64,000 nt of DNA from an uncultured Actinomycetes bacterium (GTDB lineage Bacteria; Actinomycetota; UBA4738; JBBDTT01). The DNA lies in the NCBI GenBank assembly GCA_963742735.1, contig CAVUMN010000004.1, forward strand, positions 352,001 through 416,000, written 5' to 3'. This document shows, in pieces, positions 1 through 64,000 of the stretch (position 1 is its first letter; every line of letters begins with the position of its first letter). The notes under the pieces are model-generated. The model made no database searches and was not told the DNA's origin. It saw only the letters and a program-made list of their open reading frames with translations. The position numbers and the translations under genes were made by a program.

Positions 1-667
1 GCAGGAGCTCGGCATCTACGTGCACATCTCCTCGTACTTGCTGCTCCAGTGGGTCGCCCCCCTGCTGTCGGAGTTCCCCGAGTTCTTCACGGTCATCTAC
101 TGGAGCCGACAGGCGCGGGTCGAGCAGGCGTTCATGAACATCGTCGCGGCGAAGATCAACCAGTGGACGTTGCTGATCGCGATGATCCCCCTGGTCTACG
201 CGATCACCCACGCGGTCAAGGGCCTCGGCGGGTTCACGATCGAGTTCGACTACCACCAGCGGGTGGAGATCCTCCTCACCGCGGTTCAGGGGCTCTTCGC
301 GGCCGTGTGCCTGTTCAAGTTCCGGTTCCTGCGGTGGGAGGCCTACGCCCTGCTGGGGCTGTGGGCCTTCCAGCTGTTCGACCCGCTGATCGATCCGTCG
401 TTGCAGTCGCTTCCCTCGATCTTCGGAGGATTCCTCGGTCGCGAGGCCGGCGGGGACGCCATCGTCGTCCGCGAGTACACCAGCGCGATCTTCGTCGCGC
501 TGATCGCGTTCGAGCTCATCCGGTACCGAAGCGAGAACCGGCTGTTCCGGCACTTCGGCGAGATGTGGCGGCGGTACGGGCCCGGCGGCTCGGATCGGGG
601 CGGACACGGGGCGGCGCTCGGCGACACGAGCGTGGAGGGATCGAAGCGCGTCGAGGGCGAGGGCTAG
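1..667 (+). CDS. Na+/Ca2+ (cation:H+) exchanger family membrane protein, 5'-truncated by window edge
   Basis: Hydrophobic ORF open from the window start, with alpha-repeat-like PLLSEFPEF and NIVAAKINQWTLL motifs of CaCA-type exchangers. Confidence 0.65.
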   Translation, partial: QELGIYVHISSYLLLQWVAPLLSEFPEFFTVIYWSRQARVEQAFMNIVAAKINQWTLLIAMIPLVYAITHAVKGLGGFTIEFDYHQRVEILLTAVQGLFAAVCLFKFRFLRWEAYALLGLWAFQLFDPLIDPSLQSLPSIFGGFLGREAGGDAIVVREYTSAIFVALIAFELIRYRSENRLFRHFGEMWRRYGPGGSDRGGHGAALGDTSVEGSKRVEGEG

Positions 668-677
668 CATCCCGGGT

Positions 678-2961
678 GTGGACCCCCGGGCGTTCCTCGA
701 TGAGCTGACCGCGGACCCGGCCGTCGAGCCGTCGCTGGTCCACGTCCGCGTCCTGCCCGCCCGCGACCCCGCGCCGGAGCCGATCCCGGACATCCCCGAG
801 CTCCTCGCCGACCGGTTGGAGCTCCTGGGGATCACCGGGCTGTACCCGCACCAGCGCGCGGCGCTCGAGGTCCTGGACCGGGGCGACAACGTCGTGATGG
901 CCACGGGGACGGCGAGCGGGAAGACCCTCGTCTACAACCTGGCGTTCGCGAAGGCGGCGCTGCACGACCGCCGGGCGACGGCGCTGTACCTGTTCCCGAC
1001 GAAGGCGCTGGCCCGCGACCAGCTCCGCCAGGTCCGCGAGCTGAAGCTCCCCCAGGTGCGGGCCGCGGTCTACGACGGCGACACGCCCAGGCCGAACGCC
1101 CGCTGATCCGCCGCAACGCGAACCTGGTGATGACGAACCCGGACATGCTCCACGCGAGCATCCTGGCCGGCCACGCGCGGTGGGCGGACTTCCTCCTGCG
1201 GCTGTCGCTGGTGGTGGTCGACGAGGCGCACGTCGCTCGCGGCGTGTTCGGCTCGCACGTGGCGATGGTCCTGCGGCGGCTGCGCCGGCTGATCGCCCAC
1301 TACGGGGGCGCCCCGCGCTTCTGTCTTGCCAGCGCGACGATCGGCAACCCCTCCGAGCTGGCCGAGCGGCTGACCGGGCTCGAGTTCGAGGCGGTCGATC
1401 GACGACGCCTCGCCCCGCGGCGAGCGCCTGTTCGCCCTGTGGAACCCGCCGATCATCGACGAGGAGCTCGGCCTGCGGCGCAGCGTGATCGGCGAGGCGT
1501 CCTTCCTGCTCGAGCGGCTGGTCGACCGCGGGATCCGCACGATCGCCTTCGCCCGGACGCCGCGCGCGGCGCCGAGGTCATCGCCGACATCACCCGCAAG
1601 GCGCTGCCCGCGGCGACGAAGCGCGCGGGTCAAGGCGTACCGGGCCGGCTACCTGCCCGAGGAACGGCGCGCGCTCGAGCGGGCGCTGTCGAGGGGGGAG
1701 CTGCTCGCGGTCGCCGCGACCAACGCGCTGGAGCTCGGCATCGACGTGGGGGCGCTGGACGCGGCGCTGCTCGCCGGCTACCCGGGCACGCGGGCGTCGA
1801 TGTGGCAGCAGGCCGGCCGCGCGGGGCGGCGCGGGCGAGGGCGCGCTGGCCGTCCTGATCGCCCAGGACGACCCGCTCGACCAGTACCTGGTCCATCACC
1901 CGGAGGACCTGTTCGACCGCCCGCCGGAGGCCGCGGTGGTCGACCCCACGAACCCGTACGTGGCGAAGCCCCACCTGATGGCCGCGGCCCGCGAGCAGCC
2001 GCTCGACCGCCGAGGAGCTCGCGTTCTTCGGCGACACGGCCGGCCGCGTTCGCCGCGGAGCTGGTGACCGAGGGCCGCCTGGTCGAACGCCGCGGGCGGC
2101 TTCACCACCGCGGCCGGGAGTCCGCCGCACGCCGCGATCGACATCCGGTCGGCCTCGGGCGCGCTGTTCGCGATCGTCGACGAGGACACGGGCGCGCTGA
2201 TCGGCACCGTCGACGAGGCCCGCGCGTTCGCGCGGTCCACCCCGGCGCGATCTACCTTCACCAGGGCGAGCAGTACGAGGTTCGCGACCTCGACCTGCAG
2301 GGCAAGGTGGCGCTGGTGCGCTCGAGCCGAGGCCGATTGGTACACGCGGGTCCGAGACACGATCGACATCGACGTCCTCGGCACGATCGAGGGGACGATG
2401 CTCGGCACGGTGCGGGCGTCGTTCGGCGACGTGCGGGTCACCACCCAGGTCATCGGGTTCCAGCGGATCTCGACGATCACCCAGGACCCCATCGATCTGG
2501 TCGGGCTCGACCTGCCCGCCCAGACCCTGGTCACCCGGGCGCTGTGGTGGGCGATCCCCGACGCCGTCCTGGACGCCGCCGAGGTGAAGCCGGCCGACGT
2601 CCCCGGCGCGGCGCACGCGGCGGAGCACGCCGCGATCGGGCTGCTCCCCCTGGTGGCCACGTGCGACCGGTGGGACGTCGGCGGCGTCTCCACCGCGTTG
2701 CACGAGGACATCGGATCGTGCGCGATCTTCATCTACGACGGGTACCCGGGCGGCGCCGGGATCGCCGAGCGCGGCTACCGCTCCGGGACCCGCCTCCTGG
2801 AGGCCACGCTGACTGCGGTCCGGGAGTGTCCGTGCCGTGACGGGTGTCCCGCGTGCGTGCAGTCGCCGAAGTGCGGCAACGGGAACGAGCCCCTGGACAA
2901 GCCGGGTGCGATCCGGCTGCTGGCCGCGATGCTCGGCCACGAGCAGAGCCGGGTGGCGTGA
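678..2961 (+). pseudogene. DEAD/DEAH-box helicase with C-terminal DUF1998 zinc-binding domain (Hrq1/YprA/SftH type), about 10 apparent frameshifts between 1090 and 2330, probably assembly errors
   Basis: Motifs recovered across frames: [69 protein letters not shown]-x2-GCPAC-x4-KC. Confidence 0.85.
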
Positions 2962-3437
2962 TGGCGGTCTACGTGGCGGTGTGCGGGCCGAACGACGCGA
3001 ACGCCGAGGAGCTCGCCTGGGCCGAGGCCGTCGGGCGAGAGCTGGCCCGCGCGGGAGCGGTCCTGCTGAACGGAGGCCTCGGCGGGGTAATGGAGGCCGC
3101 CGCCCGGGGCGCGACCGCGGAGGGCGGGACGTCGATCGGCATCCTGCCGGGGACCTCGCGTCGCGACGCGAACCCGCACCTCACCCTTTCGATCCCCACC
3201 GGCATGGGCGAGGCCCGCAACGCGCTGCTGGTTCGGGCCGCCGACGCCGTGATCGCGATCAGCGGGGAGTTCGGGACGCTGTCCGAGGTGGCGTTCGCGC
3301 TGAAGATCGGCGTCCCGGTGGTCGGCCTCCACACCTGGGAGCTGTCCAAGCGGGGAACGGCGGTGGACGCCTTCGAGCGGGCCGAGGACCCCGAGGACGC
3401 CGTAAGCCGCGCGCTCGTGGCGGCGAACCCGCGCTAG
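2961..3437 (+). CDS. TIGR00725 family LOG/SLOG protein
   Basis: GGLGGVMEAA, IGILPG, TGMGEARN and GEFGTLSE motifs; ATG overlaps the helicase stop (TGATG). Confidence 0.85.
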   Translation: MAVYVAVCGPNDANAEELAWAEAVGRELARAGAVLLNGGLGGVMEAAARGATAEGGTSIGILPGTSRRDANPHLTLSIPTGMGEARNALLVRAADAVIAISGEFGTLSEVAFALKIGVPVVGLHTWELSKRGTAVDAFERAEDPEDAVSRALVAANPR

Positions 3438-4405
3438 CCCTCCGGCGCGGTCTTCACGTACCGGCGCAGGAGCAGGGCCAGGATCGCCAGGACCAGCCCG
3501 CCGGCCATGAACAGCCAGCCGTTGCGGCCCTCGTCCGTGCCCGCCTCCAGAGGTCCGCCGGCGACGGGGCCGCCGGCGATCGGGGTCACCTCGGTGGCCG
3601 GGCCGTACGGCAGGCCCGGGCTGTACTGCCCGTCCGGGTCGTTGGGGTCGCCGCCAGACCCGAGCGCGTCCCCCTTCGCGACGCTGGCTTCCTGGGCTCC
3701 GCTGACCTTCGAGCCGACGGTCCCCGTCAGCGGGCTGGAACGAAGGGCACGGATCCGGAAGCAGTAGCGGCCGGCCGCCAGGCCCTCCTCGGCGTGGTTG
3801 GTCGCGAACGTGGTCGTGCGCAGCGTGTAGGCGTCACCGAACCCCGGACATCCCGAGCCGGCCTTCGAGGCCACGTACACCTCGTAGCCGGCGAAGTCGG
3901 AGCGGTCGGCGGTGGCCACCTCGTCCCACGCCGCGAACGCCCGCCCCGCGCCGCCCTGGACCTCCAGCCCCTCCGGCGCCGGCGGCGCGTTGCTGATGTC
4001 GAGGGCCAGGACGGCCGCGGCGTAGGTCTCCTCGTCGTTCGGGTCGTAGTCGCCGGCCGAGCCCCCCCAGGCCCGGACCCGGAGCCGGTAGGTCCCGTTC
4101 GGGATCCCGGTCGTGTCCAGCGCGGCCTCCCACGGACCGCCGGCCTCGAGCTGACCCATCGACGTAGCCCCGGGCTGGTCCCACGGCTGGCCGGGCTCGG
4201 TGAGGACGTAGGCCACGTCCGACGCGCCGCCCAGGCCGCTGACCTCCGCCACCACCCGCACCCTCCCGCGGACCAGCGCCACGCCGTCGTCCGCCTGCGG
4301 GTTCGTGATCTCCACCGCGTAGGGGGCGGCGCCGGCCGGGGACGCCGGCAGGATCGCGAGGACGGCGGCGAGCGCGAGGACGATCGGGGGGAGCGAGCGG
4401 CGCAT
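3434..4405 (-). CDS. Secreted protein with Ig-like and fibronectin type III domains and a C-terminal membrane anchor
   Basis: Signal peptide ending AGA; LDTTGIPNGTYRLRVRA (Ig-like); PPAPEGL...W...GYEVY...YCFRIRA (FN3); C-terminal TM followed by RR. Confidence 0.75.
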   Translation of the reverse strand: MRRSLPPIVLALAAVLAILPASPAGAAPYAVEITNPQADDGVALVRGRVRVVAEVSGLGGASDVAYVLTEPGQPWDQPGATSMGQLEAGGPWEAALDTTGIPNGTYRLRVRAWGGSAGDYDPNDEETYAAAVLALDISNAPPAPEGLEVQGGAGRAFAAWDEVATADRSDFAGYEVYVASKAGSGCPGFGDAYTLRTTTFATNHAEEGLAAGRYCFRIRALRSSPLTGTVGSKVSGAQEASVAKGDALGSGGDPNDPDGQYSPGLPYGPATEVTPIAGGPVAGGPLEAGTDEGRNGWLFMAGGLVLAILALLLRRYVKTAPEG

Positions 4406-4416
4406 GAGGATCGAGT

Positions 4417-5160
4417 CTAGCTACGGGTTCGGGGGGCGCGGCCCAGGTAGGCCGCAGAAAGCCGGCGATCGTCGCCGAGCTCCGTCGCTGGGCCCTGGGC
4501 GACGACCCGGCCGAGCTCCATGACGTAGGCCCGGTCCGACACGGCGAGCGCGGCCCGGGCGGCCTTCTCCACCAGCAGGATGGTCACGCCCTCCTCCCAC
4601 AGCCCGCGGACGGACGCGAACAGCTCGTGGACGAGCTTCGGGGCGAGCCCCGCCGACGCCTCGTCGAGCAGCAGCAAGCGGGGCCGCGACATGAGCCCGC
4701 GGGCGAGCAGCAGCTGGCGGCGCTCGCCGCCGGAGAGCGACCCGGCCGGGTTCGCCGCCCGGTCGGCCAGCGCCGGGAACCGGCCCAGGATGTCGTCGAG
4801 CATCCGGCGAACCCGGGGCCGGTCCCGCCGGTAGACGTGCGCGCCGACGAGCAACGAGTCCCGCACCGAGACGCTGCCGGCGATCTCACGGTCGGAGGGG
4901 ACGTGGACCAGCCCGCGGGCGACGAGCCGGTGCGGGGCGAGGCCCAGGATCTCCTCGCCCTCGAACCGCACGCTGCCGGTCGCGAACGGGATCAGGCCCG
5001 AGATCGCGCGCAGCAGGGTCGTCTTGCCCGCGCCGTTCGACCCCAGGACGCAGACCACCTCGTGCTCGGCGACGTCGATCGAGGCATCGCGGACGGCCGG
5101 CGCGTCTCGCCGGTAGCCGGCGGTGAGCCCGGAGACGGTGAGCAGGGGAAACCGCTTCAT
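4417..5160 (-). CDS. livF: Branched-chain amino acid-type ABC ATPase (LivF-like)
   Basis: GSNGAGKTT Walker A, LSGGE signature, LLLDE Walker B, AYLG terminus. Confidence 0.85.
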   Translation of the reverse strand: MKRFPLLTVSGLTAGYRRDAPAVRDASIDVAEHEVVCVLGSNGAGKTTLLRAISGLIPFATGSVRFEGEEILGLAPHRLVARGLVHVPSDREIAGSVSVRDSLLVGAHVYRRDRPRVRRMLDDILGRFPALADRAANPAGSLSGGERRQLLLARGLMSRPRLLLLDEASAGLAPKLVHELFASVRGLWEEGVTILLVEKAARAALAVSDRAYVMELGRVVAQGPATELGDDRRLSAAYLGRAPRTRS

Positions 5161-6863
5161 CCCAGGTAGGCCTCCTTCACGGCCGAGTCGCGGCGGATGG
5201 ACGCGGGCGAGCCGGAGGCGATCACGCGGCCGGCGTCCAGGACGGTGACCTGGTCGGCCAGCCGCATCACCATGTCCATGTGGTGCTCCACCAGGACGAC
5301 GGTCGCTCCGGCGTCGCGCAGGCCGCGCAGGAACCGTTCCAGCTCGTCGACCTCCCCCGACGCCAGTCCCGCCGCGGGCTCGTCCAGGAACACGACCCGG
5401 GGGTGGGCCATCAGGACGCGAGCCAGCTCGAGCCGCTTCGCCTCGCCGAGCGAGAGGGTCGCGGCCGGCGCGTCCTCGAGCCCGGCGAGACCGACCGAAG
5501 CCAGCAGCGCCGACGCCTCGGCCCGCAGCGCCAGCTCCCGATCGCGGTACGCCCCCAGCCCCGCGGCGACGAAGCGCTCGCCGGCCCGCGCCGACGCACC
5601 GACCAGCACGACCTCCAGGCACGCCAGGCCGGGGAACGCGTTCGCCTCCTGGAACGTCCTCGCGACGCCCGCCCGCCCCGCCGCCGCCGGCCCGCGGCGC
5701 AAGGGCAGCCCGTCCACGTACGCGCGCCCGGCGTCGGGCGAACGCACCCCGGTGCACGCGTCGACGAAGGTCGTCTTGCCCGAGCCGTTCGGTCCGACGA
5801 GCGCGTGGATCGTTCCGGCGGCGACGTCGAGCGAGACGTCCTCGGCCGCGGCGAGCCCCCCGAACCGGACCGTGACCCCCCGCGCGGCGAACGCCGCGCC
5901 CGGCTCGACCATCGGCGGCGCCTCCGCGAAGCGGGCCGCCTCGGTCCGGCCCGGGCGGCGGCGCGGCCGCAGGCCGGCCAGCCCCTCCGGCCGCAGGATG
6001 ACGAACGCCAGCGCCGCCATCCCGAAGACGACGAGCTCGTACCGGCCGAAGCCCGAAACGAGCGCGCGCGGCAGGAGCACCACCGCCGCCCCGACGGCCG
6101 GCCCGGCCGGCGACCGCGACCCCCCGATCACCATCATCACCAGCAGCAGCAACGAAAGCTGGAGGCCGAACGCGTCGGGCACCAGCAGCCCCTGGGAGTG
6201 CGCGTAGATCGCCCCGCCCGCCCCTGCACAGGCCGCCGAGAACCCGAACGCCGCCACCTTCACCCGGAACGGCTCGATCCCGGTCCCGGCCGCGGCCCGA
6301 TCGCCCTCCCGCACGGCCGCGGCCGCGCGCCCCGGGGCGGACGTGCGCAGCGACGACGCGAAGAGCACCGCCGCCGCCAGCGCGACCCCGCCCAGCAGCG
6401 CCACCCCGAGCCCGCCCAGCTCGTGACCGAAGAACGACGGTGGCGGCACCCCGGGCAGGCCGGCGAACCCCCCGGTCATGTCCGGGAACTGCCCCTCCAG
6501 CTGGTACGCGATGTAGGCGAAGCCCAGGGTGGCCAGGGCCAGGTACTGCCCGCCGACCCGCAGCGACGGGGCCGCGAACGCGAGCCCCACCAGGACGGCC
6601 GCGGCGATCCCGACCAGGGCGGCCAGCCAGAACGGCCACCCCCCGCGCATCACCAGCAGCGCCGAGGTGTACGCGCCCGCCGACATCAGCGCCCCGTGCC
6701 CGAGCGACAGCTGCCCCGTGATGCCGGACACGGACCCGAGCCCCGTCGCCGCCAGGGCCAGCGCCGCGACCTCCGCCAGCGTGTACCGGGCCACGACGTC
6801 GGTCAGGACGAACGGTGCCAGCACCGCGGCCGCCGCGACCACCACGGGTGCCCGCGCCCTCAT
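5157..6863 (-). CDS. Fused LivM-like permease and LivG-like ATPase
   Basis: GQLSLGHGA and YLALATLGF permease motifs, then GPNGSGKTT, FLDEPAAGL, VEHHM. Confidence 0.85.
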   Translation of the reverse strand: MRARAPVVVAAAAVLAPFVLTDVVARYTLAEVAALALAATGLGSVSGITGQLSLGHGALMSAGAYTSALLVMRGGWPFWLAALVGIAAAVLVGLAFAAPSLRVGGQYLALATLGFAYIAYQLEGQFPDMTGGFAGLPGVPPPSFFGHELGGLGVALLGGVALAAAVLFASSLRTSAPGRAAAAVREGDRAAAGTGIEPFRVKVAAFGFSAACAGAGGAIYAHSQGLLVPDAFGLQLSLLLLVMMVIGGSRSPAGPAVGAAVVLLPRALVSGFGRYELVVFGMAALAFVILRPEGLAGLRPRRRPGRTEAARFAEAPPMVEPGAAFAARGVTVRFGGLAAAEDVSLDVAAGTIHALVGPNGSGKTTFVDACTGVRSPDAGRAYVDGLPLRRGPAAAGRAGVARTFQEANAFPGLACLEVVLVGASARAGERFVAAGLGAYRDRELALRAEASALLASVGLAGLEDAPAATLSLGEAKRLELARVLMAHPRVVFLDEPAAGLASGEVDELERFLRGLRDAGATVVLVEHHMDMVMRLADQVTVLDAGRVIASGSPASIRRDSAVKEAYLG

Positions 6864-7744
6864 CGCCCCGTCTCCCGCCGCCCGGCGATGCCCTGCGGGG
6901 CCAGGACCAGCACCCCGATGGCCAGCGCGAACACGATCGCGTCCACGCCCCCCGCCGACAGGTCCGGGAAGCTCACGAGCAGCAGGCTCTCGAGGACGCC
7001 GACCAGCAGCCCACCGGCCAGCGCGCCGGTTCCGCTCCCCAGGCCGCCGATCGTCGCCGCGACGAACCCCTTGAACGTGAACAGGAACCCGAGCTGCGTC
7101 GAGACGAAGGTCAGCGGCGCGAAGACCAGCCCGGCCACCGCACCGGTCGTCGAGGCCAGCACGAACGTGAGCAGTCGGACCCTCGGCACGTTGACGCCGG
7201 CGAGCGAGGCGGAGTCCGGGCTCTCCGCGATCGTGCGTACGGCCCGGCCGAACGCCGTTCGCTTGAGCGTCACGTGCAGGCCGGCCGCGAGCGCCACCGC
7301 CAGCGCCAGGACGTAGAGGTACGAGGCCCGGAACGCGACCGAGCCGAGGCGCACCACGTCCTCGCCCCCCAGCGAGACCGGCAAGGGGTACGCCCGGTCC
7401 CCGAACAGGAGCGTCGCCCCGCCCCGCAGGACGGCCGCGAACAGGACGAGCGCCAGGAACCACGACAGCGGATCGCGGCGCCCGGCCAGCGGGGCCAGGA
7501 CCACCCGCTCCAGCAGCGCGCCGAGCACCGCGGCCGCGGCCACGCCCAGGACCAGCGACTCCCACGCCGGCATCCCGTACAGCAGCCCGGTGAGCGAGAC
7601 GAACACCGCGGTCATCACGACGTCGCCGTGGGCCAGGTTCACGGTGCGGGTCACCGCGTAGACCAGCGTGATCCCGTACGCCACGAGCGCGTAGACCCCA
7701 CCGGTCCCCAGCCCGGCCACCAGCGCCTGCGCGAACTTGGCCAT
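6860..7744 (-). CDS. livH: LivH-like ABC permease
   Basis: GGVYALVAYG, VNLAHG, FGRAVR and KGFVAATIGG motifs. Confidence 0.85.
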   Translation of the reverse strand: MAKFAQALVAGLGTGGVYALVAYGITLVYAVTRTVNLAHGDVVMTAVFVSLTGLLYGMPAWESLVLGVAAAAVLGALLERVVLAPLAGRRDPLSWFLALVLFAAVLRGGATLLFGDRAYPLPVSLGGEDVVRLGSVAFRASYLYVLALAVALAAGLHVTLKRTAFGRAVRTIAESPDSASLAGVNVPRVRLLTFVLASTTGAVAGLVFAPLTFVSTQLGFLFTFKGFVAATIGGLGSGTGALAGGLLVGVLESLLLVSFPDLSAGGVDAIVFALAIGVLVLAPQGIAGRRETGR

Positions 7745-9082
7745 CTACAGCGCCCCGGGAGGCGGACGCGGAGGCCGGTACGCGCGGAAGAAGTTCACGT
7801 TCTCGGGGTCGGTCAGGACCTGCTCCACGATGCGCTGCTGGATGCGCTGACCCCGCGGCGAGCGAAGGAAGTCCTGGGGGATGTAGTACGCGCTGACCTG
7901 GACCTTGTAGAACGCGATCTCCCTCGTCCGGTCGGAGCGCGGGTCGGCGTCGTAGAGGAACGCGAAGTTCGACAGCCGCGCCATCCACAACGACCCGGCG
8001 TCGAACGCCTCGTGATCCTCTGGTGTGAACGCGTAGTCGGCGAAGACGCCCGTCACCGAGGTGCCGTCCTCCAGGGCGGCCAGGACGTCCTCCGCGTCGC
8101 GGGACTCCGCGCGGCGGACGGCCTCGGCCACGACCTTCACCGCGTCGTACGCGAGCATGTCCAGGTACGACAGCGCCGGGATCAACGTCAGCCGCTTCGG
8201 GATCGTCAGGACCCCGTACGCCTCCGAGTAGTCCAGGAACCACTCGACCAGCGCGGGGGTGAACCAGGTCTCGCGGCGAGGGAGGACGAACGCGGAGTTG
8301 TCGGTGGCGACCCCCGCCAGCGAACGGTAGTCGGGGTCGAACAGCGTCATCGGGCCCGCGATCTGGACGCCCCAGTCCGCGTCGCGAATCGCCCGGAGGA
8401 ACCGCGCGGCGTCGTCGGGACCAGCCCAGACCACCACGGCGTCAGGGCGGTCCTCGCGCAGCAGCGAGACACCGGGTGAGGGGTCCGGGAGCCCGGGGGC
8501 GAAGTGGTGCACCGCGACCGGGGGGCTGCCGGCGTCCCGCAGCGCCGCCTCGAACGCGTCCGCGCCCATCCTCGTCTGCGGCTCGTCGGCCGCGACCATG
8601 GCGACGCGCTCGAAACGGCGTATCTCCACCAGCCAGCGGGCCAGCGCCGCGGCCTGGTCGGTCGCCGAGGGCGACAGCCGGAACACGCGCTCCCCCAGCT
8701 CGCCCTCGGGGACGATCGAGAGGTACGGCGTCTGCACCTCGCGCAGGGGACCGGTCGGGTCGGCGACCGCGGCCAGGTTCTCCGGCCCGAGGATCGCGCT
8801 CGCCTCCTCGCCCAGGGCGAGCTCGCGGAGGATCCCGGGGAGCCGGGCCGCGTCCGCGTCGTCGCGGTACTCGATCCGGATCCGCGTGCCGGCCACGCCG
8901 CCGGTCTCGTTCAGGTCCTTCGCGGCGAGCTCGGCCCCGCGGCGCATCGCGTTGCCAACCTCGGACTGCGGGCCGGAGGACGGCCCGACGACGCCGATCA
9001 CGATCTGGTCGCCCTCGCCCGTGCAACCGGCCGTCGCCGCGGCGATCAGGACGCTCAACAGGACCGAGAGCGGCCGCCGCAC
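7745..9082 (-). CDS. LivK-like (periplasmic binding protein type I) lipoprotein
   Basis: Lipobox TAGC; IGVVGPSSG...GAELA...N..GG; AYDAV; C-terminal extension. Confidence 0.8.
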   Translation of the reverse strand: MRRPLSVLLSVLIAAATAGCTGEGDQIVIGVVGPSSGPQSEVGNAMRRGAELAAKDLNETGGVAGTRIRIEYRDDADAARLPGILRELALGEEASAILGPENLAAVADPTGPLREVQTPYLSIVPEGELGERVFRLSPSATDQAAALARWLVEIRRFERVAMVAADEPQTRMGADAFEAALRDAGSPPVAVHHFAPGLPDPSPGVSLLREDRPDAVVVWAGPDDAARFLRAIRDADWGVQIAGPMTLFDPDYRSLAGVATDNSAFVLPRRETWFTPALVEWFLDYSEAYGVLTIPKRLTLIPALSYLDMLAYDAVKVVAEAVRRAESRDAEDVLAALEDGTSVTGVFADYAFTPEDHEAFDAGSLWMARLSNFAFLYDADPRSDRTREIAFYKVQVSAYYIPQDFLRSPRGQRIQQRIVEQVLTDPENVNFFRAYRPPRPPPGAL

Positions 9083-9085
9083 GCC

Positions 9086-10633
9086 TCAGCCCTCGGCGCG
9101 CCCGCGGAGGCCCGCCAGCGCCCGCCGGACCGCCGCCCGCTCCGCCGGTGCGAGCCCCACCGCCACCAGGACGACCGCGTACACGACGACGCCGACCCCG
9201 GCGCTCACGCTCAGGTCCAGACCCCACGGCGCGAACCCCGAGAGCCACGCGTGCACCGCGGCCATGGCCCCGGCGCCGGCCGCGGCGGGGACGGCCAGCC
9301 GCAGGTAGTGGCGGTTGAACGGCTGCACGCCGACGAACCGCCACACCAACCACACGCGCAGCGCGTTGGAGGCCGCGAGCGTCACGGCCTGGGCGACGGC
9401 CGCGCCGATCAGCCCGTGGCCGGGGATCAGCCACAGGCACAGCAGGAGATCCACGGCGATCGAGGCCGTGTACACCAGGGCGTCCCACCCGGTCCGCCCC
9501 ACCATGACCATGACGAAGCCGACGCTGCCCACCAGCACGTTGACGGTCTGCCCGGCCAGCAGGATGAGCAGCCCGGTCTGCGCCCGGGGTGTCGAGAAGT
9601 CCCCGCCGAACAGGCGAAGGACCGGCTCGGGCATGACCAGCAGCACCAGGATCACCGGCAGGGTCAGGGCGAACGTCGAGCGCGTCAGCAGCTGGAACAG
9701 CCGCCCGAGACGCTCCTTCTCGCCCCGCGCGTACAGGTCGGCCACGAACGGGCTGAACACGAGCGCCACCGAGGTGAGGAACACCACCACCAGCAACGAG
9801 ACTCGGGACGCCGCCGCGTAGACGCCGGTCTCGACGCCGGCCTCGTCGTAGGCCTTCAGGACGAACACGTCGAGCACGAACAGCAGTTGTGCGAACAGGG
9901 CGGCCGGCGCACGGGGAGCGCCGAATCGGAGGAGGCGCACCGTCTCCCCCTGCGGGAGCGGAGCGCGACCCAACCCGTCGGTCCTGCGGCACCACGCGAA
10001 GTACGCCGCCGCGGTGGCAAAGATCCACGACCCGGAGTAGGCCGCGGCGCCGATGTCGGCCGAGCGATGCAGCCAGAACCCGGCGAGGATGAGGACGATC
10101 CACGCCAGCGGCTGCCCCGCCCAGTACACGAGCAGGGTGGGTGTCATGGTCTTCAGCCCTCGGGTACCCCCCAGGTAGACCTGGGCCAGCGCGACGAAGG
10201 GAAGGCCGATGGCGGCGGCCCGGAACGCGTCGGCGGCGATCGCCGAGCTCGTCAGCGCGTCCGCGAGCACCCAGACGCCCGCGGCCACGACCAGGCTCGC
10301 CACGCCCGCGATCGTGGCGGCTCGGTCCACGATCGCCCGCGCACGGGCGGGCTCGCCCGCTCCCGCGGCGATGGCGACCTCACGTACCGCCGCCATGTCC
10401 ATGCCGAACCGCGTGAACGCCGCCCCGACGAATGCCACCTGCGTCGCCACGTAGACCACGCCGTACCCGCGGCTTCCCAGGGCCTGGGCCAGTAGCACCT
10501 GCGACCCGAACGTCGCGAGGACGGCGATGACCAGCCCGGCGACGTTCAGCCCGGCGCCGGACAGGATCGTCAGCTCGTCGGCTCGATCAGCGGGGATGAC
10601 GGACTGCAGGACGCCGGCCAGGCGGCGTCGCAC
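9086..10633 (-). CDS. Wzx/MOP-family oligosaccharide flippase
   Basis: LAQALGSRGYG, multi-TM, TGVYAAASR, LIPGHGLIGAAVA; GTG start just after the upstream stop. Confidence 0.8.
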   Translation of the reverse strand: MRRRLAGVLQSVIPADRADELTILSGAGLNVAGLVIAVLATFGSQVLLAQALGSRGYGVVYVATQVAFVGAAFTRFGMDMAAVREVAIAAGAGEPARARAIVDRAATIAGVASLVVAAGVWVLADALTSSAIAADAFRAAAIGLPFVALAQVYLGGTRGLKTMTPTLLVYWAGQPLAWIVLILAGFWLHRSADIGAAAYSGSWIFATAAAYFAWCRRTDGLGRAPLPQGETVRLLRFGAPRAPAALFAQLLFVLDVFVLKAYDEAGVETGVYAAASRVSLLVVVFLTSVALVFSPFVADLYARGEKERLGRLFQLLTRSTFALTLPVILVLLVMPEPVLRLFGGDFSTPRAQTGLLILLAGQTVNVLVGSVGFVMVMVGRTGWDALVYTASIAVDLLLCLWLIPGHGLIGAAVAQAVTLAASNALRVWLVWRFVGVQPFNRHYLRLAVPAAAGAGAMAAVHAWLSGFAPWGLDLSVSAGVGVVVYAVVLVAVGLAPAERAAVRRALAGLRGRAEG

Positions 10634-10638
10634 CCTCG

Positions 10639-12216
10639 TTACTCCAGGTATCCGAGGCCGCGGAGGTGCTCCTCCATCTCCGCGGCTTCCGTGTCGTCTG
10701 GGCCGCTGTCCTCGGCGGCGACGTCGGAGACCGTGGCCTCCCCGGAGCGGACGGCCGCCTCGTCGCCGACGACCGCCGATAGGACCTGCCCGTCGTGCTT
10801 GACGCTGGCCGGCGCGTCGACCGCGGCCAGAATGGTCGGCGCCAGGTCGACGAGCCCCGGCGAGTCGGCGAACGCTCCCGGGCGGACCCGAGGGCCGGCC
10901 GCGGCGATCACGCCCTCGACCCGATGGTCGCCGGCGGCCCACCCGGCGTCCTCGATGACACTCTTGGCGTGGGTCAGGCTGAACCCGGGCGCCGGCTCCA
11001 GGAGCAGGTCGGGCGCGTGCTCCAGGTGATCGCCCGAGAACACTTCCTCGCGCCTGCGGATACGGGCGATCGGCCTCTTCCCGCTCACCGGGTCGGTGAA
11101 CGCGCCCAGCCGCTCGGCCGCCTCGTCGCGGACCCGCTCGAAGTCGGCCGGGTCGACGATCCCGTTCGGCTCGCGGCCGGCCAGGTTCACGCTGACCCCC
11201 TCCCCCGTCGAGCGGATCGAGGTGTACACGCGCGTCTTCGGCCAGTTGATCGGCTGGGGCAGCGACACCTTGCCGTGCAATCCCAGAAGGTCGTACACGC
11301 GCCGGGCGATCCCCCGGAGCTTCCCGGCCTGGATCCGGCCCACCAGGGCCTGCCCGGCGGTGAACTCCAGGAACCCCATCGACTGCAGCGCCTTGTCCAT
11401 GTGCATGGCCCGGGTGCAGGCGTGGAACCCGTGGTCGCTCATGAAGACGACCAGGTCGTCCTCGCCGGCCCGGGCCACGAGGGCCCCCAGCCCATCGTCC
11501 AGGGCCCGGTACACGTCACGGATCCGCGCCGCGACCTTCGTCTTCGAGAGCTCCGCGTACTCGGGATGGTCGGGAGAGATGTGCGAGGCCAGGCAGTGCT
11601 GGATCCGGTCGGTGGCGACATAGACCATGCACGCCACCTCCCAGTCGCCCTCGTCGAGCAGCCGCTCGTTGACCCGCTGGCGTGCGTTCGTGATCTCCAG
11701 CGCCTCGTCCAGCAGCGGCATCGGCCGGTTGTGGAACGTCGTCCAGCTGATCCCGTTGATCGGCCACGGCGTCCCGTCGCGTTCGAGCTCGTCGGCCAGC
11801 GAGGCGGGATGGGTGAACGGGTGGCCCTTCGGGAGGACGCCACCGGCGATCAGCTTCCCCTCGACCTGCGGCGCGGGGAACGTGAGGGGCACGTCGGTGA
11901 ACACCACGCGGCGGCCCGCGGCCTTCAGGTCGGCAAGGAACGAGCGCTCGCGGATCGAGTGATACGTCACCGGGTACTGCTTCGTGGTCCCCGGCCGAGT
12001 CTCCAGGATGTCGAACACGCCGTGACGGCCCGGCTCGACCCCGGTGAGGAACGACGGCCAGGCCGTCCACGAATGGGTGGGAAGCGTCGAGCGGAGCACG
12101 CCCTTCGCCCCGCGGTCGATCAGGGCCTGGAGGTTCGGCAGCACGCCGGCCTCCAGCATGGGGTCGAGGATCCTCCAGTCGGCGCCGTCCCAGCCGATGA
12201 CAAGGACTCGCGACAT
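10639..12216 (-). CDS. AlkP superfamily type I phosphodiesterase/nucleotide pyrophosphatase-like protein
   Basis: IGWDGADW, STLPTHSWTAWPSFLTG, DRIQH, MSDHG, GDHR, C-terminal LRGLGY. Confidence 0.85.
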   Translation of the reverse strand: MSRVLVIGWDGADWRILDPMLEAGVLPNLQALIDRGAKGVLRSTLPTHSWTAWPSFLTGVEPGRHGVFDILETRPGTTKQYPVTYHSIRERSFLADLKAAGRRVVFTDVPLTFPAPQVEGKLIAGGVLPKGHPFTHPASLADELERDGTPWPINGISWTTFHNRPMPLLDEALEITNARQRVNERLLDEGDWEVACMVYVATDRIQHCLASHISPDHPEYAELSKTKVAARIRDVYRALDDGLGALVARAGEDDLVVFMSDHGFHACTRAMHMDKALQSMGFLEFTAGQALVGRIQAGKLRGIARRVYDLLGLHGKVSLPQPINWPKTRVYTSIRSTGEGVSVNLAGREPNGIVDPADFERVRDEAAERLGAFTDPVSGKRPIARIRRREEVFSGDHLEHAPDLLLEPAPGFSLTHAKSVIEDAGWAAGDHRVEGVIAAAGPRVRPGAFADSPGLVDLAPTILAAVDAPASVKHDGQVLSAVVGDEAAVRSGEATVSDVAAEDSGPDDTEAAEMEEHLRGLGYLE

Positions 12217-12227
12217 CGCGGGCGAGT

Positions 12228-12780
12228 CTACCGGAGCAGACCCGCCCGTCCGGCGCTCTCGGGCCTTACGGGCAGCCCGTAGGCCCAGCCGTCGCCGCCC
12301 GGGCTGTCGTGGTTGTCACCGGTCACGGTTCCGGCCAGGTTGACGGTCGTGGCGTCTATGAGCTCGATGCCGTTGTGGCCGTTGGTCAGTCCGGTGACCG
12401 TCGTCCACGTCCGACCGGACAGCGCTCCGACGCCGGTGGTGTACGAAATAGTCAGGTTCTTCGGCTCGGTGGTGGGTGTGGCCCCGGTCTCGTTCGTCTT
12501 CCACAGCCGGAGCATGTTCACGGCCGTGCTGGCGAAGTCGACGGCGATGTGGGACGGGTCATCCGTGTTGAAGGACTCCGTGGTCCAGGTGAACGTGGCC
12601 GTGCTGCCGTCGATGGCGTTCGGGGGCGTTTCGTTCGAGACGCGCTCGTTCGGAAATCCGGCCACGCGGTCAGGGTGATCTGCGAATCCACGGCCCCCGC
12701 CGGGAGGGCCTGCAGCGCGAACATCGCGATCAGCAGGGTGAGAACGAGAAGTAGAGGAAGCACGGACCGTGCGCGCGCAT
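12228..12780 (-). pseudogene. Remnant of a secreted protein with a discoidin/F5-8-type-like domain; frameshifted and apparently truncated
   Basis: SD GAAGGGA then ATG at 12780; signal peptide RARSVLPLLLVL...AGA in a shifted frame; second shift near 12670 into NAIDGSTATFTW...HIAVDF...MLRLW; ends shortly after GDGWA. Confidence 0.55.
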
Positions 12781-12784
12781 GCGA

Positions 12785-12893
12785 TATCCCTTCGCCGGGA
12801 GCCGGGTCTCTCTCGTGGGACCTTCTTGAAAGGACGAGATGTCGACGCGAAGGGGATACGGCCCGTCTGTACACCCGAACCTACGCGCGTCAA
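12785..12893 (-). promoter_or_regulatory. Candidate promoter plus structured leader that pairs with the Shine-Dalgarno sequence
   Basis: TTGACG-N16-TACAGA (12893-12866), followed by an 11-bp stem (12847-12858 with 12785-12795) enclosing inner stems. Confidence 0.4.
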
Positions 12894-12934
12894 CCGGATC
12901 GGTCGAGATGCGTACGCAGGGAACCCTCGGACGC

Positions 12935-14602
12935 TCAGACGCCGAGCATCGCGTAGCGCTCGATGAAGAAGTCGTCGGGGACGCCGACCCGCAGACCCTC
13001 GGCGAACGGGTCGACGTCGAACGCCACCACGCCGGTTCGCGTCTCCCCCGCCTCGATGGGAGAGAACATGAAGAACTCCGCCTTGGGCCCGCCGGCGATC
13101 CACAGCCCGGCCGTGGCCTGGGCGTCGGGGAGGTACAGGTTCCCTCCGGCGTCGGTCGCGAACACGAACGGCACCTTCCGCGCAGCCCCGGTGTTCGTGA
13201 TCGTCAGCTTCACCACCGCGTAGGTGCCTCGCGGGAACCGCGCCGGCAGGCCGAAGTAGGGCACGCGCACGACGTTTCGCATCCTCGCGCCATCGCTGGT
13301 CCAGACGAGGTTCCCGACCTGCACCGGCTGGCCCCGGGGGAACGACCCGATCCCCAGCGGGATCAGCGCGTTCCCGGTGCGGCGGTTGTAGAGGAGCCCC
13401 GTCGCGAAGATCTGCCACGCCTCGGTCTCCTTCTGCACGTCCGCTCGCGGGTCGACGTCGAAGTTGAACGCCCCCTTCGCGATCCGAAACGCCCACAGGT
13501 CGCCCGTGTGGTACGCCTCGTGGTCCCCGGCCGCGAACATGAAGTCGTTCGTGACCCCGTGGACCGGCCGGTCCCGGGTGTTCTCGAGCACGTCCACGAT
13601 CCGGTCGGCGTCGACCGAGCCCGCCCGCTGGGCCGCCTCCTTGTAGAGCATCAGCGTGTCGTAGACCACGGCCTGGGCGATGGGCAGCGCCGGGACCTGC
13701 GTTCCCGGGATCGCCCGGATCGTGTACCGCTCGTGATACCGGGCGAACCAGTTCGCCCGCCAGGACCCCGGCGGCGCCCAGTTGTTGATCGTCCGATGGG
13801 GCAGGACCGAGATCACCCCCTCGGCCGCCTCGCCGGCCAGCGAGACGAACTGGTCGGTCACCGCCTGCACCGGCGCCACCACCTGCACGTCCCACCCCAG
13901 GTTATGGACGGCCTTCGCGGCCTGGGCCGCCTCCCGGGCCAGCCCCCACACGAACAGCGCGTCCGCGTTCGTCTCCCGGAGCGCCGCGACCTGCGGCGTC
14001 AGGTCGGTGTCGCCCATCTGGAAGGTCTGCTCCCCGACCAGCTGGCGGCCCAGCACGTTCAGCGCGTCCTTGACCGCGCCGGAGCCCGACCGCCCAACGA
14101 AGTCGTCGGCGCGCAGCATCGCGATGCGCTGCGCCTGGCGAGGCCCGGTCAGGAAGTCGAACAGGGCCTGGCCCATGATCCGGTCGTACGGGATCAAACG
14201 GAACACGTACGGGTTCCCGAGGGCGTTCACGTCGCCCACCGGTGACAGGTCCAGGAAGTTGAGGGTCTTCGTCGTCCGGATGAGCTCGCTGTTGTTCTGG
14301 GTGGCCGTGAACGCCTCGGGCCCGATCAGCAGGTCCACCTGCTCGGTCTGGATCAGGTCCCGGACGCCCTGCTCGCCCAGGGCCGGGTCGTCGCGGAAGA
14401 CGAGCTCGACCGGCCGCCCGAGGATCCCCCCCGCCGCGTTGATGTCGTTCGCGGCGAACTCGGCCCCCTGCCGATGCCACTCCGACACGAAGTCGAACAC
14501 GGATACAATGCCCACCTTGATGGGTTGGGCCGCCTCGCCGGGTGTGGCCGGAAGCGTCGCGAGCAGCACCGCGACCGCCAACGACAAGCCGACTTTCCGC
14601 AT
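12935..14602 (-). CDS. LivK-like binding protein with C-terminal DUF4352-like Ig domain
   Basis: Signal peptide; INAAGGILGRPVELVFRDD; YDTL; C-terminal YAVVKLTITNTG...F.ATDAGGNLY...IEAGETRTGVVAFDV. Confidence 0.8.
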   Translation of the reverse strand: MRKVGLSLAVAVLLATLPATPGEAAQPIKVGIVSVFDFVSEWHRQGAEFAANDINAAGGILGRPVELVFRDDPALGEQGVRDLIQTEQVDLLIGPEAFTATQNNSELIRTTKTLNFLDLSPVGDVNALGNPYVFRLIPYDRIMGQALFDFLTGPRQAQRIAMLRADDFVGRSGSGAVKDALNVLGRQLVGEQTFQMGDTDLTPQVAALRETNADALFVWGLAREAAQAAKAVHNLGWDVQVVAPVQAVTDQFVSLAGEAAEGVISVLPHRTINNWAPPGSWRANWFARYHERYTIRAIPGTQVPALPIAQAVVYDTLMLYKEAAQRAGSVDADRIVDVLENTRDRPVHGVTNDFMFAAGDHEAYHTGDLWAFRIAKGAFNFDVDPRADVQKETEAWQIFATGLLYNRRTGNALIPLGIGSFPRGQPVQVGNLVWTSDGARMRNVVRVPYFGLPARFPRGTYAVVKLTITNTGAARKVPFVFATDAGGNLYLPDAQATAGLWIAGGPKAEFFMFSPIEAGETRTGVVAFDVDPFAEGLRVGVPDDFFIERYAMLGV

Positions 14603-14737
14603 CGGGTTCAGCCTACCCCTGGCCCCAGCCTGCGTCGGCGGCCGTCCGATTCGGCAGGGACGTCCCCCCCTGCGTCGAACATCAGCCCCACGCCCGCACG
14701 CCCCTGCGCAGCTCGCGCTCGGCAAGAGGGAGACCCG

Positions 14738-17011
14738 GTGAGGGGCCGAATCGGTCGCTCGGAGAACCTGCTCGCGGTGCTCGGCGCATTCGTCGCGATC
14801 CTGCTGGTCGCGGTGGTGCTGCCGCTGGGCGGCGACGTCCTGGCCCAGGACGCCGGCCCGACCGCCGGTCCCTCCGCCGGCCCGACCGGGGCCACGCCGG
14901 TGCCCGGCCCGTCCGCCACCCCCGCGGGCCCGACCCTGTCCACCGAGGGCTCGAGCATCACCGACACCGAGTACCTGAACGTCCCGATCGACGCCGGCGG
15001 CGAGATCACCGGACCACCAACCCTGAAGGACTGGCTCCGCGTCCGGGGCAAGGAGAGCTCGATCATCAACGTGCGGGACCCGGCCGCGTTCGAGGACGTG
15101 GACACCCTGGCCGGCTCGGCGAGCAGCCGTCCGGGCGAGGGCACTCTCGACTGGACCGTGACGCTCCCGGACGAGCTGTTCGAGGACCTCTACTACGAGG
15201 GGAAGGTCGAGGTCGCCGGCGAGGGCCTGTACCTGACCGCCGACGGCCCGAAGGCGCTTCCGGTCACGATCGACATCGCCTACTACATGGGCGCGCCCGG
15301 CTCGGAGACCCGCGTCACGGCCGACCAGTTCGCGGCCCAGCGCGGGCCGGCGAAGATCGTCTTCACCGTCGAGAACCAGACCGAGCAGATGGAGGAGCTC
15401 ACCTACAACGACATCCAGACGAAGAAGGACGTCACCGCGATCGCCCCGGTGTGGACGCCCTACGTCGTGAAGATCGGCCCGATCCTGTTCCCCGACACCC
15501 AGTTCGACCAGATCCAGACCGATGGGGTCGCCACGCGCGTCGGCAACGGCACCGAGGTCACCTGGACCCTGAACCTGGCCCCTCCGGACTTCCCGCCGAA
15601 GCAGACGGCGATCGCCCAGTTCCTGATCGCCAAGCCCGACCTCCCCGAGATCCGGATCGCGGCGCAGCCCCAGTACCCGGCGGCCAAGGCCGACGCCATC
15701 ACGTCGGAGGGCCTCCAGTTCCAGGGCGGCCGCCGCTCGTTCCTGTACGACGTGTTCGACCTGCTGCGCTCGAACCTGATCTCACTGACGGGCACCTTCG
15801 GCCTCCTGGACGACGCGTTCAGCAACCTGGCGCTGCCCCTGATCTCGCCGGACAAGGGCAACCGCGAGACCGGCACGTTCGACGACCCGAACCAGCTGTG
15901 GGCCCTGTGGACGCTCACGAAGGGGATGGAACAGCTCAACCGCGCCGTCGACGTGCTCGACTACTCACTCCAGCTGGCCCGCAACGGCCTCAAGGGCGAG
16001 ATCGGGACGCTCTCGCAGATGCGCCATCTGCTCGGGAAGTCCACCGACCCGGCCGCGGTCGGCGTGGGCACGATCACGGAGCTCCCTCCGGCGCTGCTCG
16101 AGGCCCTCAACGACGCGCTGGCCGGCGGCGACCCCGCCGCCATCCCGACCGAGGTCGAGGAGGCCGTCCTGGGGATCCTCGACCAGGTCATCGCCGGCTC
16201 GATCTGGCAGAACATCAAGGACCTTGAGTTCGTGATGGGCTGCGTCGACTGCGGCACCGACCCGAACACCGAGCTCCCCGAGGCCCCGATCTCCGTGACC
16301 CCGACCAACCCCGTGGCCGGCCTGGTGGTCAGCGTGATCCGCCTGAAGATGGGCCTGTTCGAGCAGAACCTGGCCTGTCTGCAGAAGGAGGACCACAGCA
16401 ACCAGTGCGCGACGTTCTCCGGCGTCTCGAACACCGACGAGTCCACCGCCGCGAACGACTGGCGCAAGTTCACGACGATCACCTTCCCGTTCGGCCAGGA
16501 GGAGATCGCCGACGGCCTGTATCACCTCAAGGTCGACGGTACCGACCTGGTCCAGGCGGCGCTGGGCAACAAGGACACGCCGAACTCGATCATCTGGGCG
16601 ATGCACGTCCTGACCGACGGCCTCGAGGGGCTGTCCGACTCCTTCCACAACCTGGGCTCGACCTGGCGATACCTGGCCGACTCGCTGCAGAACTTCGGAC
16701 TGTTCGGCGTCGAGACCGCCAAGAACACCCTGCAGCTCGACATCAACAACCTCGACCTGGCCAGCGCCCAGCGCAACGCGGCGGCGGCGCGCGTGAACCG
16801 CCGGCCGACGACCTTCATGGGGTCGCCCGAGGCCACGAAGCAGGTACCCGTGAACACCCAGTTCGTGCTGGTCTACTCGACCTCGCCCGATTCGGCGCCG
16901 ATCGCCGGGGCGCTCGACACCGCGCGCGGGAAGTTCCTGGTCGCCCTGGCCTTCGGGATGCTGATCCTGCTGATCCTCGCGTTCGCCCGGTTCCGGTGGT
17001 TCCTGATATGA
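14738..17011 (+). CDS. YhgE/Pip-like large membrane-anchored protein (X-X-X-L-X-X-G heptad type)
   Basis: N-terminal hydrophobic segment; LYYEG...LPVTIDIAY...KIVFTVENQT...WTPY beta domain; helical middle with LTKGMEQL, IADGL, LTDGLEGL; TFMGSP...FVLVY; C-terminal TM. Confidence 0.55.
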   Translation: MRGRIGRSENLLAVLGAFVAILLVAVVLPLGGDVLAQDAGPTAGPSAGPTGATPVPGPSATPAGPTLSTEGSSITDTEYLNVPIDAGGEITGPPTLKDWLRVRGKESSIINVRDPAAFEDVDTLAGSASSRPGEGTLDWTVTLPDELFEDLYYEGKVEVAGEGLYLTADGPKALPVTIDIAYYMGAPGSETRVTADQFAAQRGPAKIVFTVENQTEQMEELTYNDIQTKKDVTAIAPVWTPYVVKIGPILFPDTQFDQIQTDGVATRVGNGTEVTWTLNLAPPDFPPKQTAIAQFLIAKPDLPEIRIAAQPQYPAAKADAITSEGLQFQGGRRSFLYDVFDLLRSNLISLTGTFGLLDDAFSNLALPLISPDKGNRETGTFDDPNQLWALWTLTKGMEQLNRAVDVLDYSLQLARNGLKGEIGTLSQMRHLLGKSTDPAAVGVGTITELPPALLEALNDALAGGDPAAIPTEVEEAVLGILDQVIAGSIWQNIKDLEFVMGCVDCGTDPNTELPEAPISVTPTNPVAGLVVSVIRLKMGLFEQNLACLQKEDHSNQCATFSGVSNTDESTAANDWRKFTTITFPFGQEEIADGLYHLKVDGTDLVQAALGNKDTPNSIIWAMHVLTDGLEGLSDSFHNLGSTWRYLADSLQNFGLFGVETAKNTLQLDINNLDLASAQRNAAAARVNRRPTTFMGSPEATKQVPVNTQFVLVYSTSPDSAPIAGALDTARGKFLVALAFGMLILLILAFARFRWFLI

Positions 17012-17691
17012 GGCGGCTGCGCGCGATCGCCGCCGTGCTCGTGGCGCTCCTGGCGTTCACGGCGTGCGGCACGCCGAACGCCGGCACGGGCGCGGGCGGG
17101 ACGGAGCAGTTCGGCCCCGAGGCGGAGATCCCCCAGCTCGGCGGCGCGGCACAGGGCGGCGCCGACGAGGGCACCGGCGGCAGCCTGGGCGAGGAGACGA
17201 TCGACGTCGAGGAGTCGGCCCCTCCGGGCCTGCACCTCGTAAGCGTCGTGGTCTCGCCGGTCACGGACGCCCTGCGCGAGGCCATCCACTTCACGGGGTT
17301 CCAGTCCGGCGGCACCCAGGGACTGCTCGAGCTCCCGATCTACGGGCTCAACCCCCGTCAGAAGATCTACTACCTGATCGCCTCGGTGATCAATGAAGGA
17401 GACCAGCCGGTCAGGAACCTCAAGGGCCGGGCCGACTTCTTCGACGCGCAGGGACGCCAGGTGTGGTCCGAGACGGTGGCCCTGACGCACTACCCGACCC
17501 GGCTCGCGCTGAACCCGCCGAGCCTGCCGAACACCGTCGACCCCCAGCCTCCCCTGGGGCCGGACATCAGCGGCTACCCCCTCTATTACTTCCCGACGAA
17601 CGTCGGGCTGTTCGCGTTCGCCGTGCCGGACTCCTCGATCGCCGAGGACGTGCGGTCCTGGAAGCTGACCTTCCTGGTGAGCACCTCATGA
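17008..17691 (+). CDS. Lipoprotein with FxLYD-like Ig domain
   Basis: Lipobox FTAC; ASVINEGDQPV...ADFFDAQG; ATGA overlap with the upstream stop. Confidence 0.65.
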   Translation: MRRLRAIAAVLVALLAFTACGTPNAGTGAGGTEQFGPEAEIPQLGGAAQGGADEGTGGSLGEETIDVEESAPPGLHLVSVVVSPVTDALREAIHFTGFQSGGTQGLLELPIYGLNPRQKIYYLIASVINEGDQPVRNLKGRADFFDAQGRQVWSETVALTHYPTRLALNPPSLPNTVDPQPPLGPDISGYPLYYFPTNVGLFAFAVPDSSIAEDVRSWKLTFLVSTS

Positions 17692-18959
17692 GGCGTACGG
17701 CCGTGACCCTCGCCGCGTTCGCGCTCCTCGGGGCGGCCTGCAGCAGCTCGAACGACACCGCGCAGCAGCCGCAGGTCGGCCCCAGCGGTTCGGGGACGCC
17801 GGCGCCGGACATCGTCGTCGGCCTGCTGTACACGGTCGGCGGCCAGGGCGGGGAGTTCGCCCAGGCCGCCCTGGGCGTCGCCGACCTGGTGGTGGCCGAC
17901 GCGAAGGACGACGGGGTCGACCTCGGGGTGGAGACCGCCGACTACGAGGGCGAGCCGAAGAAGGCCCTCTCCGCGGCACGGGACCTGGTGGAGCGGGGGG
18001 TGGCCGGCATCGTGGTCGCCACGGACGACCCGGAGGTGGCCGCCGCGCTCGAGGGCTTCGACGAGGTCCCGCTGCTGTACGCCATGATCTCCGCCGACGA
18101 CGCGGTCTCGCCCGAATCCTTCTCGTTCCGTCTGACGCCCTCGAACCAGCTGCAGGCCGAGAAGCTGGCCCAGTACCTGGTCGAGCGGCGGGGCTACGAG
18201 CGGATCGCGATCCTGCACGATTCGTCCGCGTTCGGAGTGGAGGGCGGGGACGACCTGGAGACCGAGCTCTCCCTGGCCGGCGCCGACGTCGTGATGAAGG
18301 AACAGTTCAGGAGCGGCGGCGACGTGCACACGCCCGTCAGCTACGCGGGCCAGCTCGATGCCCAGGCCCTGGTCGTGTGGACGCAGAGCGCGCCCGAGGC
18401 GGGCCGCATCACGATCGACGTCCACAAGACCACCATGCCCTACCAGCTGGTGCTCTCCGGCAACCTGGCCACCGGCTCGTACGGCAAGAACGCGTCCAGC
18501 CAGGTCGTCCCGGTGGCGTTCCGCGACGGGATCCTCTCGGTGGGCACGTGGGCCGGCCCGTGGTTCGACGAGCTGCCCTCGATCGGCCGGTTCTTCTCCC
18601 GGTTCAAGGCCGAGCAGAGCGCCCTGGCGCCCGTGCAGGCCATCCCGATCTACGACGGCCTGCGCCTGCTGGCCCGGGCGGCGGGCGATTCGGGCAACGA
18701 CCCGGCGTCGGTCGCCGCGGCGATCGAGTCCACGACCGACTTCCGCGGCGTCGGCGTTCCGATCTCCTTCTCGAGCTCCGACCACGACGGCATCGGCTTC
18801 GAGGACATGGCCGTCTGGGGCTTCACGCGCAACCAGCTGTCCGACGGCGGCGAGTTCTTCCCCGAGGTCGACACCGGCGGCGGGTTCTTCACGATCGTGC
18901 CGTCCTCGGTCGTGCTGCCGTCCCAGTTCTCCTACCTGCTCGTGGGGGTGAGCGACTGA
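17688..18959 (+). CDS. LivK-like binding lipoprotein
   Basis: Lipobox GAAC; FRLTPSN..QAE; IAILHDSSAFG; IYDGL; SFSSSDH. Confidence 0.8.
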   Translation: MRRTAVTLAAFALLGAACSSSNDTAQQPQVGPSGSGTPAPDIVVGLLYTVGGQGGEFAQAALGVADLVVADAKDDGVDLGVETADYEGEPKKALSAARDLVERGVAGIVVATDDPEVAAALEGFDEVPLLYAMISADDAVSPESFSFRLTPSNQLQAEKLAQYLVERRGYERIAILHDSSAFGVEGGDDLETELSLAGADVVMKEQFRSGGDVHTPVSYAGQLDAQALVVWTQSAPEAGRITIDVHKTTMPYQLVLSGNLATGSYGKNASSQVVPVAFRDGILSVGTWAGPWFDELPSIGRFFSRFKAEQSALAPVQAIPIYDGLRLLARAAGDSGNDPASVAAAIESTTDFRGVGVPISFSSSDHDGIGFEDMAVWGFTRNQLSDGGEFFPEVDTGGGFFTIVPSSVVLPSQFSYLLVGVSD

Positions 18960-21049
18960 TGCGCCGAACCGTCGCCGTGGCCTCGCTCACGGTCGCGATC
19001 GCCTTCCTCGTCCTGCCTGCGGGGCCGGCCGGCGCGCGCGACTGGCCCGTGGTGGGCGGCGGCGACAAGTACCGCTCGGGCTACAACCCCGACGAGGTGG
19101 CTCCGTACTTCGTGCGCGGCGGCGCGGCGCTGCAGCCCAAGCCGGAATGGATCACGAAGATCTCGGACCTCCCGTCGGGCGTGTTCATCATGGGCGGGAC
19201 CATGGTCGCCGACGGCAAGGTCTACGTGACCGGCGCCTCGACGAACACGATCCTTGCCCTCGACCAGAAGACCGGCATGCCGATCTGGCGGTTCTCGCCC
19301 GACGCGCGGGGCTCGAAGAACCTGCCCGGCGACGGCTACACCGGGGCGTACACGGCCACCAATGCACCCCGGTGGGTGAACGGTGTCGTCTACGCGTCCT
19401 TCACCAACGGGGTCGTGTACGCGCTGAACGGCGACAACGGCCGGAAGCTCTGGCGGTGGGAGGTCCCGGACATCGGCGGCCCGCTCGAGGTCACCGACCA
19501 CACGCTGCCCGCCGACGTGGTGTGGGACTTCACCAACCCCGAGCACCGCGCCAACCCGCTGCGCCGTGAGGTGCCGCCGTTCACCGGCGACTACCCGAAG
19601 TTCCACTCGGTGGTGGACGAGTGCTTCGGCCGGGTCCACGTCGAGACCCTCGACGGCCGGCTGTTCTCGATCGACGCCAGCACCGGAAAGACGCTGTGGC
19701 ACCGGTACGCCGGCGCGCCCGACTGGCCGGGAGAGTTCAACTACCCGGACAACGCGGTGGGCGGACTGACCCCCAACCTCGGCCGACCGACGCGGCGGTT
19801 CGAGGCGCGGCCGGGACCCGGCTGCCTCGGGAAGTACCTGTTCCTCCCCACCGAGGATGGCTACGTGAAGCTGTTCGACGAGAAGACCGGGAGGTTCCTC
19901 GGCGCCTACGACTTCCTGCATGTCGGCGACCTCGGGTTCGTCCACGACGGGGGCGCCGGGCTGGCCATCCCGCCCGGGACCGCGGCCAACCAGGGCACGA
20001 CCCCGGACCTGGTCGTGAACTCGGTCAACAACCGGATGGTCCGCATCAACGTCCCGGACATGACCCCGCAGTGGCGCCACAGCGAGGGCAGCACGGGTCA
20101 GCTGTCCCTGTGTATCGATCGCTCCGACCGGTCCACGTGCACGGTAGTCCCGACCACCATGGACTCGATGTCGGACGGCCCGATCGGCGGCGCGGTGTTC
20201 GGCGGCAACCTGTCCGTCGACCTCGACCTCGGCGTGCTCGCCAACGCGAACCAGGACGGTCACCTCTACATGTGGCGGGACATCGACGTGCAGGGCCAGG
20301 ACCCGCCGCTGATCGCGAATCCGGACGGCTCGGGCATCGGGACGTGGACCAGCGCCCCCAACCCGCAGTCGATCCCCAACCCGCCGAAGACCTCGATCTC
20401 GCACTACCTGCCGCGCGACGGCAAGAACGGCCCGTGGCAGTACGCCACCTCGGTCGTTTCCTCGTCGGTCATGGGCGGGGGCGTCGTCTACTACAACGCG
20501 TCCTGGGAGCACGCGATGTACGGCATCCAGTACGCCCAGGGCGGCCAGGTGCTGGAGACGCCGAAGCTCGTGTTCAAGTACACGCTCCAGCGGGACAAGG
20601 ACTTCAAGTACCCGCCGTTCGGCGACACGTACCCCGAGGACATCGTCGACCTCGACCGCCTGTTCATGGGGTCGCCCTCCCTGGCCGACGGCCACCTGTA
20701 CACCACGTCGTTCGACGGCAACGTCTACTCGTTCAACCTGCAGAAGCCCGTGGCGCGCACGCAGAAGAACCTCGCGCTCCTCGGCTCGGGCCTGGTCCCG
20801 TTCGTCCCCGCGTGGACCCAGGCCCGCGGTGAGTTCGACCGCGTCTGGACCGACGCCGACTGGTACCGAAACCAGCTGAACCCCAATCCCGACTACAAGC
20901 TGCCGGCGGGCCTGGTGCCCATCGGCGTGCCGGCCGCCGCCCTGGCCCTGTGGGTCCGCCGGCGGATCCTCCAGGGACAGCTGCTGCCCCAGCGCAGCCG
21001 GGTCGACCTCCGCCCGCCCGACCTGGAGATGCGATCGCGATGGCGATAG
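18959..21049 (+). CDS. Secreted PQQ-binding-like (BamB-type) beta-propeller protein with C-terminal anchor
   Basis: Signal peptide, WPVVGG...RSG, repeated ALDQKTG..IW, ALNGDNG..LW, SIDASTG..LW blades; C-terminal hydrophobic stretch plus RRR. Confidence 0.75.
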   Translation: MRRTVAVASLTVAIAFLVLPAGPAGARDWPVVGGGDKYRSGYNPDEVAPYFVRGGAALQPKPEWITKISDLPSGVFIMGGTMVADGKVYVTGASTNTILALDQKTGMPIWRFSPDARGSKNLPGDGYTGAYTATNAPRWVNGVVYASFTNGVVYALNGDNGRKLWRWEVPDIGGPLEVTDHTLPADVVWDFTNPEHRANPLRREVPPFTGDYPKFHSVVDECFGRVHVETLDGRLFSIDASTGKTLWHRYAGAPDWPGEFNYPDNAVGGLTPNLGRPTRRFEARPGPGCLGKYLFLPTEDGYVKLFDEKTGRFLGAYDFLHVGDLGFVHDGGAGLAIPPGTAANQGTTPDLVVNSVNNRMVRINVPDMTPQWRHSEGSTGQLSLCIDRSDRSTCTVVPTTMDSMSDGPIGGAVFGGNLSVDLDLGVLANANQDGHLYMWRDIDVQGQDPPLIANPDGSGIGTWTSAPNPQSIPNPPKTSISHYLPRDGKNGPWQYATSVVSSSVMGGGVVYYNASWEHAMYGIQYAQGGQVLETPKLVFKYTLQRDKDFKYPPFGDTYPEDIVDLDRLFMGSPSLADGHLYTTSFDGNVYSFNLQKPVARTQKNLALLGSGLVPFVPAWTQARGEFDRVWTDADWYRNQLNPNPDYKLPAGLVPIGVPAAALALWVRRRILQGQLLPQRSRVDLRPPDLEMRSRWR

Positions 21050-21693
21050 CGACCCGGCCCCCACAGCTGAAGCGGCCCGCGCGCGCGACGCCGTCCCGGC
21101 TCGAGGACACGCAGGCTTTCACGGTCCCCTGGCGGACGATCGCGCTCTCGGTCCTGCTGGTGATCGCCGTCATGGCGGCGTGGTCGGTGACCACCAACAC
21201 CTACGCGGTCCTTGGGCAGCAGCGCCTGCAGGACCGGTGGGCGGACACGATCGCGCGGGGCGAGACCCTCGAGTCGCCGGCGATCGGCCAGGCCGTCGCC
21301 CGAATCTCGATCCCCGCCCTGGGGATCGAGCGCGTGGTGGTCGAGGGGGCCACGCACGAGCAGCTGCGGACGGCGCCCGGCCATCTTCCGGACTCCGCCC
21401 TGCCCGGCACCATCGGCAACAGCGTGATCCGCGGGCACCGGCTGCTTTGGTCCGGCCCGTTCCGCCGGATCGATGAGCTGAACTTCGGCTCGCCGATCAT
21501 GGTTCAGCTCGCCGACGGCCGCGTCTACACCTTCCTCGTCTCCGGCGTGTTCCACATGCTCCCGAACGACCCCGACATCGTCTCCAGCGAGAGCGCGGGG
21601 CCGATGATCACCCTGGTCACCAGCGACCCCCCCTTCCGCGCCGACCGGGTCCTGGTCGTCAAGGCCTTCCTGCCCTTCGAGGAGACTTCGTGA
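21040..21693 (+). CDS. Sortase-fold protein (class D/E-like) with Ser replacing the catalytic Cys
   Basis: TM anchor; ARISIPALG..VVVEG; PGH; GNSVIRGHR; TLVTS instead of TLxTC. Confidence 0.8.
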   Translation: MAIATRPPQLKRPARATPSRLEDTQAFTVPWRTIALSVLLVIAVMAAWSVTTNTYAVLGQQRLQDRWADTIARGETLESPAIGQAVARISIPALGIERVVVEGATHEQLRTAPGHLPDSALPGTIGNSVIRGHRLLWSGPFRRIDELNFGSPIMVQLADGRVYTFLVSGVFHMLPNDPDIVSSESAGPMITLVTSDPPFRADRVLVVKAFLPFEETS

Positions 21694-22064
21694 AGCGCCT
21701 GGCCAGGTGGCTGGGGCCGTGGCCGGGACGGCTCGAGAGCGCCGGCCACGTCAAGCGCCGCATGCTGGTGATCGCCGTGGTCGGGGCGCTCTCGGTGGGC
21801 GGGGTGTACGCCGTGAGCCAGTTCGGTCCGGAGACCGGGCCGTTCACCGGTGCGGAGCTCCGAGACATGTCCGGCCTGCCGCAGCCACCGGTGCGCTTCG
21901 CGATCGACGGCGACGGCAACTATCACGAGCTCACCACCGAGGAGCTCCAGCAGCTCCAGGAGCTCCAGACGTTCATCGACAGCATCCCGGCCCAGAACTT
22001 CGGGGCGGGGGTCACGCTTCCGCAGGCCGAGGGGCCCACTGCGGACGACGGCGGAGAAGGTTAG
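21690..22064 (+). CDS. Small single-TM hypothetical protein
   Basis: GTGA overlap with the sortase stop; one TM; GC-rich coding pattern. Confidence 0.55.
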   Translation: MKRLARWLGPWPGRLESAGHVKRRMLVIAVVGALSVGGVYAVSQFGPETGPFTGAELRDMSGLPQPPVRFAIDGDGNYHELTTEELQQLQELQTFIDSIPAQNFGAGVTLPQAEGPTADDGGEG

Positions 22065-22096
22065 GTTGAACCACCGAACCAGGGGAGGGGATTGAC

Positions 22097-23803
22097 GTGC
22101 TTCCAGGCCTGCCCCCCGAGGAGCTTCGCAAGCGCCGCAACCGTCCCGACCGGCGCCTGAAAGGCGCGGACCGTGACCGGTACCCCTACGCCCACGCCGA
22201 GCACGGCCCGCTCACCGAGGACGACGCGACGTCGCTCGGCTTCGACACACGGGTGAACCGGCGCGACTTCCTGACGGTCGCCGGCAAGCTCGGCCTCGGC
22301 TCGATGGCCACGGCAGCCCTCTACCCCTCGTTCCTGGCCGCGTGCGGCAGGACGATCGAGGAGGGCCAGGGGGTCGGGTTCGGCGGGAGCGCCGGGACCG
22401 GCGACACCATCAACATCGGGATCATCTCGATCTACTCGGGCGTCGGGGCGTTCATCGGCACGCTGGTGAAGCACGGGGCCGAGCTCGCCGTGGAGCAGAT
22501 CAACAAGCACGGCGTGGACATCCCGGCGGTCGGCGAGGGGTCGATCTTCCCGGACTTCAACGCCTACCAGGCGCTGTCCAAGGGCGGGGTCCTGGGCGGC
22601 AAGAAGATCAACCTGATCCAGCGCGACGACAACCTGTCCGCGAACACAGCCATCTCCGCGCTCCAGGAGATGATCTCCAAGTTCCAGATCAAGGGCGTGA
22701 TCTTCGCCGGCCTCCTCGACGACATCTACGCCTGCAAGCGGCTGGTCCAGCAGGCGAACATGCCGGCCATCGCCTGCTACTCCGACATCTTCTCCACGGG
22801 GAACCTGTTCCCGCAGTCGGACTACAAGCAGGTGTTCCAGATCTTCCCGCCGGACGTGTGGGCCACCGAGGTCCTCGCCGACTACGCGATCGGCGACCGC
22901 GGGTACTCGTCGTTCGCGTTCATCGGCGACAACACGAACATCGGCAACCAGGGCCGGGGACAGGTTCAGAAGGCCCTCGCCGACCGGGGGGCGGAGCTCG
23001 CCGCGGCCGAGCAGTACAACGTCGGCGACACCGACATGACCGCACAGATGCTTCGGATCAAGGGGACGGGCTGCGACGCCCTGTTCCTGTGGGGCCTGGC
23101 CGGGGACACCGCGCACGGGCTGCAGAACATCGAGGCGCTGGAAGGCGGCTACGTCGACCGCGACCGCGCGAAGGCGGAGGGGTGGCATCCGCAGATCCTC
23201 GGGTTCCCGGGGGGCGCCGCGGAACGGACGTTCGCCGAGCTGGCCGGACCCGCCGCCAAGGCCGGGACGGTCTCCACCTGGTACATGGGCGGGCTCGGCT
23301 ACATCCCCGAGTTCCAGGGCGCGGTCGAGCTCTTCGAGCAGCGGTGGGGCTCCGCTCCGACCGGCGGCGAGAACAACCCCTCCGACTCGTGCTTCCTGTT
23401 GGCGAAGGCATTCGACACCGCCGGGGGCACCGACCCCGCCAAGGTGATCGCGACGCTGGAGAAGACGAGCATCAACTTCTCCTCGGCGACGCCCCACTCG
23501 TTCGCGCCCGACCGGCACATCTCACTCACCAAGGAGGACATCGTCGGCGTCTGCCTGGAGCGCGGGAAGGCGACGTCGACCGAGCCGTCCTACGAGCTCG
23601 GCACGGAGTTCGAGGACTTCTTCGCGCCCGGGTACATCGGCCCGACGCACTTCGTGCGGCTGAACCTGGAGGCCAACCTGAAGAAGCACCCCGACCTCGA
23701 GAAGATCTTCCTGGAGAACGGGTTCGGGACCCAGTGCACCAAGGTGAAGGACGAGTCCAACGCGCACGGATTCCGCCTCACCAACGACTGCAAGATCCAC
23801 TGA
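22097..23803 (+). CDS. Tat-exported LivK-like binding lipoprotein
   Basis: NRRDFL twin-arginine motif, LAAC lipobox, GGVLGGKKINLIQRDD, EQYNVGDTDMTAQ. Confidence 0.8.
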   Translation: MLPGLPPEELRKRRNRPDRRLKGADRDRYPYAHAEHGPLTEDDATSLGFDTRVNRRDFLTVAGKLGLGSMATAALYPSFLAACGRTIEEGQGVGFGGSAGTGDTINIGIISIYSGVGAFIGTLVKHGAELAVEQINKHGVDIPAVGEGSIFPDFNAYQALSKGGVLGGKKINLIQRDDNLSANTAISALQEMISKFQIKGVIFAGLLDDIYACKRLVQQANMPAIACYSDIFSTGNLFPQSDYKQVFQIFPPDVWATEVLADYAIGDRGYSSFAFIGDNTNIGNQGRGQVQKALADRGAELAAAEQYNVGDTDMTAQMLRIKGTGCDALFLWGLAGDTAHGLQNIEALEGGYVDRDRAKAEGWHPQILGFPGGAAERTFAELAGPAAKAGTVSTWYMGGLGYIPEFQGAVELFEQRWGSAPTGGENNPSDSCFLLAKAFDTAGGTDPAKVIATLEKTSINFSSATPHSFAPDRHISLTKEDIVGVCLERGKATSTEPSYELGTEFEDFFAPGYIGPTHFVRLNLEANLKKHPDLEKIFLENGFGTQCTKVKDESNAHGFRLTNDCKIH

Positions 23804-23813
23804 GGGGGGCCGG

Positions 23814-24698
23814 ATGCAGCTGCTCCTGCAGAGCGTGATCTCGGGACTGCTCCAGGGCAGCGTCTACGCCGTGCTCGCGCTGGCCTTCTCGATCATCTAC
23901 ATGACCACCCGGACCATCAACTTCGCCCAGGGCCAGCAGCTGATGGTCGGGGCGTTCATCTACTTCGCGCTCCAGGTCGGGGTGGGACTCCCGATCCCGC
24001 TGGCGCTGCTCGGCGCCATCGTGGCCTCGATCCTGATCGGCCTGCTCGTGGAGCGGCTCGGCCTCCGGCCGCTGGGACAGTTCGACCCCAACACCAACAT
24101 CGGTTGGATCCTCACCACCCTCGCGCTGGGCCTCATCTTCCAGGACCTGATGCGCCTCATCGCGGGGACCGAGAACCGCACCGTCCCCAAGGTGGTCGAG
24201 ACGATCGCCGGCAGGAGCGCGATCTCGGGCATCGACATCCAGAAGTACCTGATCTTCGTGGTGGGCATCACCCTGGCCCTGGTCCTGGAGGCGCTGCACC
24301 GCAAGACGAAGCTCGGACGGGCGTTGCGCGCCACCGCCCACGACCGCAACACCGCGGCGCTGATGGGGATCAACCCCCAGTTCATGGTCCTGTACTCATT
24401 CGGGTTGGCCGGCGCCCTGGCCGCCATCGCCGGCTGGCTGATCGTGCCCGTCACCTTCCTGACGCTGGAGATGGGGACGTTCACCGGCCTGAAGGCGTTC
24501 GCCGGGGCCGTGGTCGGGGGCATCGGCTCCACCCGCGGGGCGCTGGTGGGCGGCCTGGTGGTCGGGCTCGCCGAGTCCTCCACGGTGTTGTTCCGGGCCC
24601 CGCAGTGGGGCAACGCCATCGTCTTCGCGCTCCTCATCGTGATCCTGATGGTGAAGCCCACCGGAATCCTCGGTGACGCCCTGATCGAGAAGGTCTGA
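23814..24698 (+). CDS. livH: LivH-like ABC permease
   Basis: GSVYAVLA, INFAQG, LGRALRA, KAFAGAVVGG, KPTGILG. Confidence 0.9.
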   Translation: MQLLLQSVISGLLQGSVYAVLALAFSIIYMTTRTINFAQGQQLMVGAFIYFALQVGVGLPIPLALLGAIVASILIGLLVERLGLRPLGQFDPNTNIGWILTTLALGLIFQDLMRLIAGTENRTVPKVVETIAGRSAISGIDIQKYLIFVVGITLALVLEALHRKTKLGRALRATAHDRNTAALMGINPQFMVLYSFGLAGALAAIAGWLIVPVTFLTLEMGTFTGLKAFAGAVVGGIGSTRGALVGGLVVGLAESSTVLFRAPQWGNAIVFALLIVILMVKPTGILGDALIEKV

Positions 24699-24701
24699 GC
24701 G

Positions 24702-26912
24702 ATGGCCCGGAACAGGACCTGGGAGCAACTGCGGGCGGCCTCCGAGGAGGCCAAGAAGGAGCGCGATCGCCGGAAGGCCGTCCGGCTGATACAGAAGATC
24801 GCCGCCGAGGGGCACGACCCGAAGCAGGTCGTGCGGGAGGCGATGCGGGGCAACGGCCGGCGCGCTGCGCCCGAGCCCGAGATCGACATCCCCCTCGACG
24901 GGGACGTCACGGGCGACGGCGTCACCAACTGGGAGGACGCGGTCCAGCACACGCCGTTCGACCCCCGGAGCCTGCTGAAGCCGAAGGTCATCTTCTTCGC
25001 GCTGCTGCTGGTCGCGCTGATCGCCTACCCGCTGGGTGGGTTCCGGCTGCTGCCGCTCGATCAGGACAAGTTCCTGTCGCTCAACTTCATCCTGCAGTAC
25101 GCGATCATCATCACCGGCCTGAACCTCGTCGCCGGGTTCACCGGGCTGCTGTCGCTCGGCCAGTCGATCTTCACCGCGATCGGCGGCTACGCCTCGGCGA
25201 TCATCACGCTCCAGATGTTTCCGGACTGGCACGGCGGGCCGTGGGTCGGGCTCGCCGTGGCCATGGTGGTCAGCGCGCTCATCGCCATCGTCCTCGCGTT
25301 GCCGTCCCTGCGGGTCCGGGGCGCATACCTGGCCATCGTGACCTTGGCCTTCGTTCCCATCTTCGCCACCGTGTTCGCCCAGGGCCCCTCCGGCATCTTC
25401 GGCGGGAGCGAGGGGCTGCGAGACATCCGCGCGGTGGTCCAGACCTCCACGGCCTCGGTGACCGAGGCGAACACGCTCTATCCGCCATGGGGCGGGAACC
25501 CGATGACGAATGTGGACCTCTACTTCCTGACGCTGGCGTTCCTCGTCGCGATCACCCTTGGCACACGGAACCTGATCAAGTCCCGGTGGGGCCGCGCGTG
25601 GATGGCCATCCGGGAGTCCGAGATCGCCGCGAAGTCTTCCGGGGTGAACGTCTACCGGTTCAAGATCACCGCCTTTGCGATATCGGCCGTGTTCGCGGCC
25701 ATCGCGGGGTGGGTCTTCGTGCACAACGGCGGGTTCATCTCACCGAACTTCCCGTCGCAGATCCCCGAGTCGTTCAAGTACGTCGTGATCATGATCGTGG
25801 GCGGCACCGGGACCCTGGCCGGGCCCATCGTGGGCTCGGCGGTGCTCGAGATCGGCCGTGTCCTCCCGGAGCCGTTCGGTACCCGGAACTATCCCGACTT
25901 CCAGAACCTGATCCTGGGTGCGGTTGCCCTGTTCACGGTCATCACCGCCCCCGGCGGCGTCGTCGGCGTGGCCAAGCAGACGGCCGAGCGGTTCCGGCGC
26001 CGGTTCATCGGCGGGCGGCGGCCGACGGTGCAGGCGGTGCCGATCGCGCAGGAGATGACGCGTCCGCAGCCCCGCCTGGACCTGGTGGAGCTCGAGGACG
26101 ACATCATTCTGGAGGCCCGCGAGATGTCGAAGATCTTCGGTGGCCTCCGCGCCAACAACAAGGTGTCGATCAAGGTCAAGCGGGGCACCGTCCACGCCCT
26201 GATCGGCCCCAACGGGTCTGGGAAGACCACGTTCATCAACGTGGTCACCGGCGTGTACACGCCCGAAGAGGGCTCCGTCTATTTCATGGGCCGCAAGATC
26301 TCCGGCGAGCCTGCCTACGTCACCGTCGAGATGGGCCTCGGCCGCACGTTCCAGAACCTCCAGCTGTGGCGGCGGATGACGGTCCTCGAGAACGTCATGG
26401 TCGGGCTGCACGTCCGGTCCCGGGCCAGCCTGATGGCCTCGGCCGCGCGCATGCCGTGGGCCCGCCGAGAGGAGGAGCGCCTGCGCCAGCGCTCGCTGGG
26501 CCTCCTCGCGTTCGTCGGCCTGGAGCGCTACGCGGACGTCCTGGCCGGCCAGCTTCCCTACGGACCGCAACGGCGGCTCGAGGTCGCCCGGGCGCTGGCG
26601 CTGGATCCCGCGCTGCTGGTCCTGGACGAGCCCGCGGCGGGCCTGAACCCTGCCGAGGTCGGGGAGTTCACCGACCTGATCCGCAAGATCCGCGACACCG
26701 GCATCACCGTGTTCCTGATCGAGCACCACATGGACCTCGTCCTGGCGGTGTCCGACCAGATCAGCGTCCTCGACTACGGCACGAAGATCGCCGACGGCAG
26801 CCCTCGCGAGGTCGCCTCGGACCCGAAGGTCATCGAGGCCTACCTGGGGGCGGAGGGCGGCGAGGCCGAGGACGAGGAAGCCGCCGCCGAGGCCGAGCGA
26901 GTGGGAGCGTAG
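24702..26912 (+). CDS. Fused LivM-like permease and LivG-like ATPase with N-terminal extension
   Basis: GLLSLGQ, YLAIVT, WGRAWMAIRE; GPNGSGKTT, RTFQN, VLDEPAAGL, IEHHM. Confidence 0.9.
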   Translation: MARNRTWEQLRAASEEAKKERDRRKAVRLIQKIAAEGHDPKQVVREAMRGNGRRAAPEPEIDIPLDGDVTGDGVTNWEDAVQHTPFDPRSLLKPKVIFFALLLVALIAYPLGGFRLLPLDQDKFLSLNFILQYAIIITGLNLVAGFTGLLSLGQSIFTAIGGYASAIITLQMFPDWHGGPWVGLAVAMVVSALIAIVLALPSLRVRGAYLAIVTLAFVPIFATVFAQGPSGIFGGSEGLRDIRAVVQTSTASVTEANTLYPPWGGNPMTNVDLYFLTLAFLVAITLGTRNLIKSRWGRAWMAIRESEIAAKSSGVNVYRFKITAFAISAVFAAIAGWVFVHNGGFISPNFPSQIPESFKYVVIMIVGGTGTLAGPIVGSAVLEIGRVLPEPFGTRNYPDFQNLILGAVALFTVITAPGGVVGVAKQTAERFRRRFIGGRRPTVQAVPIAQEMTRPQPRLDLVELEDDIILEAREMSKIFGGLRANNKVSIKVKRGTVHALIGPNGSGKTTFINVVTGVYTPEEGSVYFMGRKISGEPAYVTVEMGLGRTFQNLQLWRRMTVLENVMVGLHVRSRASLMASAARMPWARREEERLRQRSLGLLAFVGLERYADVLAGQLPYGPQRRLEVARALALDPALLVLDEPAAGLNPAEVGEFTDLIRKIRDTGITVFLIEHHMDLVLAVSDQISVLDYGTKIADGSPREVASDPKVIEAYLGAEGGEAEDEEAAAEAERVGA

Positions 26913-26914
26913 AC

Positions 26915-27709
26915 ATGGCCAGGACCAAGGCAGCCGCGGAGACCGACGAGACCACCGAGCCCGAGGAGCAGGCAGCCGCGCCGGACGGCGGCGCGCCGCT
27001 CCTGAAGGTCGACACGCTGTCGGTCTTCTACGGGGCCATCGAGGCCCTGCGCAGCATCTCCTTCGAGGTCCGCGAGGGCGAGGTCGTGGTGATCATCGGC
27101 TCGAACGGAGCGGGGAAGACGACGACCCTGAAGACCCTGTCCGGCCTCCCCGAGCTCCTGAAGACGGTCCGGGGCCACGTGGAGTTCCGGGGCCAGCGCG
27201 TGGACGGCCTGTCCCCGAGCAAGATCGCCAAGATGGGCCTGGCCCACGTCCCGGAGGGCCGGAAGATCTTTCCCGACCAGTCGGTGCGGGACAACCTGCT
27301 CCTGGGCGCGTTCCAGCGCGACGACGGCGAGGTCGAGGCCGACATCGAGAAGATGTACGAGCGGTTCCCGATCCTCGGCGAGCGCAAGGGCCAGATGGCC
27401 GGGCTGATGTCCGGCGGCGAGCAGCAGATGCTCGCCATCGCCCGGGCCCTGATGGCCCGGCCGAGGATGATCCTGTTCGACGAGCCGTCGATGGGGCTCG
27501 CCCCGCTCATCGTGAAGCGGGTGTTCGAGATCATCGCCGAGCTCAAGAAGGAGGGGAAGACGATCCTGCTCGTCGAGCAGATGGCGTTCCAGGCCCTCGG
27601 CCTGGCCGACCGGGCCTACGTCCTGGAGACGGGCGAGATCACCCTCGAGGGCAGCGGCCAGGAGCTGCTGAACGACCCCCGGGTCAAGGAAGCGTATCTG
27701 GGGGCGTAG
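26915..27709 (+). CDS. livF: LivF-like ABC ATPase
   Basis: GSNGAGKTT, VPEGR, MSGGEQQM, FDEPSMGL, VEQ. Confidence 0.9.
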   Translation: MARTKAAAETDETTEPEEQAAAPDGGAPLLKVDTLSVFYGAIEALRSISFEVREGEVVVIIGSNGAGKTTTLKTLSGLPELLKTVRGHVEFRGQRVDGLSPSKIAKMGLAHVPEGRKIFPDQSVRDNLLLGAFQRDDGEVEADIEKMYERFPILGERKGQMAGLMSGGEQQMLAIARALMARPRMILFDEPSMGLAPLIVKRVFEIIAELKKEGKTILLVEQMAFQALGLADRAYVLETGEITLEGSGQELLNDPRVKEAYLGA

Positions 27710-28460
27710 CCCCCGATTCGCCGCCCGCCGAAACCGATAGCTGGTCCCCGACCGCCCCCTGGATCTCCTCGGCCATGCGCCGCTGGAACGCGGTCATCAG
27801 GACCGTGGACGCGATCGGGTTCAAGCGCTCGACGGACTGCCGGATCCGGTCCCACTGCTGGGGGGGATGCCCGGCCGCCTCGAACGGCCCCCAGATGTGC
27901 TCCAGGAACAGACGCACGAACGTCCGGGCCACGGCGTCCGCGTCGCGGGCGACCTCCTCCATCACCGCGAGGGCCTCGCCCAGAGGAACGCCGAGGGCCA
28001 CGACCTGCTCGCCCGCCCGCAGCAGCGTCGGGCTGTCCACCCGGAACCGGCCGTCCTCGAGCGGGCTGAGGATCCCGAGCTCGGCGCCCCGGCGGACGGC
28101 TTCGGGATCGAGCGTTCCGTAGCGCCGGGCGAGCTCCTCGGCCTCGATGATCTCCGGCTCCTCGGGCGCCCAGGGCACCAGCAGGGCGGTCCCGAACCGC
28201 AGCGCTTCGTCGACGCCCACGCCGGGGGCGACGTCGAGCAGCTTGCGGATGGCCTCGAGGTTGAAGCCGGCCTCCTGGAGCTCCCGGATCAGCTGGATGC
28301 GGGCCTCGTGGACCGCCCCGTAGTACCCGGTCCGGCCGCGGATCTCGGGCGGCGAGATCAGCCCCCGGCTCTGGTAGGCGCGGATGTTGCGGGCGGTGAG
28401 GCCCGTGCGCCGGGCCAGCTCGTCGATCGTGACCCCGAGGGCCGTCTCCACCTCCGCCAT
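27684..28460 (-). CDS. MerR family transcriptional regulator
   Basis: TIDELARRTGLTARNIRAYQSRGLI..P..RGRTGYY MerR HTH. Confidence 0.9.
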   Translation of the reverse strand: MAEVETALGVTIDELARRTGLTARNIRAYQSRGLISPPEIRGRTGYYGAVHEARIQLIRELQEAGFNLEAIRKLLDVAPGVGVDEALRFGTALLVPWAPEEPEIIEAEELARRYGTLDPEAVRRGAELGILSPLEDGRFRVDSPTLLRAGEQVVALGVPLGEALAVMEEVARDADAVARTFVRLFLEHIWGPFEAAGHPPQQWDRIRQSVERLNPIASTVLMTAFQRRMAEEIQGAVGDQLSVSAGGESGATPPDTLP

Positions 28461-28478
28461 GTCGGCCGATCTTACCAC

Positions 28479-28509
28479 TTGACAACGTTACATCAAGTTG
28501 TGTAACATT
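28479..28509 (+). promoter_or_regulatory. Sigma70-type promoter overlapped by an inverted repeat (putative MerR operator)
   Basis: TTGACA-N18-TAACAT; AAcGTTACA-N8-TGTAACaTT dyad across the spacer and -10. Confidence 0.7.
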
Positions 28510-28539
28510 CGCATCTGTCACGCAGGAGGAGGGCCGGAG

Positions 28540-29652
28540 ATGACCACCACGAGCACGCGGACCGCCCCGTTCACCCGGATCGACCACTTCGACGGGCCCG
28601 ATCTCGAGACCACCCCGGCCTCCCAGCTCAGGCGGATCCGCGCCCAGGCGCCGATGTTCGCCGACTGGTTCCGCGCCACCGGTCGCGTGGACACCTTCGC
28701 GGCGCGTTCGCTGGTCACGCTCCCCTACCCCCGGCGCTTCGCGCTGTGGGACGCGTGCACGGCGCCGGTCCCGTACGTCTGGATGACGAACCGGATGTTC
28801 GTGATCCGGTGGCAGGAGGACGGCCGCACGCGGACCCTGGTCGCCGAGCCCTCCGACTACGAGCTCGGCCTGAACACCCCGTTCCTGCTTCGCAGCATCG
28901 ACCGGCTGCCGATGCGCCGCGAGCGGGCGCTCGACGCCTTCTTCACTCGCCACGGACGGATCGTGGGGCACCTGGCCGAGATGGGGATCGCCCCCGAGGA
29001 CGTGGACTACCTCGCTTTCGACCACCTGCACACCCAGGACGTCCGCCGGCTGGTGGGGACGAACGGGCCAGCCCAGGACCTTGGGTACGCGGACGGCCCG
29101 GTGCCGGCCCTGTTCCCCAACGCCCGACTGATCGTCCAGCACGACGAGGTCGCCCACGTCCGCGACGTCCACCCGTTCCAGGCCCGGTTCCATCAGAGCG
29201 ACACCTACGGCGACATCCGCCAGGAGGCCCTGCTGTTGATCGAGGGCGACGTCCTGGTCGCCCCGGGGCTGGCGTTCCTCCGGACCCCCGGCCACACCTT
29301 CGGCAACCACACCCTGGTCGTGAACACGGGCCGGGGCATCTTCACCTCGTCCGAGAACGGGATCGCGGTGGAGTGCTACGCGCCGGAGGCGTCGCGGCTG
29401 CCCGGCGTGCGCCGGTGGGCAGCCCGCGAGGGCCTCGAGGTGGTCATGAACTTCAACACGCCGGAGTTCGCGAGCTGGCAATACAACTCCATGGTCAAGG
29501 AGAAGCTCATCGCCGACCCGATCCCCGGGCGGCCCGAGCTCCCGCAGGTGTTCCCGTCCTCGGAGCTGACGCGGCACTACCTGGCCCCGGGGATCCGCCC
29601 CATCTACGAGCACGGCGACCTGACGGTCGGCCGAGGGAGTGAGACACGATGA
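28540..29652 (+). CDS. Atypical metallo-beta-lactamase-fold hydrolase
   Basis: GIAPEDVDYLAFDHLHTQD, TPGHTFGNH, FPNARLIVQ; AGGAGG SD. Confidence 0.7.
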   Translation: MTTTSTRTAPFTRIDHFDGPDLETTPASQLRRIRAQAPMFADWFRATGRVDTFAARSLVTLPYPRRFALWDACTAPVPYVWMTNRMFVIRWQEDGRTRTLVAEPSDYELGLNTPFLLRSIDRLPMRRERALDAFFTRHGRIVGHLAEMGIAPEDVDYLAFDHLHTQDVRRLVGTNGPAQDLGYADGPVPALFPNARLIVQHDEVAHVRDVHPFQARFHQSDTYGDIRQEALLLIEGDVLVAPGLAFLRTPGHTFGNHTLVVNTGRGIFTSSENGIAVECYAPEASRLPGVRRWAAREGLEVVMNFNTPEFASWQYNSMVKEKLIADPIPGRPELPQVFPSSELTRHYLAPGIRPIYEHGDLTVGRGSETR

Positions 29653-32174
29653 CGTCGTTCCTGAAGGAACTGGCGAGCTACGGGACCGACTGGCTCTACC
29701 TCCTGGCGCCCCTCGGCGCGGGCCTGGCCTTCGCGGTGTGGGCCGTGGCCACCGGCGAGCCCGGCAGGGGGAACCTGGTCCAGCGGCTGCTCCACCGGGG
29801 CGGGTCCTCGCTGGAACGGGTTACGGGGCTTCCGGCGTGGTGCGCGGGCGGGCTCCTCACCGGCCTTTGGGCTCTGACCATCGCCCTGATCGGGTTCGTG
29901 TGGGACGTGGCCCTGCACGTGGACGCCGGGCGCGACACGTTCCTGTACACGCCGGGCCACATGGCGATCGTGACCGGGCTCGGACTGATCCTGGCCGCCG
30001 GGGCCGTGTCGATCATGCTCGCCACGAACGACGAGTCCGACACCGGGCTCCGCTTCCGCCACCTCCGCATCCCCCGCGGCGCGCTCGCCCTGGTGGTGCT
30101 GGGAGCCGGCGCCCTGGTCGGGTTCCCCCTCGACGAGTTCTGGCATCGCGCCTACGGCATCGACGTGACGATGTGGGGCCCCACCCACCTGATCATGATC
30201 ACGGGCGCCTCCCTGTCGCCCATTGCCCTGTGGCTCCTGCTCACCGAGGCCGGCGCGCGGGCCGGGCGCCCCGGCTTCGTCCGCGGGATGCGGGTCCTGC
30301 TGGTTGGCGCGCTGCTTACCGGGCTGTCCACGTTCCAGCTGGAGTTCGACCTCGGGGTCCCCCAGTTCCAGCACCTGTATCACCCCGTGCTGATCGCGCT
30401 GGCCGCCTCCGTGGGCCTCGTGGCCGCGCGGACGATCCTCGGCCGCGGCGGCGCGCTGGTCGCCGTCGGAGGGTTCCTGGCCATCCGGGCCGCCCTGGCC
30501 GTGCTGACCGGCGGCGTCCTGAACCTGACCCTCCCCCGCTTCCCGCTCTACCTCGGCGCCGCCCTCAGCGTCGAGCTCGCGTTCTGGCTCGGGCGGAGGC
30601 TCCGGCCGGCGGCCCTGGCGCTGGCGGCCGGGGCGGCCGTGGGGACCGCCGGGCTGGCCGCGGAGTGGGGCTGGACGCAGGTGTGGGGCCGCCACCCCTG
30701 GGGCGAGTCCCTGGTTCCGAGCGCCCTCACCGCGGTGGCCATCGCGGTGCCCGGGGCCCTGATCGGGATCGCCCTCGGCCGGGTCGCGTCGTTCCGCACG
30801 GCCGGCATCCGGTGGCCGGTCGTCCTGGCCGCCGGGCTGGCGATCGTCGCCCTCCTGGGCGTGCCCCTGCAGCGCAACGCCGACCCCATCCGGGCCGAGG
30901 TCGTGACCCGGCCGGCCGGTGCCGGGCTCGTGGACGTCGAGGTCACGCTGAACCCGGCGAACGAGGGGTACGGGGCCGACTGGTTCGAGGTCCTGTCCTG
31001 GCAGGGCGGGCGCGCACGCGTCAGCCACATGGTGCCCCTGGGCGACGGGCGATTCGCCGCGGAGCGCCCGGTGCCGGTGGGCGCTCCCTGGAAGAGCGTC
31101 ATCCGGCTGGCCCATCACGACCTGGTCATGGCCGTCCCCGTCTACATGCCGGCCGACCCCGAGCTCGGCCTGACGGAGATCCCCGTCGCCTCTCGTCGAG
31201 TGACGACCATCCAGCGCGACACCGACATGCTGATGCGCGAGGCGCACGGCGGACCCATCCTGCCGGCCCTCGTGGCCTACGGGTTCATCCTGGCGATCGC
31301 CGTTGTGTGGGTGACGGTGCTGGCCCGGGGGTATGCGGCGCTGAGCCGTCCTGGGCCCGGCACCGGCGGCGGACCGCTGTCCGGACGCCGCATCGTGGTC
31401 ACCGGCGCCCGCGGGGGCATCGGAACGGCCGCGGTGAAGGCCCTGCGGGCCGAGGGGGCGCGCGTCGTCGGGGTCGACCGGCGTCCGGGCCCCGACGTGG
31501 TGGCGGGCGACGTCACCGACCTCGCCTCGATGGAGGCGGCGCTCGCGGAGGCCGCGCGGCGGCTGGGCGGCATCGACACCCTCGTCAACAACGCCGGCAT
31601 CGGGCGCGCCCAGGACTCGGGAGCGGCCCCGGACCTGGATTCCCGGGCCACGCTCGAGGTCAACCTGCTGGGAACCTGGATCACGACCGCGGCCGCGAGG
31701 CCCCACCTGCTCGCCGAGCGGGGACACGTGGTCAACGTGGCCTCGGGGCTCGCGATCGTGAACGTCCCCTATTCGGCCGCGTACGCCGCCAGCAAGCGCG
31801 GCGTGCACGCCTACTCCGACGTGCTCCGCCTGGAGTACGGCGGCCGGCTCACCGTGACCACCGTCGATCCGGGCTACGTGCGCACGGCCATCCATGACCG
31901 GACCGCGGAGGCCGGCGTGTCGATCGACGGGCTGGTCTGGGCGGACTCGGTCAACCAGGCGGCGGCGGCCATCGTCCGGGCGTGCATCGACCGGCCCCGG
32001 GGCGTCTCCACCAGCGCCAGGACGGGTCTCGGCCTCGCCCTGGCCCGGCACTTCCCGCGGGCCACCGACGTCGTCGTCGGGTGGCGGTTCCGGCGCTCCG
32101 GCCGCACCCTCGCGCCGGCCGCCGCACCCCACCGGCCCGCCCTCCAGCCGCGGGAGGTACGGGCAGCGGGCTGA
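29649..32174 (+). CDS. Polytopic membrane metalloprotein (PmoC/AmoC-like His/Asp motifs) fused to a C-terminal SDR oxidoreductase
   Basis: WDVALH..GRD..TPGH and LDEFWH..GID..GPTH in TM helices; SDR motifs TGARGGIG, NNAG, YAASK, PG. Confidence 0.7.
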   Translation: MTSFLKELASYGTDWLYLLAPLGAGLAFAVWAVATGEPGRGNLVQRLLHRGGSSLERVTGLPAWCAGGLLTGLWALTIALIGFVWDVALHVDAGRDTFLYTPGHMAIVTGLGLILAAGAVSIMLATNDESDTGLRFRHLRIPRGALALVVLGAGALVGFPLDEFWHRAYGIDVTMWGPTHLIMITGASLSPIALWLLLTEAGARAGRPGFVRGMRVLLVGALLTGLSTFQLEFDLGVPQFQHLYHPVLIALAASVGLVAARTILGRGGALVAVGGFLAIRAALAVLTGGVLNLTLPRFPLYLGAALSVELAFWLGRRLRPAALALAAGAAVGTAGLAAEWGWTQVWGRHPWGESLVPSALTAVAIAVPGALIGIALGRVASFRTAGIRWPVVLAAGLAIVALLGVPLQRNADPIRAEVVTRPAGAGLVDVEVTLNPANEGYGADWFEVLSWQGGRARVSHMVPLGDGRFAAERPVPVGAPWKSVIRLAHHDLVMAVPVYMPADPELGLTEIPVASRRVTTIQRDTDMLMREAHGGPILPALVAYGFILAIAVVWVTVLARGYAALSRPGPGTGGGPLSGRRIVVTGARGGIGTAAVKALRAEGARVVGVDRRPGPDVVAGDVTDLASMEAALAEAARRLGGIDTLVNNAGIGRAQDSGAAPDLDSRATLEVNLLGTWITTAAARPHLLAERGHVVNVASGLAIVNVPYSAAYAASKRGVHAYSDVLRLEYGGRLTVTTVDPGYVRTAIHDRTAEAGVSIDGLVWADSVNQAAAAIVRACIDRPRGVSTSARTGLGLALARHFPRATDVVVGWRFRRSGRTLAPAAAPHRPALQPREVRAAG

Positions 32175-32246
32175 CTCCCCCGCATTGGGTTCAATCCGGA
32201 CATCTCATGCCTGGAAGAGGCAGGGATCGGGCCGGGAACGACGTAT

Positions 32247-32275
32247 TTGAATGGGCAGGTGCGCCCACCTATGCT
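32247..32275 (+). promoter_or_regulatory. Sigma70-type promoter
   Basis: TTGAAT-N17-TATGCT upstream of AAGGAGG and the ATG at 32307. Confidence 0.55.
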
Positions 32276-32306
32276 CGACCGACCCGCCAAGGAGGCTTGC
32301 CCCCCG

Positions 32307-33683
32307 ATGCGATCCGCCCGCACGGTCTTCCGGACGATCACCCTGCTTCTCGTGCTCACCACGGCCTTCGTCGGGCTTCCCGCCGGTGCGGCCCTGGCGA
32401 ATCACGGGTCGAACACGATCGACGCCGACCCCGAGACCCAGTCGAAGGAAGCCAACGCCGAGGGTGAGGCCGGCACCGCCACGATCACGGCGGTCTACTC
32501 CTCTCCCCTGATCATCGCGCTCGCGGGACCCAACATCGACTTCGAGATCGAGTCCGGGCCCGGCGACACCGACGGGAACACTCCCCGCTCGCCGGACATG
32601 ACCTGCGACATCGGCCCGCTGATCCTCACCACCTGCTCGGTGGACTACACGGCGCCGAGCCGCGGGATCGACATCGTCCGCGTGTGGATCGACCACGACG
32701 CCGACGACCAGACCGTGGAATACGACAACGACGAGGGCCTCGACGAGACGATCGTGCCCGGGGCGGCCGAGCCGGACATCACCGACGTGGTCCACGTCAA
32801 CTGGACGCAGGGTCCGGCGGTCAAGCTGGACTGCGACGACCGAGCGGGCGACGACACCGAGAAGTACTTCACCTCCGAGAGCCCCACCTACAAGTGCAAG
32901 GCCTCCGACGCCGGCAACGTGGGTCTCGAGGGCATCCTGATCGACGGCGAGAACCTCAGCTCCAACGGCGTCAACGATCCCGAGAGCGTCGACGCCGACT
33001 ACGACAACTTCTGCACCACGGGTGGCGACGGCACCTGCACGGCCTCGATACCCACCCAGGGCGACATGGGCACCGCCGACATCTGCTTCTGGACCGACAA
33101 CGACGAGGACAACGTGTACGACCCGCTGGCGGAGAACGAGGACGCGTCCGTCAACCACACCGACGGAGGCGACTGCGACAGCGAGAAGCACGACGAGCCC
33201 GAGAACAGCGACCGCACCGACGTCGTCCGGCCGACGTGGGAGCGGGAGACCGTCGCGCCGGTCAGCGTTCTGGTCCGCCCGAAACGGGGCGTGACCTACC
33301 AGCAGAACGCGATCATGCAGTTCCAGGCCACCGCCACCGACGCCAACTCCAGCGTGGAGCTGGTGCAGTTCGCCCTGCGCAAGTACCTCAAGAGCGGCAA
33401 GTGCGCGAACTGGGACGGCACGAAGTTCGTCACCGGGTCCTGCTCCCTGCGGGTGTGGATCAACGGCAGCTTCGACACCAAGGGGACCACCGACCCTGCG
33501 GACGACGTGTGGAAATACGACCTCCCGAACCGAATGAACCCGAGCACGGCCGGCGGTTACCAGGCCAAGGACTACGTGGTCCTGTCGCGGGCGTGGGACT
33601 CGTCCGGGAACATCGAGTCGGTGTTCACCAACGGACGGAACCGCAACGTGTTCGAGGTCGCGCCCTCCCCGCAGCCGGCGTAA
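32307..33683 (+). CDS. Secreted acidic, Cys-containing Ig-like repeat protein
   Basis: Signal peptide ending ALA; Asp-rich beta domains with paired Cys; C-terminal YVVLSRAWDSSGNIE Ig strand. Confidence 0.7.
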   Translation: MRSARTVFRTITLLLVLTTAFVGLPAGAALANHGSNTIDADPETQSKEANAEGEAGTATITAVYSSPLIIALAGPNIDFEIESGPGDTDGNTPRSPDMTCDIGPLILTTCSVDYTAPSRGIDIVRVWIDHDADDQTVEYDNDEGLDETIVPGAAEPDITDVVHVNWTQGPAVKLDCDDRAGDDTEKYFTSESPTYKCKASDAGNVGLEGILIDGENLSSNGVNDPESVDADYDNFCTTGGDGTCTASIPTQGDMGTADICFWTDNDEDNVYDPLAENEDASVNHTDGGDCDSEKHDEPENSDRTDVVRPTWERETVAPVSVLVRPKRGVTYQQNAIMQFQATATDANSSVELVQFALRKYLKSGKCANWDGTKFVTGSCSLRVWINGSFDTKGTTDPADDVWKYDLPNRMNPSTAGGYQAKDYVVLSRAWDSSGNIESVFTNGRNRNVFEVAPSPQPA

Positions 33684-33686
33684 CCG

Positions 33687-34451
33687 CTAGCCGGATCCCA
33701 CCGGGTCGGTCCTGATCAGCCGCGCCCGCACGATCAGCCGCTCGCGCGCGCTTCCCTCGGGATGGCAGGTCGTGAGGGTCAGGTAGAAGCCGTCGAGCTC
33801 GTCAACCACCGACCAGTCGGCAGGGTGGGTGACGAAGGGGCTTCGCACGACCTCGTACCAGCAGGTCCCCAGCGGCGTCTCCAGCACGATCTCGTCACCG
33901 ATCTCCATCTCGTCGACCCGGGCGAACGGCTTCGAGTAGGTGGTGCGGTGGCCGGCGATGGCCGCGTTCCCGGACTCGCACGGAAGCGCCGTCCCCTGAT
34001 AGTGCCCGGCCCCCGCCCGCAGGGACGAGAGCGTGGTGCCCTCCACGACGATCGCGTCCACCCCCAGGCTCGGAATCTCGATGCGCGTCAGCGCCGAGCC
34101 GGGCTCGATCGAGCGCGTCTCGTAGGCCTGACGGGTCTCCGGCGAGCGGAACTCCGTCGCCAGGCGGTCCTGCTTCCAGTCGGCGTACCAGTTCGTGGCG
34201 AAGGGGAACATGAACATCCCCACCCCGGTCAGGAAGAGCAGGACCGACAGGCCCATGAGCATCCTCCGGGCGACCGGCCGGCGCCGCCAGACGTCGAACA
34301 GCAGGCCCACGACCGAGCCCGCACGGCGCACCGGCCCGGGCGGGCGCTCGTCCGGGACCGAAGGCCGCGGCAGGACCTCGCGGGGGTAGATCGGGTCCTT
34401 CGGAAGCCGCGGCAGGACCGGTTCGTCGTCGGGGAGATCGCCGGTTGACAC
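33687..34451 (-). CDS. Class E-like sortase (canonical catalytic residues)
   Basis: RIEIPSLG..IVVEG, AGHRTTY, TLTTC, ERLIVRA. Confidence 0.9.
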   Translation of the reverse strand: MSTGDLPDDEPVLPRLPKDPIYPREVLPRPSVPDERPPGPVRRAGSVVGLLFDVWRRRPVARRMLMGLSVLLFLTGVGMFMFPFATNWYADWKQDRLATEFRSPETRQAYETRSIEPGSALTRIEIPSLGVDAIVVEGTTLSSLRAGAGHYQGTALPCESGNAAIAGHRTTYSKPFARVDEMEIGDEIVLETPLGTCWYEVVRSPFVTHPADWSVVDELDGFYLTLTTCHPEGSARERLIVRARLIRTDPVGSG

Positions 34452-34468
34452 CGAGAGGGTTCCTCCGC

Positions 34469-34514
34469 CAATATATCGGTTCGATATATTGAGTCGATAG
34501 ATCGTGTCGATATA
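34469..34514. promoter_or_regulatory. Tandem palindromes, putative PadR operator
   Basis: Perfect CAATATATCG-GTT-CGATATATTG (34469-34491) and imperfect TAGATCG-TGT-CGATATA (34498-34514) in an AT-rich divergent intergenic region. Confidence 0.7.
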
Positions 34515-34535
34515 GGGAACGCGGAAGGGATTCTA

Positions 34536-35153
34536 ATGCTCGAACTCGCGGTGCTGGGCCTCCTGAAGGAGCGCACCATGCACGGCTACCAGCTCAAGAA
34601 GCGGCTGTCCGACACGCTGGGCGCATTCTGGCAGGTGTCGTATGGCTCGCTTTACCCCGCCCTCAAGCGGCTCCAGCGTGAGGGAGCCGTGGAGATGGTC
34701 TTCGCCAAGGAGGAGGTCGGGCGGCGCAAGAACGTGTACCGGGTCACGCCGCAGGGGGAGCAGCTGTTCCAGTCGCTCCTCGAGGAGACGGGCAGCGAGG
34801 CGGGCGAGGACCACAAGTTCCAGATCCGCCTGGCGTTCTTCCGGTACCTGCGCCCCGAGACCCGCATCGGGGTCCTCGAGCGTCGCCGGGCCTACCTGCA
34901 GGGGCGGCTCGCGCAGCTCGAACGCTCGTTCAGCGACTACCGCGAGCGGAGCGACGGCTACACGCTCAGCCTGATGCGCCACGGCGTTGACGCCGTCGAG
35001 CACGACATCAAGTGGCTCGACGGGCTCATCGACGCCGAGCGGCGCAACGCCAAGACGACGCCCACTCGGCGGCCGGCCAGGGGGACGCGTGCCCGCGCGA
35101 CCCGGCCGACCCCCTCCAATCCATCCCCCGTCCCTCAGAAGGAGAACGCGTGA
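34536..35153 (+). CDS. PadR family regulator (Rv0047c-like)
   Basis: [17 protein letters not shown]...[12 protein letters not shown]...RRKNVY.VT..G; directly upstream of ino1. Confidence 0.9.
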
Positions 35154-36280
35154 TGACTGAGAAGATCCGGCTCGCGATCGTCGGCGTCGGCAACTGCGCC
35201 TCGTCCCTGATGCAGGGGATCGAGTTCTACCGCGGGGTCGACCCGGCCGACGACGTCCCCGGTCTGATGCACGTGAAGCTCGGTCCGTATCACGTCTCCG
35301 ACGTGGAGGTCGTGGCCGCGTTCGACGTGGACGGCAAGAAGGTCGGCCACGACGTGGCCGAGGCGATCTTCACCGAGCCGAACAACACCACGAAGTTCGC
35401 GGACGTCCCGCCGCTGGGGATCGACGTCCTTCGCGGGCCGACGTACGACGGGCTCGGGCACTACTACCGCGAGGTCATCACCGAGTCGGACGAGCCGGCC
35501 GTCGACGTCGCCCAGGCGCTCCGCGACGCCCACGCCGACGTCGTCATCTCCTACCTGCCCGTCGGCAGCGAGGAGGCCACGAAGCACTACGCGCAGGCCG
35601 CGATCCTGGCCGGCGCCGGGTTCGTGAACTGCATGCCGGTGTTCATCGCCTCGCAGACCGAGTGGGCGAAGCGCTTCGCGGACGCCGGCGTGCCGATCGT
35701 GGGCGACGACATCAAGAGCCAGGTCGGGGCCACGATCGTCCACCGGATCCTCGCGAAGCTGTTCGAGGACCGCGGTGTCCAGCTCGACCACACCTCCCAG
35801 CTGAACTTCGGCGGGAACATGGACTTCATGAACATGCTCGAGCGCGAGCGCCTTTCGTCCAAGAAGATCTCCAAGACCCAGTCGGTGCAGTCCCAGCTCC
35901 GCAACGAGCTGTCGAAGGACGACATCCACATCGGCCCCTCCGACTACGTGCCGTGGCTGCAGGACCGCAAGTGGGCGCACATCCGCCTGGAGGGCCGCGA
36001 GTTCGGCAACGTCCCGATGTCCATCGAGCTGAAGCTCGAGGTGTGGGACAGCCCGAACTCGGCCGGCGTCGCCATCGACGCGATCCGCTGCGCGAAGATC
36101 GCCCTCGACCGCGGGCAGGGCGGCCCCCTCATCGGGCCCTCCGCCTACTTCATGAAGTCGCCGCCGGTGCAGTTCTCCGACGAGGGTGCCCGGGAGATGG
36201 TGGAGGAGTTCATCATCGGCAACGGCGCATCCTCGAAGGCCGACTGGACCGCGTTCTTCGACGCCAAGCCCACCAGCTAG
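35153..36280 (+). CDS. ino1: Inositol-3-phosphate synthase
   Basis: [49 protein letters not shown]. Confidence 0.97.
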
Positions 36281-36334
36281 GCACTCCCGCCCGAGTCCCG
36301 CCGTACGGGGGCGCCTCCACGTAGGCTGCCCCGC

Positions 36335-37792
36335 GTGACCCGGCCGATCGACCGCGCGAAGCGAGCGTTGAGCTCGGCCGATTTCCGGTTCCTGCTGACG
36401 GGGCGCCTGCTCTCCCAGTTCGCCGACGGGCTGTTCCAGGCCGTGCTGGTCACCCTCATCGTCTTCCTGGCGCCGGAGGAGCAGTCGACGGCCGCCGGCC
36501 TGGCCCGGGCCACCGCGATCCTGGTCGTGCCCTACTCCGTGGTGGGGCCGTTCGCGGGCGTGTTCATCGACCGGTGGTCGCGGCGGGGGATCCTTCGCAC
36601 CACCCCGCTCATCCGCGGGGCCGCGGCTCTGGCCATCCTCCCGCTGGTGGGCGAGAGTTTGGTGCTATACGCGTTCGCCCTGGTGGTGACGTCGCTGAAC
36701 CGCTTCTACCTGGCCACCGCGAGCGCCTCGCTCCCTTCGCTGGTCGAGGAGGACGACCTGCTCGTCGCCAACTCGATGGCCGCCGTGGGAGGCACCGTGA
36801 CGACCTTCCTCGGGTTCGGGATCGGGACGCAGTTCGCCGACGCCATCGGGTCGGACCCGCTGCTGCTCGCCATGGGCGTCCTCTACGCGATCGCGGCGTT
36901 CATGGCCTCGCGGATCCGGACGCCGCTTCGGCCCAAGGGCCTCCGGGAGACGAAGAAGATCAACCTGGCCGGCCACGCCAGAGACCTGGTCGCGGGGCTG
37001 CGCCGCCTCCGGGCCACTCCGCCGGCGCTCGCCTCGATCGTGTCGCTCGCCCTCGACCAGATCATGGTCGGGATCGTCACGGCGCTCTCGCTCGTCGTGT
37101 TCCGTGACCTCTTCGACCAGGGGGTCGCGTCGTACGGGCGGATCGTGGGGGCCGGCGGCGTCGGCATCCTTGTCGGCATCGTCACGGTCGGCGTGCTCGA
37201 GTCACGGATGTCCAAGCCCCGCATCGTCGCGGTCGGGTTCGCCCTGGCCGGGGTGGTGTGCCTGGCGATGGCGCCGTTCGTCACCGGCTTCACGATGCTC
37301 GTCGTCTCGTTCACGCTCGGGCTCACGTTCGCGTACCGGAAGATCCCGGCGGACACGATCGTCCAGGAGTCGGTGCCCGACCGGTACCGCGGCCGGATCT
37401 TCGCCGCGTACGACTTCTGCTACGGGCTGGCGCGCCCGGTCGGGGTGGCCCTCTCGATCCCGCTGATCCCCGCGGAGGCCACGAAGGCGTCCACCGGCGG
37501 CCTCGTCGCGCTGGTCGGGCTCGTCTACCTGCTGTGGACGCCCATCCTGCCGTTCTGGATCCGCCGGCCGCGCCAGGTGACGATGCGCTTCTACTCGGGT
37601 GGGCGGGCCGAGGAGGTCCCTCGGGCGATCGTCGTCGCCGGGGAGGAGGAGCCCGTCGAGGTCGAGGAATCCGTCCTCGAGGAGGTCGACGGCAAGCGGC
37701 GGCGGCGGTATCGGCTGCGCGCCGAGGACGGCAACCTCATCGAGGTGTGGGCGCCGGAGGGCGCCGAAACCTGGACCGTGGACCGGTGGTAG
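36335..37792 (+). CDS. MFS transporter with extra C-terminal soluble domain
   Basis: SQFADG.FQ, PYSVVGPFAGVFIDRWSRR, YRGRIFAAYD; conserved position after ino1. Confidence 0.85.
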   Translation: MTRPIDRAKRALSSADFRFLLTGRLLSQFADGLFQAVLVTLIVFLAPEEQSTAAGLARATAILVVPYSVVGPFAGVFIDRWSRRGILRTTPLIRGAAALAILPLVGESLVLYAFALVVTSLNRFYLATASASLPSLVEEDDLLVANSMAAVGGTVTTFLGFGIGTQFADAIGSDPLLLAMGVLYAIAAFMASRIRTPLRPKGLRETKKINLAGHARDLVAGLRRLRATPPALASIVSLALDQIMVGIVTALSLVVFRDLFDQGVASYGRIVGAGGVGILVGIVTVGVLESRMSKPRIVAVGFALAGVVCLAMAPFVTGFTMLVVSFTLGLTFAYRKIPADTIVQESVPDRYRGRIFAAYDFCYGLARPVGVALSIPLIPAEATKASTGGLVALVGLVYLLWTPILPFWIRRPRQVTMRFYSGGRAEEVPRAIVVAGEEEPVEVEESVLEEVDGKRRRRYRLRAEDGNLIEVWAPEGAETWTVDRW

Positions 37793-37833
37793 GTTTGAGT
37801 TTCTGGCACCCCCCGACACCAAGGAGGACCCGC

Positions 37834-38223
37834 ATGCTCAAGGACTGGTTCCGCCCGGAGCGCACCGTGCACGCGCACTGCGACCTGCCGTGCGGCGTGT
37901 ACGACCCGGCCCAGGCGCGCATCGAGGCCGAGTCCGTGAAGGCGATCCAGGAGAAGTACGCGGACGGCGACGACGACTTCAAGACGCGCGCGATCGCCAT
38001 CAAGGAGGAGCGCGCGGACATGGTGAAGCACCACCTGTGGGTGTTGTGGACCGACTACTTCAAGCCCGAGCACCTCGAGAAGTTCCCCGAGCTGCACGAC
38101 ACGTTCTGGAAGGCCACCAAGGAGGCCGGCGCCGCCAAGAAGTCCGTGGACCCGAAGCAGGGCCAGGCGCTCCTGGATCTCATCGCCGAGGTGGACCGCA
38201 TCTTCTGGGAGACCAAGAAGTAG
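37834..38223 (+). CDS. sodN: Nickel superoxide dismutase precursor
   Basis: Nickel hook HCDLPCGVYDP after a 14-aa leader; KHHLWVLWTDYFK; AAGGAGG SD. Confidence 0.97.
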   Translation: MLKDWFRPERTVHAHCDLPCGVYDPAQARIEAESVKAIQEKYADGDDDFKTRAIAIKEERADMVKHHLWVLWTDYFKPEHLEKFPELHDTFWKATKEAGAAKKSVDPKQGQALLDLIAEVDRIFWETKK

Positions 38224-38585
38224 CGCCCCGCCGGCTGGTCCTGCTCTCCCTGGGCGCGCTGGCGCTGTTCGCCGCGTATCGCCGGTATCGCCCGTTCCCC
38301 GTCGTGGTCGAGGGCGGCTCGATGCTGCCGGCGATCCCCCCCGGCGCCTTCCTGGTCGCCACCGAGCGTGGCCGGGTTCGTCCCGGCGCCGTGGTCGTCG
38401 TCGACCGTCACGATCGAGAGATCGTGAAGCGGGTCGACCGCGTCGGCGACGATGGGGTGGTGGTCCTGGGCGACAACCTCGCGCAGAGCACCGACAGCCG
38501 GGCCTTCGGACCGGTCCCCGAAGCCGCCATCCGCGGGGTGGCTCGAGCCGTGTACTGGCCGAGCGCCGCCTGGCGGCTCCTCTAG
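38223..38585 (+). CDS. sodX: NiSOD maturation protease (S26 family); start codon non-canonical as sequenced
   Basis: VEGGSMLP, IVKRV, GDN..STDSR.FG; directly follows sodN. Confidence 0.8.
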   Translation, partial: APRRLVLLSLGALALFAAYRRYRPFPVVVEGGSMLPAIPPGAFLVATERGRVRPGAVVVVDRHDREIVKRVDRVGDDGVVVLGDNLAQSTDSRAFGPVPEAAIRGVARAVYWPSAAWRLL

Positions 38586-39154
38586 GGCGAGGCCTGGGGC
38601 AGACGCTCCCCCTTCGCCGAGTGGGCGATGAGGGTCTCCAGGTGGGCCTGCCGCGTGGCCTCTCGCTTCGGGCTGACGACCCACCACGTCGCGACCTTGC
38701 GATAGCCAGGCGGCTGGGCCTCGAAGAAGGCCCAGGCTCGCTTCTTCGCGCGGAACACCGCCTTCTGTTCGTTCGTGAAGTCGATCTTGTCCCGTTCGAA
38801 GGAGTACCGGCGATCGACGTCGACCTCCCGCCGCTCGAAGGCCTCGAGGCCCGCGGACGCCACCTTGCCCCCGGCCCGGAGCCGCTCGAAGCGCTCCAGG
38901 TTCACATCGCTCCAGTACGTCTTCCGGACCCGCGGCGTGAACCGCATCGAGTAGCTGTCCTCGTCGATGCGCCGGCGGACGCCGTCGATCCACCCAAAGC
39001 ACAGGGCCTCCTCGACCGACTCGTCGTACGTGATGCTCGGGCGGCCCGACGCCACCTTGTGGAAGCCCACGACCAGCTCCTTCCTCGTGGCGTGGTTGCG
39101 CTCGAGCCACCGCCGCCACGCTGCTCGTGTTCGGAAGAACTTCGGCTCGGTCAC
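38582..39154 (-). CDS. YdeI/OmpD-associated family protein
   Basis: WRRWLERNH, EALCFGWIDG, RFTPR, WS..N, AWAFFEAQPPGYRK. Confidence 0.9.
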   Translation of the reverse strand: MTEPKFFRTRAAWRRWLERNHATRKELVVGFHKVASGRPSITYDESVEEALCFGWIDGVRRRIDEDSYSMRFTPRVRKTYWSDVNLERFERLRAGGKVASAGLEAFERREVDVDRRYSFERDKIDFTNEQKAVFRAKKRAWAFFEAQPPGYRKVATWWVVSPKREATRQAHLETLIAHSAKGERLPQASP

Positions 39155-40071
39155 TCGGTCCCGCCGTCGAAGAGCACCACGTCGCAGCAGTCCGCCCATC
39201 TCGCATCGGAGGCCGCTCTCGAGGGCTCGCCGCGGCCCGGATGCAGCGTGGACTTTCCCTTCTTACGCTCCACCAGCCACCAACCCGTCCCGCCGTCGAG
39301 GCGCTCCAGCCAGAAGTGGGTCTCCCAGGAGCTGTACTGAGCCTTGGAGGCGCCCTGCTGAAGAACCGTGATCGCGATCCGCGTCGCCGAGCGCTCCGTC
39401 TCCCACGCCCCGGCCCGGCACCGCCGCTGTGGCGGCGCGTGCTTGCCGCATCGCTGCCAGTACAGCTCCCGACGTAGGACCTCGAAGGGGTCGTTCCGCC
39501 ACGTGTGCTCCGGATCGCCCGCCGCAACCGCCGCGTTCACCCCGTCGATCCGCTCGGGGAGATAGGCGAAGCCGGTGTGCTCTTTGGCCGAGTTGATATC
39601 CCACTCGAGGACCCGGTCGACGCATAGGTCCTCGTCGCCGACCAAGCAGTAGTCCTGGTGGAGCGCGAACGCTTCCTCACGCGAATGCTCCCGCCCAACA
39701 CGTTTGAGCAGGACCCATCCCGTTCGGCCGCACTCGAAGTCCTCCACCGCACGCGCCGCGATGAGGATCCGTGTCTGCGCGCCGGCAATGGTCCGGAACT
39801 CGTCCCACGCCAGCCCCGGCTCACCGACAGCGATCACCTCCCCGAGCAACCCCTCCTCCACAGGCGTGCACGCGTAGCCCGCGTAGAAGTCCTCACCGAG
39901 GAACGCACCGAAGACGCACGAGCCCGTGTCGGAGCACTCACCGGCCGTGGCGACCAGTGCCGATGCGCGAGACGGCGCGGGGTCCGGGCCGTCGGGCGGA
40001 CCGCCGGGCGGACTGCCGGTGCAGGCGGTCAACACCGCGAGGGCGAGCGCAAGCATCCTTTGGCACATCAC
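39151..40071 (-). CDS. Cys-rich hypothetical lipoprotein
   Basis: Lipobox LTAC, Pro linker, about 10 further Cys; stop overlaps the ydeI start. Confidence 0.6.
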   Translation of the reverse strand: MMCQRMLALALAVLTACTGSPPGGPPDGPDPAPSRASALVATAGECSDTGSCVFGAFLGEDFYAGYACTPVEEGLLGEVIAVGEPGLAWDEFRTIAGAQTRILIAARAVEDFECGRTGWVLLKRVGREHSREEAFALHQDYCLVGDEDLCVDRVLEWDINSAKEHTGFAYLPERIDGVNAAVAAGDPEHTWRNDPFEVLRRELYWQRCGKHAPPQRRCRAGAWETERSATRIAITVLQQGASKAQYSSWETHFWLERLDGGTGWWLVERKKGKSTLHPGRGEPSRAASDARWADCCDVVLFDGGTE

Positions 40072-40104
40072 GGATAGGACGGTACCGCTTGGGGGGCCGT
40101 TCCC

Positions 40105-41343
40105 TTACTCGGCGAACTCGAGCGAGGCGGGCTCGACGTGGCCGCCCCGCACGGACGGCAGGCGCCACAGGACCAGGGCGACCAGCAGGATCACCGGCAC
40201 CTGCATCAGCAGGGTCGCCGCCCGGGGACCCGCCGCGTCGGCGACCACGCCGTCGAGGATCCCCGCCGGGAACCGCATCCCGAGCGCGCAGAGCGTCCAG
40301 ATCGCCATCACCCGCCCGCGCACGCGGTCCGGGACGCTCTGCTGGATGCCCGTGGTGAACAGCGTGATCGTCGCCAGGCTGCCGACGCCGGCGACGAACA
40401 GCGCGATCAGGCCCACCTCGTAGGCCGGGCTCAGCCCGAAGCCGACCATCCCCAGGGCCATCACGCTCAGGGTCAGCGCGCCCAGACGGATGTTCGCCTC
40501 GGCCCTGCGGAACAGCCGGCCGATGCCGAACGCCGCGGCGATGCTTCCCGCCCCGAACGCGGTGATGAAGATCGGAGCCGCCGCCCCGCTGCGGCCGAAC
40601 TCGTCGACCGCGAACGCCGGCGCCAGCGTGTTCACCGGGTCCAGCGCGATCGCCAGCCCGGCGATGCCGAGCAGCATGCCCCGGACCGCCCGGTCGTCCC
40701 ACGCCGCGCGGAACCCCTCGGCGAGGGTCGAGCGGGTCTCCACCACCGGCGCCGGCCGGGGCCGGATCCGCAGCAGCGCCACGATGAACACCACGAACGT
40801 CAGCGCGTTCAGCGAGAACGCCAGCGTGTAGCTCAGCCCGGCCAGGGCCGCCGCGGCGAGGACCGGCCCGATCACCCGGGCGAGGTTGAACGTGACCGCG
40901 GTGAGCCCGACCGCGGGCCCGAGCTCGCGCGGCTCGACCAGCGAGGGGATCAGCGCATGCATCGTCGGGATCGACAGCGCGTATCCGATTCCCAGCACGA
41001 TCGACGTCGCGTAGATCCAACCCGGCGTGACCATGTCCAGCCCGGTCACGACCGCCAGCACCGCCACCGACCCGAACGACAGCGCCTGGGTCAGGACGAA
41101 GATCCGCCGCCGGTCGAAGCGGTCGGCCAGCGCGCCACCCACCAGCGCCAGGAACAGCACCGGCATGAACATGAGCGCGGTGGTCAGCCCGACCGCGGTG
41201 TTCCGGCCGGTGAGGTCGAACACGAGCACGGCCACCGCCGCGTTCTGGACGTAGGACCCGATCTGCGAGACGGCGTTGCCGATGAAGAACCACCGGAAGT
41301 CGGGGTTCGAGATCGCGGCCCGAGCCGGACCCGGCGGCTTCAG
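40105..41343 (-). CDS. MFS transporter (EntS/DUF894-like); start uncertain, probably CTG
   Basis: FRWFFIG..VSQIG, GGALADRFDRRR, FNLARVIGP, RGRVMAIW. Confidence 0.85.
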   Translation of the reverse strand: MKPPGPARAAISNPDFRWFFIGNAVSQIGSYVQNAAVAVLVFDLTGRNTAVGLTTALMFMPVLFLALVGGALADRFDRRRIFVLTQALSFGSVAVLAVVTGLDMVTPGWIYATSIVLGIGYALSIPTMHALIPSLVEPRELGPAVGLTAVTFNLARVIGPVLAAAALAGLSYTLAFSLNALTFVVFIVALLRIRPRPAPVVETRSTLAEGFRAAWDDRAVRGMLLGIAGLAIALDPVNTLAPAFAVDEFGRSGAAAPIFITAFGAGSIAAAFGIGRLFRRAEANIRLGALTLSVMALGMVGFGLSPAYEVGLIALFVAGVGSLATITLFTTGIQQSVPDRVRGRVMAIWTLCALGMRFPAGILDGVVADAAGPRAATLLMQVPVILLVALVLWRLPSVRGGHVEPASLEFAE

Positions 41344-42749
41344 GGCGTCGGTCCGCGTCCCGCGGCCCACGCGTCCAGGAGGGCGTAGGCCTCGTCCTTG
41401 TCGATGGGGCCGCGATCCATCCGCAGCTCCAGCAGGTGGTCGAGCGCCTCGCCGACGACCGGGCCGGGCGGGACGCCCAGGTGGGACATGACCTCGTTCC
41501 CGTCGAGGGGTGGCCGGATCTTCTTGAGGTTCTCCTCCTCGGCCAGGCGCGCCACCCGCTCCTCGAGCTCGTCCTGCAGGGCGGCCAGCGCGCGGGCCTT
41601 GAACGGGTTCCGCGTGGTGCAGTCCGCCCGCACCAGCTGGTTGAGGGGGTCGAGCAGCTCGCCGGCGTCGCGGACGTAGCGCCGCACCGCGCCGTCGGAC
41701 CACCCCATCGCGTACGTGTGGAAGCGCAGGTGCATCTCCACGAGCTTCACGACGTCGGCGATCTGGCGCTCCGGATAGCGCAGGGCCCGCAGCCGCTCCT
41801 CGGCCATGCGCGCCCCGACCACCTCGTGGTGGTGGAACGACACGCCGTCGTCGGTGAACTGGCGGGTCCGCGGCTTCCCGACGTCGTGGAACAGCGCCGC
41901 CAGGCGGAGGGTCTCGTCCTCCTGCCTGCAGCGCTCGATCACCGCCAGCGTGTGCCGGAACACGTCCTTGTGCTTGTGGATGGGGTCCTGCTCCAGGCGC
42001 AGCGCCGGCAGCTCGGGCAGGAACACCTCGGCCAGTCCGGTGTCGACCACGATCTCCAGCCCGCGCGAGGGCCTCGCGGCGACCAGGAGCTTGTTGAGCT
42101 CGTCGCGGATCCGCTCGGGCGAGACGATGCGCAGGCGCTCGCGCATCTCCTCGATCGCCGCGAGGACCTCCGTGGTGGGGACGGCCTCGATCGAGGACGC
42201 GAACCGCGCCGCGCGAAGCATCCGCAGCGGGTCGTCCTCGAAGGAGACGTGCGGGTCGAGCGGCGTGGCCAGGCGTTTCTCGGCCAGGTCGAGCAGGCCC
42301 CCAAACGGATCGACGAACTCCCCGTCGGGCAGACGGACGGCCATCGCGTTGATGGTGAAGTCGCGCCGCGACAGGTCGGCCTGGAGGTCACCGACGAAGG
42401 AGACCTCCGGGTGGCGGTCGTCTTCCGGGTAAGACTCCTCGCGGAAGGTCGTGATGTGCATCGGATGCTCGCCCTTCGCGGCGTCGACGGTCCCGTACTT
42501 CACCCCGGTCAGGAACTGACGGTCGGCCCAGCCGCGAATGACGCGGACGGTCTCCTCGGGCCGGGCGTCGGTCGCGAAGTCCAGGTCCTCGCTCGGACGC
42601 CCGAGCAGGGCGTCACGGACCCACCCGCCCACCAAGTAGAGCTCGTGGCCGGCGTCGCGGAACCGCTCGCCGAGCTCGGCGGCGACCGGCGTCACGTTCA
42701 GCAGCTCGCCGAGGCGGCGCTGCTGGTCGGGAGAGAGCTGCTGGGCCAT
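41340..42749 (-). CDS. pcnA: CCA tRNA nucleotidyltransferase with HD domain
   Basis: LVGGWVRD, DLDFAT, DLSRRDFTINAM, DDPLRMLRAARF, HDVGK, HHEVVG. Confidence 0.95.
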   Translation of the reverse strand: MAQQLSPDQQRRLGELLNVTPVAAELGERFRDAGHELYLVGGWVRDALLGRPSEDLDFATDARPEETVRVIRGWADRQFLTGVKYGTVDAAKGEHPMHITTFREESYPEDDRHPEVSFVGDLQADLSRRDFTINAMAVRLPDGEFVDPFGGLLDLAEKRLATPLDPHVSFEDDPLRMLRAARFASSIEAVPTTEVLAAIEEMRERLRIVSPERIRDELNKLLVAARPSRGLEIVVDTGLAEVFLPELPALRLEQDPIHKHKDVFRHTLAVIERCRQEDETLRLAALFHDVGKPRTRQFTDDGVSFHHHEVVGARMAEERLRALRYPERQIADVVKLVEMHLRFHTYAMGWSDGAVRRYVRDAGELLDPLNQLVRADCTTRNPFKARALAALQDELEERVARLAEEENLKKIRPPLDGNEVMSHLGVPPGPVVGEALDHLLELRMDRGPIDKDEAYALLDAWAAGRGPTP

Positions 42750-42767
42750 GGCCCGTTGAGGATAGCG

Positions 42768-43892
42768 TCAGGTAATGGCGACGGGCTCGAGGCCGCGCTT
42801 GCGAAGGCCCTTGATGATCCGGGCGAGGGCGTCGACGGTGTTCGAGCGGTCGCCCCCGCCGTCGTGCAGCAGGATGATCGCCCCCGGCCGCGCGTCACGC
42901 AGGACGCGACCCACCACGGTGTTCACCGGCGGCCGCGTCCAGTCCCGGGAGTCGACCGCCCACAGGACCGTGCGCATGCCCCGCGCCTCGGCCTCGTCCC
43001 TGACGAACTCCGACCAGGAGCCGCCCGGAGGCCGGAACCCGACCGGGGCGATCCCCAGGCGGTTCAGGACGCGCTGCATGCGGTCCATCTCCCCGCGGAT
43101 CTCCTTACGGGGACGGCGCGCGAACGGTCCTCCGATCGGATGCGCGTAGGTGTGGTTCCCGACCGTGTGGCCCTCCCGGATCATGCGTTTCACCAGCCCG
43201 GGATAGCGCTCCACCAGCGTGCCGACGACGAAGAACGTCGCCTTCACCTTGAAGCGCTTCAGGATGTCGAGGATCTTCGGCGTGTAGGTCGGCGACGGGC
43301 CGTCGTCGAACGTCAGCGACACCTCGAGCGGCGCGTTGTACGGCCCCGTGGGCCGGAAGACCGAGGAGACCAGCTTGCCCGAGACCTTTCCCCGGGTGGT
43401 GACCTGCTGCCCCGGGGCCGTGGCCAGGCTGGCCTGCGGGTTGGCGACCCGGCCGCCCGGCACGCGCACGACGTGCTCGACGAGCGACTCCACCCGGTCC
43501 CTCCCGTCGACCACCTCCACCACGTCGCCGTCGCCGAGCACCCGGCCGGGCTCGGCGGCCTCGCCGTTGACCTCCAGGTGGCCCGGGAACCGGCCCGCCT
43601 CGAGCACCACCCGCTCGACGTCGAGGAAGTCGCCGGCGAGCGGCCGGAGGTCCTCGGCGATGCGAACCTCGTCGAGCGTCGTCCCCGGCGTGAGGGACCG
43701 AACGACATCGCCCACCCGGACCTGGATGGGCGACGGCAGGTCGTCGAGCGGCAACGGCAGCGCCACGACGACCGCGGACACGCCGGCCACCGTGAGCCGC
43801 CGGCGCCATCGCACCCACCGGCGCCGGCGCCGGGATGGAGCGCGGCCGGGCCTGCCGTCCTCCAGCAGCTCGGGGCGTGCCTCCGTCTTCAC
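42768..43892 (-). CDS. Membrane-anchored polysaccharide deacetylase (NodB) with ubiquitin/G5-like N-terminal region
   Basis: LTFDDGP, ATFFVVG, GNHTYAH, FRPPGG, DSRDW, ILLHDGG. Confidence 0.85.
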   Translation of the reverse strand: MKTEARPELLEDGRPGRAPSRRRRRWVRWRRRLTVAGVSAVVVALPLPLDDLPSPIQVRVGDVVRSLTPGTTLDEVRIAEDLRPLAGDFLDVERVVLEAGRFPGHLEVNGEAAEPGRVLGDGDVVEVVDGRDRVESLVEHVVRVPGGRVANPQASLATAPGQQVTTRGKVSGKLVSSVFRPTGPYNAPLEVSLTFDDGPSPTYTPKILDILKRFKVKATFFVVGTLVERYPGLVKRMIREGHTVGNHTYAHPIGGPFARRPRKEIRGEMDRMQRVLNRLGIAPVGFRPPGGSWSEFVRDEAEARGMRTVLWAVDSRDWTRPPVNTVVGRVLRDARPGAIILLHDGGGDRSNTVDALARIIKGLRKRGLEPVAIT

Positions 43893-43914
43893 CGCCCGAT
43901 TGTAGGTTCGGCCG

Positions 43915-43940
43915 GTTTGTCCGCCGTGGAGGCCGGGTAC
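43915..43940 (+). promoter_or_regulatory. SigB/SigF-type general stress promoter
   Basis: GTTT-N16-GGGTAC upstream of the KGG stress gene. Confidence 0.65.
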
Positions 43941-43991
43941 CAAGCCAAAAGGCGTCCCGGCATACCCAACCCCGAGCGAGGAGGGTGATTC

Positions 43992-44183
43992 ATGCCCGGC
44001 CGGAGCAAGATGAGCCGAGCCGAGGCCGGCCGCAAGGGCGGCCTCACCACCAAGCAGCGCCACGGCCCGGAGTTCTTCGAGCGCATCGGGCGCATCGGAG
44101 GCAAGAAGGGCGGCGACACGACCAAGCGCCGCTACGGGATCGAGTTCTACCAGACGATCGGGCGCAAGGGCGGCTCGAAGTAG
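43992..44183 (+). CDS. KGG-repeat general stress protein (GsiB/Em-like)
   Basis: EAGRKGG, FFERIG..GGKKGG, FYQTIGRKGG repeats; GAGGAGG SD. Confidence 0.9.
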   Translation: MPGRSKMSRAEAGRKGGLTTKQRHGPEFFERIGRIGGKKGGDTTKRRYGIEFYQTIGRKGGSK

Positions 44184-44207
44184 CCCGGCCCCGCACGGGG
44201 GCCTGGG
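44184..44207 (+). terminator. Possible hairpin terminator
   Basis: GGCCCC-GCACG-GGGGCC stem directly after the stop; no U tract. Confidence 0.35.
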
Positions 44208-44231
44208 GAGGCTCGACTAAGCTCCCCCGCG

Positions 44232-44699
44232 ATGCGATCGAGCGTTGACGTGCACAACGCGCTGATCGAGCGCGGCGTCCCCCACGAGCTGGTCCCGATC
44301 CGGGGGCGCATGCGCAAGCCGGATCGGATCGCGGCCGTCTTCGGGCTCGACCCCGCCCAGGTGGGGCGGGTCGTCCTGTACGAGGGCGAGGGCCGCCTGG
44401 TCGCCGCGCTGCTGGCGGCGGCACAGCGGCCCGATCCCAAGCGGGTGGCGGCCGCCGCCGGACTCTCCAGGGCCCGCGAAGTTCGCGCCGCCCGGACCAG
44501 CCAGCTCACGGGGTTCCTGCACGAGGCCCTGCCGCCCGTGGCCCTGCCGGCCGAGGTCGACCTGTTCCTCGACGAGGGCCTTTCGAACGGCGACGTCCTG
44601 TACTTCCCCGGCGGCGAGGCGTCGTCGGTCCTGAAGATCCGCGGCGCCGATCTGGTTCGCGCCACCGGGGCGACCGTGGCGCGGCTCGTCCGCGAGTGA
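44232..44699 (+). CDS. Divergent YbaK/ProX-like aminoacyl-tRNA editing domain protein
   Basis: Fold pattern A..FG.DP.QV..VV, LTGF...LPP, LFLD, YFPGG...LKI...DL. Confidence 0.7.
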   Translation: MRSSVDVHNALIERGVPHELVPIRGRMRKPDRIAAVFGLDPAQVGRVVLYEGEGRLVAALLAAAQRPDPKRVAAAAGLSRAREVRAARTSQLTGFLHEALPPVALPAEVDLFLDEGLSNGDVLYFPGGEASSVLKIRGADLVRATGATVARLVRE

Positions 44700-45130
44700 A
44701 GACCCGGTTCGCCGTCTCGTCCGGCGGCGTCGTCGTCCGTCCTTCGGGCGAGAGTTGGGAGACGGTCCTCGCATCCCGGCGCACCCGGGGCGGCGAACTC
44801 GTATGGGGCCTCGCCAAGGGCCAGATCGAGCCGGGCGAGTCGACGGAGCAGGCGGCCCTGCGCGAGGTGCAGGAGGAGACCGGGATCGAGGCCAAGCTCC
44901 TGGGCCCGCTCGAGGAAATCTCCTACTGGTTCGTGTGGGAGGGAGAGCGCGTCAAGAAGACCGTGCACTTCTACCTGATGGAGGCCACGGGCGGCGACGC
45001 CTCGCTCCACGACAAGGAGATGGAGGAGGTCCGCTGGTTCCCGATGGACGAGGCGGTCTCCCTGGCGGGCTACGCCAGCGAGCGCAAGGTACTCAAGGTG
45101 GCGAAGGCCGCGATCGAAGCGGCGACCTGA
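44696..45130 (+). CDS. NUDIX hydrolase
   Basis: Nudix box KGQIEPGESTEQAALREVQEETG; KTVHFYLM. Confidence 0.92.
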   Translation: MKTRFAVSSGGVVVRPSGESWETVLASRRTRGGELVWGLAKGQIEPGESTEQAALREVQEETGIEAKLLGPLEEISYWFVWEGERVKKTVHFYLMEATGGDASLHDKEMEEVRWFPMDEAVSLAGYASERKVLKVAKAAIEAAT

Positions 45131-45159
45131 TGGCTCGACGGTAGGATGGCCCACCGGCC

Positions 45160-47211
45160 ATGAGACGGCTCCCGGCGGCCCTCTTCGTCCTGCTCCTGAC
45201 CGTGTCCGCCATCCCGGCGGCCGCCCAGGACGATCCGGCGCCCCCCGTCGAGCTTCGGCTGCTGGAACAGACCGCCTGGAACGGTCCCCAGCGCGGCCAG
45301 CGCGTGCTCACGGTTCGGGTCCGCGCCCAGAACGACGGCGAGGAGGACCTGGGCCGCCTGACGCTGGCCATGACGATCTTCGCCCCGGCGCGCGGCCGCC
45401 TGGAGTACGAGGAGAGCCTGTCGGGAGACGCCACCGCGGAGATCGACACCGACCCGCGTGAGCAGCCCGGCCCGCTCCCCGCGGGAGGGTCCCGCGAGTT
45501 CGAGGTGGTGAAGACGCTCAACGAGCTCATCGATCGCGGTGACACCGCCGTGTACCCGATGAAGCTGGAGCTGCGCTCGGACGACGTCCCCGTCGCGACC
45601 ATCCGCTCCCCCATCGTCTTCGTGGTCCCGGAGGAGGAGGTCGAGCCGCTGCGCGTGTCCACGACGATCGTGCTGGCCGACCGTCTGCACCAGGATCCCG
45701 CGGGCCGGTTCCTCGACCGGTCACTGGAGGCCGCGGTCGGCCCGGACGGATGGCTGGCCGGCGTCGTGAACGCCCTCCGCGACGACGATGACCTGGTGGC
45801 GACACTGGCGATCTCGCCGCTCCTCCTCCGGCAGCTGGCCGAGATGCGCGACGGCTACGAGGTGACGGGCGAGGGTGGCGGGGCGGTCGGCCAGGGAGCC
45901 CGTGGGGCCGCCGACGCGGCTCGCTCCCTCACCGAGCTGTCGGCGCTCGTCGCGCAGGGTGAGCCGGACCTGGCCACGTACCCGTTCGCCGGGCCCTCGC
46001 TTCCGGCCCTGGCGGCGGGCGGGCTGGACCGCGACATCCGCAACCAGCTCCTGCGCGGGGCGGCGCTCGTCGAACGGCTCGTCGGCCGCGCCCCGGACCC
46101 GTCGCTGATCCGGCCCCCCCTCGGCCATCTGGACGGCGAGTCCCTGGGCGAGCTCGAGGCCCTCTCCGAGGGCAAGCGGCCGACGGTGCTGCTCGATTCC
46201 GGGTCCGCCGTCCCTCCCGAGGACGCCGAGGGGCTCGGGTTCAGCCCGGCCGCGTCGGGCCGCGCCCAGGCCGGCGACGTCGAGCTGCCGGCCATCCTGG
46301 CGAGCGCGAGCCTGCAGTCCGTGCTCGAGACGGTTCCCGATGACCCCGTGCTTCGCGCGCAGGCCGCACTCGGCGAGCTCGCGGTGATCCACCAGGAGCG
46401 GCCCGGGGTGCTCCGCGGCGTGGCGGTGGTCCTCGGCGAGAGTCGGCGTCCTCAGGCCGCGTTCGTCCGGGCGTTCCTGGCCGGGCTGCGCTCGGTGCCC
46501 CTCCTGCAGGCGAGGCGCGCCGGCGAGTTCCTCACTGAGCTCCGCACCGACGCCGAGTTCCCGCTGGCCGATCGCTCCTCTCCCCAGTTCACCGCCGACT
46601 ACGAGGCCGACATCCGCCAGACCCGCGATCAGATCGAGCGCTTCCGCTCGGTGTTCCTCGAGGCCGCCGACCTCTCCTCGACGATGGGCGAGCTGGTCCT
46701 GCTCGCGGAGGCCCAGCAGTTCATCCGCGACGAGGAGGCCGGGCGGGGGTTCCTGCGCCGGGTCCAGGGGATCGCCGAGGGACGGTTCGCCAAGATCACG
46801 ACGGTGGGAACGGAGCAGCCCGTCACGCTCGCCTCTCGCAGCGGCCCCGTGCCGGTGAGCATCCGCAACGACGGGGGCGGGACCGCCGCGATCCGGGTGC
46901 ACCTGCTCTCCCCGAGCCTCCGGTTCCAGGGCGGCGACGTTCGCGACATCACCGTGGAACCGGGGGTGACGACCTTCCCGTTCGTCGCCCAGACCCGACG
47001 CGGCGGCCGGTTCCCGGTGCAGCTGGTCCTGTGCCCCCCCGACACCGCGCCGCAGGACTGCGAACCGGGCGACCGGGCGGCGATCTCCGACGCCACGATC
47101 ATCGTGCGCTCGACCGTGTACAACCGCGTGGCGCTCGTCCTGACGATCGGCGCGGCGGTGTTCCTGCTGGCCGGATGGGGAAGGCGGGTGATCCGACGGG
47201 CTCGGACGTGA
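45160..47211 (+). CDS. DUF6049-like secreted protein with C-terminal TM
   Basis: Signal peptide, VYP, LAISP.LL, VTLASRSGPVPVSIRN; syntenic between NUDIX and murJ. Confidence 0.75.
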   Translation: MRRLPAALFVLLLTVSAIPAAAQDDPAPPVELRLLEQTAWNGPQRGQRVLTVRVRAQNDGEEDLGRLTLAMTIFAPARGRLEYEESLSGDATAEIDTDPREQPGPLPAGGSREFEVVKTLNELIDRGDTAVYPMKLELRSDDVPVATIRSPIVFVVPEEEVEPLRVSTTIVLADRLHQDPAGRFLDRSLEAAVGPDGWLAGVVNALRDDDDLVATLAISPLLLRQLAEMRDGYEVTGEGGGAVGQGARGAADAARSLTELSALVAQGEPDLATYPFAGPSLPALAAGGLDRDIRNQLLRGAALVERLVGRAPDPSLIRPPLGHLDGESLGELEALSEGKRPTVLLDSGSAVPPEDAEGLGFSPAASGRAQAGDVELPAILASASLQSVLETVPDDPVLRAQAALGELAVIHQERPGVLRGVAVVLGESRRPQAAFVRAFLAGLRSVPLLQARRAGEFLTELRTDAEFPLADRSSPQFTADYEADIRQTRDQIERFRSVFLEAADLSSTMGELVLLAEAQQFIRDEEAGRGFLRRVQGIAEGRFAKITTVGTEQPVTLASRSGPVPVSIRNDGGGTAAIRVHLLSPSLRFQGGDVRDITVEPGVTTFPFVAQTRRGGRFPVQLVLCPPDTAPQDCEPGDRAAISDATIIVRSTVYNRVALVLTIGAAVFLLAGWGRRVIRRART

Positions 47212-48831
47212 CCCCGCCGGAGGACGAGCGGCTCCTCAAGCACACCGCGGTGATGACCGCCGGCACCGCGCTGTCGCGGCTGACCGGGTTCGGCCGGCTG
47301 GCCGCCATGACGTTCGCGCTCGGGGTCGCGGAGAGCCGGCTGGCCGACGCTTACAACGTCGCCAACGTCACCCCGAACATGATCTACGACCTGGTCCTGG
47401 GCGGGGTCATCGCCTCGACGTTCGTGCCGGTGTTCGTGGAGTGGCTGCGAGACCCGCGGCCAGCAGGAGGCCTGGACGATCGCCCGGATCGTCCTCACCC
47501 TCACCGCGACCATCGGCGGGGCCATCACCGTGATCGCGATCCTGGCGGCGCCCTGGATCATCGACCTCTACACCGCGCGGTTCACCGGGTCCGAAGCAGA
47601 GGCCGCCCGCCGCCTGGCCACCTTCTTCCTGCGGTGGTTCCTCCCCCAGATCGTCCTGTACGGGCTCGGGGCGGGGATCATGACCGGCCTGCTGAACGCG
47701 CACCGCCGGTTCGGGGCTCCGATGTTCGCGCCGATCCTCAACAACCTCGTGGTGATCGCGACGTTCCTCACGTTCGCCGCGATCCACGACCGGGCCGTGC
47801 CGACCGCCGATGGGATCTCCACGGCCGAGCGGTACCTGCTGGCGATCGGGACGACCGCCGGGGTGGCCGCGATGACGATCGCGCTGGTGCCGCCGCTCAG
47901 GCGACTCGGGTTCCGGTGGCGGCCGGCCTGGAACTGGCGTCACGAGGCGGTGCGCACGATCGGGCGGCTCGCGTCCTGGCAGCTCCTGTACGTGGCGGTG
48001 AACCAGATCGGGCTGCTGATCGTGATCGTCCTCGCCGGGCGGGAGCAGGGCGGCTACACGGCGTACGCGGCGGCGTTCATCTTCTTCCAGCTCCCCTACG
48101 GGGTCTTCGCCGTCTCGATCATGACCGCGCTGTTGCCGACGCTCTCCAGCCTGTGGGTGGCCGAGGACCGCGCCGAGTTCCGAGGCCAGCTGGCCCAAGG
48201 GCTGCGGGCCACGGCGTTCATCGTGCTGCCGGCGGCCCTCGGCTACCTGGCCCTGTCCCGGCCGATCGTTCGGCTGCTCCTCGAGCACGGCGTCACGACG
48301 GAGGCGTCGACGGCGCTGATCGCGGACGTCCTGGCATTGTTCGCGCTCGGGTTGTTCTCGTTCTCCGCGTTCCAGCTCCTGCTCCGCGGCTTCTACGCGA
48401 TGCAGGACACGCGCACGCCGGCGTTCATCAACGTCTTCGCCGTGGGGATCAACACCGCGGCCAATGTGGTGTTCTTCGACCTGTTCGGCGTCAAGGGCCT
48501 CGCCCTCGGTCACGCCACGGCGTACACGTTCGCGGCGGTCGTCTCCGGCGCGGTGCTGCGCCGGAGGACGGGAGGGATGGAGGGCCGGAGGCTGGCCGAC
48601 GGACTGCTGCGGATCGGCGTGGCGTCCGCCGCGACCGGTGGAGCGGCCTGGCTCGCCGCCAAGGGAATCGGGGCGGTCCTCGGCACCGAGACGTTCCTCG
48701 ATCAGTTGGCGCAGGTCGCCGTGGGCGTCGCGGCGGGACTTATGATCTTCATCGCGCTGGTCGTGTTGCTTCGCGTCGAGGAGTTCGGGCTCGTGAAGCG
48801 CTTCGTGCTCGGGCGGATCCGGAGGTCGTGA
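47208..48831 (+). CDS. murJ: Lipid II flippase MurJ (MviN), one apparent frameshift near 47450
   Basis: GTALSRLTGFGR, ADAYNVAN..PN, FVPVF, then in a shifted frame FLPQI, APILNN, QLPYG, FYAMQDTRTP. Confidence 0.9.
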
Positions 48832-49232
48832 TGGGGTCGCTGCGGTGGTCCGACGAGCGAGGCATCATCGCGTCCTTCTTCATCAAGCTCCTGCTCTTCC
48901 TGGCGATCACGGGCATCGCCGCGGCGGACGGGGCCTCGATCCTGTTCGCCAACCTCCGCTCCAGCGACGCCGCCTCGGCCGGCTCGACCGCGTGCGCGGT
49001 CTCCTTCCAGCGCAACCACACCCAGGAACAGGCGACCCTGGCCGCCCTCGAGGCGGCGAACCAGAAGGGCGAGGGGATCCAGGTCACCGCGGTGACGGTC
49101 AACCCCGACACCGGCGAGTGCACCGTGACGGCCCGGACCACGGCGGAGACGCTGGTGATCGGGAAGATCGGCTTCCTCAAGAAGTACGCGGAGGCCACCT
49201 CGACCGAGGTCGGGAAGCCCTCGACGGTGTGA
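48831..49232 (+). CDS. Tad pseudopilin-like small protein
   Basis: DERG followed by a hydrophobic helix, AASAG..A, beta C-terminus with two Cys. Confidence 0.5.
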   Translation: MGSLRWSDERGIIASFFIKLLLFLAITGIAAADGASILFANLRSSDAASAGSTACAVSFQRNHTQEQATLAALEAANQKGEGIQVTAVTVNPDTGECTVTARTTAETLVIGKIGFLKKYAEATSTEVGKPSTV

Positions 49233-50065
49233 CCGTCGCGGTCGTCACCGACAGCGCGGCCGACCTCCCCAACACCCTCGCTCGATCACTGAACGTTCGG
49301 GTCGTCCCCCTGACGGTGAGCTTCGGCGACGCGTCGTTCCTGGACGGGGTGGACCTGACCGCGGAGGCGTTCTGGGCTCGGCTGGAGACCGACCCGGCGT
49401 TTCCCACCACCGCCGCTCCCCCACCGGCCGCGCTCCTCGCCGCCTACCGGGAGGCGGCCGAGGCCGGGGCCGAGGCCGTCGTCTCCGTCCACCTCTCGGG
49501 CGAGCTTTCCCGGACCGTGGAGAGCGCGCGAGCCGCCGCGGCCGACGCCCCCGTCCCCGTCGAGGTCGTCGACTCGCGGGGGGTGTCGCTCGGCGAGGGC
49601 CTGGTGGCGCTGGCCGCCGCGCGCGCCGCCGCCCGGGGCCTGGGGCTGCCCGACGTCTCCCGCGTGGCCGCGAGCGCGCCCGCCCGAACCCGCATGTTCG
49701 CGATGCTCGACGCGGTTGAGTCGGTGGGCCGGGGCGGCCGCTTCGTCACCCCCAATGCGCCGGAGCAGCTCCGGATCCGCCCGGTCCTCACCCTGGTCGA
49801 CGGCCGGCCCGAGCTCCTGTCCCGGGCGCGAACCCGGTCCCGGGCGATCGCGGAGGTCCTGGCGCGGATCGCCGGGCCGGCCGAGGCGGCCGCCGTCATC
49901 CACTCCGGCGCACCGGAGCTCGCCGCGGTCGCGTCGGCCGTGCGGGAGACGACCGGCGCCGAGCCGGTCGAGGCCGTGATCGGCGCGGCGATGGGCGCCC
50001 ACATGGGTCCGCGCGCCCTCGGCGTGGTCGTCATGGAAGGCGAGGGGCCCGAGGGAGCCGAATAG
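49229..50065 (+). CDS. DegV/FakB fatty-acid-binding family protein
   Basis: VVTDSAADLP, VVPL, HLS.ELS.T, VVDS, GGR, AHMGP..LG. Confidence 0.88.
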   Translation: MTVAVVTDSAADLPNTLARSLNVRVVPLTVSFGDASFLDGVDLTAEAFWARLETDPAFPTTAAPPPAALLAAYREAAEAGAEAVVSVHLSGELSRTVESARAAAADAPVPVEVVDSRGVSLGEGLVALAAARAAARGLGLPDVSRVAASAPARTRMFAMLDAVESVGRGGRFVTPNAPEQLRIRPVLTLVDGRPELLSRARTRSRAIAEVLARIAGPAEAAAVIHSGAPELAAVASAVRETTGAEPVEAVIGAAMGAHMGPRALGVVVMEGEGPEGAE

Positions 50066-50075
50066 ACTCGCGCGG

Positions 50076-51584
50076 ATGGACGACAAGCCCCCGGCCCAGC
50101 GGCTGGCCGACCGGTATGTGCTGCGCGAGCGGATCGCCGCCGGGGGCATGGCCTCCGTGTGGCGGGCCGAGGACGAGGTCCTGGCGCGCCCGGTCGCGGT
50201 CAAGATCCTGCACAAGGACCTGGCCAAGAACAAGAACTTCCTCCAGCGGTTCCGCCAGGAGGCGATGTCGGCCGCGCGCCTGTCCCACCCCCGGATCGTC
50301 CGCATCTTCGACACGGGCACCGACGGCCCCCTCACCTTCATCGTGATGGAGCTGTTCGAGGGCGAGGACCTCGCGGAGATCCTGAAGCGCGGTCCGCTGG
50401 ACCCGGACCGCGCGGCGTGGATCGTGTCGTGCGCGCTCGAGGGCCTCGCCCACGCCCACGACCAGGGCCTGGTCCACCGCGACGTGAAGCCCGGGAACAT
50501 CCTGGTGGGCGGGGACGGAGTCGTGAAGGTCACCGACTTCGGCGTCGCGAAGGCGGCGTTCAGTGAGGACCTCACCACCACCGGCAAGGTCCTCGGCACC
50601 GTGCGCTACCTGGCCCCGGAGCAGGTCTCCGGCGGCGAGCTCGACCACCGCTCGGACCTGTACTCGGCCGGCGTGGTTCTGTACGAGTCGCTGACGGGCC
50701 GGCCGCCGTTCGAGGGCGAGACCGACCTGGCCACGGCGACGATGCGCCTGACCCAGGACCCCATGCCGCCGCGGGCGGTCCGGGCCGGCATCTCCCGGGG
50801 TATGGAGAGGGTCACGATGAAAGCCCTGGCCCGCAAGCCCGAGGACCGCTTCGCCTCCGCCGAGGACATGCGGATGGCCATCGGCCGAGCCCTCGGCGAG
50901 AGCACCGGCGAGATCCGGGCCGTCCCCGCCCCCCCGCGCCGCGCGCCGGCTCCGGCTCGGGAGGAGGACCACGGCCCGAGCGAGCCGTCCTTCTTCCGTT
51001 CGTGGGCCCTGATCCCCCTGATCCTGCTCTTCCTGGCGGCGATCGTCGTCGCGATCGGCCTGCTCATCGGCCGCCTGGAGGTCGGCGGCCCACTCGGCAT
51101 CCGCGCGAACCAGGACCCGGGGGCCGAGCTCACGATCCGCTCCGCGGACGACTTCGACCCCCTCGGCAACGACCAGGCCGAGCACGCCGAGGAGGCGCCG
51201 AACGCCGTCGACGGGGACGCCGAGTCCGAGTGGGAGACCGACCGCTACTCCTCCGCCCAGCTCGGTGGACTCAAGGCCGGGGTCGGGCTGCTCGTGCAGC
51301 TCGAGTCCGAGGCCGGGATCGGCCGGCTGGTCGTGCGGTCCGAACTGAGCGGATGGACCTTCCAGGTCTTCGCGGCGGACGGCCTGAGCGCCGCCCCGGT
51401 CGCCGCGGACGCGCGGCCGGACGCCGACGGCGAGCGAGTCTTCACCGTCACCGGTGGCGTCGCGGAGATCGACCTCGAGCCGTTCCGAGCCCGGACCGTC
51501 CTCATCTGGATCACCGGCCTGGCGCCCGACGGCGGGGGCTTCCGGGCGTCGATCACCGAGGTCACCGTGCAGGAGGCCGGGTGA
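50076..51584 (+). CDS. Hanks-type Ser/Thr kinase with TM and extracellular discoidin-like domain
   Basis: GGMA.V, VAVK, HRDVKPGN, DFG, YLAPE; C-terminal FDPLG..AVDGD..W.TD.Y...GLK.GVG...WIT. Confidence 0.92.
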   Translation: MDDKPPAQRLADRYVLRERIAAGGMASVWRAEDEVLARPVAVKILHKDLAKNKNFLQRFRQEAMSAARLSHPRIVRIFDTGTDGPLTFIVMELFEGEDLAEILKRGPLDPDRAAWIVSCALEGLAHAHDQGLVHRDVKPGNILVGGDGVVKVTDFGVAKAAFSEDLTTTGKVLGTVRYLAPEQVSGGELDHRSDLYSAGVVLYESLTGRPPFEGETDLATATMRLTQDPMPPRAVRAGISRGMERVTMKALARKPEDRFASAEDMRMAIGRALGESTGEIRAVPAPPRRAPAPAREEDHGPSEPSFFRSWALIPLILLFLAAIVVAIGLLIGRLEVGGPLGIRANQDPGAELTIRSADDFDPLGNDQAEHAEEAPNAVDGDAESEWETDRYSSAQLGGLKAGVGLLVQLESEAGIGRLVVRSELSGWTFQVFAADGLSAAPVAADARPDADGERVFTVTGGVAEIDLEPFRARTVLIWITGLAPDGGGFRASITEVTVQEAG

Positions 51585-52156
51585 GCGGGTTCTCCGACGA
51601 GGAGCTCGTCCGCCGGTACCTGGACGGCGACGGCGGGGCGTTCGCCGACCTGGTCCGCCGGCACGAGACCCGCGTCTACAACCTGGCCTTCCGGCTGCTC
51701 GGCAACGCCGAGGACGCCCGCGAGGCCTCGCAGGAGGCCTTCCTGACCTGCGTCCGGAAGCTCCGCGGGTTCCGCGGCGACAGCCAGTTCGGGACGTGGC
51801 TGTACCGGGTGACCTCGAACGCGAGCTACGACCTGCTTCGGCGGCGAAAGCGCACCCCCACGCCGGTGGAGGAGCTCCCCGAGACCGAGACGCTCCACGA
51901 CGAGGCCGAGGGCGCGGCGGGCGCGATCGACGTCCAGCGCGCGCTCACGAAGGTCCCCGAGGAGTTCCGGCTCGTCCTGGTGATGCACGACGTGCAGGGG
52001 ATGCCGTACGAGGACATCGCCGAGGCCGTCGGGGTCCCGGTTGGTACCGTGAAATCCCGGCTGCACCGGGGCCGGGTGGCCCTCGGGCGGCTGCTCGGGG
52101 CTCCCGGGGAACAACCGGGGGGTCGCCGGGCGTCGAAGCGGGTTGAGGACACATGA
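51581..52156 (+). CDS. sigM: ECF sigma factor, SigM-like
   Basis: AF..LV.RH, QEAF, F.TWLYRV, IAEAVGVPVGTVKSRLHRGR; conserved locus. Confidence 0.8.
   Translation: MSGFSDEELVRRYLDGDGGAFADLVRRHETRVYNLAFRLLGNAEDAREASQEAFLTCVRKLRGFRGDSQFGTWLYRVTSNASYDLLRRRKRTPTPVEELPETETLHDEAEGAAGAIDVQRALTKVPEEFRLVLVMHDVQGMPYEDIAEAVGVPVGTVKSRLHRGRVALGRLLGAPGEQPGGRRASKRVEDT
52108..52136 (+). promoter_or_regulatory. SigM-type ECF promoter inside the sigM 3' end, positioned for the anti-sigma gene
   Basis: GGAAC-N18-CGTCGA, 16 nt before the anti-sigma ATG. Confidence 0.6.
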
Positions 52157-52902
52157 CCGAACGACACCCAGACGAGCTGCTCGGTCCTTTTGTGGACAAC
52201 GAGCTCGAAGCCGAGGAGCGCCGGCAGGTCCAGGCGCACCTCGACTCCTGCGCGCGCTGCACCGAGGAGGTCTTCCTGGCGAGCCGGGCTCAGACTGCGC
52301 TGGCCGCGCTCGAGGAGCTCCCCGCCCCCCTCGGCCTGGCGACGCCGGCCATCCAGCAGGCCCGGCCCCAGAAGCGCTGGGCCGGGAGGCTCCAGTGGGC
52401 CGCCGGAAGCGCGGCGGCCGCGGCTCTGGTCATCGCCATCGCGATCGTCGTGTGGCGCGGCTCCGACGTCGGACGCAGCGGAGACGCCGCGGCCCCCGCT
52501 GCCGAAAGCGCCACCAACGCCCCGGAGGAGGACGCCGGAGGTGCCCCGGCCCCGAACGCCGCCGATGCCCCCCCCTTCTACGTCGAGACGACCGCCGACT
52601 ACTCCCGGGAGGAGCTGGACTCCCTGGCCCGGGGAGACGACACCGTCGTCCTGGCGGAGGGCAACACCCTGGAGTACTCCGACGACCGGGCGTCCAAGCC
52701 GGTCGACGACGCGCTGGAGTGCGCGGGCGAGGCCGGCCTGCGCGCCGACGAGGGCTCCTCGCTCGACCGCATCGAGGCGGCGAGGTTCGAGGGCACCCGG
52801 GTGTACATCGTGTTCTCCACGGAAGAGAACGGCACCCACAACGTCTGGGTGGTCGACCGCGAGGCGTGCCAGATCCGTTACGTCGCGTCGAGCAGCGGAT
52901 AA
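52153..52902 (+). CDS. Zinc-binding (HxxxCxxC) transmembrane anti-sigma factor
   Basis: HLDSCARC, TM, extracellular region ending ARFEG...C. Confidence 0.85.
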   Translation: MTERHPDELLGPFVDNELEAEERRQVQAHLDSCARCTEEVFLASRAQTALAALEELPAPLGLATPAIQQARPQKRWAGRLQWAAGSAAAAALVIAIAIVVWRGSDVGRSGDAAAPAAESATNAPEEDAGGAPAPNAADAPPFYVETTADYSREELDSLARGDDTVVLAEGNTLEYSDDRASKPVDDALECAGEAGLRADEGSSLDRIEAARFEGTRVYIVFSTEENGTHNVWVVDREACQIRYVASSSG

Positions 52903-52908
52903 CCGGCC

Positions 52909-53634
52909 CTACGGCCGGCGCAGCACCACGAAGTGCGACAGGCCGAACCGCCGAACCGCCGTTCCCTCGGCCCGGTACAGCACCCGCCTCAGCCAGTTGC
53001 CGAACGCGGGGTTGCGGGCCACGATGTTGTCGAACCCCGGATAGACGTAGGTGTGGACGACGACGACCGCGTCCAGGCCCGAGGACAGCTTGCGCATGTC
53101 CCGTTCGGTGTAGGCCTTCGCGTGGGGGACGAGCTTGTTGCGCAGCTTGAGCGGCAGGTAGTTCACGAGCGGGATGTTCCCGAACTTGTACCGCTTGCCC
53201 ATGTAGATGCCGTGGGTCTCGAACGGGTACAGGCGGTTCGGCGCGTAGATCACGACGTGTCCGCCGCGGGAGACCACGCGGAGGCACTCCTGGAGGGTCT
53301 CGCGGTCGTCGCGGACGTGCTCGATCACCTCGTTCAGCAGGATGACGTCGAACGACTCGTCCTTGAACGGCAGGCTCTCCGATACCGCGGCGACCAGGTT
53401 CGGGACCGTCGACTCGCGCAGGCGCTTCTCGGAGATGTCGATGCCCGCGGAGAGCTTGGCGAGCTCCCTGATCCGCTTCACGTACGTCCCGATCCCACAC
53501 CCGACGTCGAGGAAGCGCGTCCCCTCGAGCGGCGCGAACCGTCGGATCAGGTTGAGCCGCCGCTCCTGCCCGAACCGCCAGACGTACGAAGGTTCGCCGA
53601 GCTCGGCAGCTTCCGGAGACGGGTTGTGGACCAC
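52909..53634 (-). CDS. Class I SAM-dependent methyltransferase
   Basis: LDVGCGIG, LPFKDESFD, EVIEHV, RV..GG....APN. Confidence 0.88.
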   Translation of the reverse strand: MVHNPSPEAAELGEPSYVWRFGQERRLNLIRRFAPLEGTRFLDVGCGIGTYVKRIRELAKLSAGIDISEKRLRESTVPNLVAAVSESLPFKDESFDVILLNEVIEHVRDDRETLQECLRVVSRGGHVVIYAPNRLYPFETHGIYMGKRYKFGNIPLVNYLPLKLRNKLVPHAKAYTERDMRKLSSGLDAVVVVHTYVYPGFDNIVARNPAFGNWLRRVLYRAEGTAVRRFGLSHFVVLRRP

Positions 53635-53655
53635 GGCCCGCCATCCTAGTCGAGG

Positions 53656-53681
53656 GGAATTCCCGCGCCCCTGAGCACGTT
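53656..53681 (+). promoter_or_regulatory. SigR/SigH-type promoter of trxB
   Basis: GGAAT-N18-GTT. Confidence 0.7.
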
Positions 53682-53705
53682 CTGGGCTGTGGGACAATGC
53701 CAATC

Positions 53706-54632
53706 GTGGAGGAACGCAACGTCGTCATCCTGGGGTCGGGCCCGGCGGGCCTGACCGCCGCCCTCTACGCCGCCCGCGCCAACCTGAACCCGCTCGTGCT
53801 CAAGGGGATCGACGCCGGCGGCCAGCTCATGCTGACCACCGAGGTCGAGAACTACCCCGGCTTCCCCGACGCGATCATGGGCCCCGAGCTCATGGAGGCC
53901 ATGGAGAAGCAGGCCGCCCGCTTCGAGGCGGAGCTCCTGCACCAGGCCGCCACCAGGGTCGACTTCTCGAAGGCCCCGTTCGGCATCTGGGCCGGCGACG
54001 AGGAGTGGCGGGCCAAGACCGTGATCATCTCCACCGGCGCCTCGGCGAAGATGCTGGGCATCGAGTCCGAGCGCAAGCTCCTCGGCCACGGCGTCTCCAC
54101 CTGCGCGACGTGCGACGGCTTCTTCTTCCGCGGCCAGGAGCTCGCCGTGATCGGCGGCGGCGACTCGGCCATGGAGGAAGCCATCTTCCTGACCCGGTTC
54201 GCCACGAAGGTCACGATCGTCCACCGCCGCGACACCCTCCGAGCCTCGGCGATCATGATCGACCGCGCCAAGGCCAACGAGAAGATCGACTGGGCGTGGA
54301 ACTCCACCGTCGACGAGGTCCTGGGGGACGGCTCCGTGAGCGGCGTCCGGCTGAAGGACGTGAACACCGGCGACGCCCGCGACCTGGCGGTCAACGGCGT
54401 GTTCGTCGCCATCGGCCACACCCCGAACACCCAGCTCTTCGAGGGGCAGATCGACCTCCACGACAACGGCTACATCAAGGTGACCGAGCCGAGCATGGCC
54501 ACCAACGTCCCCGGCGTGTTCGCCTCGGGGGACTGCGTCGACTTCAGCTACCGGCAGGCGATCACCGCGGCCGGCATGGGGTGCAAGGCCGCGATGGACG
54601 CCGAGCGCTACCTCGAGACGCTCGGGCACTGA
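53706..54632 (+). CDS. trxB: Thioredoxin reductase
   Basis: GSGPAG, ENYPG, CATC, GGGDSAMEEA, HRRD, YRQAITAAG. Confidence 0.97.
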   Translation: MEERNVVILGSGPAGLTAALYAARANLNPLVLKGIDAGGQLMLTTEVENYPGFPDAIMGPELMEAMEKQAARFEAELLHQAATRVDFSKAPFGIWAGDEEWRAKTVIISTGASAKMLGIESERKLLGHGVSTCATCDGFFFRGQELAVIGGGDSAMEEAIFLTRFATKVTIVHRRDTLRASAIMIDRAKANEKIDWAWNSTVDEVLGDGSVSGVRLKDVNTGDARDLAVNGVFVAIGHTPNTQLFEGQIDLHDNGYIKVTEPSMATNVPGVFASGDCVDFSYRQAITAAGMGCKAAMDAERYLETLGH

Positions 54633-54633
54633 C

Positions 54634-55335
54634 GTGCGCCGCGTCCTGATCGCGGCCCTCCTGCTCGCGGGGGTCCTCGCTCCCGGCCCATCGGTCCGAT
54701 CCGTGCAGGCCCAGCCCGCGCCGCTGATCCCCGAGCCCGGGTACCACCGCCCGGTCGAGGTGGACGGCAAGGTCTTCCCCGTGGCCCGCTCCAACTTCTT
54801 CGCCCAGACCTACTTCTTCGACGGCTGGCACGACCCGCGGTTCCGCTACATCGACGGGAAGTGGCAGCTGGTCGGTGTCCACGAGGGCATCGACATCGTC
54901 GCCGAGAAGGGGACGCCGCTCCTGGCGTACATGGACGGCGTCATCGAGAACGTCGGCTGGACGTTCTACTCGGGCATGCGGATCGGGCTGCGCGGCGACG
55001 ACGGGAAGTACTACCTGTACTGCCACGTCTCCGAGGTCCTCACCTCGATCGGGCGCCGGGTCTCCGCGGGGGACGTCATCGCCCTCGTCGGGAACAGCGG
55101 CTACGGCGAGGAGTGGACCGAGGACCAGTTCATCCCCCACCTGCACTTCGGGATCCTGACGTCGGACTGGGTAAACCCCTATCCGGAGCTCGTTTCGCTG
55201 TACCGTGCGGCGGTGGACGCCGGTCACGACGGTGAGGCCCGCCTTGCCGAGCTGGCGGCGGCGAACGACGCGAAGGGATGGCACGCGCTGGCGGATGAGC
55301 TGTACACGACGTTCGGAATACCCCTCCCGGCGTGA
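54634..55335 (+). CDS. Secreted M23 family metallopeptidase
   Basis: Signal peptide; HEGID, Y.H, VGNSG, PHLHF. Confidence 0.88.
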   Translation: MRRVLIAALLLAGVLAPGPSVRSVQAQPAPLIPEPGYHRPVEVDGKVFPVARSNFFAQTYFFDGWHDPRFRYIDGKWQLVGVHEGIDIVAEKGTPLLAYMDGVIENVGWTFYSGMRIGLRGDDGKYYLYCHVSEVLTSIGRRVSAGDVIALVGNSGYGEEWTEDQFIPHLHFGILTSDWVNPYPELVSLYRAAVDAGHDGEARLAELAAANDAKGWHALADELYTTFGIPLPA

Positions 55336-55340
55336 GGGTT
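55315..55340 (+). promoter_or_regulatory. SigR/SigH-type promoter of trxA
   Basis: GGAAT-N18-GTT overlapping the M23 stop. Confidence 0.7.
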
Positions 55341-55392
55341 GTTCCAAGGAGCGGCGCTCGCCCGCGAGCGCCCGAACAAGGAGAAAACGACG

Positions 55393-55722
55393 ATGAGTGA
55401 AACCGTGGCCCACGTGAACGACGGGGACTTCCAGGCCCAGGTGCTGGACTCGGAGACCCCCGTGCTCGTCGACTTCTGGGCCGATTGGTGCGTCCCGTGT
55501 CACATGGTGTCCCCCGTGGTCGAGGAGATTGCTCGCGAGAAGGGCGACAAGCTCGTGGTCCGCAAGATGAACGTGGACGACAACCCCGACGTCCCCCGGA
55601 AGTACGGCGTGATGAGCATCCCCACGCTGATCGTCTTCCACGGCGGCGAGGAGAAAGCCCGCGTCATCGGCGCCCGCGGGAAGGACCAGATCCTCAAGGA
55701 GATCGAGCCGCACCTGGCCTAG
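55393..55722 (+). CDS. trxA: Thioredoxin
   Basis: VDFWADWCVPC, NVD.NP, SIPTL. Confidence 0.95.
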   Translation: MSETVAHVNDGDFQAQVLDSETPVLVDFWADWCVPCHMVSPVVEEIAREKGDKLVVRKMNVDDNPDVPRKYGVMSIPTLIVFHGGEEKARVIGARGKDQILKEIEPHLA

Positions 55723-55727
55723 CCGAC

Positions 55728-55745
55728 GGGAGCCGCGAGGTTCCC
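55728..55745 (+). terminator. Hairpin after trxA
   Basis: GGGAGCC-GCGA-GGTTCCC, GNRA tetraloop. Confidence 0.45.
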
Positions 55746-55788
55746 ATTCCCCTACCCCTCGCCCGGGGCCACTCCTTAGACTGCCCGC

Positions 55789-56892
55789 GTGAGAGCCATC
55801 CGTACCGGTGACGAGGGCGACGACGTCCGCGACGTCCAGGCGCGCCTGGCGGGCCAGGGCCATCGGACCGAGCCCGACGACGCGGGCCGCTTCGGCCCGA
55901 ACACCGAGGCCGCCGTCCGCACGTTCCAGCAGGCCCGGGGGCTGGTCGTGGATGGGATCGTCGGCGCCGGCACGTGGACCGAGCTGGTCGACGCCGGCTA
56001 CGGCCTGGGCGACCGGACCCTCTACCTGCACTACCCCTACCTGCACGGCGACGACGTCGGCGAGCTCCAGCGGCGCCTGGACGCGCTGGGGTTCGACCCC
56101 GGCCGCCACGACGGGATCTTCGGGGACCGAACCGAGCGGGCCCTGCGCGAGTTCCAGCGCAACGTCGGCCTGCCCGAGGACGGCATCGTCGGCGCCACCA
56201 CCATCCAGGCGTTCGGGCGCCTGAAGACCGGCGTCGAGGGCCCCGGTCGCGCCTCGGTCCGCGAGGCCGAGTCGGTCAGCCGGCTCGAGACCAGCCTGCT
56301 CGGGGCACTGATCGCCATCGACCCCGGCCACGGGCCCGAGGAGCCCGGCGGCGTGGGCCCGACCGGGCTCACCGAGGCCGAGGCCACCCTGGACATCGCC
56401 CGCGAGCTCGAGCGGGAGCTCCGCACCCGCGGCGCCGAGCCCATGCTCCTGCGCGGGGATCGCGACGACCCCTCGATCCGCGACCGGGCCGAGATCGCCA
56501 ACCGGGAGGGCGTCGAGGTCGTGCTCTCGATCCACCTGAACACCAACCGCGGCCCCGGGGCGGAGGGCGCCTCCGTCTACTACTTCGGCCGCGCCGAGTC
56601 GGTGTCGCTCACCGGCCAGCGGCTGGCCGACGTGATCCTGGAGGAGCTGACCGCGCGGATGGGGCTGACCGACGGCCGGACCCATCCCAAGGCGTTCCCC
56701 ATGCTCCGCGAGACCCGCATGCCCGCCGTGCAGATCGAGCCGTGCTTCATCACCAACCCTCGCGAGGAGGCCCTGCTGCGCGAGGAGGCGTTCCGCAAGG
56801 ACATCGCCATCGCCGTGGCCGAGGCCCTGGAGCGGTTCTTCGGCTCGGCCCGGGACCTGGAGCCCGGCGAGCCGGAGGGGCTGGGAGCCTAG
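55789..56892 (+). CDS. cwlM: N-acetylmuramoyl-L-alanine amidase with two PG-binding domains (CwlM-like)
   Basis: Two GDDV..LQ...DG.FG..T..A..FQ...DG.VG repeats; IDPGHG, SIH, IEP.FITN. Confidence 0.85.
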   Translation: MRAIRTGDEGDDVRDVQARLAGQGHRTEPDDAGRFGPNTEAAVRTFQQARGLVVDGIVGAGTWTELVDAGYGLGDRTLYLHYPYLHGDDVGELQRRLDALGFDPGRHDGIFGDRTERALREFQRNVGLPEDGIVGATTIQAFGRLKTGVEGPGRASVREAESVSRLETSLLGALIAIDPGHGPEEPGGVGPTGLTEAEATLDIARELERELRTRGAEPMLLRGDRDDPSIRDRAEIANREGVEVVLSIHLNTNRGPGAEGASVYYFGRAESVSLTGQRLADVILEELTARMGLTDGRTHPKAFPMLRETRMPAVQIEPCFITNPREEALLREEAFRKDIAIAVAEALERFFGSARDLEPGEPEGLGA

Positions 56893-57476
56893 GCCAGGCC
56901 CGGCTCGGGGACCGCCGCGGGCACGGACACCGACGCGCGGGCCATGGCGGGCTCGGGCGTCACCGTGGCGCGCAAGTCCAGGCGCATGAGGGGGAACCGG
57001 GGGTCCTCACGAACCACGGTGAACCCGTTCGCCGCCAGGAACTCGACCGGCAGGATCCAGCCGCCGGCCCACTCCCGCTCGCCGAGGGCCTCGAGGGCCT
57101 CGTAGCCGCGGTCGACCAGGTCGCGGGCCACCGCGCGGATGAGCGAGGTCCCGTGGCCGCGGTTTCGGCGCTTGCGGACGACGAAGCAGTTCGCCAGGTA
57201 CACGGCCATGCACACCTTGCCCGCCCGGAAGTGCTGGAGGCGGGGGAACAGCGGCGCCGGTCCGTACTGGGCGAAGCCCTCGGAGTCCTCGCCGTCCACG
57301 ACGAGCTTGCCGCACGGCCCCCACTCCAGGAGCGTCGTGGAGAACCACTCCTCCTTCTGGAACCGAGCGTCGGCGCCCTCGACGTCGTCGGCGAGCTCCC
57401 AGAAGCACGACTCGAGGACCTCGGAGGGAAGGCGGGGCAGCACGTCGAGCGTCACGTCGAGGATGCGACGGCTCAC
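56889..57476 (-). CDS. GNAT acetyltransferase (Rv3916c-like)
   Basis: CFWEL, KEEW...EWG.CG, AQYGP, R.RG.G..L; conserved position next to cwlM. Confidence 0.82.
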   Translation of the reverse strand: MSRRILDVTLDVLPRLPSEVLESCFWELADDVEGADARFQKEEWFSTTLLEWGPCGKLVVDGEDSEGFAQYGPAPLFPRLQHFRAGKVCMAVYLANCFVVRKRRNRGHGTSLIRAVARDLVDRGYEALEALGEREWAGGWILPVEFLAANGFTVVREDPRFPLMRLDLRATVTPEPAMARASVSVPAAVPEPGLA

Positions 57477-57483
57477 GGGGCGC

Positions 57484-57591
57484 TCAGGGGTTCTTCGAGC
57501 GCCGACCGAGGATCAGCGCGACGAACAGGCCGAGGATGGCCCCGAGTGCGAAGGCCTTCGCGCCGCGACGGATCTCCTGGCGATCGGGCAT
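57484..57591 (-). CDS. Small 35-aa membrane peptide
   Basis: MPDRQEIRRGAKAFALGAILGLFVALILGRRSKNP; TACCCT -10-like box 9 nt upstream. Confidence 0.45.
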   Translation of the reverse strand: MPDRQEIRRGAKAFALGAILGLFVALILGRRSKNP

Positions 57592-57667
57592 CCGCCGCCG
57601 AGGGTACGCCGACGCGAGGGTCGCGTCCACCGACGCCCGAGGGCGCGCTGGTACCATCGGCGGTCCC

Positions 57668-58903
57668 ATGGCGGAGTTCGGAATCGACCCGTTCACCGAC
57701 CTCTACGCCGAGCGAGCCAAGGGCATGTCGGCGTCGGCGGTGCGCGCCCTGTTCGCGGTGGCCTCGCGCCCGGAGGTCATCTCGCTGGCGGGCGGCTCTC
57801 CGTACGTGCACGCGCTCCCCCAGGAGCGCGTCCTGGAGGCGGCGCGACGCGCGATCGTCGAGCGGGGTGACGTGGCGCTGCAGTACGGCGGCGGCCAGGG
57901 ACATCTGGGGCTGCGAGAGCAGCTCGTGAAGGTGATGGCCGCGGAGGGCGTCGCCGCCGACCCGGAACACCTGGTGATCACCGAGGGCGCGCAGGAGGCC
58001 CTCGACATCATCGGGAAGATCTTCGTCGACCCCGGCGACACGATCGCCATCGAGGCGCCGGCCTACGTCGGCGGCCTGTCGGCGTTCAGCACGTACCAGC
58101 CCCGCTACCTGCAGATCCCCCTGGACGACGACGGGATGATCGTCGAGGCGCTCGAGGAGGCCCTGATCCGCGGCGAGCGTCCCAAGTTCGTGTACACGGT
58201 GCCGAACTTCCACAACCCGGCCGGTGTGACGCTGTCCTACGAGCGTCGCGTTCGGCTGATCACGCTTTGCCGCGAGGCCGGCATCCCCATCCTCGAGGAC
58301 AACCCGTACGGGATGCTCCGCTTCGACGGCGAGGAGCTGCCCACCCTTCGCTCGATGGATCCGGAGAACGTCATCTACCTGGGGACGGTCTCGAAGGTGT
58401 TCGCGCCCGGTGTGCGCATCGGGTGGATCCTGGGCGGAGAGGGGCTGATCCAGCGCGCGGTGCTGCAGAAGGAGGCGGCCAGCCTGTGCTCGAGCCACCT
58501 CACCCAGCTGATCACCGAGGAGTACTTCGCCCAGGGCGATGACTGGCGCGAGGGCGTCGCCGGGTTCGTCGAGGTGTACCGCTCCCGGCGCGACGCGATG
58601 CTCCGGGCTCTGGAGACGCACTTCCCCGAGGGGTCCACCTGGACCCATCCGAGGGGCGGCTTCTTCGTGTGGGCGACGGTGCCCTCACACATCGACACCA
58701 CCGAGCTGCTGGTCACGGCGGTCGAGCGACTGGTGGCCTACGTGCCGGGCGCGGCGTTCTACCCGGACGGCTCGGGACGCGACAAGATGCGCCTGGCGTT
58801 CTGCCTGGCTCCCGAGGCGGCGATCGAGGAGGGCATCCACCGCCTCGGGGATCTGCTGGCGGAGAAGACCGAGCTCTTCAAGTCGCTCAGCTCACGGGCC
58901 TGA
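57668..58903 (+). CDS. PLP-dependent aminotransferase class I/II (2-aminoadipate transaminase-like)
   Basis: ISLAGG.P, ALQYG, NFHNPAG, EDNPY, SK..APG.RIGW, RL.F. Confidence 0.92.
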   Translation: MAEFGIDPFTDLYAERAKGMSASAVRALFAVASRPEVISLAGGSPYVHALPQERVLEAARRAIVERGDVALQYGGGQGHLGLREQLVKVMAAEGVAADPEHLVITEGAQEALDIIGKIFVDPGDTIAIEAPAYVGGLSAFSTYQPRYLQIPLDDDGMIVEALEEALIRGERPKFVYTVPNFHNPAGVTLSYERRVRLITLCREAGIPILEDNPYGMLRFDGEELPTLRSMDPENVIYLGTVSKVFAPGVRIGWILGGEGLIQRAVLQKEAASLCSSHLTQLITEEYFAQGDDWREGVAGFVEVYRSRRDAMLRALETHFPEGSTWTHPRGGFFVWATVPSHIDTTELLVTAVERLVAYVPGAAFYPDGSGRDKMRLAFCLAPEAAIEEGIHRLGDLLAEKTELFKSLSSRA

Positions 58904-58907
58904 ACGA

Positions 58908-59810
58908 CTAGACCGGCGCTCCCCCGTCCTCGGGGTCGTCCGTCTCCGGCGCCATCCCCGGGCCGGACCCGATGATCTCCGAGACGATCCGCTCCAGGTC
59001 CTCGCGCCCCGAGAACTCCACGATGATCTTGCCCCGGCGCTTCCCCAGCTTGACCAGGACCTTGGTGGCCAGCTGCTCGGACAGGATCTCCTCGACCTCG
59101 GCCACGGCCGGGTCGGTGTCCACGAGCTTCGGCGTGGGGGCGGCGACCGCGGGGTGCTCGGTGTAGGAGCGGACCAGCTCCTCGACCTGGCGCACGGACA
59201 GGCCCTCGGCCGCGGCCCGCAGCGCCAGCGCCGACTGGGACTCGGCGTCGGGCAGTGAAAGCAGCGCACGAGCGTGCCCCGCGCTCAGGCTGCCCTCGGC
59301 GAGCATCCGCTGGATGTCGCCGGGGAGCTGCAGCAGCCGGATCGTGTTCGCGATGTGGGCCCGGGAGTAGCCGAGGCGCTCGGCGAGCGTCTCCTGGCTG
59401 ACGCCCAGGTCCTCCAGGAGCTCCTGGAACGCCGAGGCGAGCTCGAGCGGGGCCAGGTCCTCGCGGTGGATGTTCTCGATGAGGGCCTCGCGGAGGCTCT
59501 CCGTCTCGTCGGACTCGCGGACGACGGCGGGGATCGTGGCCAGGCCGGCCATGCGCGCGGCGCGCAGGCGCCGCTCCCCGGCCACCAGCTCGTAGCCGTC
59601 GGCGCGCTTGCGCACGACGACGGGCTGGAGCACGCCCACCTCCTGGATCGAACGGGCGAGCGCGGCCAGCGCCTCGTCCTCGAACGCCTCACGCGGCTGC
59701 CGTGGGTTCGGCGCGATCGCGTGGACGGGCACCTCGAGCAGGCCGCTCTCCTCGGTCGCGCCGGGGATGAGGGCCGAGAGCCCCTTTCCGAGGCCTCCGC
59801 GCCTGTTCAC
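58908..59810 (-). CDS. parB: Chromosome partitioning protein ParB
   Basis: GLGKGL.ALIP, NP.QPR, AGERRLRA, ENIHREDL, SR...AN..RLL, GHARALL. Confidence 0.97.
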   Translation of the reverse strand: MNRRGGLGKGLSALIPGATEESGLLEVPVHAIAPNPRQPREAFEDEALAALARSIQEVGVLQPVVVRKRADGYELVAGERRLRAARMAGLATIPAVVRESDETESLREALIENIHREDLAPLELASAFQELLEDLGVSQETLAERLGYSRAHIANTIRLLQLPGDIQRMLAEGSLSAGHARALLSLPDAESQSALALRAAAEGLSVRQVEELVRSYTEHPAVAAPTPKLVDTDPAVAEVEEILSEQLATKVLVKLGKRRGKIIVEFSGREDLERIVSEIIGSGPGMAPETDDPEDGGAPV

Positions 59811-61249
59811 TCCTCGCCTCCTTCCCGCCTCCGGAACAACGGCCGGCGGCGACGTCTCTCCTCATCGGTGGTGGATTCGGTGGACTCCGGCCTCGGCTCG
59901 GCCGCGGGGGACTCGTCGGGCGGTGGAAGCTCCACAGGGGCCGGTGCGGTCGGTTCGACTGGTTCGACCGCTTCTGGCACGCGAGCGGGGGGTGGAGCGG
60001 CGATCGGCACGGGCTCGGGCTCGGCTGCGTCCTCGGTCTCGTCGTCGAGGTCCTCCTCGGGAGCATGCGCCTCCTCCTCGGTCCTGGCCGGCATGATCAC
60101 CGCGGGGAGGTCCTCGTCGCCCACCGGCACCGGGGCCATACCGTCGTCGCGGGGCCGCTGCACGACCTCACGGGCCAGCGCCCGGTAGACCTGCGCGCCC
60201 TTCGAGGTGGGGTCGTACGTGGTGATTGGCTGCCCGTAGCCGGGCGCCTCCGACAACCTGACCGTGCGAGGTATGACCGTATCATACACTCTCGATCCGA
60301 AGTACCTCCGGACCTCCGCGACCACCTGCTCGGCGAGCTTCGTCCGCGAGTCGTACATCGTGAGCACGATCCCGGACAGCCGGAGCTTGGGATTGACGTT
60401 CTGCTGCACCAGGCGGACGTTACGGAGCAGCTGGCCGAGGCCCTCGAGCGCGTAATACTCGCACTGGATCGGCACGATCAGCTCGGTCGCCGCGGTCAGG
60501 GCGTTCACCGTGAGCAGCCCAAGCGACGGTGGGCAGTCCAGGATCACGAAGTCGTAGGCGGCCTTGATCGGGTCCAGGGCCCGGGTCAGGCGGGTCTCCC
60601 GGGAGAACTGGCTGACGAGCTCGATCTCCGCCCCGGCCAGGTCGATCGTGGAGGGTATGGCCGACAGGTTGGGGACCTCGGTGTCCACGACCGCGTCCTC
60701 CGCCGGCACGCCCGCGGTGAGCACCTGATACGTGCTCACCTCCCGGCGGGTGTGGTCGATCCCCATCCCGGTCGACGCGTTGCCTTGGGGATCCAGGTCG
60801 ACCACCAGGACCCGCTGGCCCAGTTCGGCGAGCGCCGCGCCGAGGTTCACCGAGGTCGTGCTCTTGCCCACCCCGCCCTTCTGGTTGGCGACCGCGATCA
60901 CGCGCGAACCCTCGACCATCGGTCGAGGTTCACCGCCCTCGTCTCCCGTCGCCGCGGCCGGTGCGGGTTCCTCCACCACCTGGATGGGCGGGGGCGCGTC
61001 CGGGGGTGGCTCGGGGCGTTCTATCGGTTCAGGAGGCTTGACCGGTTCCGGCGAGTCCGGTGGGGCGGGCTCGGGCTCGATGGGGGGCGTTGGCACCGGC
61101 TCGATCGGGGCCGGCTCGGCGGGAGGCTCGTCCGGGGGCTGCTCCGGCTCGGGCTCGGGGGCGGTCTCCGCCCGGGTGGCCTCGGCCGGGGTCGCCCTCG
61201 GCTCGGGAGGGGGGGTGAAGGCCGTCACGGAGGTGGGTTCGTCAGACAC
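59807..61249 (-). CDS. parA: Chromosome partitioning ATPase ParA with long Pro/Glu-rich extensions (alternative start 60919)
   Basis: ANQKGGVGKST, DLDPQGNAS, DCPPSLG, QCEYYALEG, RLSEAP. Confidence 0.95.
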   Translation of the reverse strand: MSDEPTSVTAFTPPPEPRATPAEATRAETAPEPEPEQPPDEPPAEPAPIEPVPTPPIEPEPAPPDSPEPVKPPEPIERPEPPPDAPPPIQVVEEPAPAAATGDEGGEPRPMVEGSRVIAVANQKGGVGKSTTSVNLGAALAELGQRVLVVDLDPQGNASTGMGIDHTRREVSTYQVLTAGVPAEDAVVDTEVPNLSAIPSTIDLAGAEIELVSQFSRETRLTRALDPIKAAYDFVILDCPPSLGLLTVNALTAATELIVPIQCEYYALEGLGQLLRNVRLVQQNVNPKLRLSGIVLTMYDSRTKLAEQVVAEVRRYFGSRVYDTVIPRTVRLSEAPGYGQPITTYDPTSKGAQVYRALAREVVQRPRDDGMAPVPVGDEDLPAVIMPARTEEEAHAPEEDLDDETEDAAEPEPVPIAAPPPARVPEAVEPVEPTAPAPVELPPPDESPAAEPRPESTESTTDEERRRRRPLFRRREGGEE

Positions 61250-61898
61250 TCCCGGCCATGATAACCAACGGTCCACCACGATCAAGCAGGTCAGGCACCA
61301 CGCGCACCTCGCCGTCCTCTCCCACGAGCGTGCGTGCTACGCCCTCGGGGTCCTCCAGGGAACGGCCGGCGAAAAAGACCAGGCGACCTCCGGGCCTGAG
61401 CAGAGGCTCGGCCAGGCCCCACGTCCTGGCCAGCGGGGCAAACGCTCGGGCGAGCACCAGGTCCGCCCGCACCCCCATCTTCTCCACCCTGGCCCGCTCG
61501 ACGCGGACGTTCAGACCCAGCTCCGAGACCACGAGCTCCAGGAAGGCCGTCCGCCAGTGGCGGGACTCCACCAGCGCGAATGCCGTGTCCGGGCGCACGA
61601 TCGCCAGCGGGATCCCGGGAAGACCGGCCCCGGAGCCGAAGTCGTACGCGATGCGGTCGGTCTCTCGGATTTCGGCGGCGGCCCGCAGCGAGTCCAGCAC
61701 GTGGCGCTCCACGACACGCTCCTTGTCGGAGGTCCCGATGGCGCCGATCTCGATGGCCCGCGTGGAGAGCAGCTCGGCGTACCGGATCAGCTTGTCCGAC
61801 TGGTCTGGAGTGAGCTCGACGCCCAGCTTGGCGGCACCCCGCTCGAGGTCCTGTTTCACGTGAAACGGCTCTGGAGCCGACCCGGTGCCCTGTTTCAC
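61242..61898 (-). CDS. rsmG: 16S rRNA m7G527 methyltransferase (start 61898 or 61859)
   Basis: RHVLDS, DFGSGAGLPGIPLAI, ARAFAP. Confidence 0.92.
   Translation of the reverse strand: MKQGTGSAPEPFHVKQDLERGAAKLGVELTPDQSDKLIRYAELLSTRAIEIGAIGTSDKERVVERHVLDSLRAAAEIRETDRIAYDFGSGAGLPGIPLAIVRPDTAFALVESRHWRTAFLELVVSELGLNVRVERARVEKMGVRADLVLARAFAPLARTWGLAEPLLRPGGRLVFFAGRSLEDPEGVARTLVGEDGEVRVVPDLLDRGGPLVIMAGSV
61852..61867. promoter_or_regulatory. parS site 1
   Basis: TGTTTCACGTGAAACG, containing the perfect 14-bp core GTTTCACGTGAAAC. Confidence 0.92.
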
Positions 61899-61906
61899 GT
61901 GAAACG
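61891..61906. promoter_or_regulatory. parS site 2
   Basis: TGTTTCACGTGAAACG, identical to site 1. Confidence 0.92.
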
Positions 61907-61910
61907 AACG

Positions 61911-62582
61911 TCAGTCGGGCCGACGGATGACCACGCGGCGGTCGGGATCCTCGCCCTCGGAGATCGTCTCCAGCCCCTCGCCCATCGCCGCGACGGCGTC
62001 GTGCACGATCTTGCGCTCGTAGGCGTTCATCGGCTCCAGCGTCTCCGGCCTTCCGCTGCTGCGAACGCGACCCGCCGCCTGGCGTGCCCGCGAAGAGATC
62101 TGGGAGCGGCGACGCTTCCGGTAGTCCTCGACGTCCACGAGCACCCGGCACCGCTGGCCGGTCTTGCGGGCGACGGCGCCCCGGACCACCTCCTGGAGCG
62201 CCTCGAGCGTGAGCCCGTGCTTGCCGATCAGCAGCCCCATCCCCTCGTCGCTCTCCGCGCCCCACACGTCGACGTACATGATGCCGTCCACGTAGGCAGG
62301 CTCCACGTCGACGTCGAGCTCCATGCGGTCGAACAGGCCGTCCAGGAAGTCCGCGGCAACCTCGGCCTGCTCCTCGAGCTCCTCGGTGGTGAGCTCCTCG
62401 GCCGGCGCGCGCTTCGAGCGCACGCGAACGATCGCCTCCTGGCTCTTCAGGCCGAGGAAACCACCGCGTGGCTCCTGCACGATCTGCACTTCGGCCTGCT
62501 GCTCGGTGATCCCGAGTTCCTCGAGGGCGGCCTCCAGGGCCTCCTCAACGCTTGCGGCGCTTCTTTCGACTTCCTCCGCCAC
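61911..62582 (-). CDS. jag: Jag/EloR/KhpB RNA-binding protein (Jag_N, KH, R3H)
   Basis: SVEEA..AL.ELG, GFLG, LIGKHG.TLEALQ, ERKIVH. Confidence 0.93.
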   Translation of the reverse strand: MAEEVERSAASVEEALEAALEELGITEQQAEVQIVQEPRGGFLGLKSQEAIVRVRSKRAPAEELTTEELEEQAEVAADFLDGLFDRMELDVDVEPAYVDGIMYVDVWGAESDEGMGLLIGKHGLTLEALQEVVRGAVARKTGQRCRVLVDVEDYRKRRRSQISSRARQAAGRVRSSGRPETLEPMNAYERKIVHDAVAAMGEGLETISEGEDPDRRVVIRRPD

Positions 62583-63771
62583 TGCGTCCAGAACCTCCTC
62601 TGCCGGCAGGGTTCGAGCGTCGCTGCGCGGGCTGACCGGCTCCGGGCTTCTTTCCGTTGCCCTTGCCATCGCCCTTTACGACCTCCTTCGCCACCGCGGG
62701 CTTCTTGGAGCCGTCCGCGGCGGCGGCCTTGGCCTTGCTGCGCATCATCACGCGCTGCTGCCCGACCTGCCAAACGTTCGTGGTTACCCAGTACAGGAGC
62801 ACACCGGCGGGGATCGAGAACGAGATGAACCCCAGGAATACCGGCATGATCCTTCCCATCATCTGCATCTGGGGAGTGGTCTGCCCAGACATCTGCTGCA
62901 TCTGCTTCTGCTGATACCAGGTGGTGAAGACCATCCCGCCGATCAGCAGGTAGTAGGGGAACGCCCGGACCGGGCTCCCCGCAGTGTCGGCGCGCGAGCA
63001 CTGGCGGTGCTGCGCGGCCGAGCTCGCCTGGCTCGGCGAGCAGGCCAGCTCCATGCCCAGGAACTTGCTCCCGCGCTCGACGATGTCCTCGTAGAGCCTG
63101 CTGTCCTTCGGGAGATGCCCGGACCCCAGCGGCGACCGGCACACGAAATGATCGTCCTTCACCTCGCTCGTGGCCTCCGTCGGGAGGCACCTGAACATCT
63201 CCGGAGGGGCGGGGATCTCGGTCCCCGACTTCTGGTTCTGCCACCCCTCGACGTCGAATGTCTCATCCGTACCGTTCGAGCACTTGATCTCGTTCGAGCC
63301 CGGCGGCTCCAGCCGGGGGAGCAGGTTCACGTCTGCGTCCCCGGGGCTGGGCAGCCACGGCGCGCACACCGCGGTGTTCGGGATGTCGTCCGCGTTGAAC
63401 TCCACGGGCAGGGCCACGGCCGGCGTGGCGGCCCGGAGCACCGCGTACAGCGCGATGAAGAACGGGAACTGCATCAGCAGGGGCAGGCAACCGCCCAGCG
63501 GGTTGACCTTGTGCTCCTTGTAGACCTTCATCAGCTCCTCGTTGAGCTTCTGACGGTTGCCCTTGTACTTCCGCTGGAGCTCCTTGATGACCGGCTGGAT
63601 CTGCTGCATCTGCGCCATGGAGCGGGTCTGCTTGATCGTCAGCGGCAGCAGCGCGGTCCGGATCAGGATCGTGAGCAGGATGATCGCGATCCCGTATTGT
63701 TTGACGATATCATACAAGAACGCGAGGACCGTCCCGAACGCCCTGAGCAGCTCCCCTACGATCTGCTCCAT
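62545..63771 (-). CDS. yidC: Membrane protein insertase YidC with Cys-rich loop
   Basis: YGIAIILLTI.IR..LLPL, NPLGGCLPLL.Q.P, PAGVLLYW..N...QQ. Confidence 0.93.
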   Translation of the reverse strand: MEQIVGELLRAFGTVLAFLYDIVKQYGIAIILLTILIRTALLPLTIKQTRSMAQMQQIQPVIKELQRKYKGNRQKLNEELMKVYKEHKVNPLGGCLPLLMQFPFFIALYAVLRAATPAVALPVEFNADDIPNTAVCAPWLPSPGDADVNLLPRLEPPGSNEIKCSNGTDETFDVEGWQNQKSGTEIPAPPEMFRCLPTEATSEVKDDHFVCRSPLGSGHLPKDSRLYEDIVERGSKFLGMELACSPSQASSAAQHRQCSRADTAGSPVRAFPYYLLIGGMVFTTWYQQKQMQQMSGQTTPQMQMMGRIMPVFLGFISFSIPAGVLLYWVTTNVWQVGQQRVMMRSKAKAAAADGSKKPAVAKEVVKGDGKGNGKKPGAGQPAQRRSNPAGRGGSGRSGGGSRKKRRKR

Positions 63772-64000
63772 CAGGCCGCCGCCCCGGTGCGACGTATGAC
63801 GCTGTCAATCACGGGCCGGCGCTCGCGGGGGGGCGGGACCGGGTCGGGCCCACCGGCGGACAGCGGCGAGCAGCGCGCCACCCGCCAGGCCGACAGCGCG
63901 ACTCCGCGGACCGCCCCGTGGGTCCGGATGGCCTCGGCCGCGTACACCGAGCACGACGGGTGGAAGCGGCACCGCGCCCCGAGCATCGGGCCGAGCGCCC
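63771..64000 (-). CDS. yidD: Membrane protein insertion efficiency factor YidD (5' end outside window)
   Basis: [11 protein letters not shown]...HG..G..L..WR..RC.P...G.DPVP. Confidence 0.92.

Follow-up and report, generated by a model that had tools for sequence, protein, structure and literature searches.

Does the large open reading frame at positions 29649..32174 (+ strand) of the window, the 64,000-nucleotide stretch of DNA analysed here, encode a membrane metalloprotein akin to PmoC/AmoC, and is this protein genuinely joined to a short-chain dehydrogenase (SDR), as the first-pass annotation had proposed? The frame is real: it is free of stops over 841 residues and its translation has the architecture described there, namely a membrane domain, a short Gly/Pro linker and an SDR. 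In the explanation that we favour, with slightly better than even confidence, the gene product would be a two-module inner-membrane enzyme, in which a PmoC-related, metal-binding membrane enzyme is functionally coupled to an SDR. The anatomy, conservation, topology and gene linkage of this previously unstudied large membrane protein are shown by the analysis, the AF2 models being confident (pLDDT 91.3 and 90.4).

The membrane domain (residues 1–570, 29649..31358, + strand) is folded in the AF2 model (pLDDT 91.3, pTM 0.92) into 13 TM helices together with a single amphipathic helix and a β-sandwich on the extracytoplasmic side. It gives no Pfam, NCBIfam or PDB sequence match, and its family (1694 representatives at 50% identity, E ≤ 1e-3), whose members measure about 590 residues and come nearly all from soil MAGs, has no Pfam or NCBIfam model. 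Helices TM6–TM12 (residues 208–404, 30270..30860, + strand; delimited from AF2 and conservation) present the near-invariant residues E232, D234, Q239, E309, E339 and W351 on the outward side. The β-sandwich (residues 415–520, 30891..31208, + strand) carries the conserved residues W451-Q452-G453, W481-K482 and D503, and Foldseek retrieved only Ig-like matches for it, none of them significant. This segment had been described as β-rich and as resembling YtkA/FixH; the former is borne out by the strands predicted in the AF2 model, whereas the YtkA/FixH identity is unsupported, FixH being matched by one of 54 members at an E-value of 0.26. Helix TM13 (residues 537–565, 31257..31343, + strand; AF2 and positive-inside count) brings the chain back to the cytoplasm and is followed by the 16-residue Gly/Pro-rich linker (31344–31391, + strand), read from the sequence. 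The mean K+R sum amounts to 18.2 in the loops assigned to the inside versus 3.4 in the short outside loops; therefore the motif loops and the sandwich are placed outward, and the SDR inward.

The four-helix core TM2–TM5 (residues 63–201, 29835..30251, + strand), PmoC-like by hhalign, Foldseek and ESM, is made of two repeated helical hairpins, with AF2 helices at residues 63–93/102–127 and 143–169/178–201. The two motifs reported for this region lie exactly where they had been placed: motif 1 spans residues 85–104 (29901..29960, + strand; D86, H90, R95, D96 and H104) and motif 2 residues 161–180 (30129..30188, + strand; D162, E163, H166, D172 and H180), both defined from sequence and conservation. 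In each motif of the AF2 model a TM helix ends with D-x3-H, and the third His is two residues inside the helix that follows. On profile comparison (hhalign 92.7%, E 4e-7, 50 columns in register) the two hairpins are a real internal repeat. Of the 224 members in the alignment, 217 keep D86, 217 H90, 216 R95, 215 D96 and 218 H104 for motif 1, and 222 keep D162, 223 H166 and 222 H180 for motif 2; each of the six proposed ligands, together with R95, D96 and D172, persists in at least 215 members, a conservation that, judged from the alignment, exceeds chance by far. A single hairpin unit would occur twice in the core, each time with Asp-x3-His where the first helix reaches the outer side, an Asp in the loop, and a His where the second helix begins; this would create a pair of adjoining Asp/His/Asp/His sites within the outer leaflet, under the extracytoplasmic β-sandwich.

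How far does this arrangement correspond to that of PmoC/AmoC? According to excerpts of published structural work, CuC of pMMO is formed by Asp156/His160/His173 with Arg165 nearby, and CuD by Asn227/His231/His245 (PMC12576850), CuC of AMO has a fourth Asp ligand ten residues past the first, and TM3–6 of AmoC cradle CuC-CuD atop a hydrophobic channel (PMC12804982). Set beside these excerpts, D86/H90/H104 would be equivalent to Asp156/His160/His173, R95 to the second-sphere Arg165 and D96 to the fourth AMO ligand; motif 2 matches the x3/x13 spacing of the CuD set, with Asp instead of Asn, and the candidate ligand sets correspond one-to-one with those of CuC and CuD. The reference for PmoC/AmoC was a set of 35 ORFs from upstream of pmoA-like genes (6/6 tested against Pfam being AmoC, E 2e-38 to 5e-130), along with Pfam PF04896 and the structures PDB 7S4H chain C and 9LEG chain C. 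All 35 contain D-x3-H-x12-H and N-x3-H-x13-H, and the PmoC motifs quoted in the first-pass annotation proved exact, several of the ORFs having identical strings; ligand identity and spacing also agree with the nearly equal spacing and the shared RD and TPxH residues that it had pointed out. Both PmoC/AmoC and the present protein have a pair of neighbouring His/carboxylate(amide) sites, one on each of two successive helical hairpins and both toward the outer face, whose ligands follow one order (D-x3-H...H, then D/N-x3-H-x13-H) and which are similarly spaced (76 residues here, 71 in PmoC/AmoC). In both, a Trp precedes the first His, an Arg-Asp pair is present, Thr-Pro precedes the third His, and K/R-rich cytoplasmic loops flank the hairpins. 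On the other hand, motif 1 is one residue longer than its counterpart, the hairpins are mutual copies whereas those of PmoC are not, and 13 TM helices with a β-sandwich occupy about 590 residues as compared to about 250 for PmoC. Unlike PmoC/AmoC, the protein has no PF04896 match and no PmoA/PmoB partners, and an SDR is often fused or coupled to it.

The first hhalign comparison of the core with PmoC, from a shallow alignment, gave 13.6%. Residues 55–210 against 29 PmoC/AmoC sequences reached 69.9% (E 4e-5, score 37.4), the corresponding scores being 12.6–13.3 for reversed profiles, 13.4 on average (sd 2.8, maximum 23) for 100 column-shuffled ones and 10.8–24.1 for unrelated real TM profiles (PmoA, PmoB). 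For hairpin 1 against its PmoC counterpart the value is 90.9% (E 1e-6), as compared to 0.1–0.2% with reversed controls, and the score stands about 8.6 sd over the shuffled nulls; when extended, the alignment stays co-linear and keeps both motifs in register. No such profile similarity links hairpin 2 to the second PmoC hairpin (hhalign 0.1%), nor has PmoC a detectable internal repeat (0.8%), which leaves about 27–41 columns as the basis of the sequence signal. PDB sequence and profile searches returned no PmoC match, and none of 54 family members matches Pfam AmoC (PF04896), even at E ≤ 10. In the Foldseek search with the cropped model, seven chains, all of them subunit C and drawn from 14 distinct PDB PmoC/AmoC sequences, occupy ranks 4–41 of 350,542, 7s4h_C having the top probability (0.95) and TM-score (0.43/0.47) among the matches listed, but none is significant (E-values 0.2–0.9, all TM-scores <0.5). 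The same query retrieved unrelated viral helical membrane proteins at probability 0.90 and TM 0.30–0.44; the Foldseek score uses amino-acid identity too and is hence not independent of the motif. With the whole domain, no pMMO chain was among the matches listed. In the ESM Atlas, the first Pfam-carrying cluster for residues 55–210 is AmoC (score 0.88, 193/256 features). No homology measure is conventionally significant across the whole core. The link to PmoC/AmoC draws on several lines of weak to moderate strength: ligand identity, spacing, membrane side, hairpin-1 profile, Foldseek enrichment and ESM cluster. They indicate that TM2–TM5 is, most probably, distantly related to the metal-binding core of PmoC/AmoC, and we regard common descent with PmoC as quite probable.

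The locus had also been read as encoding a single-chain relative of the copper membrane monooxygenases. This probably holds for the PmoC-like core TM2–TM5, but not for a whole single-chain equivalent, since nothing resembling PmoA or PmoB was detected in the rest of the protein (hhalign at most 2.4% and at most 0.5%, respectively). The absence of pmoA and pmoB from the window, as remarked earlier, was confirmed; a search of the whole genome (88.9% complete) likewise found no match to PF04896, PF02461 or PF04744, the blank for PF04744 being weak as control genomes gave no match either. Within about 10 kb there is no cupredoxin, cytochrome or copper chaperone. As far as excerpts of the literature go, the orphan pmoC/amoC genes of methanotrophs and ammonia oxidisers similarly encode a PmoC-type protein away from pmoA and pmoB, and the hosts of the methanotroph copies carry full operons too; compared to these, the family described here has diverged much further, consists of much larger proteins and is found in genomes in which no CuMMO genes were detected.

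The second module is an intact, cytoplasmic classical SDR (residues 577–810, 31377..32078, + strand), as had been read from the sequence: it scores 123.8 bits against PF00106 (cut-off 26.6, E 8e-36) and shares with classical SDRs the Gly-rich NAD(P) motif (residues 585–592), NNAG (647–650), the Ser (in 696–700) and YxxxK (712–716). The Asp at the end of β2 (605–612) suggests NAD as cofactor. In NCBIfam only generic SDR models, all under cut-off, and no specific orthologue group were found, and the best PDB relatives are also generic, the top one being 2JAH (clavulanic acid dehydrogenase, E 3e-22). Unlike classical SDRs, the module is membrane-tethered via TM13 of an unrelated domain. Among 81 loci, the SDR is fused in seven and directly downstream in nine (55–66% identity), in several clades, hence fused or adjacent in 16; in 65 there is no SDR in the neighbouring DNA examined. 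The proposed physical coupling of the membrane domain to a dehydrogenase is genuine and recurrent, with SDR Pfam domains in at least 22 homologues (among the 120 matches listed).

Directly upstream, and translationally coupled, its stop sharing four nucleotides (ATGA) with the start ATG of the 841-residue frame, lies a gene for a divergent MBL-fold hydrolase (28540..29652, + strand). Its ATG at 28540 is preceded by a GGAGGAGGG ribosome-binding site, the listed ORF beginning with TTG at 28498. The assignment comes from weak NCBIfam lactonase matches (E 2e-8 to 1e-3, far under cut-offs) and from PDB AHL lactonases (E ~1e-4), and the gene is directly upstream in 14 of the 81 loci (62–80% identity). 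The divergent MerR-family regulator (264 aa, 27684..28478, − strand; PF13411, E 5e-20) has a long C-terminal domain of no known family and contains no Cys; a homologue occurs in 36 of the 81 loci, in 33 of these upstream on the opposite strand, and a TetR-type cluster in 12 (2/2 members tested being TetR). These regulators are of the small-molecule type and not metal sensors. The intergenic region holds a promoter/operator-like site (28474..28509; TTGACA, 18-nt spacer, TAACAT), recognised by eye, judged against what we take to be the layout of MerR-type promoters, and overlapped by two interleaved 9-nt inverted repeats. The membrane protein gene and that of the MBL-fold hydrolase would form a two-gene operon under the MerR-type regulator.

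In the mechanism that we propose, module 1 (residues 1–570) would contain a core related to that which holds CuC/CuD in PmoC/AmoC, and module 2 (residues 577–810) would be a classical SDR in the cytoplasm, probably NAD-dependent and held at the membrane by TM13. An outward-facing metal centre would oxidise a membrane-partitioning hydrophobic compound; since the cuproenzymes of bacteria lie outside the cytoplasm, its metal would most likely be copper. Processing of the product on the cytoplasmic side may fall to the tethered SDR and the hydrolase, e.g. alcohol or lactol to carbonyl or lactone to acid; alternatively, the SDR may feed in reducing equivalents. We read the protein as a distant PmoC-like membrane enzyme, probably with copper; the identity of the metal and an oxygenase chemistry we infer tentatively. 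Its core probably has the metal-binding residues of the catalytic subunit of the methane and ammonia monooxygenases, and it may serve as a simpler model for these enzymes, which are hard to study. Observations that run against this explanation, besides the sub-significant homology measures, are the Asp at the position of the CuD Asn, the lack of PmoA and PmoB equivalents, the lack of cupredoxin, cytochrome and copper chaperone genes nearby, the small-molecule type of the regulators, the 65 loci without an SDR in the DNA examined, the location of metal sites and SDR on opposite sides of the membrane, and the two 2-His/2-Asp sites which, with many conserved acidic residues (E200, E232, D234, E309 and E339), would also suit Zn, Mn or Fe and would fit hydrolysis or transport too.

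Could the motif have arisen by convergence, unrelated to PmoC? The outward Asp/His/Asp/His site pair would then hold Zn, Mn or Fe in an intramembrane metallohydrolase or another non-redox enzyme whose substrate would be a lipid of the envelope or a xenobiotic, with the SDR and the MBL-fold protein as downstream catabolic steps induced through MerR/TetR. We consider this rather doubtful. It is consistent with homology measures that are all sub-significant, with a hairpin 2 unlike that of PmoC, with the similar Foldseek scores of generic helical proteins, and with ligand-type MerR and TetR regulators and an MBL-fold hydrolase as partner; the 2-His/2-Asp set with its many conserved carboxylates is, moreover, typical of Zn/Mn/Fe hydrolase sites. 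Zinc also occupies the PmoC site in crystals, according to excerpts of the AMO work (PMC12804982). Convergence on a metal site would not, however, call for a Trp preceding the His, an Arg-Asp pair or a Thr-Pro ahead of the last His, residues that go beyond the needs of metal binding and agree with PmoC in order, spacing and membrane side; the hairpin-1 score, the presence of seven of the 14 PmoC/AmoC sequences within the top 41 chains and the independent language-model search naming AmoC first argue against it as well.

Metal handling rather than catalysis, with outer-leaflet Asp/His sites that bind or move Cu/Zn for uptake, efflux, sequestration or delivery to envelope enzymes and the β-sandwich as a periplasmic metal-binding cap, seems unlikely. 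In its favour are the conserved His/Asp on the outer side of this 13-TM protein and its periplasmic β-sandwich, a layout that we take to be loosely like that of CopC-CopD-type proteins, and the DNA-binding part of the MerR protein, which is best against CueR-type models (E 4e-10, far under cut-off); but this MerR lacks Cys and has a long C-terminal domain of non-metal type, TetR replaces it in other lineages, no Pfam copper-handling family is matched and no metal-homeostasis genes lie nearby, and the recurrent SDR fusion and hydrolase coupling point to small-molecule chemistry. An erroneous assembly or reading frame, with membrane protein and SDR encoded by separate genes in the source organism, is a highly improbable origin of the fusion. 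In nine of the 81 loci the orthologous SDR is a gene of its own that directly adjoins or overlaps the membrane gene at its end, so that a one-base error could fuse them; against this, the frame is open through the whole linker, the SDR-bearing homologues stem from assemblies of ENA, Logan, JGI and NCBI, and independent assemblies contain fused ORFs with this architecture at 95% (P0004), 82% (P0002) and 81% (P0003) identity, the fused forms making up two separate clades.

The PmoC-related core, the reading that we prefer, has a counterpart in an unannotated and uncharacterised sister family of about 385 aa (P0289–P0297, P0298–P0414), which matches the family of the protein over TM2–TM7 (hhalign 99.8%, E 2e-28) and shows no Pfam domain among the 120 matches listed. 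It carries both motifs, and the β-sandwich and the later helices are missing. Taken alone against PmoC it gives an hhalign value of 3.1%, and the spacing of its motif 1 is exactly that of PmoC (x12), with 9 of 18 residues identical to PmoC in a gap-free alignment.

The frame at 29649–32174 (+) is uninterrupted over 841 codons, has a third-position GC of 0.95, similar to that of the adjacent genes, and is present as one copy in its own genome (3.08 Mb, 5 contigs, 88.9% complete). It encodes a membrane domain (residues 1–570) followed by a short-chain dehydrogenase (SDR, residues 577–810). The two motifs placed by the first-pass annotation at D86, H90, H104 and at D162, H166, H180 are indeed found there, within residues 85–104 (motif 1) and 161–180 (motif 2). 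The membrane domain is covered by no Pfam or NCBIfam model: searches of both collections with residues 1–570 recognised nothing, and comparison with the PDB by phmmer and by profile search gave no relevant match. Full-text literature searches returned only work on canonical xmoCAB or on methanotroph orphan copies and no description of such a family.

The family defined by this domain is large. A word-indexed search with residues 1–570 yielded 555 matches, mostly proteins of about 590 aa; SDR domains occur in 22 of the 120 homologues listed, at about 840 aa. In the source names the standalone members are merely "hypothetical protein", and the fused ones are named generically after the SDR domain. 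Exhaustive search of representatives at 50% identity gave 1694 matches at E ≤ 1e-3, of which 278 reach E ≤ 1e-30. All 80 loci retained (of 110 confirmed, from species-representative genomes) belong to MAGs, of Actinomycetota, Dormibacterota, Chloroflexota, Acidimicrobiia and Solirubrobacterales, with a few Acidobacteriota. Of the 401 genomes sampled from the phylum of the window, 51 have a family match (E ≤ 1e-10), representing 36 of 249 genera, a tally that includes seven genomes marked as unpublished, all matching (G048, G336, G148, G018, G082, G391 and G174; 44/394 without them); a single other genome of the window's own order has one. Some of the sampled genomes carry two or three paralogues (for example three matches in G110 and two in G382), and the copy in one genome, G138, contains two in-frame TGA codons and is possibly a pseudogene.

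Conservation was analyzed in an alignment of the query with 223 of 267 stored homologues, those of at least 500 aa. Residues D86, H90, R95, D96, H104, D162, H166, G170, D172, W176 and H180 are each conserved in 215–223 of the 224 sequences, so that all six candidate ligands proposed from the sequence are kept in at least 215 members. Further conserved residues are E232 (224/224), E309 (222/224), Q239 (216/224) and E339 (211/224). The picture is unchanged in a smaller alignment (A1) of the query and 53 of the 120 listed homologues. The AF2 model obtained with A1 (pLDDT 91.3, pTM 0.92) contains 13 TM helices, the last at residues 537–565, together with an amphipathic helix and a β-sandwich (residues 415–520). 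In this model both motifs form hairpins of the same build: the Asp and His of D-x3-H are 7 and 3 residues short of a helix end, and the following helix carries the third His two residues inside. The two hairpins are an internal duplication (hhalign 92.7%, E 4e-7), and the register of this repeat makes D172 the counterpart of D96; the family therefore offers two Asp/His/Asp/His candidate ligand sets. The mean number of Lys and Arg per loop alternates strictly, totalling 18.2 for the loops assigned to the cytoplasm and 3.4 for the short outside loops. Both motif loops and the sandwich are thus placed outward and the SDR inward.

The resemblance of these motifs to subunit C of the copper membrane monooxygenases (PmoC/AmoC) was evaluated against a reference set assembled from metagenome contigs, which were scanned with primer A189f and from which the ORF upstream of each pmoA-like ORF was taken. 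Of the 46 candidates 37 fell into one cluster; two were dropped as cut at contig ends, leaving 35. The pattern D-x3-H-x12-H and the pattern N-x3-H-x13-H are both present in 35/35, the PmoC motif strings quoted in the first-pass annotation occur exactly among them, and all six of the ORFs tested as a control match PF04896 (133–433 bits). Excerpts of published structural work give Asp156/His160/His173 as CuC and Asn227/His231/His245 as CuD of pMMO, with Arg165 hydrogen-bonded in the site (PMC12576850), and D136, H140, D146 and H153 as the four CuC ligands of AMO (PMC12804982). The window-protein residues correspond one-to-one to these ligand sets. Those of CuC together with the second-sphere Arg (D-x3-H-x4-R-D-x6-H) are supplied by D86, H90, R95, D96 and H104, each in 215–218 of 224 members. 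Compared with all 35 PmoC/AmoC, the final spacing has one additional residue, which precedes H104. For the CuD pattern the spacing is the same and both His are kept in 222–223 of 224, but the family has Asp instead of Asn in 222 of 224.

Profile comparison gives a mixed picture, with a signal for the first hairpin that the second lacks. PF04896 does not match the window protein at E ≤ 1, nor any of 54 family members at E ≤ 10. In hhalign, whose E-values are here pairwise and not database-wide, residues 55–210 of the deeper family alignment against A2 (29 of the 35 PmoC/AmoC, six with motif strings duplicating retained rows being omitted) gave 69.9%, E 4e-5 and a score of 37.4, and residues 1–270 gave 61.2%; a full-length profile (32.8%) and the shallow A1 (13.6%) gave less. 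Reversed-profile controls remained at 0.1–0.2% with scores of 12.6–13.3, 100 column-shuffled PmoC alignments scored 13.4 on average (sd 2.8, maximum 23.0), and real PmoA/PmoB profiles scored 10.8–24.1. Hairpin 1 alone reached 85.5% with the complete PmoC and 90.9% (E 1e-6) with the first PmoC hairpin, but profile similarity is lacking between hairpin 2 and the second PmoC hairpin (0.1%), and within PmoC itself no internal repeat is detectable (0.8%). A greedy-extension alignment is co-linear, placing query 55–205 on PmoC 100–240 with both motifs in register, with posterior confidence nil over motif 2.

The structural comparison is likewise divided. With a model cropped to residues 8–270 (pLDDT 90.4, alignment of the window protein and 72 of the 80 loci), Foldseek placed subunit-C chains at ranks 4, 6, 7, 11, 24, 30 and 41, which is seven of the 14 distinct PmoC/AmoC sequences that the PDB contains. 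All seven have E 0.3–0.8 and every E-value of the search lies between 0.2 and 0.9. Among the rows listed, 7s4h_C has the highest probability (0.95) and TM-score (0.43/0.47); as a calibration of background, unrelated viral helical proteins reached probabilities up to 0.90 and TM-scores of 0.30–0.44 with the same query, and the viral library returned generic helical matches and no PmoC. With the whole domain, no PDB match reached E ≤ 1e-3, and the rows listed include no pMMO chain. In the ESM Atlas search with residues 55–210, AmoC was the first Pfam-carrying cluster among the named ones (score 0.88, 193/256 features). Taken together, we consider it probable that the family core and PmoC share common descent.

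No such resemblance was seen in the rest of the protein. Neither TM helices 6–12 nor the sandwich resembles PmoA (2.4% at most) or PmoB (0.5% at most); the initial description as a single-chain relative of copper membrane monooxygenases is therefore supported for the subunit-C-like core only. PmoC/AmoC work with PmoA and PmoB, with which they are encoded in an xmoCAB operon. Beyond the window, from which pmoA/pmoB genes had been noted as absent, PF02461, PF04744 and PF04896 have no match in the whole 88.9%-complete genome either, the PF04744 blank being weak evidence since no control genome matched it. Residues 415–520 had been likened to YtkA/FixH, which was not upheld: FixH (PF05751) appears in one of 54 members, at E 0.26, and in the window protein not at all, and Foldseek matches of the sandwich are Ig-like only and non-significant.

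A search for shorter relatives yielded mostly contig-end fragments, plus a distinct family of about 385 aa (P0289–P0297 and P0298–P0414), with at least 1500 matches at E ≤ 1e-3 and a Pfam domain in none of 120 listed members, two of which bear source names from Methylomirabilota MAGs. It is homologous to the window family across TM2–TM7 (hhalign 99.8%, E 2e-28) and shares both metal motifs; its motif 1 is spaced exactly as in PmoC and agrees with a PmoC motif, ungapped, at 9 of 18 residues. Its use as a statistical bridge to PmoC brought no gain in significance (hhalign 3.1% alone, 53.8% merged) and was abandoned.

The C-terminal SDR is intact, as first described (PF00106, residues 582–752, 123.8 bits vs. 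a cut-off of 26.6), with the Gly-rich motif at 585–592, the Ser at 696–700 and YxxxK at 712–716; an Asp at the end of β2 suggests NAD. Profile and PDB comparisons assign it to no specific orthologue group. No sequencing run contains more than 0.14 of the sampled window words, no RNA run is among those listed, and metagenome contigs matched to the window give no coverage of the junction bin 31342–31375. We credit the junction because fused forms occur in independent assemblies. Soil-metagenome contigs pile up over 31546–31613 (summed word depth up to about 1350, loose ends on both sides); this spike is the conserved SDR NNAG region from many unrelated organisms and not coverage of the membrane-SDR gene.

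For the gene neighbourhood, the window neighbours were compared by BLAST with ORFs called crudely in 81 loci, the window's own among them; many loci are cut by contig ends, and the counts are lower bounds. The SDR, whose coupling to the membrane domain had been noted, is fused in at least 7 of the 81 and a separate gene in at least 9 more, where it abuts or overlaps the 3' end of the membrane gene (55–66% identity). A tree was built from 79 of the 81 rows, the other two having fewer than 400 aligned residues; in it the fused forms make up two clades, and the adjacent forms belong to at least two further ones, among them Chloroflexota and Dormibacterota. In some Dormibacterota loci without an adjacent SDR, a different SDR gene, 34–38% identical to that of the window, lies about 2 kb upstream of the membrane gene (L013:2356–3474, L018, L027, L075 and others).

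The MBL-fold hydrolase gene (28540–29652, +), whose product bears only a distant likeness to AHL lactonases, is directly upstream in at least 14 loci (62–80% identity); in the window its stop codon and the start codon of the membrane gene share the sequence ATGA. A homologue of the MerR regulator (27684–28478, −; PF13411, 72 bits vs. a cut-off of 21.6) is found in at least 36 loci, in 33 of them upstream on the opposite strand. In 12 loci it is replaced by a protein cluster of about 200 aa, TetR in both members tested (L013, L016, L018, L027, L054, L059, L064, L067, L070, L075, L079 and L081; Dormibacterota, Solirubrobacterales): the regulator class is swapped and the divergent arrangement preserved. 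The spacer between the MerR and MBL genes carries TTGACA, 18 nt and TAACAT (28474–28509), with two interleaved inverted repeats. The largest neighbour cluster built de novo (34 loci) was an artefact in which the MBL gene had been lumped with ORFs antisense to MerR, and the direct BLAST counts were used in its place.

With the anatomy, conservation, topology and linkage of the protein established, its function can be considered. Excerpts of recent structural papers put the active site of pMMO/AMO at the CuC/CuD pocket of subunit C (PMC11725843, PMC12804982), where the two sites are 5.7 Å apart (PMC11725843) and, in AMO, occupy the upper part of a hydrophobic channel formed by AmoC TM3–6 and AmoA TM1 (PMC12804982). 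Copper is the most likely metal of the outward-facing predicted site pair, given the resemblance of the pair to CuC/CuD and the extracytoplasmic location of bacterial cuproenzymes. The metal centre might then oxidise a hydrophobic compound entering from the bilayer, and the cytoplasmic SDR and the MBL-fold hydrolase could convert an alcohol or lactol to a carbonyl or lactone and further to an acid; alternatively, the SDR might supply reductant. Ligand-type regulators such as MerR and TetR are in keeping with small-molecule handling that is inducible. The family may, however, comprise Zn, Mn or Fe hydrolases, or metal handlers. The CueR, MerR and ZntR metal-sensor models all score the MerR neighbour far under their cut-offs. 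No gene for a copper or redox partner occurs less than about 10 kb from the membrane-SDR gene. The most far-reaching form of the copper reading is a lineage of copper membrane oxygenases that are self-sufficient in a single polypeptide, with PmoC-type CuC/CuD but neither PmoA nor PmoB, its own helices and sandwich replacing both, and in some members a tethered NADH-dependent SDR as reductant supplier or product dehydrogenase; we regard this as rather unlikely.

Where and how pMMO/AMO activate O2 is a long-standing question, and the three-subunit enzymes lose activity outside their own membranes and are hard to study. In the present family a single polypeptide, lacking PmoA and PmoB, carries candidate counterparts of the whole subunit-C ligand set. 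If copper-binding and catalytic, it would provide a simpler system for the CuC/CuD site and widen the known range of soil copper membrane oxygenases; a self-sufficient oxygenase would further amount to an unrecognised way of oxidising hydrophobic compounds aerobically, and would offer a minimal model of the pMMO/AMO active site that might be expressible. The family is widespread among uncultured Actinomycetota, Dormibacterota and Chloroflexota of soils. If it is a hydrolase or metal handler, the results still define an abundant, unannotated family of membrane metalloproteins and a shorter sister family. The regulators and partner enzymes are conserved sufficiently for the design of experiments.

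Further recurring neighbours (GT2, PIG-L and a DinB-type polymerase) were set aside as lineage-specific synteny. Just downstream, a secreted-looking, Asp-rich protein of 478 aa without family match (32247–33683, +) was found in only one of the 81 loci; its gene is followed by a convergent sortase gene (33687–34451, −), and a second sortase (20950–21693, +) lies about 9 kb upstream. Finally, a single ORF of 736 aa (24702–26912, +) combines Liv-type ABC permease and ABC ATPase domains, which are separate genes in the usual Liv systems.
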